The notes beneath the pieces are model-generated. The model had not been told where the DNA came from. It did not search any database and was given only the letters and a program-made list of their open reading frames with translations. Both the position numbers and the translations under genes were made by a program. A DNA stretch of 64,000 nt from Candidatus Thorarchaeota archaeon (lineage in GTDB: Archaea; Asgardarchaeota; Thorarchaeia; Thorarchaeales; Thorarchaeaceae). The stretch is taken from the NCBI GenBank assembly GCA_963726195.1, contig CAVSBO010000005.1, forward strand, positions 128,001 through 192,000. Direction: 5' to 3'. Below are positions 1 through 64,000 of this stretch, in pieces (position 1 is the stretch's first letter; each line of letters starts with the position of its first letter).

Positions 1-1491
1 TATGCTCTGGGAAAAGGAGGAGAACAGCCTCCGAATGCAGACTTCAGCATTCAGGACATGATACGGTGTATCGAATCAAGTTCATCCATCGCCGACCTGT
101 ACAAGCCCTCGACTAGGACCGCCCTAATCCAGAGGTTGCGGCGAGCACAGAACCTCGGCATATTCCATCCGGGCGGAACCAGTGCTCAGGATCTTGCTGT
201 CGCAGGACAGATTACCATTATTGACATGGCACCTTTGGGATCAGACGCAGAAACAGTGTTAGCAATACTAACAAACATGCTGAGCAGGCAGATACTAACT
301 TACCGAATGGCTTGGACTGACGACGGAACGAGCGCAAGAGAAGAACTCCCTCCGACGTGGTTGATTGTTGATGAAGCTCAGACTCTGGTTCCCAGATCTG
401 GAACGACTCCGGCAAAGGACGCAATAGTGAGCTATGCAAAGCTTGGAAGAAGATTCGGTTGCAGTCTGGTTCTATGTACTCAGCAGCCATCGGCCGTGTC
501 CGATGAAGCGATATCGCAAGCCGACATTGTGATTTCACACTCTCTGTCGCATGACGCTGACATAAGGGCACTTCAGCAGAGAGCTCCAGCGGCAATGCCT
601 GAGGTCTTCAAGGACAAGGCATTCATCAGCGGCCTTCCGAGAGGCGTTGCTCTAGTATTCGATCAATCCACCGAGAACAGGCGGGGATTCATAATGCAGG
701 CGCGCCCGCGGATGTCACAACATGGCGGTACGGATAAGCTCTCTGCTTTGCTTGAGGCAACTAGGCTTCTTCCTCCTGAGGTACCCGAGGCAGAAGCAGG
801 GGCGACCGTCACTTCACAAGGGCCGACTGGCGCCGAAGATACTCTCCTCTGGAGTCTTCCGGATGTACCCAGGCCTCCATTGAAGCTGAGCCAGAAGGAC
901 TGGGATGTTTTGGATGATTGGATTAAGACCTACGTCGAGGGTTTCTTCGAGCGACAGAACAGGGAGTATGCCATTACAGAGGAGTCTGCTCCGAGAACAG
1001 AAGAGGCTCGTCCTGAGGTTCCAGTGTCACACCCGGCAGCCTATGGAGAAGGGACGCCGGCTCGGACTTCCGCGAAGTTCGTCGGGGTCATAGATGGGAA
1101 GAGAATTTCAGCGAGGGTTTTCGGTGACCTGCCGCGCTCGCTTCTTGAGAAAGCTATGCTACGCAAGGTGCTTTATTCCAAGTCGTCACAGTCCTACCTA
1201 TTCACTAGCTCATCCCTCCCCAGAGAATCCGTTGTGGTGCAACGCAACGATCCCACAGGCAACACCACGTTGCAGTCCGTCATGTCCTCGTTGTCGTCAG
1301 TGGGCATGACCTCGGAGTCAATTGTCACCGAAGACGGATTCACATTTGTGTTGATGAAGAAAGACTCCGTAAGGGCTTCCTTGTCAGTCGCGTTGAGTGG
1401 AAACACAACATGCGTGCCAATTGTCCTGGTCGGTTCCGATAAGAAGCAATTAGACTCTCTTGCTGGAAAACTGCGAGAGACAGCTCGTTAG
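1..1491 (+). CDS. HerA/FtsK-family P-loop ATPase, C-terminal part (5' end outside window), with a low-complexity C-terminal extension
   Basis: Frame is open from base 1 (YALGKGGEQPP...). Walker B WLIVDEAQ and the HerA-type arginine-finger motif KLGRRFGCSLVLCTQQPS are present. Confidence 0.75.
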   Translation, partial: YALGKGGEQPPNADFSIQDMIRCIESSSSIADLYKPSTRTALIQRLRRAQNLGIFHPGGTSAQDLAVAGQITIIDMAPLGSDAETVLAILTNMLSRQILTYRMAWTDDGTSAREELPPTWLIVDEAQTLVPRSGTTPAKDAIVSYAKLGRRFGCSLVLCTQQPSAVSDEAISQADIVISHSLSHDADIRALQQRAPAAMPEVFKDKAFISGLPRGVALVFDQSTENRRGFIMQARPRMSQHGGTDKLSALLEATRLLPPEVPEAEAGATVTSQGPTGAEDTLLWSLPDVPRPPLKLSQKDWDVLDDWIKTYVEGFFERQNREYAITEESAPRTEEARPEVPVSHPAAYGEGTPARTSAKFVGVIDGKRISARVFGDLPRSLLEKAMLRKVLYSKSSQSYLFTSSSLPRESVVVQRNDPTGNTTLQSVMSSLSSVGMTSESIVTEDGFTFVLMKKDSVRASLSVALSGNTTCVPIVLVGSDKKQLDSLAGKLRETAR

Positions 1492-1594
1492 GCGCGTGGG
1501 GGAGTACTCCAATCCGGGCATGTCGCGTGCCGAGATGACTTCTCTTAATGTAAGCTCTTATATGTAGGAATCAACATCTAAGTGCGCGACCCGT

Positions 1595-1954
1595 ATGGTA
1601 ACCCAAAAGGACATCCGACCGCCGGTTAACCTGAAGATTGCATCCATGAAGGACCTAGCCAGAATGTTGGTTTCTTGGTCGGGGCGGGACAGGCCCGCGA
1701 GCATGCTCTATTTTGAGTATCGCGGCAAACACATCTATGGTACCTTGATTTCCAATCATGGATACTTTGAAATGTATGGGCTTCCTCTGTGGGTGTACAC
1801 TGAGGGCGATGGGCCGCCGCGCGGAAACTTCATGACTTACAAGACTCGTGATAAAGAGACTATCGATTTTACTGAGTCTGTGGATTCTGATCCGATGACT
1901 GTCCATCTTCCAATAATAAGGCTGACAGAAAAGCCAATTATGATTGAGCTCTAG
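1595..1954 (+). CDS. Small conserved archaeal hypothetical protein
   Basis: Clean 119-aa ORF with ATG start; TATA-like TTATATG at ~1558; globular composition. Confidence 0.65.
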   Translation: MVTQKDIRPPVNLKIASMKDLARMLVSWSGRDRPASMLYFEYRGKHIYGTLISNHGYFEMYGLPLWVYTEGDGPPRGNFMTYKTRDKETIDFTESVDSDPMTVHLPIIRLTEKPIMIEL

Positions 1955-2166
1955 ATGCCAGAGAAGCTATTGGCCTGTGTGAAGTGAGCTGTCACAATTG
2001 GGCCGCAGTTCCGTAACGGAACAAAATGAATGTCCGCTTGCGAAACCATCCATTGCAAGAGTCTCCACTTGAGGCTATGTGGCGAAGCAGGAACCTGATG
2101 TAGTTACGTTGTCGACCTCCAAGTCTCGGACTCTGTTCATTTTGGCTTGATGGCACCTATTACGCT

Positions 2167-3210
2167 TCAATAGATCTCCCTAGGTGATGCTCGAAGCAGG
2201 CTCACCAGAATTACACCCGCGAAAATCAAGAAAGCCAGCCATATGACAAGGGTCACTATTAGCAAATCCGTCTTGAAGAATATCTCAACCAAGAGAAACA
2301 TCCCGACGATGACCACATTCGAGGTGCCTCCGAATGTGCTGCTGTCAGCGGTCTTGAGTCGCCATCGCACGAGGACCATTAGGACAACTATGAGCAGTGA
2401 TATCCAATTGATGTACTCAGTGAACAGCCAAGACATGTTCTGGAATGGAACAGTGCCGAAAGGAGTGGGAATGGGAGGAAGATAGAATACTACGAATGTC
2501 AGAAACAGGAATGTCTCGAGAGTCCTAATCCATCCTGCAGGAGTTGTTGTGTATACCTCTCCGTAAAGTCCCTTGTCGTACTGGCCCGCAGCAAAGTAAA
2601 CAAAATAGACGGGGGCACCAAAACTCAAAGCATTCACGAGGCACTGCGCGATTCCGTAAACGATACTGAACCAGTAAGTGCTCCAAGCTGCTAGTATCGC
2701 CTGCCAAACCTGAAGGTAGGCTGCGGTGAACTGAATCATCACAATGAATGGCAATATGCAGAGTGCAATTCCCACAAGGGCCCCCAGTGCGGCCGCGGGC
2801 TTTCCTCCGCCCATCTTGCCGACCCCGACTGTGTAGAAGACATGACCTGCCACAAATAACCCTCCCACAAATGCCATGGGCGCCGTGATCAAGGGCAGAA
2901 TGAAGAAAACCAGGACAAATGCAGCGTTGGTGCCATAGAAGATCCTCCACCTTAGTGGCACAGTCGTTGTGGTTTCTCGCATGAGACGGACTGCGTTTGC
3001 TAGGCGATAGCGTTCGTAGTACATCATTCCAACCCACGCTGCCGAAAAGACCGTTGGCGCTGCGACATGATGGAATAACCAGTTTAGCAGAGGGTCCTCG
3101 AACGGCGCCATCTCAAAGGGCAATACGAACATCAGTAGAAAGAAATAGACTGGTCCTAGTATGGCGAGCACAACAACAACGATTCGCGTCATTAGCCAGT
3201 CAGGACTCAT
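2167..3210 (-). CDS. Polytopic membrane protein of unknown function
   Basis: About 9 hydrophobic segments. Start placed at ATG 3210 (MSPDWL) to avoid overlap with the divergent pyrF. Confidence 0.7.
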   Translation of the reverse strand: MSPDWLMTRIVVVVLAILGPVYFFLLMFVLPFEMAPFEDPLLNWLFHHVAAPTVFSAAWVGMMYYERYRLANAVRLMRETTTTVPLRWRIFYGTNAAFVLVFFILPLITAPMAFVGGLFVAGHVFYTVGVGKMGGGKPAAALGALVGIALCILPFIVMIQFTAAYLQVWQAILAAWSTYWFSIVYGIAQCLVNALSFGAPVYFVYFAAGQYDKGLYGEVYTTTPAGWIRTLETFLFLTFVVFYLPPIPTPFGTVPFQNMSWLFTEYINWISLLIVVLMVLVRWRLKTADSSTFGGTSNVVIVGMFLLVEIFFKTDLLIVTLVIWLAFLIFAGVILVSLLRASPREIY

Positions 3211-3302
3211 CAAATCTGTCTCCAAGCGATATTTCCGAATTGGATATATGCGAGCGTCAACATGGACGAAATAAGAGTTATCGGATATTGAAGGTGCTGA
3301 TT

Positions 3303-4106
3303 GTGCAGGTCCTGAAACGCAAGCTGGCGGCTGCCGCATATCTGAGGAAGAGTCGACTGATAGTCGGGCTCGATTTTACAGCGAACATGGCACAAGCACC
3401 GGGCAAAGACCCGCGGCTGGAAAGGGATCGGCTCGAAAAGGACGCCTTGAGAGTGATTACCAGTACAGCTGACTATGCAGTCGCATTCAAGTTCAATTAT
3501 CAATTGGTTTTGCCCTTGGGTTTGTTTGACAGGGTCCCAAGTCTCATTGACAAGATTCACGGTTACGGTCTCACTGCAATTATGGACTGCAAGATGAACG
3601 ATATTGGGAACACAAATGAGCATGCGGCTCGGTACTACTATGACGCAGGCTTCGATGCTATCATTGTGAACCCAATGGTCGGCTGGGAGGGTGGTTTGGA
3701 CTCGGTGTTCAAGATAGCTCAAGCTCAGGACCGTGGCATAATCACGCTGTGCTACATGTCTCATCCTGCCGCTGACGAGGGGTATGGTCTCAACGTTGCA
3801 GTCGACAAGAAGATGAAGGTCCACGAGCCCTTGTACGTCATATTTGCTCGTCGCGCACAATCGTGGAAATCGGACGGGGTAATTGTGGGAGCCACATATC
3901 CCGAGAAGATAACTGAGGTTAAGGGAATTCTCGGCGATGAGATACCAATTATCGCTCCGGGTGTCGGAGCTCAAGGTGGAAGTGCAGCAGAGGCCATAAG
4001 CGCTGGCGCATCCTACGTGATTGCTGTGAGGTCAATAATAGAATCAGCAGATCCAGGGGCCGCAGCGAAAGCTCTAGCCGCAGAGACGCAGAGAGCTTCT
4101 TCTTGA
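3303..4106 (+). CDS. pyrF: Orotidine-5'-phosphate decarboxylase
   Basis: IVGLD, AFKFN, DCKMNDIGNT (DxKxxDIxxT), VIVGAT and APGVGAQGG motifs; GTG at 3303 follows a GAAGGTG RBS-like sequence. Confidence 0.93.
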   Translation: MQVLKRKLAAAAYLRKSRLIVGLDFTANMAQAPGKDPRLERDRLEKDALRVITSTADYAVAFKFNYQLVLPLGLFDRVPSLIDKIHGYGLTAIMDCKMNDIGNTNEHAARYYYDAGFDAIIVNPMVGWEGGLDSVFKIAQAQDRGIITLCYMSHPAADEGYGLNVAVDKKMKVHEPLYVIFARRAQSWKSDGVIVGATYPEKITEVKGILGDEIPIIAPGVGAQGGSAAEAISAGASYVIAVRSIIESADPGAAAKALAAETQRASS

Positions 4107-4243
4107 GGACCATTAAGGGCCCACAGTCAGAGTCTTGGCCCAACAGACATAGTACGGTTGTGTACACCATGGTCAGATATGCAGCACTTCCACGATTCGA
4201 TAGCAGGAAACAGTTAAAGGACAAGGCCCGTATGTCTAGCGTG

Positions 4244-4265
4244 GCATGTACAGTATTGTACATGC
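4244..4265. promoter_or_regulatory. Perfect inverted repeat, candidate transcription-factor operator
   Basis: GCATGTACA-gtat-TGTACATGC in the intergenic region 40-60 bp upstream of the aminotransferase. Confidence 0.4.
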
Positions 4266-4301
4266 GTAACAGAAAGGGGTGATGCCCAGCCATCATTCTT
4301 T

Positions 4302-5585
4302 TTGGAGAGTAAGTTCATGCCGAACAATGAGGGCTACGCCTTTGCGACTTGGACAAGCTTCATTGAAGAGTCGCAGATTCGAGCACTTCTCAAGTACAAA
4401 GTGAAGTACTACTTTGCTGGCGGAAAACCGGGAATCGTGCCTACCGGCGTCTTTGCAAAGATAATGGCCGACTTGAGCGAGCGGTACAAGAAAGATCCTG
4501 TAATGGCATTGGATGATTTGAACTACGGACCAACCGGGGGTCAGCCGTATTTTCTCAAGACACTGGCAGAGCGGCTTCACAGAGTTAGGGGTCTCTCGAT
4601 TGATAGCGAAACTCAGTGGGAACGAGTCTGCATTACGAATGGATCCCAGCAGGCTATCTATGCTTTGCTTGACACACTCATTGACCCTGGCGATGTGATA
4701 ATCACTCCATCCCCCGCATATCTCGGATTTCTTGTGCCCGCAGTGAAGCTCGGAGCGCGGGTCGTAACGGTGCCAACTGATTTGGACGGAATAATCCCGG
4801 AGTACGTCGAGAAGGCTATTGGCGTTTCGCAAGAGAAGTTCGGCAAGAAACCCGATATCGTCTACGTAGTACCCGAATCGGACAACCCGAAGGGGACCAC
4901 GTTGCCCTGGAAGAGACGGCAAGACTTGTTTGATATTTCTGAAAACCACAAGATGCTGATAATCGAAGATGCGGCGTATGCTGAGATACAATTCAAGAAA
5001 ATTCCAAAGCCGATCAAGTCGCTCGACAAGGAGAATCAACGCGTGGCATATCTCGGAACTACGAGTAAGGAAGCTGCAGTCTTGCGAGTAGGCTATTCTA
5101 TGCTTCCAGATAGTGTAAGAGAGCAGGTCCTCAAAGATAAGGGATACCTCGACCTCTGCACCTCAAGCTTCGTTCAGCGGATTCTCGATGAGTACTACCG
5201 CAAGTATATCGATGAAGCTATGCGAGTGGCTGTTCCAAAGTACAAGGAAAGATGTACAGCGATGGCGAAAGCAATCGACTCTGACTTCCCAGCCGGAGAA
5301 AGAACGGACCCCACTGGCGGGTTCTTCATCTGGTGGCAAAGTGACAAGAAAAGCTTTGACAGCAGCGAGTTCATGGAGAGGGTCGCGATTCCCAACGACG
5401 TCATGTATGTTCCAGGAGCTCCGTTCTACCCCATCTCAGGGTTCACACTGACGAATGACGGAACTGACCTAGTGGCAAGTGTCCCTGAGGCGAATACCAT
5501 GCGTTTGGGTTTTTCATTCGAGGAACCAAAGCTAATAGCAGAGGGCATAGAGCGGCTCGGAAAGCTTCTGTCCAAGGAGCTATGA
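4302..5585 (+). CDS. PLP-dependent aminotransferase class I/II (LysN/ARO8/MocR-like)
   Basis: ITNGSQQA, NPKG, IIEDAAY, GTTSK (PLP lysine), LRVGY, GGFFIW and MRLGFS motifs. Alternative start is ATG 4317. Confidence 0.9.
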   Translation: MESKFMPNNEGYAFATWTSFIEESQIRALLKYKVKYYFAGGKPGIVPTGVFAKIMADLSERYKKDPVMALDDLNYGPTGGQPYFLKTLAERLHRVRGLSIDSETQWERVCITNGSQQAIYALLDTLIDPGDVIITPSPAYLGFLVPAVKLGARVVTVPTDLDGIIPEYVEKAIGVSQEKFGKKPDIVYVVPESDNPKGTTLPWKRRQDLFDISENHKMLIIEDAAYAEIQFKKIPKPIKSLDKENQRVAYLGTTSKEAAVLRVGYSMLPDSVREQVLKDKGYLDLCTSSFVQRILDEYYRKYIDEAMRVAVPKYKERCTAMAKAIDSDFPAGERTDPTGGFFIWWQSDKKSFDSSEFMERVAIPNDVMYVPGAPFYPISGFTLTNDGTDLVASVPEANTMRLGFSFEEPKLIAEGIERLGKLLSKEL

Positions 5586-7329
5586 TCAACGCCCTTCTCG
5601 CGATTCGTTCTCCCGAATCGAGAAGTTGACGAAGACTGTCGCACCATTCTTCATCTCATCGAAATACGCTCGGTCATAAGGCCCGAAAAGATCAGGGAAC
5701 CCTGAGTTGATTGCCCACTCAATCCAGGACCAAGCACTTTCCTGTCCGGCCTTTTCTTCCGCGAATTCACCGAATGACCAGCTCAAGTAGCGCTCAAGTT
5801 CAAATCTGGTATCTAGAAGAGTGCTGGCTTCCTCTTCTGATGAATGAGACGCAGAGTCCTTGACCCTCGCTAGATCCTCGTTCAATGTCTCTCTCGTCGT
5901 TGCTACTAGCTCAGCCAGATCCCACAATGCTGAATTCATTTCGTCGAACCTGCGCTTGCTGCGAAGCTTGGCCATCTTGCCTAGCATGCTGAAAAGCCTT
6001 GGCGAATGCATAACTGAGAGTCCGCGTGCTTTCAAAGCGCCTGCGAGTCTGTTCGTTCCAGGGAGTGTTGAAATAGGCTCGTGGGTATTTTACGAATAAC
6101 GGGAATGGCACATCTAGAGCATTGGCGACGGGTATGACTTGCGCGTAGTAAGCTGCCTCCCCTATCCCTCCAATGTGAACTATGATAGGCAAAACGAAAT
6201 CCATGATTAGTTGTCTGGAATCAACACGGGGTGATAGGCATTCGGCGACGTCGCTTAGATCCGGTTCGTCGGCATCTAGTTCGATGTTAATCTTGTCCCC
6301 ACACGAGGGACATTGACCCGTGAGCGCAACCCTTGAACCCTGCTCGGAGTGTTGTAGTTCTGTCCTGCTTGAATGGCAGGGGGCTTTCTGGCACTCATAA
6401 TAGAACGGAACGTATTCTTCGCCTCTAGAACCCATCCCTGGCCTGAAACCATTCTCGGTGATGAGATTAGTGGCTGCTTCATGTGCCTGCAAGAATATGG
6501 TCCTGTTGGGACGGGCGAGAAGGAATTCCATACCTGCGGTCATCAAGTGTCTGATTCGAGAATCGGAAGCGGGCACGATGGGAATTCCGAGGTCCTGTTC
6601 AATATTGAACAGCCGAGCGAGGATTCTTTCCGACCATTCCCCTAGCATACGAGAGTTGACGAATGCAGACCGTGCGACAGCAAGACAGTGCTCGAGTCGT
6701 TCTTGGAAGAGAGTATGGGCGTTCCCGGACAGAGCTTTGAAGAGCGGTCTATATCCTGCCCGGATTCCTTCCTCAACCTGCGAGTACCAATCGTGATCGG
6801 GTAGGGGTATCGCATGAACTGGAGCGTATTCATACCCCTCTGGGACCGGCAGACTGGCAAGATTGCCAGCCTGTCCTTCAGCTGGCGTTCTTGTGTTCGT
6901 CAGCTCCGGCTGAACGATATCGTAGTCTGCTACGAAGAAGACCGGTGATAGGTCGATGCTTTTCTCGTGTCCGAGTGCAGATATCTTTCTAGCTGAAGCA
7001 GCCTTGTTGAGTATGTAGCAGGGCCCGCCCATCGCAACACTCTGGTGCGATGCTTCGACCACGCCCTCCGGAATGCGCTCAATAGCTGCCTTCACCTTCG
7101 GCGTGAGACCGTTCAGGTGCTGGTTCAGGTCTTCGAGTGCCCTTCGAAGCATCTCCATACGTTCGTTGGTATGCCATCCCATTTTGGCATATGTACTTAC
7201 AATGGCTGGTGCCCTTTCTCCGAAGCCGCCCATTGTCACTACTGGATTATCATAGAGCTTCTCTGCAAGCTCTGCAAATCCCCCTTTCCAGATGAAGTCT
7301 TGATAGACCTCCACAATGCCGAGGTCCAT
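5586..7329 (-). CDS. bshC: BshC-like bacillithiol cysteine-adding enzyme; one +1 frameshift near 6050
   Basis: HQSVAMGGPCYILNK, PVFFVADYD and LSPRVDSRQLIMDFVLPIIVHIGGIGEAAYYAQ resemble BshC blocks. Removing one base near 6051 joins ORF 5911-7329 to ORF 5586-6035 (WNE-RLAGALKARG). Adjacent to bshA. Confidence 0.75.
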
Positions 7330-7344
7330 TTCTACTGTCCTCCT

Positions 7345-8517
7345 TCAGCTGGCGATGGCCTCTTCGAATACCTTCTCGTACATGGGCACGATTTTGTCCG
7401 GTGAGAAGTTCTCAACTACTCTCTTCCTCCCGGCCTTGGCAAGCCTGCTGCGAAGGGAATCATTCTCGAGGATTCTGATAACCTCTTGAGCATACTCATC
7501 AGGCTCGAAGGTCTTTGTAACAATCCCATCCACTCCAGAGCGTACTAGTTCCGGCACGCCGCCAGCTGGAGTAGTAACAACTGGTACCTGACATGCCATC
7601 GATTCCAGCAAGACGAGAGGCATACCTTCCAACGTTGAGTTGAGGAGGAATGCGTCCGCGCCGCATAGAATCTCCTGTATATTCGACCTCACACCTAGGA
7701 GGTGAACGTTGTCGCAGAGACCCAGTTTCTCCATTTTTCTTTCGACATCAACCCTGCTGGGTCCTTCTCCAACTACTATTAGATGGGTCTTGGGTAGCTC
7801 ATTAACCACTGTTCGAATGATATCGATGAGATCGGTCACGCGTTTCACTTCTCTGAAGTTAGAAATATGAAGGAGCACCTTCTCATCAGGATCGATGGTC
7901 TTCGTGCTCTCTCCCTTGTTTATCCCGACACAGCCGCTCTCAACTTTGATGCGGCAGCCTTCCATGGGATGAAATTGCTGAATATCCACGAAATTCGGGA
8001 TTACGTGGATTTCTCTTTCTATGCCAAGTGCGTCATACGCCTTTTGCTGGAGGAATCTTGAAACCGCGGTGACCGCGTTCGCTTTCTCTACTGTGAATTG
8101 GACTACCGGTTTGTAGGCCGGGTCGGGCCCAAGTGTGTGAACGTCTGAACCATGCAGAGTGATCACGTAAGGTAGCCCTGCGATTTCTCTTGCCATGTAT
8201 GCCGCCATTGCATGAGGGATTGCATAATGCGCGTGCACCATGTCGAGTTTGGCGTCGTTTGCTACCTTCAGGATCTTCGAAGTCAACGGCATTGTGTAAG
8301 GAGATCCTATGCCGCTGAAGAGTGGATAGTCGAGCCTGTCAACCAAGTCAACGTAAATGCCCGGGGGCTGTTCCCACATTAGTGCGAACGGACGTTGATA
8401 CGTGATGAAGTGTATGATGTGTCCTCGCTGAGTGAGATGCTCTCCGAGTCGAGTTGCTAGATGGCCCGATCCACCGACTCCAGGAAACAGGTTCACACCT
8501 ATGCGCAAATTGCTCAC
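7345..8517 (-). CDS. bshA: N-acetyl-alpha-D-glucosaminyl L-malate synthase (GT4)
   Basis: BshA-typical GGSGHLATRLG, HFITYQRPF, HAHYAIPHA, TLHGSDV and HISNFREVKR motifs, plus the GT4 motif EGMPLVLLE. Confidence 0.88.
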   Translation of the reverse strand: MSNLRIGVNLFPGVGGSGHLATRLGEHLTQRGHIIHFITYQRPFALMWEQPPGIYVDLVDRLDYPLFSGIGSPYTMPLTSKILKVANDAKLDMVHAHYAIPHAMAAYMAREIAGLPYVITLHGSDVHTLGPDPAYKPVVQFTVEKANAVTAVSRFLQQKAYDALGIEREIHVIPNFVDIQQFHPMEGCRIKVESGCVGINKGESTKTIDPDEKVLLHISNFREVKRVTDLIDIIRTVVNELPKTHLIVVGEGPSRVDVERKMEKLGLCDNVHLLGVRSNIQEILCGADAFLLNSTLEGMPLVLLESMACQVPVVTTPAGGVPELVRSGVDGIVTKTFEPDEYAQEVIRILENDSLRSRLAKAGRKRVVENFSPDKIVPMYEKVFEEAIAS

Positions 8518-8666
8518 TCAGTATTGGAAACTCGTTCTTTCCCTTTAAGCGAACTGGTCCAGCAAAGCGGATTTCCAAGAGCACTGTGTCGCTTTCGTGA
8601 ATGCGGACGATCCGTAGATCCAGATAGGTCCAAACCTTGATTAGCCACCCTCTGTGAGTTCCAATC

Positions 8667-9335
8667 ATGACTCCCTCCGACCATGCCTCAATCCTTGTGG
8701 TAGTGGCACATCCTGATGATGAATGCATTGGCGCAGGTGGCACAATCAGGAAGCATGTTGACCAAGGTTTCGAGACCGATGTCTTGTGTTTGACGGGCAA
8801 TGAAGTGCGAAACGCGGAGCTCAAGGCCGCATGCGAGGTACTTGGAGTTAGGGAGGTGTACACGAACGAGCGTGACGACTTTGCCATTGACTGGCCCCTT
8901 GAGCAGGAGATAGTGTCAGCCATACTGAAGTCTCGGCCGTCAGTCATCATCACACATTCTGTGAAGGACTACAACCGAAATCACGTTCGATGCTCGAAGC
9001 TTGTCGCCGATGCCGTCGAATGGGCGTCACACGTGACAATGTACGAGGATGCTGTTCGCGTTGACAGGGTCTATTGCATGGAGATCAACAGCCTGCATTC
9101 ACGACCTAACGTTCTCGTTGATGTGTCCAATTCCTTCGATGCGGCCATGGATGCCCTTCGAAAGCACAGCTCGCAGCTTGAGAAGGCTGATGGCTTCTAC
9201 TCACGATTCTATGATGCAAGAACCCGTCTGCGTGGAGTTCAGGCTGCGTGCGATAGAGCTGAAGCCTTTACGGTCTCGTTTCCTTTTCACGCAGGACCGT
9301 TCTATCGAAGAAATGCGGTCGAGAGTCTGATCTAG
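8667..9335 (+). CDS. bshB: PIG-L/LmbE-family N-acetylglucosaminyl deacetylase (BshB-like)
   Basis: VVAHPDDE and HSSQ motifs; divergent from bshA-bshC. The second metal motif is divergent (NRNH in place of HxDH). Confidence 0.7.
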   Translation: MTPSDHASILVVVAHPDDECIGAGGTIRKHVDQGFETDVLCLTGNEVRNAELKAACEVLGVREVYTNERDDFAIDWPLEQEIVSAILKSRPSVIITHSVKDYNRNHVRCSKLVADAVEWASHVTMYEDAVRVDRVYCMEINSLHSRPNVLVDVSNSFDAAMDALRKHSSQLEKADGFYSRFYDARTRLRGVQAACDRAEAFTVSFPFHAGPFYRRNAVESLI

Positions 9336-9347
9336 AAGCTTGAACTA

Positions 9348-9771
9348 CTACCCGGGACCTTCAGCCCCACCTGTGTCTCCCTTCTTCCTTCTTGCAGAAA
9401 GAAGTGACTTCAGTTCTCCCATGAGGTTGCCTCCTGCACCAGCAGGTGCGGCAGCGGGCAGGCGGTGGCGTTGCGGCTTTGGCAGCTGCGCCCTTTGACG
9501 CAGGAGCTGGTCCACCTTGAGCGGGAGCCGATGGACCCGCAGTCTTGGCGCTTGAAATCTTACTGTCGAGTTGGCTGATACGTGCTTCGAGTCCTCCGAC
9601 CTTGGTCTGAAGCTCTGAGACCGTGGTCTGCAGTTCACCGATCACACCAACCAATTTCATCGTGACGGTAGAGACGACTTCTCCGAGCTCACGGATCTTC
9701 TCATCATTGGGGTCCTTTAGTGCCCACTCGAAGTCTTCCATGATTCCCAATTCGTCTTTGTCGTCAGCCAT
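9348..9771 (-). CDS. Coiled-coil, Ala/Pro-rich protein with a C-terminal Ena/VASP FAB-like motif; one +1 frameshift at ~9456-9458
   Basis: Starts MADDKDEL with a heptad coil (VIGELQTTVSELQTKVGGLEARISQLDSKIS). Deleting one C from GCCC gives ...KAATPPPAAAAPAGAGGNLMGELKSLLSARRKKGDTGGAEGPG*. Confidence 0.65.
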
Positions 9772-9888
9772 GGCACAGACCACTTCTTCAAGTTTCAATG
9801 ACTTGGTTTTGCTATAAACATTACCTGCATATTGAATCATCTACTTGGTACGTGAAGCAAATCGATACCAAAAGGTCCTAGGTTCCGT

Positions 9889-11265
9889 CTAGCGAGTTCG
9901 TTGAATGGCTTCCGCGACGACAGCCTTTGCCCGCTTCATGGTTTCTTCCGCTTGGCGGGGCGTGCGTGCTTCACAAGTGATCCTTACCACGGGCTCCGTG
10001 CCTGAGGGCCTAACTAGTACCCAACCTTCCTTGAGTGATATGCCTAGGCCATCCACCGTCACGACGTCAACAGTATCTCTGAATGCTTCGGGCAGTCTTT
10101 TCGTTACGGCTTGCATCACAGCCGGCTTCAATTCGTCTTGGCACTGCAGCTTCGTTTTCAGAAGAGGATACAGAGGTATTTCCCGAATGAGGTTTCCGAA
10201 CCCCTGTCCTGTGTGTGCCATGAGCTCGAGAATCTTGCATGCAGCAAGGAATGGCTCTGGTGCCAAATGAAACTCGGGAAGAATGAAGACACCACATGCC
10301 TCACCACCCATGGCCGCCTTGGTCTCATTCACCTTCATGGATACTTGTATGTCTCCTACCGGAGTTCTGATTGTGCGTCCCCCCGCCTTTTCCACCGTTT
10401 CATCCAAGACCCGTGAACTGTCGACTGTTGTGACTATCGTCTTGCTGCTCGATGTCTTCAAGGTCTCTCTCGCCAAGAGTGCTATTGTTCTGTCTCCTCT
10501 CACAACTTCACCGGTCTCCGTCACGAAAACAACTCTGTCAGAATCGCCGTCATGAGCTATGCCGAGATTCGCCCCTGTCTCTGGAACCATCCGTGCGAGG
10601 TCTTTCAGCGTCTCTTCATCTGGTTCGGAGATTCGCCCTGGAAAGAACCCATCCGGCTGTCCATTGATTGTGATAACCTTGCATCCCAGTTCCCTCATGA
10701 GGTATGGTGTCATTGCGCATGCGGCGCCGTTGCCCGGATCGACAACCACTTTGTAGGCCCTTTTTCTGATTAGGTCCCCGTCGCATCTCGACATCACTGC
10801 TTCCATGTGTTCCGTTACTGCACTCTCGAGGGTTTCTTCGGCACCCAGCTGATTCCATGCCGCGACCTTGAACTCGCGAGAATCATAGAGATTCTCAACT
10901 CTTTCTTCTTCTTCCGGAGTGTAGCCCATGCTGTTTCGAGACCAAAACTTGACGCCCGTATACTCTGGGGGATTGTGAGACGCAGTGACCGTAACTCCAG
11001 CATCGTAGCCGTGACTCATTGCGACGAAAGCAAGCGTGGGAGTTGGCAACATGCCCGCCCTGACCACGTTTGTTCCAGTGGAAAGCAAACCAGCCGAGAA
11101 AGCATCAGCCACCATGCGTCCAGTCGTTCGCACGTCGTGCGCCAAGGCAACCGTCCCTCCATTGAGATACGTGCCAAGCGACTTGCCGAGATTCAGTGCC
11201 ATCGCGAGGTCAAACTCCGATCCGTAGACCTTCCTGACTCCGGTTGTGCCGAACAGCTTTCCCAA
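9889..11265 (-). CDS. glmM: Phosphoglucosamine mutase / phosphomannomutase (alpha-D-phosphohexomutase)
   Basis: LFGTTGVR, TASHNP (phosphoserine), DGDSDR (metal loop), GGEACG and RPSGTEP motifs. Confidence 0.88.
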   Translation of the reverse strand: MGKLFGTTGVRKVYGSEFDLAMALNLGKSLGTYLNGGTVALAHDVRTTGRMVADAFSAGLLSTGTNVVRAGMLPTPTLAFVAMSHGYDAGVTVTASHNPPEYTGVKFWSRNSMGYTPEEEERVENLYDSREFKVAAWNQLGAEETLESAVTEHMEAVMSRCDGDLIRKRAYKVVVDPGNGAACAMTPYLMRELGCKVITINGQPDGFFPGRISEPDEETLKDLARMVPETGANLGIAHDGDSDRVVFVTETGEVVRGDRTIALLARETLKTSSSKTIVTTVDSSRVLDETVEKAGGRTIRTPVGDIQVSMKVNETKAAMGGEACGVFILPEFHLAPEPFLAACKILELMAHTGQGFGNLIREIPLYPLLKTKLQCQDELKPAVMQAVTKRLPEAFRDTVDVVTVDGLGISLKEGWVLVRPSGTEPVVRITCEARTPRQAEETMKRAKAVVAEAIQRTR

Positions 11266-11434
11266 ACTGCTTTCCCGAATCGTTCCCAAGCGACACTGCA
11301 AAAAAACCTGCCTGCGGCTTCTTGGTGATGAATTTCGCCTGTGTTGCGCGAAAGCTTATTAGAAGCTAAGAATCCTAAGCGGTTTGAAAAAATCTCCGCG
11401 GCGTTCTGCATATCGTGAATCGGGGTTATCCGTG

Positions 11435-11995
11435 ATGAGTAGCACTTATGACCGACTGTACAAGATTGTGGTGCTCGGGGAGGGGGCAGTGGGCAAAACT
11501 GCGATTGTGACCCGATTCTCGCACGGCTTCTTCAGAACTGACTACAAGACGACGATTGGTTCTCAGTTTGCGGTGAAGAACTTAGACATCAAGACCAACG
11601 AGAACAGAAGACTGACTGTCAAGCTGCAGATCTGGGATGTGGCCGGCCAGTCGCGTTTTGCGATTCTTCGACCAATGTACTACCGAGGTGCAAGTGGCGG
11701 AGTTCTCGTATATGATGTGACTAGGCGTCGCACGTTCATCGTATTGCACGAGTGGCTCGATGAACTCCATAAAGCGATTAACAAGACTATACCTCTCGTA
11801 CTTGTCGCAAACAAGACCGATCTCACAGATCGCGTTGTTACGCCGGCTGAGGGCAGGGAATTTGCAGACAAGCATAGCCTGCCTTACGTAGAGTCCTCTG
11901 CAAAGACTGGCGAAGGTGTTATCGACATATTCGAACAGCTTGCGAAGACTCTTGCTGAGGAACACGAGCACGAAGACGAGTCCAATACATCATAA
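11435..11995 (+). CDS. Rab-like small GTPase
   Basis: G1 GEGAVGKT, G2 TIG, G3 WDVAGQ, G4 NKTD, G5 SAK; RabF-like KLQIW, YYRGA and LVYDVT; no C-terminal cysteine. Confidence 0.93.
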   Translation: MSSTYDRLYKIVVLGEGAVGKTAIVTRFSHGFFRTDYKTTIGSQFAVKNLDIKTNENRRLTVKLQIWDVAGQSRFAILRPMYYRGASGGVLVYDVTRRRTFIVLHEWLDELHKAINKTIPLVLVANKTDLTDRVVTPAEGREFADKHSLPYVESSAKTGEGVIDIFEQLAKTLAEEHEHEDESNTS

Positions 11996-12070
11996 CGCAC
12001 ATCCAGTTCTCAGTTCGTTTTGACTGCACAGTCAGGAATATCAGGCAATCTCCTCTGAGTGATTCCGAAC

Positions 12071-12676
12071 ATGACAAAACCTGACGAGTACTACGCTGCC
12101 AACGTAATCCCTCCGATTGCTTGGGCACTTGACCTGTACTTCAAGCAGGGCCATCGCCCTAAGGATGCACCTGTCGTCGAGATTTCGTTCCCTGCTGGAC
12201 AGCACAAAGAAGCACTTCGGACGCTGGGCAAGCACGAAATTGCGGTCTGGATTTCCAAACAGGAGGTTTTCGTTAGACCCCGATGCTCTTACGATAAGGA
12301 CTGCAAGTTCATGGGGCCGCGGATTGACGCTCGAGACAGGGAGGCTGTCAAGGCACTGGCGTGGGACAAGACGGACAAAACCAAGTTCTTCAAGACGATT
12401 CGCGACTGGCTACTTGAACTCAACCTGGACTTTACCACCCTGGTCAGGGCTCTGGTTACCGTGTGTGACAGAATGGTGACGATTCCTCTCACTACGCGGT
12501 ATGGCAAGACCTTTGACAAGTTCGACGATTACAGGCGCCACAAATGGCCCGAGGATGCGACACCGGATGACAAGCCGCGTCTTCTTGAAGAAGTGCTTTT
12601 CAGGGTTGCATTCTGGTTTCAGACAGCAGCTGATGTCGGGGCGCTGAAGAACGCTCAGGTCAATCGACACTCATAA
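12071..12676 (+). CDS. Hypothetical protein
   Basis: Clean ~200-aa ORF co-oriented between the Rab-like gene and the kinase; no motif recognised. Confidence 0.65.
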   Translation: MTKPDEYYAANVIPPIAWALDLYFKQGHRPKDAPVVEISFPAGQHKEALRTLGKHEIAVWISKQEVFVRPRCSYDKDCKFMGPRIDARDREAVKALAWDKTDKTKFFKTIRDWLLELNLDFTTLVRALVTVCDRMVTIPLTTRYGKTFDKFDDYRRHKWPEDATPDDKPRLLEEVLFRVAFWFQTAADVGALKNAQVNRHS

Positions 12677-12720
12677 GACCGCTTTCTGCGGGACGACAAT
12701 GGACAAGTTGTGGGATTGCC

Positions 12721-13842
12721 ATGATACTTGGTTTGCTTGTCAACCCAATAGCTGGAATGGGCGGCCGTGTCGGGCTTAAGGGAACAGACGGAGTCGTCGA
12801 CGAGGCGGTCAGAAGAGGTGCGACACAGGTGGCTCCCGGCCGTGCTGTCGAGTTCTTGGAGACCCTATCTTCGTTGAAGCTCTCAGGTGTTGAGCTGACA
12901 ACCTGTCCGGGAATAATGGGTGCGGAAATCTGCAGGCGGGCAGGTATCGAGCACAAGACCGTCAAAATCAAACTGGGACCCAAGACCGATGCCAAAGACA
13001 CCGTTCGTTGTGTCAGAGCTTTGTATGAATCGGGCGTGCGGCTGTTGGTATTCGTGGGGGGAGACGGGACTGCAAGAGATATCCTTGACGCAGTGAAAGT
13101 CGGGAATTTGTCAGACCTTCTCGTTCTGGGCGTCCCGTCTGGGGTTAAGATGTACAGCGGTATGTTTGTTGTCAACCCACGCGATGCAGCTGAAGTCGTG
13201 AGGCTGGTGAATGAAGGCGCAACGGGCACCACTGAGTTTGAGGTGATGGACGCCGATGAAGCCGCCATTAGGCAGGACCGATTCATCGTGCAGCTCTACG
13301 GTTATCTCACAGGACCATCAGTTCCAGCTCGGTTTCAAGGCTCCAAGCAAGTTAGCCCGGAGACCGTGGATGAACATGAGGCCCAGGAGGCCATAGCAAA
13401 GTACGTGATTGATTCGATGCCACAAGGCCAGACGCTCATTCTAGGTCCGGGAACCACAATCAAAGCGCTCACGGACCTTCTCAAGATAAGGAAGACGACA
13501 CTTGGTGTCGACCTGTTTCAGGACGGTGTTGTGTACAACGATGTCAACGAGTCGAGGATACTGGAAGTCGTCAAAGACTTTGCGAAAGTGTGGATCGTTG
13601 TGTCACCTATAGGCCACCAAGGTGTCTTGTTCGGACGAGGCAATCAGCAGATTAGCCCAAACATAATTCAACGTGTAGGCCGTGACAACATACGCGTTCT
13701 GTGTACCGCGTCCAAACTGAGAGGTATCGAAGACGGCACACTAAAGGTGGACACCGGTGACCCCTCCGTGGACAAGCTTCTTCGTGGCTACATAAGGGTC
13801 ATTACTGATTATAGTGAGATGCGTCTCGTGAAGATAGAATAG
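12721..13842 (+). CDS. ATP-NAD kinase family protein (AcoX-like)
   Basis: NPIAGMGGRVGLKGTDG, GGDGTARD, GVPSGVKMYSG and GRGNQQIS motifs. Confidence 0.85.
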   Translation: MILGLLVNPIAGMGGRVGLKGTDGVVDEAVRRGATQVAPGRAVEFLETLSSLKLSGVELTTCPGIMGAEICRRAGIEHKTVKIKLGPKTDAKDTVRCVRALYESGVRLLVFVGGDGTARDILDAVKVGNLSDLLVLGVPSGVKMYSGMFVVNPRDAAEVVRLVNEGATGTTEFEVMDADEAAIRQDRFIVQLYGYLTGPSVPARFQGSKQVSPETVDEHEAQEAIAKYVIDSMPQGQTLILGPGTTIKALTDLLKIRKTTLGVDLFQDGVVYNDVNESRILEVVKDFAKVWIVVSPIGHQGVLFGRGNQQISPNIIQRVGRDNIRVLCTASKLRGIEDGTLKVDTGDPSVDKLLRGYIRVITDYSEMRLVKIE

Positions 13843-13898
13843 AGCCTCTTGCGTTCTGTGTCTTGGATTATTGGTACTATTGTTCTACATTGGTTTCC

Positions 13899-15266
13899 CT
13901 ATTTTGTGACTTCCTGCAAGCATTCCTCGAACACTTCGAGGACCCTGTCCACTTGTTCTTCCGTGATTGTGAGAGGCGGCTTGAATTTGATCACATTGCG
14001 CAAGTCATAGCCCCAAGGGGACAAACTAGGCATATTATAATCAAATATCACACCACGTTTCCAACCCTCTTCGATGAAGTTGTTCGCCGCCTCAACTGCA
14101 GGGGTCTTGGTCTTCGGGTCCTCAACAAGCTCAACTCCCTTGTAGAGTCCCGGGCAGCGCACGTCTCCAATAATCGGATATTTCTCTTGAAGCTCAAGGA
14201 TGCCCTTCTTGAATTTGTCTCCGAGTATCTTGCTTCTCTGCAGCAGCTTTTTTCTCTTGATGATTTCGATATTCACCAATGACGCCGCGAACATAACAGG
14301 GTTAGAGCCGAACGTAGAATGCTCCTCGGACTCAGTGAATCCGACGATATCGCCGCGTGTAAGTATTGCACCCATGGGGACTCCGCCAGCAATCGCCTTG
14401 GTCAGGCACATGACATCGGGCCGCATGTTGTGCAAGTCCGAGGCACACCATTCTCCAACTCTACCAAAACCGGTCTGTGCTTCGTCGAATATCAGCAGGG
14501 CATCAATCTCTTCACAAATCTCCTTGAGCGCTTTCAGGTATTCAGTATGCGCTTCGATATGTCCGCCAGGTCCACTTATTGGCTCTAGAAGGATACCTGC
14601 TACAGGACCTGTTACACCATGCTTGATGGTCTGTTTCACAAACTCCGCACAGACTCCTGTACAGTCCTCCTTCTCTCTGTCGTGCCCAAGGTAGCATCTA
14701 TAGCAGTACGGGTAAGGAACTTTGACGAAATGCTCTCTTCCAAAGCCGGGGAATCGTGTGGCTGTGGGCATGTAAGCACTTGCAGCCAGTGTTCCTAGGG
14801 ACGCACCATGGTACGCTCGCCAAGTCGTGATGAATGTGTCTGCGCCGTTCTTGCGGAGCATGGCTACCTTCATGGCCGCCTCGACCGCTGCTCCTCCACC
14901 CATGTTGTTGAAGCTCGCCCGCGGCATCTTGAATAGCTTCGTGAGTTCGTTAAGCAGCTTCAGCCGAGGCACTGTCGGGAACCCATACCTAACGTGAGAG
15001 AGACGCTGCATCTGAAGAGCCGCAACGTATGCAATATCGGGGTCGCAGAATCCGATGTTCAATGTCCAAGCTTGTGATGTGCAGTCGATGTACTCGTTTC
15101 CCTTGAGGTCTCTGATGACAGCTCCGCCCGGTTCTCCCTCAAACATGATCTTGTCTTTGAGCGGAGTCAGTGAGTGTTCCTCAGCCTCCTTGATCTCTTC
15201 GTCTGTGATTTCGGTTATCATTTCCTCTATTTCGTCTTCAGTCAGGGTCACGGGCTTAAGCTTCAT
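13899..15266 (-). CDS. Class III PLP aminotransferase (GabT/ArgD-like)
   Basis: GGAAVEAAMK, AYHG, LLEPI, FDEAQTGFGR, LTKAIAGG, STFGSNP and KFKPPL motifs. Confidence 0.9.
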   Translation of the reverse strand: MKLKPVTLTEDEIEEMITEITDEEIKEAEEHSLTPLKDKIMFEGEPGGAVIRDLKGNEYIDCTSQAWTLNIGFCDPDIAYVAALQMQRLSHVRYGFPTVPRLKLLNELTKLFKMPRASFNNMGGGAAVEAAMKVAMLRKNGADTFITTWRAYHGASLGTLAASAYMPTATRFPGFGREHFVKVPYPYCYRCYLGHDREKEDCTGVCAEFVKQTIKHGVTGPVAGILLEPISGPGGHIEAHTEYLKALKEICEEIDALLIFDEAQTGFGRVGEWCASDLHNMRPDVMCLTKAIAGGVPMGAILTRGDIVGFTESEEHSTFGSNPVMFAASLVNIEIIKRKKLLQRSKILGDKFKKGILELQEKYPIIGDVRCPGLYKGVELVEDPKTKTPAVEAANNFIEEGWKRGVIFDYNMPSLSPWGYDLRNVIKFKPPLTITEEQVDRVLEVFEECLQEVTK

Positions 15267-15359
15267 CGAGTATTCCTCCTGAATGCCAACCTCTCACAGA
15301 GCTCGTCACCAATTATTAACTCTGATGGGCGGCCTCGGTGCAAGAAAGCAATAGTCCTG

Positions 15360-16370
15360 CTAGGAGCGGGCGTTGGTACCATACCATCTCTTGAGAACCC
15401 TAGCTGCTCTCAAGGTCACCCATTTTGATGGCTGGCCCTTTTCTTCAATGTTACATAACATCTTGCCGTTGTACGTGTTCTTCAACAGCCACCGACCATC
15501 TGGTCTTCGCGTCTGTTCAACCAGCTCAATCGCGTCTTTCATTCTTGCATCATGAATCCCCAGACTTGTGAGCACGTCAAGAACCTCAAGCGCGTCTGAC
15601 TGATAGAAGAGGGGAAAGCCAAATCGCTTCCAGCCCTCCTTGTCCTTGCGCTCGCCCTTCGGCCCGCGGAGATACTTGTAGACCCGGTTGGTGAGAATGG
15701 ATTCCGTCTCCTCCTGAATGATCTTGCGGACTTCCTGTGACCTCTTGCTAGTGGGGATTATGGACAGAGCTTTGAGAACTTTGACAGCCCCCATGTAGCA
15801 GTTGACGGGGAACACTTCTGCCCTGTGAATGGGATAGCTCCGACAGGGCCAGCCGTAATCCTTGCTGGAGTGATCTGCAACAAGGAAGTCAATTAGCTTC
15901 TTGGTCCGAGCGTCGTCCAAGTAACCAAAGTGTATCAAATAGTACAGAATGTTTCCGTCGAAACAGCATGCATCTGTGACAGTGCTCGCCTTTCCTTTCT
16001 CCGACTTCGGTGCGTTGTGCCAGAAGTGACCTGAGTCGCGCTGAAACGAATACATGAACTCGATGGCTTTACGGATGGCAGGCGTCGAGTCCGCACCAAG
16101 TTCGGCAAGAATGAGGAGATCATGCGTTGTGGCCGTGTACTTAGGTAGGTACATACTATCCTTCTTGCCCCAATATCCCTCGGGCTTCTGAGCTTCCATA
16201 ATTGCTTTGACACAAGGTGACTGCATGAGGGCTCGTCGCGCCGCACCGACTTCCGGGTCCGATTGGTTCTTGTCCTTCAGATGTTGAAGTGCCCAGAACC
16301 TGACACTGGGGTCATCTTCAGCCAATAGCCAGTCAATGACTTCCCTGTTAGGTTCTTTCTCTGGATTCAT
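15360..16370 (-). CDS. Terpene-cyclase/prenyltransferase-fold (alpha/alpha barrel) protein of unknown function
   Basis: WLLAEDDPSVR, QW-like repeats (QKPEGYW, QRDSGHF, RRPDGRW), FGFPLFYQSDALE and GQPSKWVT. Confidence 0.65.
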   Translation of the reverse strand: MNPEKEPNREVIDWLLAEDDPSVRFWALQHLKDKNQSDPEVGAARRALMQSPCVKAIMEAQKPEGYWGKKDSMYLPKYTATTHDLLILAELGADSTPAIRKAIEFMYSFQRDSGHFWHNAPKSEKGKASTVTDACCFDGNILYYLIHFGYLDDARTKKLIDFLVADHSSKDYGWPCRSYPIHRAEVFPVNCYMGAVKVLKALSIIPTSKRSQEVRKIIQEETESILTNRVYKYLRGPKGERKDKEGWKRFGFPLFYQSDALEVLDVLTSLGIHDARMKDAIELVEQTRRPDGRWLLKNTYNGKMLCNIEEKGQPSKWVTLRAARVLKRWYGTNARS

Positions 16371-16535
16371 GTGAATTCATCTCCATCCTGTGACACAGGC
16401 GAAGGGTCTTGGTTTTCCTTGTTGCCCTGCATCGCGTCTTTACACCACCGACGTTTGGCCTAGGCCCGGATTGAACCATCCTGAGCCTGGGCCTGTAATC
16501 GGAAGTTGGCCATATCGCTATGAATGTCATTGAGA

Positions 16536-17843
16536 CTACAGTTCGAACCCTGTCTTGGCGCCGCCCCAAGTCTCCATTGCGACTCTCAGTTCTTCGTGGT
16601 CGGTTGCGTACTGGCTGACTGGTATGCCTTGCATCTTTGCGTCAATCGCTTGTCTGAATGCAGTCGCACCAGCACGGGGTCCCATGGGATGAGCATGGAT
16701 TCCTCCGCCAGAGCCAATCACGATGTCTGGTCCGAGATCGTTCATGACCTCCTCTACCATGCCGGGCGATATGCCGCCGCTCGGCATTGGAGCTGTCTGG
16801 TCGATGTGAAGCAAGGGCATGACCATTTCGTGTGCCATTCCGAGGTATCTTTCCTTAAGCACAGGAGCTTTGCCATAAGGGCAAGGGAAGACAGTTATGT
16901 CCGCGCCGCAGATTCTCGGCAGCTTTCCAGTCACCAAGTTCGAAGATATCCCTGTTATCGGCGATTCGTAGAATGCACCTGTAATGTCCATGTGTGCTAG
17001 AACGGGGACCTTGACAGATGGATCTTCACAGATGTGCTGGAAGACAGAATATCCTACAGCAAGAAAATTCACCATGAGCGCATTCGCGCCCCATTCTTGT
17101 GCCTTCTCTGCGTTCTCAAAGACCTTGGGCACACTGTCTGTTATGTTCGCAGTATAGAGCGTCTTCTCTCCCTTCTCTGAATCGGCCCTGTCGGCGGCTT
17201 CCATGAAGAGAGGAACGCGTTCAGCCAGAGTGTTGAAATCAGGATTGGCAAGCAACTCATCATCCTTGATTATGTCTGCTCCGCCCACCGCTGCGCCGTA
17301 GAAGAGGCCTGCCCCCATTTTTGCTGAAGTGTAGACACAAGGTTTGATCATGTTGTTCAGCCACGGTCTGTCTTTCACTCCAGTGAGTTTCCTCAGACCC
17401 TTGATGCCGAACTTTGGGCCTTTGAATCCTTTCAACCAGCTCTTGGGGAAACGAAGATCCAGGCACTTGATTCTGCCTCCAAGGGAAATGTTGCCTATTA
17501 CAGTGCTGAGCAACATGGGAATCTGCTGACCGAAGTTCTCCCAAGGGAAAGCTACTTGTATGACGTACTCCCGTCGCTCGATATCCTTTGGGATGCTGTA
17601 TTCGTGATAAGGAACTTCATAGACCCCAATGACCTTGGCGATATGTCTCTTGCGGACTTCCACCGTTTCGCCCGGCACGGGTGTCCAAGTTCCGGTACTC
17701 TGTTCAATTGCCGCCGCCTGAGCAAGCTCTCTCGCGTCGAGCATGGGCGGAAGGCCGATGTAATAGGTTCCTATCACATATTTCTCAATGTCAATGCCGT
17801 CAGGCAATGCATCAGGCAATGCGTCAAGCGGTATCCTTTCCAT
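16536..17843 (-). CDS. RuBisCO-like protein (form IV)
   Basis: EQSTGTW, FKGPKFG, GADIIKDDE, SGG and GGGIHAHP motifs. KPCVY replaces KPKLG and HMD replaces HRA, so true-RuBisCO residues are missing. Confidence 0.9.
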   Translation of the reverse strand: MERIPLDALPDALPDGIDIEKYVIGTYYIGLPPMLDARELAQAAAIEQSTGTWTPVPGETVEVRKRHIAKVIGVYEVPYHEYSIPKDIERREYVIQVAFPWENFGQQIPMLLSTVIGNISLGGRIKCLDLRFPKSWLKGFKGPKFGIKGLRKLTGVKDRPWLNNMIKPCVYTSAKMGAGLFYGAAVGGADIIKDDELLANPDFNTLAERVPLFMEAADRADSEKGEKTLYTANITDSVPKVFENAEKAQEWGANALMVNFLAVGYSVFQHICEDPSVKVPVLAHMDITGAFYESPITGISSNLVTGKLPRICGADITVFPCPYGKAPVLKERYLGMAHEMVMPLLHIDQTAPMPSGGISPGMVEEVMNDLGPDIVIGSGGGIHAHPMGPRAGATAFRQAIDAKMQGIPVSQYATDHEELRVAMETWGGAKTGFEL

Positions 17844-17968
17844 TCTTATCAAACCTGTATAGCCATAGAAAGGACGGTCTTATTTTCTTTTGGAACGGCA
17901 TGGTCTCATTGGCATTCTTTATCTAGGATGGAAATCGTTATGGCATAACAACATCCGGACAGTGCAGT

Positions 17969-19567
17969 ATGATGATTCCAATAGCAGATGTCGCAGAGAA
18001 GGCTGGTATACCCCTTGAGTTCCTTGAACCATATGGCAAGTACATGGCGAAGATAGACCTTGGAATCAGGAAGGAACTCGGTGAACGGAAGGGGAAGCTC
18101 ATTCTCGTGACAGCCACGAACCCTACTCCCGCCGGAGAGGGGAAGACCACGAATTCCATTGGACTTTCCATGTCTCTCAATTCCCAGGGCTACAAGGCGG
18201 TCGTGACCCTGAGAGAACCCTCACTAGGCCCTGTGTTCGGTGTCAAGGGAGGCGCTGCAGGTGGTGGCAAGTCTCAAGTGCTGCCATTCGAGAAGATCAA
18301 TCTGCTGTTCACTGCAGACTTCCCTGCTGTCTCTGCTGCTCACAATCTGCTCTCTGCAATGATTGACAATCACATCCACCAAGGCAACCAACTGGACATT
18401 GATTCGCGAAGAGTCCACTGGCCAAGGACAATTGACATGAATGACAGAGCATTGAGGAAAGTTACCGTGGGGCTTGGTGGAAAAGCAAATGGTTTCCCAC
18501 GTGAGGATACATTCGTCATTACTGCAGCATCCGAAATCATGGCGATTCTTGGACTGTCTACGGACTATGACGACCTGAAAGCGCGCCTTGGACGAGTGCT
18601 CGTCGGACGAACGATGAAGCTCGATGAGGTTCACGCGAGTGACCTCAAGGCAGAGGGTGCAATGAGTGTTCTCCTACGGGATGCGCTGATGCCCAATCTC
18701 GTTCAGACATCTGAGGGTACTCCTGCGTTGATACATTCAGGTCCATTTGCTAACATTGCTCATGGCACGAATTCCATCACTGCTATCGACCTTGCTCTGA
18801 GGTTGTTTGACCACGTAGTCGTTGAGGCTGGCTTCGGTGCTGACTTGGGCGCGGAGAAGTTCATCAACATAGTCACTAGAATCGGCGGTTTCAAGGTTGA
18901 TGCAGTTGTTGTGGTCACATCAATCCGTGCACTGATGGGTCACGGAGGTGGCGTCCTTGAGAAGGGATTTGGAAACTTGGAGAAGCACATGGAGAACGTG
19001 AAAGCCTTTGGCCTGCCAGCTGTTATTGCGCTCAATAGATTCCCTGATGACACCGCAGACCAGATATCCGCACTGAAAGCGTTCTGCACGAAGCGTGGTT
19101 GGAGAATGGAGGTCTCAGAGGTCTATGCCAAGGGAAGCGAGGGCGGCAAGGATTTGGCCAAGGCGGTAGTCGATACTCTCACCCAGAAGAGCAAGATTGC
19201 CTATACCTACGAACTCGAAGATGACCTGAAGACTAAGATCAGCAAGGTCGCAACGAAGATCTACGGTGCAAGAGGAGTCGTGTATTCCGAAGACGCTGAC
19301 TCTGACATCAAGTCGCTGGAGAAGCGCGGATATGGAAAGCTGCCCGTGTGCATTGCGAAGACTCAGTTCAGTCTCTCTGATAACCCCAAGCTTCTAGGCC
19401 GACCGACAGGATTTGACGTGTCCGTCAGAGGAGTCGATGTGAGTGCTGGAGCGGGTTTTGTTGTTGTCTATATGGGCGACATAATGCTCATGCCCGGTTT
19501 GCCCAAGGAACCCGCAGCGGTCAACATGGGGTTGGACGAGAACGCCAATATCTACGGCGTATTCTAG
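17969..19567 (+). CDS. fhs: Formate--tetrahydrofolate ligase
   Basis: PTPAGEGKTT, LREPSLGP, KGGAAGGG, GPFANIAHG, EAGFGADLGAEKF, CIAKTQFS and MPGLP motifs. Confidence 0.96.
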   Translation: MMIPIADVAEKAGIPLEFLEPYGKYMAKIDLGIRKELGERKGKLILVTATNPTPAGEGKTTNSIGLSMSLNSQGYKAVVTLREPSLGPVFGVKGGAAGGGKSQVLPFEKINLLFTADFPAVSAAHNLLSAMIDNHIHQGNQLDIDSRRVHWPRTIDMNDRALRKVTVGLGGKANGFPREDTFVITAASEIMAILGLSTDYDDLKARLGRVLVGRTMKLDEVHASDLKAEGAMSVLLRDALMPNLVQTSEGTPALIHSGPFANIAHGTNSITAIDLALRLFDHVVVEAGFGADLGAEKFINIVTRIGGFKVDAVVVVTSIRALMGHGGGVLEKGFGNLEKHMENVKAFGLPAVIALNRFPDDTADQISALKAFCTKRGWRMEVSEVYAKGSEGGKDLAKAVVDTLTQKSKIAYTYELEDDLKTKISKVATKIYGARGVVYSEDADSDIKSLEKRGYGKLPVCIAKTQFSLSDNPKLLGRPTGFDVSVRGVDVSAGAGFVVVYMGDIMLMPGLPKEPAAVNMGLDENANIYGVF

Positions 19568-19578
19568 GTGATGTATTC

Positions 19579-20514
19579 ATGACTACTATCGAGGCTACTG
19601 CGGAGACTTTCTGTGAAGACAAAGTTGTCAGCGGCAAAAAGCTGGCAGCACAGATAGAAGACGAAATCGCACGCGAGGTCACTCGTTATACCGAGATGTA
19701 TCAACTCCCCCCCAAACTTGTCACCATCCAAGTTGGCGAAGACCCCGGCTCAACAATGTACGTTCGCATGAAGCACAAGGCATGCCAACGTGTCGGTATC
19801 GCTTCGGGGCAGTTCAACCTCCCCGAGAATAGTACGGAGGAGGATTTGATTGAGGTCATACGCTCTCTGAACCGTGACACGACGGTCCATGGTATACTGG
19901 TTCAACTTCCTCTGCCCAAGCACATGAGCGAGGAACGAATTATCAGCGCAATCGAGCCCACGAAGGATGTGGATGGGTTCTCACCAACAAACATCTACCG
20001 TCTCTTCTATGGCAGTGAGCTGCTCAGTGCTGCCACTCCCCAAGGCATCGTGACGATTCTTGATCATCTCTGCAGTTCACTACAGGGGAAGCACGCCGTG
20101 GTTGTTAACAGGTCGACGATTGTTGGAAAGCCCCTGATACTGATGTTACTGAACCGTGATCTTACTGTGACAGTCTGTCACTCGAAGACGATAGATCTCC
20201 CCTCGTTCACAAGGCAAGCTGACATTCTCATAACCGCTATCGGTCGTCGCAAGTCGAAAGAGGACGCGTACTTGATTACTGCCGACATGGTGAAGGAGGG
20301 CGCGATTGTGATTGATGTGGCTACTCCAAATGGCGATTGCGATTTCGAGGCCATGAAAGACAAGGTGTCGTTCATAACGCCCGTTCCCGGGGGCGTGGGT
20401 CCCATGACCATTACGATGCTGCTGAAGAACGTCCTTTCAGCCTACGCATACGAAAGGGCGGCAACGAATGTCTTGACTAGTGACGCAATCGACTTGGGAA
20501 CGTACGCCAGCTAA
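19579..20514 (+). CDS. folD: Bifunctional methylene-THF dehydrogenase/cyclohydrolase
   Basis: YVRMK (YxxxK), HGILVQLPLP, KDVDG, RSTIVGKP, TVCHSKT and TPVPGGVGPMT motifs. Confidence 0.95.
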   Translation: MTTIEATAETFCEDKVVSGKKLAAQIEDEIAREVTRYTEMYQLPPKLVTIQVGEDPGSTMYVRMKHKACQRVGIASGQFNLPENSTEEDLIEVIRSLNRDTTVHGILVQLPLPKHMSEERIISAIEPTKDVDGFSPTNIYRLFYGSELLSAATPQGIVTILDHLCSSLQGKHAVVVNRSTIVGKPLILMLLNRDLTVTVCHSKTIDLPSFTRQADILITAIGRRKSKEDAYLITADMVKEGAIVIDVATPNGDCDFEAMKDKVSFITPVPGGVGPMTITMLLKNVLSAYAYERAATNVLTSDAIDLGTYAS

Positions 20515-20578
20515 GTCATCAGTACTTCGCAGGAGCCTGCCCAAACCTTTTTTGCCGGTTTCCCCAGCCTCCGCATCG

Positions 20579-22162
20579 GTGACAATCGCGAAGATTGTAG
20601 AGTGCGTGCCAAACTTTAGTGAAGGCAGACGAAAGGAGATTATCGACGCTCTGGCTGAAGCGATGCGCAGTGTCGAGGGCGTAAGGCTTCTGGATGTTGA
20701 GTACGACCAGGACCACAATCGGTCCGTCTACACTCTGATCGGCGAGCCGCAGAAAGTCAAGCAAGCTGTCTTGAAAGCATCGCAGCTTGCAGTTCAGAAG
20801 ATAGATCTCAACAAGCACAAGGGTGCCCATCCGAGAATGGGAGCGGTCGACGTTGTTCCCTTCATACCGCTTCACGGTGTCACAATTGGGGAATGCATAG
20901 AGCTTTCCAAGGAATTCGCTGAGGAGTTCTCGAAGGCCTGCAATGTTCCGGTGTATTTGTACGCGAAGTCTGCTACGAGACCGGACCGTGTTGACTTGCC
21001 CAATGTCAGAGAAGGCGAGTTCGAGGGACTGAGGAAACTGATTGGCACTGATCCTACGAAAGACCCTGACTATGGACCAAAGAAGATCCATCCGACGGCT
21101 GGTTGTACTGCATCAGGTGCGCGCAACTTCCTAATCGCGTTCAATGCCAACTTGAACACAACAGATCTGAGAGTCGCCAAGGCATGTGCAGATGCAGTCA
21201 AGGCTAGCGCAGGCGGGTTCGTTTATGTCCAAGCAATGGGCCTCGATTTGCCCAAGAAGGGCATGACCCAGATTTCGATGAACCTTACGAATCCACGACT
21301 TACGAAGATGCATCAAGCAATAGAGGTAGTGCGCATGGAGGCACGCCGCCACGGTGCTACCGTCGTCGAAACAGAGATTGTCGGAATGGTGCCGCTATTC
21401 GCGCTCATTGATGCACTAAGGTACTACTTCCAAGTTGAGAAGCTTGACGAGTCGATGATTCTCGATCTCTATTATCTGGCCGGGGCTGAGGAACCGACCA
21501 AGAAGACCTTCACAGAGATGTCGCTCATAGAATTCGGTGACGAAGTCAGACGTGCAAGCGCGACCCCGGGCGGGGGCAGTGTTGCAGCCGTGATGGGGTC
21601 CTATGGAGCGGGTCTCGTTTGCATGGTAAGTGGCCTATCATTATCAGGTCGCAAGTTTGCAGCCGTTCACGACGAGATGATTGACCTAAGACACGCTGCA
21701 GAAACGGAGCGCGGGGTACTGATGGATCTCGTAGAAAAGGATTCGGCCGCGTTCGAGGATGTCTTGTCTGCCTTCAGGCTCCCTGAAACAACTGAAGCAG
21801 ACAAGAAGACAAAGGCTGACAAGGTCGAGGCAGCTACAAAGCACGCCTCGGAGATACCACTGCAGACCATGCAGCATTCATTCAAGGCTCTTGAACGTGC
21901 GAAGGTAGTTGCAGAGAAAGGGAATGCAAATGCGATCACCGATGCTGGTGTCGCGGCCATCGCTCTCTCTGGAGCCATAGAGGGTGCGGCACTAAACGTG
22001 CGCATAAATCTTGGAAACATCCACGACAAGGCGTTCGTAAAGAAGATGAGCGATGAGGTCGAGAGACTGACGACAGATGGTCGAGAGCTCAAGGAAGAGA
22101 TACTTGAGATAGTGACTACTCGAATGAAGGAACTGTCATCTCAACAAGCCCCTACTTCCTAG
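20579..22162 (+). CDS. ftcd: Bifunctional glutamate formiminotransferase / formimino-THF cyclodeaminase
   Basis: IVECVPNFSEGR, DHNRSV and HKGAHPRMGAVDVVPF in the N-terminal domain; TPGGGS, D...AF and NVRINL in the cyclodeaminase domain. Confidence 0.93.
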   Translation: MTIAKIVECVPNFSEGRRKEIIDALAEAMRSVEGVRLLDVEYDQDHNRSVYTLIGEPQKVKQAVLKASQLAVQKIDLNKHKGAHPRMGAVDVVPFIPLHGVTIGECIELSKEFAEEFSKACNVPVYLYAKSATRPDRVDLPNVREGEFEGLRKLIGTDPTKDPDYGPKKIHPTAGCTASGARNFLIAFNANLNTTDLRVAKACADAVKASAGGFVYVQAMGLDLPKKGMTQISMNLTNPRLTKMHQAIEVVRMEARRHGATVVETEIVGMVPLFALIDALRYYFQVEKLDESMILDLYYLAGAEEPTKKTFTEMSLIEFGDEVRRASATPGGGSVAAVMGSYGAGLVCMVSGLSLSGRKFAAVHDEMIDLRHAAETERGVLMDLVEKDSAAFEDVLSAFRLPETTEADKKTKADKVEAATKHASEIPLQTMQHSFKALERAKVVAEKGNANAITDAGVAAIALSGAIEGAALNVRINLGNIHDKAFVKKMSDEVERLTTDGRELKEEILEIVTTRMKELSSQQAPTS

Positions 22163-22218
22163 TGGTCATCACTGTGGCTGACCGGCCAGTCCTTATTTAC
22201 TAGGATGTTCCACGTGCC

Positions 22219-23316
22219 CTACTTAGGACCTAGTGCAAGCTTGATTGCTGTCTCGAAGTCTTCAGGAGTGACTCCCGGCGAATCGATTCCCACGTCTTCG
22301 TAAGCTTTCCTCAATCGGTCAATGATGTCGTTGCCAGTCGTTCTGGCTCCCAGCAGCGCATGCTCAATAGCTGCAATCGAACCAGAAGGCACTAGGAAGA
22401 AATCGCCGCTGACAACTATGTCTCGAATCGTTTCTTCGGTTTCTTCGACTGTCACCCTAATCAGACCTCCGGGCGCCTTGTGGTTCGCGGTCCCGACAGC
22501 GGATGTTGCTGATATCTTCACAGTCGTTGCGTCCGCTAAGGCTCTGTCGCCATGCCAGTGTAGCCACTCATCGGACAAGTACTTGGACCGCAGCTTGGCC
22601 ATCCGTTTCTTCTCCCATGCTGACAGACTACCCTTTTTCAGCTCGATGCCAAGTGTTGCCTCATAGAGCCGCAAGAGGTCTTTCTTAACTTCGTTCCTGT
22701 CAGGCAAGCTGCCCTTTTCAAGAAGGATCGTCGTGAGCCTTTCTCTGAGGCTCTTGGCTACCTTGTCCCGGAACTTCTCGTCGGGAACTTTGAGAACCCT
22801 TACCATCATATCGAAATTGAAATCGAAGATTAGGTTGCCCGTTAGAATTCTCGCGTCACCGACATCGCCTGCTCCATTGCCCGAGATCTTCTTCCCGCCC
22901 ACCTGAATGTCATTGACGGGTTTGTACTCGGCGTCAATGCCCAAGTTTCTATAGGCCTGCACAGGAGCTATAAGGAACTTGCGATAGTACGCATCAATAC
23001 TTCTTGGGGTTGTGGGACTGTCTATCCTGCCAATGAGCTGATAGAACATCTGTCCATCATCGAGATAGACCCCGCCTCCACCAATCACTCTACGTGTCAC
23101 AGTGATTTTGTTCGAGTGGCAGAATGCCAAGTCCACATCCTTGTCCGCCTCTTGGAAATACCCCAGACAAACGATAGGCTTCGCCGGCCAGCATATGATA
23201 AGAGTGTTGTCGGCTTTCTTCTCAGTAATCGCTTGAGCGACAACGTCGTATATGATCTGGGTATCTAATGGATCCAGAGGGCCGAGATCCAGCATTCTCC
23301 ACTCTTCTAGGGCCAT
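22219..23316 (-). CDS. lplA: Lipoate-protein ligase with fused C-terminal accessory domain
   Basis: RRVIGGGGVYLD, NDI and KKISGNG motifs; C-terminal KAPGGLIRV...SGDFF. Confidence 0.85.
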   Translation of the reverse strand: MALEEWRMLDLGPLDPLDTQIIYDVVAQAITEKKADNTLIICWPAKPIVCLGYFQEADKDVDLAFCHSNKITVTRRVIGGGGVYLDDGQMFYQLIGRIDSPTTPRSIDAYYRKFLIAPVQAYRNLGIDAEYKPVNDIQVGGKKISGNGAGDVGDARILTGNLIFDFNFDMMVRVLKVPDEKFRDKVAKSLRERLTTILLEKGSLPDRNEVKKDLLRLYEATLGIELKKGSLSAWEKKRMAKLRSKYLSDEWLHWHGDRALADATTVKISATSAVGTANHKAPGGLIRVTVEETEETIRDIVVSGDFFLVPSGSIAAIEHALLGARTTGNDIIDRLRKAYEDVGIDSPGVTPEDFETAIKLALGPK

Positions 23317-23393
23317 AGGTCACGCTGAAAAACAGGGGCTAATAATCCCAACGTCTGAGGAAACTCTCTCTCTTATGCTAACCATTAAAAGCT

Positions 23394-24194
23394 GTGTCAT
23401 TTGAGTCAGGCACGATTGAGATGATTGAGGCAGTCGGTCTGACCAAGACATTCAGTGAGTTCACAGCTGTGAAAGACCTGTCATTCAAGGTTGAAACTGG
23501 GGAAATCTACGGCCTCTTGGGTCCGAACGGCTCAGGAAAATCGACCACGATGAAGATGCTTCTCGGCTTGTTGAGACCCACATCCGGCACTGCACTCATA
23601 GCTGACCACGACATCACAAAGGAGATTGTCGCTGCGAAGCGTATCATGGGCTACGTTCCTGAAGAGCCGGTCTTACCAGAGCGACTGACTGGCTGGGAAT
23701 ATGTGAACTATGTCGCCGACATTTGGCGTATGCCGCGCGGCTCTCAACGCCAGCAGGATATAGAGGAATTGCTGGCGCTGCTTGACATTCGTGATGCCAG
23801 CAACGATCTCATTGAGACATACTCAAAGGGCATGGCACGCAAGATTAGCCTTGTTGCGGCTTTGGTCCATAGACCCAGGATTCTCATCCTTGATGAATTG
23901 CAGGCGGGAATAGACCCGAGAGGTGCCGCAACGATAAAGGAGATTCTGAATGGACTTCGGTCTCAGGGTGCGACCATTCTGATGAGCACACACATACTTG
24001 AGATTGCCGAGCAGATGTGTAATCGTATCGGCATAATAAGGGATGGGAGCATGATAGCCGAAGGAACAATGGACGAGCTCCGGATGATGGCCAGGGGTCA
24101 GAGCAGCTTGGAGGAGATATTCCTAAGCCTGACCGGTGGACCCGATATGCAACTGATTACACAGTATCTGAAAGGATCCGGTGACTCAACTTGA
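23394..24194 (+). CDS. ABC-2 type exporter ATP-binding protein
   Basis: GPNGSGKST, YSKGM signature, LILDE and STH motifs. Confidence 0.92.
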   Translation: MSFESGTIEMIEAVGLTKTFSEFTAVKDLSFKVETGEIYGLLGPNGSGKSTTMKMLLGLLRPTSGTALIADHDITKEIVAAKRIMGYVPEEPVLPERLTGWEYVNYVADIWRMPRGSQRQQDIEELLALLDIRDASNDLIETYSKGMARKISLVAALVHRPRILILDELQAGIDPRGAATIKEILNGLRSQGATILMSTHILEIAEQMCNRIGIIRDGSMIAEGTMDELRMMARGQSSLEEIFLSLTGGPDMQLITQYLKGSGDST

Positions 24195-25900
24195 CATCGG
24201 ATCTACTGGTATTGCTGAGACAGGACTTGAAACAGAACTTCCGTCTCTCGTCAGTCAAGGGTAGTCGCAGTGAGAAGAGGAGTTCCTTTAGGCGCATGCT
24301 CCCTGTCATTGCTCTTGTGACGGTCGCGGCGGCAATCATCTACGTTATCGCCCTTGCAGGTCCGCTCATATGGACGTATGTCGAAGGAGCTGTCATAAGC
24401 GATCCCGGTCTTGGAGCCACAATTTTCAATGCGATTGCTTTGTTTGCCTTCTTGAGCTCAATGATGGTATCCGCGACCACGGTTGGAAATAGCTCTAAGA
24501 TGGAATACCTACTTGTGATGCCTGTTTCAATGCGTACAATATTCCTTGAGAAGACAGTCTTGGTCATCTTCTCCAATTGCATCTTATGGCTAACAATAGG
24601 GGTGCCCATCTTTGTGGGCTTCTCGTTCGTGTCGACAGCAAGGTTCGCCTTGCTCTCAGCGCCGGTGTTCGTCGGGCTGGCGCTGATGCTAGTCTGTTTG
24701 GGGGTGTCCTTGGGAGGTCTGGTTGGTCTCGTCTTCACGCGGTTGTTGGCTGGCAGGCGGGCACTCAAGCAGGTTGGATATTTCGTGCTATCTGGTGGGG
24801 CGATAATCTTCAGTGCCTTTTGGTACTACTCCATCTATTTCGGGGATTCAGGCGTACCCCTCTTCGGATGGCTAGTGACCTTTGCTAGGAATATTGGCTT
24901 CTCGTCAGGTATCAGTCCAGGCTATGCTGCCAGCGTGATTTCGTTGGGGCTTCTTGTTGGCCTTCCGTTCCGGGTTCAGGATTTGTTGCTCGCGCTCGTT
25001 TTCGTGTTGATTTCTTTGGTCCTGCTCGATGCCAACTCGATTCTGAGCGAAAGAGCGCATTACAGCGGTTGGTTGGCCATCGGGTCTAAAAGAAGCTCAA
25101 AGAAGTTCATCCCGATTGTTCACGCTCCGTGGACTCCGAAGTCAATCCCGCTAGTGAGGTCCAACACTACTATCAGCGTATCCATTTGGTACAACATCAC
25201 ATCGATACGTCGGGAAGCGCGTGTATTCTCTCAATACCTGCTCGGCCCTATCAGATTGGTCATATGGATTCTTCTCCCAGCGTTTGCAGTTGGCCAAGAG
25301 ACGACGGTCTTTACCCCATACTTGCTTGTTCTTGCCCTGATTCCTTTCGCTACCCAGTATGGCCTGTATTTTGCGGGATATGAGATCGTTTACGAAGGCA
25401 AGAATCTGATGAACCTGCAACTGGCTGCTGCAAACATGGAGGATTATGTCAAGGGCAAGGTATACAGTGCTGTACCCTTCACCCTTGCAGCCAGCATCGT
25501 ATTCTCGGTTGTGATTGCTTTTCTTTCGCCACCGATGCTCATCTATCTGCCTGCAATCGTAATCAGTGCTCTCTTCCTCACTCTCGCATCTGGTGCGGTC
25601 GCGGCGAATGCCGCCGCCATAGGAGGCGATTTCAAAGCAGCACGGATGATACTCAGACAGAGGGGTTCGGCCGTTCAGATGCCGATCAGGGGATGGTCAA
25701 TGGTGCGAGCTGGACTCTTGCCCTATATTCTTGGGTATGGCGGCGTGTTCTTGATGTTGGCGTTAGGGACGTTCTTCAATCCTTTGTACTCTTACTTGGC
25801 GCTTCCTGTGTTCTCGGTCGTCTGTCTGCAGGTCCTGAGGTCATATGCACATGGGGCTGGAGTGAAGCTGGCACAGATTGAGGCGACGAAGTACCTGTGA
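24191..25900 (+). CDS. ABC exporter permease (about 12-14 TM)
   Basis: Many hydrophobic helices; TTGA start/stop overlap with the ATPase gene. Confidence 0.8.
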   Translation: MTSDLLVLLRQDLKQNFRLSSVKGSRSEKRSSFRRMLPVIALVTVAAAIIYVIALAGPLIWTYVEGAVISDPGLGATIFNAIALFAFLSSMMVSATTVGNSSKMEYLLVMPVSMRTIFLEKTVLVIFSNCILWLTIGVPIFVGFSFVSTARFALLSAPVFVGLALMLVCLGVSLGGLVGLVFTRLLAGRRALKQVGYFVLSGGAIIFSAFWYYSIYFGDSGVPLFGWLVTFARNIGFSSGISPGYAASVISLGLLVGLPFRVQDLLLALVFVLISLVLLDANSILSERAHYSGWLAIGSKRSSKKFIPIVHAPWTPKSIPLVRSNTTISVSIWYNITSIRREARVFSQYLLGPIRLVIWILLPAFAVGQETTVFTPYLLVLALIPFATQYGLYFAGYEIVYEGKNLMNLQLAAANMEDYVKGKVYSAVPFTLAASIVFSVVIAFLSPPMLIYLPAIVISALFLTLASGAVAANAAAIGGDFKAARMILRQRGSAVQMPIRGWSMVRAGLLPYILGYGGVFLMLALGTFFNPLYSYLALPVFSVVCLQVLRSYAHGAGVKLAQIEATKYL

Positions 25901-25928
25901 ATCATGAGTACATGCAAGCTTCTTCAAT

Positions 25929-26648
25929 CTAGGGCGAGAGCTTCTTGATGACCTTGCCGAGAGGCACTGTGATGTCAACGTCGAAGTAAAGTCCCATCAT
26001 TACATTCTCTACCTCAATCATACTCAGGTCATCCTGTGGCCCACTATTGACTTCGATTTCGGGGGTACCTGAACGCCCCTTCTTGACATCGTAGGTGAGG
26101 TGCGCTGACGTGATTGTCGCGACATCGGAGCCTTTCCCGTCGACGCTCGGTATCATCTTGATATTCACATTCGGGCCACTCTCGATCCACTCGCCTTCAT
26201 CTGTTAGGGTACAGGTGGCCTTCAGCAGGGTTTTTCCTCCCCGGGCCGTCGTGGCAACAACCTTGTCGCCGCGAACATCGAGTGAAATCTTGGCGAGTTT
26301 GCGCGGGTATCCCCAAATCTCTCGGCCGGCTGCAATAGCAACGTCTGTATCTGCATATTCGAATGGGAAGTACACGCCGACCTCCTCCTGCTTAGTTTCA
26401 GGATTGTCAAACACACACTGAACAAGGACGCCCGACTCCATGAAGGTTCCCGCTTCTTTGCACGGCTGTTGCGCAAACATCAGGCCCGCAAGCTTCAGGT
26501 CTGAGGGCCGCAGCTCGGGGGGTAACAGTTTCTTGAGGCAACTATCTGTCGGGTTGAAGAGTGCCAGAAACAGCTTGGACCCAACGTAGTGATATGGTGG
26601 CTTCGGGTATACCGGACTCAGAAGCGGAGTACTGTACTTACGACTCAT
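25929..26648 (-). CDS. Acetoacetate decarboxylase family protein
   Basis: YPKPPYHY and AGREIWGYPRKLA (Schiff-base lysine region). Confidence 0.85.
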   Translation of the reverse strand: MSRKYSTPLLSPVYPKPPYHYVGSKLFLALFNPTDSCLKKLLPPELRPSDLKLAGLMFAQQPCKEAGTFMESGVLVQCVFDNPETKQEEVGVYFPFEYADTDVAIAAGREIWGYPRKLAKISLDVRGDKVVATTARGGKTLLKATCTLTDEGEWIESGPNVNIKMIPSVDGKGSDVATITSAHLTYDVKKGRSGTPEIEVNSGPQDDLSMIEVENVMMGLYFDVDITVPLGKVIKKLSP

Positions 26649-26852
26649 GTTCTCACTGCCAAAAGCTCACGTACCGCAGTTATTGAATCTGCCGAGAACT
26701 CTCTCCGGCAGACTACTCACTTGGCACGATGTTCTAGTGAATGACCTGCCTTTGAACAAGAAGGCTCTTGGTGAGCGGGCCCATGGTCGGGCTCGGATTC
26801 TCATGCCACCGGAGGACGACATTGAAGCCCGCGCACTCAAGAGACTAGCCGC

Positions 26853-27735
26853 TCAAAGCTTTGCAGCCTTGAAGATCAGTGGCCACACGAAGGCGCCTAC
26901 GATTGCCACGAGTGCATACCGCAACGCTCTCAGCCAAATCTGAGCCGTCGGTAGAAATGGCGCTAAGCCTACCATCGTCGCAATCACAAGGACGAGTCCT
27001 ATGACAACTCGCAGGACCAGCCTCCATTTCTGGCCACCTACGGGCTCGACAGTGAAGTTCACGAACTTGTTCTCGAGGAGCAACCCGATGGCGATGCCCA
27101 TGGTTAACCCGCCAAGAGCACCGAAGTTGTCCAGTGGGGGCTGCGGCAGAAGATAGGCGCTGATGAGTGTTGCACCAAAACCGAACAGAAACAGGGCCAG
27201 ATACAGATACCCGACCTTGTATCGCGATAGAGCCTTAGACAGTGGTCTCTCTGCCAATAGCAGCACGACAAGGAGACACAGACCCAGTGCCCATCCCAAC
27301 AAGACATCAGCTGAGGTAATGCACACCAAGATAGACTCGCGATATCCCGATCAATACAGTCATCACAATGGCCACGACATACATCCACCATCTCTTTGCC
27401 TTGACCGCCAGCCAGCCAAACAGCATTGCCGAGTTCTGAGCGTGTCCACTTGGGGTGCTGTAGTTTGAGGCATCCGCTCCTGGCCACCAATACATGGCCG
27501 GGGGTCTCGGGTTTGCTATAGCCAGTTTAATCCAGTAATTAGAGAGAACCGAGACCAGAAGGACCCACACAACAAGGATTGAATCTTTCTTCTTGTAGGC
27601 CCAAAAGCCTGTCAGCACAAGCGCGACATAGAAGATGTCAGAACCTAACTCCGTGATTAGGGCGAAGAGCAGTCCTGCCCACGGCATTAGAGTTCGGAGC
27701 CACGTCGTTATTGAAGGATCAAATAGGGACGACAT
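26853..27735 (-). CDS. PAP2-family membrane phosphatase; frameshift near 27312
   Basis: KLAIANPRP (C1), PSGH (C2) and SRVYLGVHY (C3); the frame shifts right after HYL and continues ADVLLGW in ORF 26853-27329. Confidence 0.85.
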
Positions 27736-27879
27736 ATCTCTCTCCTCAAGTCTCAGACATGCACTAGGTCTCTAGAAAAACCTGCTTGTTTCCTGACCGG
27801 AAATAGGTGTCACTTCTTGGGGACAGGTTTAAGGACTCGTCTCCAAGCGGAGTTCTCTGCCTATGTTCTCCTGTTGAGG

Positions 27880-29409
27880 ATGGCAAAGATGGTACTAGAG
27901 AAGCTTGAACCTAGCATTGTATGGCAGATATTCGAAACACTCCTTACCCGCACACCTAGAGAGTCAAAGAGAGAGGCAAAGATACGGGCGACCATCAAGA
28001 AGTGGGCTGCAGACCAGTCGAAGGCGGCATCGGTGCCTTATGGCACGCTCGAAGACTCAGCAGGCAACCTGCTGATTAGAGTGCCTGCGACTCGCGGCAT
28101 GGAATCATGCCCACCAGTTCTGCTTCAAGGACACCTCGACATGGTATGCGAGACCAACCGCCCCGGAGGGTTCGACTTCCAGAACAACCCGATTCCGGTG
28201 CGCATAGACAAGAACGCCGAGTGGGTGAGCGCTGACGGAACTACTCTGGGCGCAGACAACGGGATAGGAGTAGCCCTAGCCCTCGCGCTTCTTGCCGACC
28301 GCAGCAAGGACAATGTGCACGGTCCTCTGGAGATTCTGTTTACGGTAGACGAAGAGACCGGGCTCACAGGTGCATTTGCGTTGGATATGAAGAGCTTCGG
28401 CATCAAGAGCAGAATGATGCTCAATCTCGACTCTGAGAAGATGGGCTACATAACGATTGGCTCTGCTGGAGGGGGAGACTTGGAGTTAACCAAGGAGCTT
28501 TCACAAACGGAGCGGCTTGGGAAGGACAAGCAATTCATGAAGCTGAGTGTATCCGGTCTTCAGGGCGGTCACTCAGGTGTTGACATTCATCTCCCTAGGG
28601 CTAGTGCGAACAAGATCATGGCTCGCCTCCTCTCACTTCTGAGCAGGGAAGTCGGGCTGAGTCTCTGCTATTGGAACGGAGGCACAAAGCACAATGCCAT
28701 AACAAGAGAAGCAGAGGCGAAGTTCGCAGTATCTATTGACAAGGGAGCGCAGGCTGAACAACTCCTTACTGCGGAGAAAGCGGCTCTGCTTGCATACTAC
28801 AGGAACACCGCAGGAAACGCGTCTCCTCTTGAGCCAAACATGAAGATTGATTGGACGAAGTCTGATTCTGCCCCAATCTTCTCTGCAGAGGAATCCTCAC
28901 GAATCTTGTCTACAGCGAGCATTATTCCTCATGGGCCAATCCGGTTTTCGCCTGACGTACCGGGTCTCGTTGAGACTTCCTGTAACTTCGCGATTGTCAA
29001 GACTGAAGGACCGAACATTCTGTTCCATCTGTCGACGCGCAGCAGTGTGGATGCGGAGTTGGAGGCACTGCGCAATTCTCTAGTCGATTTGGCAAAGCTG
29101 GGCGGCTGGAGTGTTGCGAAATTGCCTGCCTATCCCGGGTGGAAGCCAGAGCCCAAGAGCAAATTCCTACAGTTCGTGAAGAGCCACTACGAGTCGGTCT
29201 TGCAGCGCGAGGTGACGATTGAGGCCGTTCACGCTGGCCTAGAATGCGGAATAGTCGGAGCCCGGATTCCGGGGATGCAGATGGTGTCCATTGGGCCTAC
29301 GGTCGAGAATGCTCATTCACCAGATGAGAGGCTTCACATACCGGATGTGGCAATCTTCTACAAACTGTTGAAAGACTTGCTGACTTCGGTGTCCAGTCTG
29401 AAGGCATGA
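27880..29409 (+). CDS. pepD: Aminoacyl-histidine dipeptidase (peptidase M20C)
   Basis: LQGHLDMV, TTLGADNGIG, DEETG, NLDSE, GGHSG, HAGLECG and HSPDE motifs. Confidence 0.93.
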   Translation: MAKMVLEKLEPSIVWQIFETLLTRTPRESKREAKIRATIKKWAADQSKAASVPYGTLEDSAGNLLIRVPATRGMESCPPVLLQGHLDMVCETNRPGGFDFQNNPIPVRIDKNAEWVSADGTTLGADNGIGVALALALLADRSKDNVHGPLEILFTVDEETGLTGAFALDMKSFGIKSRMMLNLDSEKMGYITIGSAGGGDLELTKELSQTERLGKDKQFMKLSVSGLQGGHSGVDIHLPRASANKIMARLLSLLSREVGLSLCYWNGGTKHNAITREAEAKFAVSIDKGAQAEQLLTAEKAALLAYYRNTAGNASPLEPNMKIDWTKSDSAPIFSAEESSRILSTASIIPHGPIRFSPDVPGLVETSCNFAIVKTEGPNILFHLSTRSSVDAELEALRNSLVDLAKLGGWSVAKLPAYPGWKPEPKSKFLQFVKSHYESVLQREVTIEAVHAGLECGIVGARIPGMQMVSIGPTVENAHSPDERLHIPDVAIFYKLLKDLLTSVSSLKA

Positions 29410-29493
29410 TAGGCCATGCAAGTGATGACGAGTTGAGGCTTAGTTGCTCGATGTCGAGATCTCAGTGATTGACCCTTGTTGAGGTAAAGACGA

Positions 29494-30036
29494 ATGAAAT
29501 ATGCAGTGTTCTCTACTGCGATGGGCTACAGCGGGATTGTGTTCGGCGACCATAGGCCCGAGTTGAGGGCCATCAAGATCTATCTTCCTCGTTCTAAATC
29601 CTTGATTGAACAGACAATTGGGTATGAGCATGCCTCCGCAACTGAAATCAAGAAAGACCTACCACAGCTGTGTTCTCTTGTTCGCGATTTCCTTGGAGGC
29701 GATAACCTTGCAATTCCGTTTGAGCTTGTAGACATGTCTGTGTGCTACACATTTCAGCTCAAGGTGCTCAAGGCGGAAAGAGAGATTCCCCGTGGTACCG
29801 TTGCGTCCTATTCTTGGGTGGCCAAGAGGATCGGTTCAAGGGCTGTGCGGGCTGTGGGCAGTGCTCTTGCAAGAAATCCCTTTCCCATCGTTGTACCATG
29901 CCATCGTGCAGTCAGGTCTGACGGTTCTCTCGGCGGCTTTCAGGGAGGGCTGGAGATGAAGAGACGGCTCCTGGAGTTAGAGGGCGTTCAGTTCGACTCA
30001 AGAGGCCGCGTGACAAGTTCTATCCTGGGACCATGA
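29494..30036 (+). CDS. ogt: Methylated-DNA--protein-cysteine methyltransferase
   Basis: RAVGSALARNP and the active-site motif VPCHRAV. Confidence 0.93.
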   Translation: MKYAVFSTAMGYSGIVFGDHRPELRAIKIYLPRSKSLIEQTIGYEHASATEIKKDLPQLCSLVRDFLGGDNLAIPFELVDMSVCYTFQLKVLKAEREIPRGTVASYSWVAKRIGSRAVRAVGSALARNPFPIVVPCHRAVRSDGSLGGFQGGLEMKRRLLELEGVQFDSRGRVTSSILGP

Positions 30037-30100
30037 CTCTCTAGGGCCTATGAAGGTGTCTCGACCCTCGTGCCCTCAAGTGGGTCTTGCGTCGGCGAAA

Positions 30101-31936
30101 CTACTGAGATTGCAGCCCTGCTAGGCCAAGTTCTTTGACCTTCGACTTGGGTGGTTTTCCTGTTCGCCTGTCCCATCCCCTGTACTGGTACCACTTGTTG
30201 AGTTGAGCCTCCACATCAGGAACGTGACCTTCTGACGGCCCCTTGAGAGGATGAAGGACAATCTCCGGTAGCTTTTCGTTCTTGGGGTCGTAGCCCATCT
30301 TCAGATTGAAGAGACGCATCAGGGTGAATATTCTCTCGCCCGCACGCTTCAGGTCGTCAACCGAATATGTCCAGCCTGTCACGAGCGTAAGGAGTTCAGC
30401 GAGTTCGGTTGATGCTATGGGATAGAAATGGCACATGACTGCTGAATTGGTGATGCATCTGAAGTCCTGAAACTTGGCGACTAGGTCTGCTTCGTTTCCG
30501 AACCTATCCTGACTCTCAATGCCGAACCCTTCGTCTCCTTGACCCATCTGAACATTGTACATATCTGCGGTCATATGGCAAGCTCCTCGGGGAGAGGTTG
30601 CATAGGTCATCGCCATGCCCGAAAACCCGCGCACATCGTGTTGGGCCAGCTCGAGCCCGTTGACCTGTGGTGCTAGATTTCCCACGCCGAACTTGTTACC
30701 GAAGGCGAGGCTTCCTTCAGCCATCAGGTTACCTACGCCCTCTCTCTTCGCTATCTTCTGGAGCAGAGCCAGAGCAGAATCAATCTCTCCCCACTCAGGC
30801 TTGATGCCGTCTAAGTCCTTCGCCGCAATTTTCCCCTGCTTGAACAGGTAGTATGCGAATGCAACTGTGTTTCCTCCAGTGATAGTGTCAATCCCTAGGA
30901 GGTCGAGCTGCTTGTTGGCATAGGCCAGCGCCTCAAGGTTATTGTTGAGTAGCTGTGCTCCCATTGTCCCAGTGACTTCGAGCTCAGGACCCGCGAACCG
31001 GCCGGTTGCGTATTTTCCCTCTTTGATTTCAATCACGCGACCGCAGCCAATTGGGCATCGGAAGCATGCGCTCTTGCCAACGAGGATCTTCTCCTTGACT
31101 GTGGATCCGCTGATGTTGTAAGTAGAGAAGTCAGGCACAGAATAATACCCGGCCGTAAACGATCCATACATGTCAGTCGCCATGTCGATAAACCCTGCAG
31201 TGCCCAACTCGGAATAGAGTCTGAATGTGGCTGTGTCCTTCTTTTCCTCGTTCAGTTGCCTGCAGCGTTCAGCAAGTTTCTGTTCATCCACGACTGGCAC
31301 TTTCCTGTCTGTGCCGTTGACGACTATCGCCTTGAGCTTCTTTGAGCCCATCACGGCGCCAAGACCGGCCCTGCCCGCTGCTCTGAAGTGATCTATGATG
31401 ATGCTCGCATACTTGACCAGATTCTCTCCGGCTATCCCAATGCGCGCGATGCCTGCGTTCTTGAAACCGGTCTCGGTCTTGAGGGTCTCCCATACTTTCT
31501 CTGTGTCCTTGCCCCAGAGGTGTTTCGCATCCCTGATCTCGACCTTCGAATCGTCAACGAGTAGGTAAACGGGCTTCTTGGACTGACCCGTAATCATTAT
31601 GCCATCATATCCGGCAAACTTGATGTCCGCCCCGAGGTGGCCTCCGAATGTGCTGTGTGCCCATAGTCCCGTTAATGGCGACTTTGAGCAGGCAGAGGTC
31701 TTGCTGCCGCATGGTACCATGGTTCCACAAAATGGCCCGTTCATGATGAGAAGAGGATTGCTAGGTCCCAGCGGATCCGTCTTCGCATCGACCATGTCGT
31801 AAAGCATTCTGCATGCAAGCCCGGCCCCGCCAATGAAATCCCGTGCCATGTCTTGATCCAACGGTGCAATGGAAGTAGCGCCTGAAGCAAGGTCAACTCG
31901 CAGAATCTTGTCCCGGTAACCTTTCATGTTTTTCAC
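30101..31936 (-). CDS. aor: Tungsten aldehyde:ferredoxin oxidoreductase family protein
   Basis: KSPLTG, GIAGEN, AGRAGLGAVMGSKKLKA, CFRCPIGC, DLLGID and RGACH motifs. Confidence 0.9.
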   Translation of the reverse strand: MKNMKGYRDKILRVDLASGATSIAPLDQDMARDFIGGAGLACRMLYDMVDAKTDPLGPSNPLLIMNGPFCGTMVPCGSKTSACSKSPLTGLWAHSTFGGHLGADIKFAGYDGIMITGQSKKPVYLLVDDSKVEIRDAKHLWGKDTEKVWETLKTETGFKNAGIARIGIAGENLVKYASIIIDHFRAAGRAGLGAVMGSKKLKAIVVNGTDRKVPVVDEQKLAERCRQLNEEKKDTATFRLYSELGTAGFIDMATDMYGSFTAGYYSVPDFSTYNISGSTVKEKILVGKSACFRCPIGCGRVIEIKEGKYATGRFAGPELEVTGTMGAQLLNNNLEALAYANKQLDLLGIDTITGGNTVAFAYYLFKQGKIAAKDLDGIKPEWGEIDSALALLQKIAKREGVGNLMAEGSLAFGNKFGVGNLAPQVNGLELAQHDVRGFSGMAMTYATSPRGACHMTADMYNVQMGQGDEGFGIESQDRFGNEADLVAKFQDFRCITNSAVMCHFYPIASTELAELLTLVTGWTYSVDDLKRAGERIFTLMRLFNLKMGYDPKNEKLPEIVLHPLKGPSEGHVPDVEAQLNKWYQYRGWDRRTGKPPKSKVKELGLAGLQSQ

Positions 31937-31939
31937 CTC

Positions 31940-33118
31940 TCAGAAGTCAATCGGCTTGCCGGCGTACATGTATTCATACATCTTGCGGATTCCCTCGCTG
32001 TCTATATCTCGAGGATTCATCGTTATGCTTGAATCCATCATCGCGTATTGCACTAACTTGTCCAGTCCGTTTTTGAACTCCTTTTCAGAGATGCCTGCCT
32101 TCTTCAGACTCGCTGGAAAACCAACACTGACCTGTAGTTGTCTGATTCTCTTGGCGAAGGTCCTCGCGGCAAGCTCCGGATCTGTTTTCCTGATTCCGAC
32201 GAGTGCTCCGAGCTCCGCGTACTGGCGTGCGGCGTTGGCATTGCCCTTGCAGTTGTATTCGATAGTAAGTGGGAGCGCCAGACCGACCGCAAGTCCGTGC
32301 TGAACTCTGAGTACGGAGCCAAGACTATGTCCAAGAGAATGCCCGAGCGCAACTTGAGAGTTGCTGAACGACATCCCCGCGAGGTCTGCGGCAATCAGCA
32401 TCTTTTCTCTCGCTTGTAGATCAGCGAGGTTTTCAACCGATTTCGGTAGCCATTCGAACACCATTTGTACCGTCTTGAGCGTGCATGCGTCCGAGAAATC
32501 ATTCTTCCATACTGAAACGTATGCTTCGACAGCATGTGTCAGAGCATCCAGTCCCGTGTAGGCTGTGAGTTCTTTTGGAAGTCCCTTCACGAATCCGGGT
32601 TCAAGGATTGCTATGTCAGGGCAGAGCTCCGGATTGTTCGTCGCGAATTTCCGTCCGGTTTCGTCTTCTCTGATCACCACCGCCTTCGTGGCTTCGGAAC
32701 CGGTCCCTGCAGTTGTCGGTATGCATACAAGCTTCGCCTTATGCCGCAAGTCAAGAGGCTGCAGTGGAGTGACGGCGTCAAGATGGATCTCTGGATGCTC
32801 ATACAGGACCCAGGCAGCCTTTGCAGTATCCATGACGCTGCCTCCGCCGACTGCAATGATTGTATCGGCCGCGAATCTTCTCATCGCTTCGGCTGCATTC
32901 TTCACGCTGGAGACCCTTGGATCAGGTTCTGCGTTGTCCCAGATGGCAACAGACCATTGTTTGTCATGAAGTATATCAGAGATTCTCTCAGGGAAACCAA
33001 AGCCCGCGACAACTTTGTCTGTCACAATGAGTGCATTCTTTCCTGGCATTTGCTCTAATTCAGTTGTAAGTGCATCTTCGCCAAAGACAACTCTCGGCAC
33101 GCTGAACCACCAAACCAT
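31940..33118 (-). CDS. Iron-containing alcohol dehydrogenase
   Basis: GGGSVMD, PTTAGTGSE, DALTHAVE, GHSLGH and HG motifs. Confidence 0.92.
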   Translation of the reverse strand: MVWWFSVPRVVFGEDALTTELEQMPGKNALIVTDKVVAGFGFPERISDILHDKQWSVAIWDNAEPDPRVSSVKNAAEAMRRFAADTIIAVGGGSVMDTAKAAWVLYEHPEIHLDAVTPLQPLDLRHKAKLVCIPTTAGTGSEATKAVVIREDETGRKFATNNPELCPDIAILEPGFVKGLPKELTAYTGLDALTHAVEAYVSVWKNDFSDACTLKTVQMVFEWLPKSVENLADLQAREKMLIAADLAGMSFSNSQVALGHSLGHSLGSVLRVQHGLAVGLALPLTIEYNCKGNANAARQYAELGALVGIRKTDPELAARTFAKRIRQLQVSVGFPASLKKAGISEKEFKNGLDKLVQYAMMDSSITMNPRDIDSEGIRKMYEYMYAGKPIDF

Positions 33119-33150
33119 TGGAACTGACCACCTCTCTTCGCTGATAGATT

Positions 33151-33184
33151 CAGACTGTTCTGGTATTGTGAGCTTGACAGTCTG
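33151..33184. promoter_or_regulatory. Inverted repeat in the leader of the ADH-AOR genes (operator or hairpin)
   Basis: CAGACTGT-N18-ACAGTCTG lies between a minus-strand TATA-like element (~33196-33203) and the ADH start codon. Confidence 0.3.
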
Positions 33185-33226
33185 CGAACAGGTCCTTATA
33201 TGTAGTGTACCAGAGAGCTATGGCAC

Positions 33227-34327
33227 TCAACGGCTCGCCTTTGTCTGAATTCTCTTGGGGGCGAGTTCGAGTGTTCTCACTGCCTCTTCCACGATACTAG
33301 CAATCAGTTCCTTTACAGTCGGAATATCCTTCACTCTGCCTGTGACCTCTCCACCCAGCATCAGTGCAGTATCGGGTTTTGCACTCATCAGGTCACCAAA
33401 TCCCGCTTTCTCAATTCCGAGTATGTCTTCGTTGGATTCAACCGGCTGTCCGAGATAGAATCCGGGGAGATCTTGCAGAGTCTGCTGGACTATTTGTTCC
33501 GACCGACTATTCCGAAGGAACCTCATAGGACCGAAAACTCCTCTGCCGACGAGTGTCTGACGTTCTTCTCTATCAATGATTGCTTGTTTCCAGACCGGCT
33601 CGAAGTCGCTCTCTTGAGTGGCGATGAACCTCGTACCCATCTGAACTCCTTCCGCACCCAGACACAGAGCTGCCGCGAGTGTCCTGCCATCACAGAAACC
33701 TCCCGCTGCTACAACTGGTGTCTTGACCGCCTTCGCCACGGCTGGTACAAGTACGGTGGAATGAACAGGCTCCCACGAAACGTGGGCTCCTCCCTCGTGA
33801 CCCGATGCTATTATGACGTCAGCACCTGCGGCTTCTGCCTTGCGTGCATGGTACACCGACGGCACCACGTGAAACCAAAGCAGACCGTGCTCCTTGATTC
33901 TCGCCCATGGTTTCGGATTGCCTGCAGATGTGATGATGACACGAAGCCGCCTTTCGATGTCAGAGTCATTCTCGCGTGCTTCAATCGTCTGCTTAACGAA
34001 CATCTCAGAGGCAATTGTGAATTCGGATGCGACCGGCACATTGACGCCGAAGACACCACCCGATCCCCTTGTCCCCTTGGCAACAGCCTCTATGGATTTC
34101 TGGAGGATGACCGTAGGCGGGTCCGTTCCAAAGAGCCGAACTGCATCAATCGGAGCGGCTTCAGGCAGCATGCTCGCGGCCATACCGATGCTGCTTATGA
34201 CACCCAGAGCTCCTGCATTCGACACTGCGGTTGCCAAGGTTTGCGTCTTGTATGGGCCCATTCCACCTTGGAGTATTGGGTGTTGAATGCCCAGAAGATC
34301 GCAGAGAACCGTGTGAATACGTTTCAT
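33227..34327 (-). CDS. Nitronate monooxygenase / FabK-like FMN oxidoreductase
   Basis: PILQGGM, AVSNAGALG, GHEGGAH, AAGG and GVQMGTRFIATQES motifs. Confidence 0.88.
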   Translation of the reverse strand: MKRIHTVLCDLLGIQHPILQGGMGPYKTQTLATAVSNAGALGVISSIGMAASMLPEAAPIDAVRLFGTDPPTVILQKSIEAVAKGTRGSGGVFGVNVPVASEFTIASEMFVKQTIEARENDSDIERRLRVIITSAGNPKPWARIKEHGLLWFHVVPSVYHARKAEAAGADVIIASGHEGGAHVSWEPVHSTVLVPAVAKAVKTPVVAAGGFCDGRTLAAALCLGAEGVQMGTRFIATQESDFEPVWKQAIIDREERQTLVGRGVFGPMRFLRNSRSEQIVQQTLQDLPGFYLGQPVESNEDILGIEKAGFGDLMSAKPDTALMLGGEVTGRVKDIPTVKELIASIVEEAVRTLELAPKRIQTKASR

Positions 34328-34440
34328 GATTACTGTCGGTTGTCAGCCGCGATTTAAGTCTGACATTCGCAATAACGAGTGCCAAGAAAGCAGCAGCAGA
34401 ACAGATGGAGAGTCGGACCATGGCTTGCTGAAAAGAAGAT

Positions 34441-34488
34441 TAGACAAGGAAAAGAAACAAGGAGCCGGGAGAGATAGTCTCCGGCTCA
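34441..34488 (-). terminator. Putative hairpin plus T-rich terminator after the SCP2 gene
   Basis: On the minus strand GAGCCGGAGA...CCCGGCTC forms a stem at the stop codon, followed by TTGTTTCTTTTCCTT. Confidence 0.4.
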
Positions 34489-34908
34489 TTTTTCATCTGG
34501 GAACTTGGTAGGTACCTTAGTTGCGGTCGTGACGAGCTCGGCTGCAGCCTTGGTGTAGCGCATGACCTTACCCATGTCTCCCTTCAACGCGAACTTGCGA
34601 GCCATCAGGCCCTTGATGGGATCTATCTGGCCTGCAAGCAGGAGCTTCCAGTTCTTCAGCGGTCCTGCGTACTCGAACGCGGCCGTTTGACCAGGTGCTG
34701 CAAGAGCAACCTTCCTACAATTGCCATGCCAAAGATCGATGTATGCGCGGGCGGGCTGCTTTACTGTTGTTCCGTCTGCGTCAATCTGAAAAATAAAATC
34801 ACCTTCCCAATCTTTGGCAGCATCTTTGTATGCCGCGTTCTTGTTCAGTATCTCTTGGTATTTCTTCAGCCATTGTTCAGAGAAGAAGTCAAACTTCTTT
34901 TCGCTCAT
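34486..34908 (-). CDS. SCP2 sterol/lipid-binding domain protein
   Basis: FFSEQW, WEGDF, DLWHGNC and GQIDPIKGLMARKFALKGDM are typical of stand-alone SCP2 domains. Confidence 0.88.
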   Translation of the reverse strand: MSEKKFDFFSEQWLKKYQEILNKNAAYKDAAKDWEGDFIFQIDADGTTVKQPARAYIDLWHGNCRKVALAAPGQTAAFEYAGPLKNWKLLLAGQIDPIKGLMARKFALKGDMGKVMRYTKAAAELVTTATKVPTKFPDEK

Positions 34909-35077
34909 GAGGCGTCATCCTCGTTTTTCGTTACTTCGAACAGGAGTAGCCGTGAGAGAAAAGCGTTCTGGCCAACCAGTGTGGTCTAGTTGGCCTGACA
35001 AAGCAACCTTCTCGCATAGCTTTTTATCATGAACGGGTGCAGACGCGCCAAACTCGCTTCTGAGGAGCCTGACAGCA

Positions 35078-38000
35078 TTGTTGCACGAGACCAAGAGCGA
35101 CAAGGTCCGGGATTTTGAGTTGACCTTGGAGGATGCAGCTCGACTGGCAGAGTGCTTCAACTCGTTCGATGATTCGGACAGTTGGCCGGGAGGTTTTACG
35201 AGAGGCATTCCGTTCAAGGCTGAGAGAGTCCTGGAAGACAAGTCGAAAAGAACCGATATCAGAACTCTTGTGGCATATGTTGGAAACTGGATAGTGGGCC
35301 ACTGCAATATTGCTCACGGAGAAATGGATCCCGAAGCAGCGTACGTTGGCACTCTTGGTGTCAACCCGAAGTATCAGGGTCAAGGATTCGGCAAGGCAAT
35401 GTTGATTGAAGCAGCTGAGACGGCGGCCCGCCTAGGAAAGCGAAGGATTGACCTCAACACATGGCCCGGCAACATCAAGGCCATGCCACTCTACAAACGT
35501 GTGGGATACAATTGGGTGCCCAGAACCAGAGTCCTAATGGAGTCATACATACCGGGAATCCTGAACTTCCCAGTGTTCGCAGAATTCTTCAGACGTTACG
35601 ACTGGTACGATGTTTTCACGCGCGAGATAAGTCAGGTTATGGATGATTCAGAAGAAGACGGGCTTGGCGTGTACAAGTACTCCTTCAAGGGGCAGAACGG
35701 TGATGAACTCGATGTCACCGTGGATAGGGAAGCCAAAGGCATCTGCGGCTTCAAACTTGTTCTGGATGGTCGTGAGCTAGGCGTCAGTCTAAGACCAGCG
35801 ACACATGTAGGATACATCGCTTTCGGGCAGGTACCAATGCGGCTCGTAGTATCGAGCGAGGCTGAGCATGATATGCCCATTGCAGTAAGCGCCGCTCCCA
35901 CTCAGGACTTGCTGGTAGAGCTACTGGGCGATACGAACGGACTCGTCTCAGCCGATCATCAGTTCATCTTGGAAGGATTCTACAGAATCCCAGAGACAGT
36001 CGAGCATGTTGATCGCGTGAGAGACCCGGTTGCCAAGGTGAAGACGCAAGCATGTTGGGAAATCACCTTGGGAGACGATACTTTCAATCTGTACAGCGGC
36101 ATCATACCGCATCTGGCCATCACGATTTCCTCCAACCCTATCTATCCCTGTGTGTCCCCCGGAGGGCAGGCCGAGATGGAGGTTGTTCTTCAGAGCAATC
36201 TCGACACAGGAGCCAAGGGAGAGGTTGTAATAGGTCCAGCCTCGGGGACGATTATGTGGTCCCGAGTCAATGGCTTCGAACTGGAGCCGGATGAGACTAA
36301 GGGAATCAGCATAGAGGCCACGACAGCGGCCGAAGATGACAACAGCGTTCTCTCGTTATTTGTCTCCGTCTTTGTGTACGAAGGCTCTGAGAAGAGCCTG
36401 GTCAACAGGAAAACGCTGAACATTCCGGTGTTAGGAGTCTCAGGAGCGGTCGCATACGAATCACTCGACGATTACCTTGTCATCGAGTCTGAGAGTTTCA
36501 GGTACACGATATCGAAGACGCCCCCGATGAGCTTCAGGTCGGTTGAGGACAAAACACAGCACAAGGCCATCAGAGGCTTTTTCCTCCTTCCCTCTGTCGG
36601 GTATCCGTTCCCATCGGGCGGCAGTGAATGGTCGCGGAAAGCATTCGATATCACTTTGACTAACAAGAAGGAATATGCCGAAATCCGATTGGAAGCAGAC
36701 TCAATCGAGAGGACTGGTGTCAGACTGACTGCACTATACAGAGCTTATCCCGGTCGACAGTATCTTGAGATTGTTAATAGGATAACCAACGTGGGCACTT
36801 CGAATCTCACCAACTTGGGAGTACAGGCTGAAGGTTGGTGGTTCGACATGACTGGGACAAGGATGTACGTTCCCATCAGAGGCAGCATATATGAGCTCGG
36901 CTCGATAGACTGGACAGGTGATAGGCAGCTGCCGGATGAGCCAAGTGCTTACCACGAGCCCTGGGCTGCGGTGTGTAGTTCGGACGGCGAATTGCTTGTT
37001 GGCTATGTCTGGGATGCCGATGGTCTGGTCAAGGTCGAACCTCGTCGGAGAGGAAGACTCAACAGAGTCGAATACAGATTGCCTGATCTCGAAGCGGGAG
37101 AGTCAACAGACAAGACCATGCTTAGGATAGTGACAGGCCGGGGCGGATGGAAGAACGTGCGCTCACTCTGGGCGCGGCTCGAATGGCCGGCTTGGTTACG
37201 AAATCGATATACAGGAGCCGAGGTCTGACTTGGAGTTTGGTATTGTTCCCAAGTCTTCGAGCTACTCTCGTGGGTCCGACAATTTGCTGATGATTGACAG
37301 GTCGCATCCGAACGACATGGAGGTTCGAGTCAGCGTGCTCCATGCGGATTTCATCTCAGGTCAACTGAGCATCACGATGCCTTCTGGCCTTACGGCCAAC
37401 AACAAAAGAAATCTCAGCTTTGACATCAACCGGCTCAACATAGATACTCCCTTCATCGCACCATTGACAATCACTGCGATGAAAGGAGGGAATTGGATTA
37501 GGAAGGAGGGTGAGGCCGTATTCCGCTTCGAGAACAGGATTGCGAGGTTTCCATTGGCCGCTGTCCTGTATGACTCGTCTGCTCCCGAACAAGCATCACT
37601 TCAGGTTCTGGAAGGAAACACACTCCACGAGCTCGAAACGGCTGACTCAAGCATATCGGTATCACCTGAGTACGCTGCCAGTTTAGTGAGGCTCTGCTTG
37701 TCGAAGAACGCAAATGTCTTCCAAGACACATTCCCCCATGCCGACCCCTTCTTGTGGGCTGATCGACACTACGCGGGTTTCAATCCGACCATAGGAGCGT
37801 GGGGAACTTGGGATTGGCAGTCTGGATTGCTCTTGGAGAAGTGGTCCATATCTGAAACAAGAGAAGGCCCTTGGGTTGGCTATGAGATGAAGACAATTCT
37901 GGAACACTGTCCCGGACTGAAAGGCATGGAGTTCAGCATAAGGCACATGCTGTTGAAAGGAACTCCCATTGTGCGCTCAGAAATCAGCGCCTACAATGCA

Positions 38001-38387
38001 ACAAGTCAGTCGAAGCGGGTTATGATGGGACTTCAGGGGATAGTGAGACTCAACAACCATCCACAGAGTGCCGTTTACGCAGAGGTAAATAACAGGCGAG
38101 TTGTCTACGAGCCAACAGTGTTTGGGGCTGATGTTATTCCCGCACCGGAAGAAGGCTGGGTGGCTCTTCGAGAGCCAGAAAGTGGCCTTGTTCTGGGTTT
38201 GATATCCGATCGCAAGACCGACGAAGTACTCAGCTTCGAGAATGTCAATGAGAATGCTCAATGGGTCAGGGTCGGTGGCCTCAGGTACTTCGGGCCTAGT
38301 GATCGTGTCTCGATAGCGTGTTACTTTGTGATGACTACTAATGTGGACGACGTTGTGTTGATAAGAAACCTAACAGCAAAAGCATAG
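35078..38387 (+). CDS. Large (~1,100 aa) protein with an N-terminal GNAT acetyltransferase domain; frameshift near 37181
   Basis: GNAT motif VNPKYQGQGFGK and NIKAMPLYKRVG. Deleting one base at CTC-G-AAT fuses the two ORFs (WARL-NGRLGYEIDIQEPRSDLEFG). Confidence 0.75.
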
Positions 38388-38393
38388 GCAGGG

Positions 38394-39848
38394 ATGAAAA
38401 CGAAGGGCTCAGTATCAAAACCAACCATCACGTTGCGTAGAGGCTTCTCCTTTCAACCTATGAAACGCTTGATGAGAACGGAGGACCTTATCCCAATCAA
38501 GTCGAAGCTCTTGGGTAACGGCATGTCCGTGAACTTCAGAGGTACCGATTATGGTATCGTCTACCCCGAGGAAGTCTGGAAGGCTACGCCTACTGAAACG
38601 CGGCGCGCCCTCAAAGACAACCTTGCTATGGCAACGACAATGCATCTGCCAATGATATTTCCCGGCTCTGGTGTGGATTATGATTCGGGCCGCCCTCTGC
38701 TTGAGCCGTATTTCATGTTGAACTTCTGGAAGGATATACCATCGGTCACAGAGGCGGACATGACTGACACAGCAGAAGCAATTCGTAAGTGGTATGATGT
38801 GGAATACCGGTTTGAAGATCAGACGGTTGTATATCCGTCCCCTGATTCCATCAAGTCACCGAGCAGAGCAGTTGTCGGACTGAGCTTTGGCAAGGATAGT
38901 CTTCTCACATTCGCAGTGGCAAATGAGATAGGACTTGATCCTGAGGGAGTGTACGCTGTTGAGCAGGGTCTCACGTACGAGGAGAAGCACAAGACCAACC
39001 TTGCAATCGGTTTCAAGAAGGAGTTCGGCAAGCAGCTGCACATTCTCAAACATGATACAGGCAAGCTGAGAGACTATAAGTACTTGGGTCTTCGTGAATC
39101 TGATTTTGGCTGGGGCCTTCAGTCGACAGAGTATGCTTTGGACTTGATACCCTTTGCATACTTCTACAATGCCAAGTACATACTCTTTGGGAACGAGCAA
39201 AGCTGTGCGGCAACATACATGGATCCTCCAGGCAATTGGCTCGTGAACCCGTGCTACGACCAATCACACCTGTGGACGGTTCATATTGATCAGATAACGC
39301 AGACGTTCTCTGGCCGGGTTGTGCGGACGGCAAGCCTGATTGAACCTCTGATGGACATGATGATACAGCGTACGCTTGCTCATCGCTACCCTGAGATGGC
39401 GAAGTATCAAATGAGTTGCTTCACGAGGAACGAAGAAGGTCGCGATTATCATTGGTGCCACAACTGCGCCGTGTGCGCTAAAATGTACCTTCTCTGTGTT
39501 GGGTCGGGCATTAATCCAGAAGCCATAGGGCTCAAGCAGAATATGCTGCGCGCAGAGAGCAAACCGTACTTCACCATGTTTGGCGGCAGATCCAACTTGC
39601 CCTATGCAAACACTGACATCTCAATCGACGAGCAGATATTCGCTTTCTACTGCGCAGCGAAGAAGGGTGCTCAGGGTGCATTGATTGACGAATTCAAACA
39701 AAGCAAGTTCTACCAAGAGGCGAATGACCGGGAAGACGAGCTCTTCGAGAAGTTCTGTTCTCTATACGACCCTATCTCCTTACCAAGAGAACTGCGAGAC
39801 AAGGTTCTGTCAATCTATAAGGAGGAGCTGTCGACATTCGAAATCTGA
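38394..39848 (+). CDS. PP-loop ATP pyrophosphatase, MurL (peptide Glu epimerase)-like
   Basis: PP-loop VVGLSFGKDS followed by FGNEQS, SLIEPL, MSC and WCHNCAVC, matching the motif order I recall for MurL. Confidence 0.65.
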   Translation: MKTKGSVSKPTITLRRGFSFQPMKRLMRTEDLIPIKSKLLGNGMSVNFRGTDYGIVYPEEVWKATPTETRRALKDNLAMATTMHLPMIFPGSGVDYDSGRPLLEPYFMLNFWKDIPSVTEADMTDTAEAIRKWYDVEYRFEDQTVVYPSPDSIKSPSRAVVGLSFGKDSLLTFAVANEIGLDPEGVYAVEQGLTYEEKHKTNLAIGFKKEFGKQLHILKHDTGKLRDYKYLGLRESDFGWGLQSTEYALDLIPFAYFYNAKYILFGNEQSCAATYMDPPGNWLVNPCYDQSHLWTVHIDQITQTFSGRVVRTASLIEPLMDMMIQRTLAHRYPEMAKYQMSCFTRNEEGRDYHWCHNCAVCAKMYLLCVGSGINPEAIGLKQNMLRAESKPYFTMFGGRSNLPYANTDISIDEQIFAFYCAAKKGAQGALIDEFKQSKFYQEANDREDELFEKFCSLYDPISLPRELRDKVLSIYKEELSTFEI

Positions 39849-39909
39849 GCCTGAGGTCTAGTATCAAGACAGGCTGGCATAGTTATAAGTTCGGGAAAAG
39901 AACCGCGAG

Positions 39910-40917
39910 TTGGTGGAATTCGTGCGAATAGGATTGATTCTGAACACACGACATGAGAATTCCGAGTTTGAGGTGGAGTATGATCCCCCTCACACCATAG
40001 AGCTGCTCAAGCATGGCATTGAGGCCACTGGACATGAGTATGTTTTCATCGAAGCCGATGAGAATGTTGTGGAGAACGTCAAGCTTGAGAAGCCTGACTT
40101 AGTGTTCAACAGAGCCGAAGGAATACATGGCGATAGCCGCGAGTCTCATGTTCCCGCTATTCTCGAAATGCTTGGCATCCCCTACGTCGGAGCGAAGGTG
40201 CTGTCCACAGCTGTGTGCCTCAACAAGGCTTGGACCAAGAAGTGTCTGGAGCACCACGACATCCGAACTGCCGAATTTCATGTCTGTCCGAGTGTTGAAG
40301 AGGCCAACAAGATTTCTTTCCATTACCCTGTAATTCTGAAGCCCAACGAAGAGGGCTCTTCCATGGGAATAAACGAGGATAACGTTGTACACGACATCAC
40401 TCATCTTCGTACCAAACTGAAGCAGATGCTCAAAGACTATCAACAAGGCATCTTGATTGAGCAATTCATCCAAGGTCGAGAATTCAGTGTCGGCGTGCTT
40501 GGTCGTGCAGGAAAGGAGTTCGAGGTGCTGCCCATTATTGAAATAGACTTCTCCAAGCTCCCGCCACAAGTCGGCAACGTATTTGGCCAACGAGCCAAGA
40601 CCATATATGACGGTCTCGACCATTATGTCTGTCCAGCTAAGGTAACAGCAGAGCTGAAAAAGACACTCGAACGTACTTCGATTGATGCTTGCCACTACTT
40701 GGATGTGCCCGATTTCGCAAGGATGGACTACCGCATGAATGATAAGGCCGAGGTGTACTTCTTGGAGATTAACCCCTTGCCGGGAATGGATTTCGACATG
40801 GACCACAACGACTTTTCGTTCTTTCCATATATGGGTATGAAGGCGGGATACTCCTACGACGAGCTCGTCCGTCGGCTCCTCGAATCTGCTTGCTACAGAT
40901 ACGGGCTGAAACTCTGA
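39910..40917 (+). CDS. D-Ala-D-Ala-ligase-like ATP-grasp enzyme
   Basis: VFNRAEG, LGIPYVG, KPNEEGSSMGI, EQFIQGREF, RMDYR and EINPLPG motifs. Confidence 0.88.
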   Translation: MVEFVRIGLILNTRHENSEFEVEYDPPHTIELLKHGIEATGHEYVFIEADENVVENVKLEKPDLVFNRAEGIHGDSRESHVPAILEMLGIPYVGAKVLSTAVCLNKAWTKKCLEHHDIRTAEFHVCPSVEEANKISFHYPVILKPNEEGSSMGINEDNVVHDITHLRTKLKQMLKDYQQGILIEQFIQGREFSVGVLGRAGKEFEVLPIIEIDFSKLPPQVGNVFGQRAKTIYDGLDHYVCPAKVTAELKKTLERTSIDACHYLDVPDFARMDYRMNDKAEVYFLEINPLPGMDFDMDHNDFSFFPYMGMKAGYSYDELVRRLLESACYRYGLKL

Positions 40918-40990
40918 ATGTCATGACATTCGACTTGGAAACGAAGACGTGCTCCGAGGCCTCCCAATGGCTGACAGGGCAGGTGATTAG

Positions 40991-64000: not shown

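What the first reader, a model, noticed from the sequence alone, without database searches (positions are those of the whole stretch)
9348..9771. Hidden Ena/VASP-like actin-binding candidate: coiled coil, Pro/Ala linker, FAB-like motif
Seen: the ORF track splits this gene. Removing one C at ~9457 gives a ~140-aa protein with an N-terminal heptad coil, a PSAPAQGGPAP...TPPPAAAAP linker and C-terminal GGNLMGELKSLLSARRKK. Known: the Ena/VASP EVH2 F-actin-binding segment reads approximately [17 protein letters not shown] (from memory), and Asgard archaea have actin and profilin. Inference: an oligomeric actin bundler or elongator with a possible profilin-docking linker, i.e. a eukaryotic-signature protein that automated annotation would miss.
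Basis: partly seen in the sequence, partly recalled or inferred. Interest (0 to 1): 0.85.

Follow-up and report, generated by a model that had tools for sequence, protein, structure and literature searches.

The report
Asgard coiled-coil adaptor, VASP-like tail
A one-base assembly error hides a real 140-residue Thorarchaeota protein from an undescribed Asgard-only family (pairing helix, floppy arm, near-invariant end helix); it looks like animal VASP, but no test here shows that it is related to VASP or binds actin.

Summary
On the minus strand, the frame from ATG 9771 runs into an out-of-frame Cys/Trp-rich tail. Dropping one base of the GGG run at 9456-9458 gives a 140-aa protein. Contigs of four public runs from two studies lack that base. 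A public gene call is 100% identical to the repaired protein.

The protein belongs to an unnamed family that carries only Asgard labels where a label exists. It was found in 162 of 190 Asgard genomes that are at least 90% complete. Members have an acidic/aromatic N-helix, a heptad coiled coil, a disordered linker and a C-terminal helix with an invariant E-L-K.

The whole module is homologous to the C-terminal tail of Arf/RagA-like GTPases in one Lokiarchaeial family (hhalign 98.7%).

Membership of Ena/VASP or WH2 fails:
- No Pfam match to either.
- The coil is at the wrong end.
- The likeness to the VASP FAB motif scores at chance level and rests on Thor-specific residues.
- The window's linker has no polyproline tract, although Lokiarchaeial homologues do.

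In L. ossiferum the inferred orthologue is well expressed. It is not among the proteins enriched with Lokiactin in a published co-immunoprecipitation.

My best reading is an oligomeric tether with a docking helix whose partner is unknown. I put actin at about 0.2. This scan has found the same family before in other genomes.

The parts
9348..9771 (-). Whole gene as it stands in the window: 140 codons plus stop, with one surplus base. ATG at 9771-9769, TAG at 9350-9348.
9456..9458 (.). GGG run (CCC on the coding strand) that holds one base too many. It causes the frameshift after residue 105.
   Evidence: one base left out at 9456 in contigs of 4 runs; a public gene call equals the repaired protein
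9673..9753 (-). Conserved N-terminal motif, residues 7-33 (ELGIMEDFEWALKDPNDEKIRELGEVV): an acidic/aromatic helix followed by the DPT/N-EEK-L-x-L-G entry into the coil.
   Evidence: the same DPTxxKVEGLG motif opens the GTPase tail
9556..9699 (-). Heptad coiled coil, residues 25-72, with Val/Ile at a positions and Leu at d positions. The oligomer state is unknown.
   Evidence: Read directly from the sequence; AF2 gives one long helix 21-76 with pLDDT >90; the PDB profile hits are coiled coils, mostly trimeric
9435..9555 (-). Disordered Pro/Ala/Gly/Ser linker, residues 73-112. It contains the surplus base. It has one PPP and no polyproline tract.
   Evidence: pLDDT <50; variable in length and sequence between orthologues
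9381..9434 (-). C-terminal 'ELK helix', GGNLMGELKSLLSARRKK (residues 113-130): an amphipathic, basic helix with E119-L120-K121 invariant across the family.
9813..9818 (-). TTTATA box 41 nt upstream of ATG 9771, a likely own promoter. The upstream in-frame ATG at 9840 lies before it.
   Evidence: Read from the sequence; this is inference only

Best explanation
The window carries a one-base insertion in a real, intact gene, most likely an assembly error. The gene encodes a 140-aa member of an undescribed Asgard-specific family.

Proposed mechanism:
- The N-terminal helix and heptad coil make a parallel oligomer (dimer or trimer).
- Each chain then projects a 35-60-residue disordered arm. The arm is Ala/Pro/Gly-rich in Thorarchaeota and true polyproline in Lokiarchaeia.
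- Each arm ends in a near-invariant amphipathic basic helix, [IL]-[MQ]-x-E-L-K-x-L-[FL]-x-x-[KR]-[KR], which docks onto a conserved partner.

The same module (DPT entry motif, coil, arm, ELK helix) forms the C-terminal tail of 409-437-aa Arf/RagA-like GTPases in one Lokiarchaeial family. The free-standing protein is therefore best read as a multivalent tether or adaptor that uses the same docking site as those GTPase tails, in membrane or cytoskeleton organisation.

Shown here: the indel, the family, its architecture, its conservation, the homology to the GTPase tail, and protein-level expression of the inferred L. ossiferum orthologue.

Inferred: oligomerisation, the docking role of the helix, and the identity of the partner. 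My rough odds for the partner are unknown protein 0.35, membrane 0.25, actin 0.2.
For: Indel.

Family and conservation:
- Alignments of 20 and 30 members have ELK invariant.
- 54 clusters at 90% identity, all annotated 'hypothetical'. The taxon labels are Thor, Frey, Jord, Loki and Promethearchaeia, plus one 73-aa 'Bathyarchaeota' fragment, P0057, that is identical to the start of the Frey-type protein P0017.
- Dozens of 100-195-aa clusters at 50% identity match the whole profile in one stretch.
- 162/190 Asgard genomes of at least 90% completeness have a match.
- The motif is single-copy in this genome.

Architecture: AF2.

GTPase tail homology:
- Motif hits at the C-termini of 409-437-aa ORFs.
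- Those proteins carry Pfam Arf and Gtr1_RagA domains.
- hhalign gives probability 98.7%, E 2.7e-16, over 109 columns end to end.

Selection on the arm: polyPro tracts (PPPPP once to three times) occur in loci of 25-39% GC (f9 25-30%).

Expression: GNAMCCOK_02219, the inferred L. ossiferum orthologue, was detected in 16/16 proteomes with mean log2 18.47.
Against: No partner was identified.
- Neighbouring genes give no functional clue. In Thor they are bshC/bshA-like, PIG-L, glmM and a Rab-like GTPase. In Lokiarchaeia they are an Elf1-like gene, a helical 206-aa unknown, radical SAM and an eRF1-like gene.
- The GTPase fusion was found only in family f9 (63/63). It was not found in 15 Thor genomes, in this genome, or in G213/G335. 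A shared partner is therefore an extrapolation for Thorarchaeota.
- AF2 of the fusion gives low confidence for the tail and shows no docking.
- Coiled-coil and low-complexity composition can inflate profile scores.
Confidence: 0.55

Rival explanations
1. Actin regulator. The ELK helix binds the hydrophobic groove of Asgard actin, as a WH2 motif, the VASP FAB motif or the arcadin-2 C-terminal helix do. The coil makes the protein multivalent. In Lokiarchaeia the polyproline arm recruits profilin-actin, which would give an elongation, bundling or nucleation factor.
For: - The layout of coil, polyPro and basic amphipathic end helix matches actin-assembly factors.
- Lokiarchaeial members carry canonical xPPPPP tracts against a 25-39% GC background.
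- The helix fits the WH2 helix pattern R-x-x-[IL]-[ML]-x-x-[IL] followed by a basic cluster.
- The Thor tail is 12/19 identical to VASP FAB by my own count of the ungapped pairing, using the FAB sequence.
- This genome has an actin (445 bits) and gelsolin-domain genes.
- There is a precedent for a C-terminal helix docking into an archaeal actin groove: arcadin-2 (PMC5173319).
- No VASP, formin or WH2-only factor is described for Asgard archaea in the papers read.
Against: - FAB scores at chance level, and the FAB-like residues are Thor-specific.
- WH2 is not among the Pfam families hit by 3 or more of 30 members, and there is no VASP_tetra hit.
- The PDB motif search returns nothing related to actin.
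- No actin-related neighbours were found.
- No gelsolin or profilin fusions appear among the top 150 hits of the exhaustive search. The only fusions are to Arf/RagA-like GTPases.
- Loki and Odin profilins are reported not to bind polyproline (PMC8410842).
- The inferred L. ossiferum orthologue is abundant, yet it is absent from the rows with log2 ratio above 1.1 in the Lokiactin Co-IP, and from the held part of that sheet.
Confidence: 0.2
2. Membrane tether. The ELK helix is an amphipathic, basic membrane-targeting helix at the end of a flexible arm. This would be the archaeal counterpart of the hypervariable-region anchor of small GTPases. The free-standing coiled-coil protein would be a di- or trivalent membrane-binding scaffold.
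For: - The helix sits at the extreme C-terminus after a flexible linker in Arf-like GTPases, which carry HhH-like N-terminal domains rather than an Arf-type N-terminus.
- Net charge is +2 to +4 and the Heliquest-type D factor is 1.0-1.6, the 'possible to likely lipid-binding' range.
- The authors of the Co-IP study state that it is biased against membrane-associated proteins, which would explain the protein's absence there.
Against: - The hydrophobic moment is only 0.28-0.39 and mean hydrophobicity is 0.11-0.24.
- An invariant Glu and a second acidic residue lie in the helix core. Strict E-L-K conservation across deep lineages looks more like a specific protein contact.
Confidence: 0.25
3. The frameshift is real in this strain. 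It would then be a pseudogene or a truncated variant, or it would be decoded by programmed frameshifting.
For: The window sequence as given has the extra base. Both frames stay open to within 13 nt of each other.
Against: - All four public runs that cover the site lack the base, including contigs otherwise identical to the window.
- The identical intact protein is on record.
- The site is a homopolymer run.
- An earlier, unchecked note reports three more frameshifts in a neighbouring gene of this assembly.
Confidence: 0.05

Closest known systems
Ena/VASP EVH2 region (human VASP: GAB 223-239, FAB 259-278, tetramerising coil 343-380; PMC10340426)
   Same: It combines an oligomerising coiled coil, a Pro-rich flexible region and a short basic amphipathic helix. 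The Thor tail GGxLMGELKxLLxARRKK resembles FAB [20 protein letters not shown].
   Different: - No EVH1, no GAB and no Pfam VASP_tetra hit.
- The coil is N-terminal and left-handed-heptad-like, not a C-terminal right-handed tetramer.
- The FAB likeness is at chance level and confined to Thorarchaeota.
- The family's invariant E-L-K aligns with E-M-N in FAB.
- It is not a member of this family.
WH2 / beta-thymosin motif (Pfam PF02205)
   Same: A short amphipathic helix with the R-x-x-[IL]-[ML]-x-x-[IL] pattern, followed by basic residues and preceded by polyproline in Lokiarchaeia.
   Different: WH2 was not among the Pfam families that 3 or more members matched. The LKK[TV] element is replaced by F/L-x-x-[KR]-[KR]. 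The predicted helix is about 18 residues long, longer than a WH2 helix. Actin binding is untested.
C-terminal tails of Lokiarchaeial Arf/RagA-like GTPases (409-437 aa, annotated 'ADP-ribosylation factor-like protein')
   Same: The whole module is homologous: DPTxxK[LV]xxLG entry, coil, linker and the R-x-x-[VI]-[LM]-x-E-L-K-x-[LI]-F-x-K helix (hhalign 98.7%).
   Different: The window's protein has no G domain and no HhH-like N-terminal region. The fusion was found only in one Lokiarchaeial family and not in Thorarchaeota searched here.
Arcadin-2 of Pyrobaculum (crenactin regulator, PDB 5LY3; PMC5173319) and ParR-ParM
   Same: A small protein whose extreme C-terminal helix is the sole docking element for a partner. 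In those cases the docking site is the hydrophobic groove of an actin-fold protein.
   Different: No sequence comparison with arcadin-2 or ParR was made here. Arcadin-2 is encoded in the arcade cluster next to crenactin, whereas this gene is not linked to actin genes. Its partner is unknown.
CCDC53/WASHC3 (Pfam PF10152) and other small coiled-coil subunits (BLOC1_2, BORCS6)
   Same: A small protein with an N-terminal coil followed by a low-complexity arm. The best single Pfam hit of any member is CCDC53 (23.5 bits on L138; 21 bits on the GTPase-tail fragment P0301).
   Different: Both hits are below the curated cut-off of 24.6 bits. They cover the coil plus low-complexity sequence, so they are likely compositional. 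I treat this as a lead only.

Membership tests
Ena/VASP | N-terminal EVH1 domain | tested here: not met
   Pfam scans of P0003 and of 30 family members show no EVH1/WH1 hit.
Ena/VASP | Proline-rich region with profilin-type xPPPPP tracts | tested here: not met
   The window protein has a single PPP and its close orthologue's linker is 11% Pro. Lokiarchaeial homologues do carry 1-3 PPPPP tracts.
Ena/VASP | G-actin-binding site (WH2-like, KLRK) | tested here: not met
   There is no second motif. VASP GAB scores below 0 bits against the tail models.
Ena/VASP | FAB motif ([20 protein letters not shown]) | tested here: inconclusive
   FAB scores 7.6 bits against the Thor model and 4.7 bits against the pan-Asgard model. 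At least 8 chance stretches in 5.8 M residues score 7.6 bits or more.
Ena/VASP | C-terminal tetramerisation coiled coil (PF08776) | tested here: not met
   The coil is N-terminal, and there is no VASP_tetra hit.
WH2 (PF02205) | Match to the family model | tested here: not met
   No WH2 hit for P0003 at E<=10. WH2 is not among the 25 families matched by 3 or more of 30 members.
WH2 (PF02205) | Amphipathic helix followed by LKK[TV] | tested here: inconclusive
   The helix pattern fits. LKK[TV] is replaced by x-[KR]-[KR]-[KR], or by LRR/MKK in the Frey and Loki forms.
WH2 (PF02205) | Binds actin in the subdomain 1/3 groove | not testable with these tools
   No complex prediction or assay is available. 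The published Lokiactin Co-IP does not list the inferred orthologue among enriched proteins.
Unnamed Asgard coiled-coil / linker / ELK-helix family | N-terminal acidic-aromatic helix plus the DP[TN]xEK-L-x-L-G entry motif | tested here: met
Unnamed Asgard coiled-coil / linker / ELK-helix family | C-terminal helix with invariant E-L-K 9-21 residues from the end | tested here: met
Arf/RagA-like GTPase with ELK tail | Tail module homologous end to end | tested here: met
   hhalign 98.7%, E 2.7e-16, 109 columns
Arf/RagA-like GTPase with ELK tail | Arf-type G domain | tested here: not met
   The 140-aa protein has no G domain. No such fusion was found in this genome or in 15 Thor genomes.
CCDC53/WASHC3 (PF10152) | Score above the curated cut-off | tested here: not met
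   The best scores are 23.5 and 21 bits against a cut-off of 24.6. P0003 itself has no hit.

The most novel reading that the evidence does not exclude
The family is a missing Asgard actin-assembly factor. A coiled-coil oligomer would use its invariant end helix to grip the actin groove. In Lokiarchaeia its polyproline arm would feed profilin-actin. The same helix on Arf-like GTPases would couple a GTP switch directly to actin, a pre-eukaryotic forerunner of WASP/VASP-type regulation.
Probability: 0.17. Interest if true: 0.9.

Novelty: new variant of a known kind. Interest (0 to 1): 0.55.

Why it matters
The papers read here name only profilins and gelsolins as Asgard actin regulators. How Asgard cells nucleate, elongate or anchor filaments remains open.

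This family is a concrete, cheap target for pull-down, co-sedimentation and liposome assays. It is small, abundant (in the inferred L. ossiferum orthologue), Asgard-restricted and strongly conserved. It has a eukaryote-like 'coil, proline arm, docking helix' layout, and its module is also wired to Arf-like GTPases.

Whatever the partner is (actin, membrane or a GTPase-pathway protein), identifying it would add a new component to the cell biology of the closest archaeal relatives of eukaryotes.

For annotation, the finding shows that this assembly contains indel errors that split real genes.

Tried and rejected
I called ORFs myself instead.
- The PDB profile search with the whole family returned only generic, mostly trimeric coiled coils. 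The search with the tail motif alone returned nothing meaningful.
- The ESM Atlas search gave no usable feature hit. Its structure hits are single-helix noise.
- AF2 of the GTPase fusion gave tail pLDDT of 36-57 and no docking information. I did not run a fold search on what are essentially single helices.
- CCDC53/BLOC1_2/BORCS6 lead: below cut-offs and probably compositional.
- Lead from earlier notes that the module is fused to gelsolin or profilin: not reproduced. The 'longer' word search found none, and the exhaustive search's long single-stretch hits are all Arf/RagA-like GTPases.
- Idea that the 'Arf GTPase' co-precipitated with Lokiactin carries the ELK tail: rejected. That protein is 38.1 kDa, matching a 329-aa tail-less Arf-like gene at 5.472 Mb of G335. 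The ELK motif occurs only once in that genome.
- The apparently pan-Asgard distribution of the GTPase fusion, suggested by NCBI labels (Thor, Odin, Heimdall, Hermod): rejected. The tails are nearly identical to each other, and genome searches find the fusion only in family f9.
- MIM1 (Vps4-binding) reading of the helix: the LxxRLxxL[KR] spacing fits only part of the Frey/Jord variant and is not conserved. This is by inspection, with the MIM1 consensus recalled from memory.
- Synteny as a functional clue in Thor: the whole +/-6 kb block is conserved, so it is uninformative.

Full report
**1. The observation**

The gene is on the minus strand. From ATG 9771 the frame stays open to TGA 9361, giving 136 aa. 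After ...AATPPPA it turns into a Cys/Trp-rich tail that looks out of frame. The +1 frame ends ...AAAPAGAGGNLMGELKSLLSARRKKGDTGGAEGPG, with TAG at 9348. Reading GCCC (9459-9456) as one step joins the two frames into a 140-aa protein, P0003.

Three independent results show that the joined frame is the real one.
- Orthologues in 24/24 genomes of the same family and 1/1 of the same order match residues 1 to about 135 in a single open frame.
- Contigs of four public runs (peat and freshwater sediment, two studies) all leave out one base at 9456. Two of those contigs have no other difference from the window.
- A gene product called on another public contig (P0022) is 140/140 identical to P0003.

The site is a GGG run. 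An earlier, unchecked note reports three more frameshifts in a nearby gene of this assembly. I conclude that this is an assembly indel, not a pseudogene.

A TTTATA box at 9818-9813 lies 41 nt before ATG 9771. The upstream in-frame ATG at 9840 lies before that box. So 9771 is the likely start and the gene probably has its own promoter. This is inference from the sequence.

**2. What it is**

Organism. The 72 related loci in named genomes are almost all 'Candidatus Thorarchaeota' MAGs. The genome is 2.9 Mb and 88.9% complete. It has an actin (445 bits) and gelsolin-domain genes. The Pfam profilin model found nothing, but it also found nothing in any control genome, so that result is uninformative.

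Conservation within Thorarchaeota. The alignment shows four parts:
- an acidic/aromatic N-terminal helix and the motif EEFEWALKDPTEEKLRxLGEVV;
- a regular heptad coil;
- a linker that varies in length and sequence;
- a nearly invariant end, GGG[LM]MGELKxLLAARR[KR]K.

AlphaFold2 on the close orthologue gives H3-18, H21-76 (pLDDT >90), disorder 77-115 and H116-133. In the coil the a positions are Val/Ile and the d positions are Leu, which I read directly from the sequence. PDB profile hits are generic coiled coils, mostly trimeric. The oligomer state is therefore open.

The family beyond Thorarchaeota.
- A Thor-only profile already hits 203/301 Asgard genomes.
- A pan-Asgard profile hits 162/190 genomes of at least 90% completeness. 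This includes the Lokiarchaeia families f9 (87/89) and f24 (5/5), the small Odin-like genomes f3 (4/4), and f7, f16 and f19.
- The same profile finds few or none in f22 (1/11), f5 (2/7), f27 (0/3) and f14 (0/2).
- In the protein collections the family is annotated only as 'hypothetical protein'. The labels are Thor, Frey, Jord, Loki and Promethearchaeia. The one outside label is a 73-aa 'Bathyarchaeota' fragment (P0057) that is identical to the N-terminus of the Frey-type protein P0017.
- The exhaustive search finds dozens of clusters at 50% identity, 100-195 aa long, that match the whole profile in one stretch.

Across all lineages only E-L-K is invariant. The consensus tail is P-x-[SN]-P-x-S-[LA]-R-x-x-[ILM]-[MQ]-x-E-L-K-x-L-F-x-[KR]-[RLM]-[RK].

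The linker. It is Ala/Pro/Gly-rich in Thorarchaeota. In Lokiarchaeia it carries canonical polyproline tracts, for example GAPPPPPGAPPPPPG, with three tracts in the 152-aa copy of genome G335. These loci are only 25-39% GC (f9 25-30%), which argues for selection on the tracts. Other Loki-labelled members have no proline at all in the arm (P0055, P0056). Polyproline is therefore lineage-specific, not a defining feature.

**3. The module is also the tail of Arf-like GTPases**

Searching Lokiarchaeial family f9 with the tail motif found weaker matches at the extreme C-terminus of 409-437-aa ORFs, besides the single free-standing copy per genome. These ORFs are Arf/Gtr1-RagA-like GTPases with an HhH-like N-terminal region (Pfam). 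After the G domain they read DPTVxKVEGLGKTLEETLNAVIRLSES...coil...short linker...R-L-x-V-L-N-E-L-K-D-L-F-S-K-R-K-x-L-D-L.

A profile-profile comparison of the free-standing family against these tails gives probability 98.7%, E 2.7e-16. It aligns 109 columns, from the DPT entry motif to the ELK helix.

The fusion is present in 63/63 f9 genomes. It was not found in this genome, in 15 Thor genomes, or in G213/G335 of family f24. NCBI labels these 412-aa proteins Thor, Odin, Heimdall or Hermod. That conflicts with their near-identical tails and with my genome searches, so I treat those labels as unreliable. Among the long single-stretch hits of the exhaustive search, the only fused domains are these GTPases. 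There are no gelsolin or profilin fusions.

**4. Tests of the VASP / WH2 / actin idea**

Ungapped, the Thor tail shares 12/19 residues with it by my own count.

The likeness does not hold up statistically.
- FAB scores only 7.6 bits against the Thor tail model and 4.7 bits against the pan-Asgard model.
- In the six-frame ORFs of this genome (5.8 M residues), at least 8 unrelated stretches score 7.6-11 bits. A proteome-wide search would therefore return FAB-level matches by chance.
- The residues that make the tail look like FAB (Gly run, LM, LLxARR) are Thor-specific. The invariant L and K of E-L-K align with M and N of FAB.

No family model supports membership. No member hits the Pfam EVH1/WH1 or VASP_tetra models, and WH2 is not among the families matched by 3 or more of 30 members. 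The helix does fit the WH2 helix pattern R-x-x-[IL]-[ML]-x-x-[IL] and is followed by a basic cluster. This is a resemblance, not a test.

Genomic context offers no actin link. In Thor the neighbours are bshC/bshA-like genes, a PIG-L deacetylase, glmM and a Rab-like GTPase, and the whole block is conserved. In Lokiarchaeia they are an Elf1-like gene, a helical 206-aa unknown, a radical-SAM gene and an eRF1-like gene.

The papers read name only profilins and gelsolins as Asgard actin-binding proteins. They report that Loki and Odin profilins do not bind polyproline, while one Heimdall and one Thor profilin bind it weakly.

**5. A published experiment**

A preprint on L. ossiferum (doi 10.1101/2025.11.30.690169) gives proteomes and a Lokiactin co-immunoprecipitation. 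I first identified genome G335 (6,035,313 bp, one contig) as that organism, using four anchors:
- actin at 3.925 Mb matches tag 03343;
- the 2DGel genes at 3.040 Mb and 4.784 Mb match tags 02589 and 04136;
- a 329-aa Arf-like gene at 5.472 Mb has a computed mass of 38.12 kDa, against 38.1 kDa for tag 04696.

The family member lies at 2,628,799-2,629,257 (152 aa, 16.14 kDa). Its upstream neighbour is an Elf1-like gene of 24.03 kDa. That fits GNAMCCOK_02218 (24.01 kDa), with the same 0.02 kDa offset seen for the Arf protein. The family member is therefore GNAMCCOK_02219. This is an inference, at about 85% confidence.

That tag is quantified in all 16 proteomes, with mean log2 18.47 (actin is 21.69). 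It is absent from the held part of the Co-IP sheet, and from all rows with log2 ratio above 1.1.

The co-precipitated 'Arf' has no ELK tail, and the motif occurs once in that genome.

This counts against a stable actin complex, but only weakly. The stored sheet is cut. Weak WH2-type contacts can be lost in a Co-IP. The authors themselves note a bias against membrane-associated proteins.

**6. Mechanism and odds**

The best-supported reading is an oligomeric tether. The coil pairs the chains, the disordered arms give reach, and the near-invariant end helix docks on a conserved partner. The same helix ends the Arf-like GTPases of f9.

The helix has net charge +2 to +4, a hydrophobic moment of 0.28-0.39 and a D factor of 1.0-1.6. 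Membrane binding is therefore possible. However, an invariant Glu and strict E-L-K conservation fit a protein contact better.

My odds for the partner are unidentified protein 0.35, membrane 0.25, actin 0.2. AF2 of the GTPase fusion was too uncertain in the tail to show self-docking.

**7. Comparison, novelty and score**

The protein works like known 'coil plus flexible arm plus docking helix' adaptors: VASP, WASP-family proteins, arcadin-2 (PMC5173319) and ParR. It is not a member of any of them.

It is homologous to the tail of a Lokiarchaeial Arf-like GTPase family. I found no paper that describes the family.

This scan has met the family repeatedly in other genomes. Those notes gave me the GTPase-tail lead, which I verified. 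They also gave a gelsolin-fusion lead, which I could not reproduce. Two of them state that the FAB match is 'far better than chance', which my control contradicts.

Interest is 0.55. The target is real, conserved, abundant and testable, and it bears on Asgard cell organisation. Its headline actin reading remains unproven and slightly disfavoured.

Noticed in passing
window 5586-9335: bshC-like, bshA-like GT4 and a divergent PIG-L deacetylase lie next to glmM (9889-11301). The whole block, including the gene studied here, is syntenic in most of 72 Thorarchaeota loci.
   Followed up: partly
window 11384-12676: A Rab-like small GTPase (203 aa, acidic Cys-free tail) is followed by a co-oriented 201-aa gene of unknown function. 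Both are conserved in 44-51 of 72 Thor loci.
   Followed up: no
L131:1748-2368 (+) and equivalents in f9 loci L130-L136, L144: An all-helical 206-aa protein without a Pfam match (P0058) sits directly upstream of the family gene and is co-oriented with it in Lokiarchaeial family f9. In the f24 loci L128, L129, L142, L143 and in L. ossiferum (L180) the upstream gene is an Elf1-like zinc-ribbon protein of about 205 aa. In L126 and L127 the P0058-type gene lies downstream instead.
   Followed up: partly
L. ossiferum Co-IP table (doi 10.1101/2025.11.30.690169, Supplementary Table 2): GNAMCCOK_02218 (24.01 kDa) is enriched with Lokiactin (log2 1.36, adjusted p 0.034). I infer that it is the Elf1-like gene next to the family member. 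A 4.41-kDa protein, GNAMCCOK_03085, is enriched at log2 2.66 with 87% sequence coverage.
   Followed up: no
P0080, P0087, P0097, P0142, P0109 and others: Near-identical 412-aa Arf-like proteins carry NCBI labels Thor-, Odin-, Heimdall-, Hermod- and Lokiarchaeota. Genome searches place them only in one Lokiarchaeial family, so these are probably mislabelled MAGs.
   Followed up: partly
L140:85-447 and 599-973 (G297); also G240:C93:50697-51535 and G329:C3:14494-15322: Tandem duplicates of the family gene occur in some lineages (f30, f28).
   Followed up: no
P0332 (491 aa): One long protein has the family's N-terminal coil module at residues 19-100, followed by an unrelated 390-aa region with no Pfam match and no ELK helix.
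   Followed up: no
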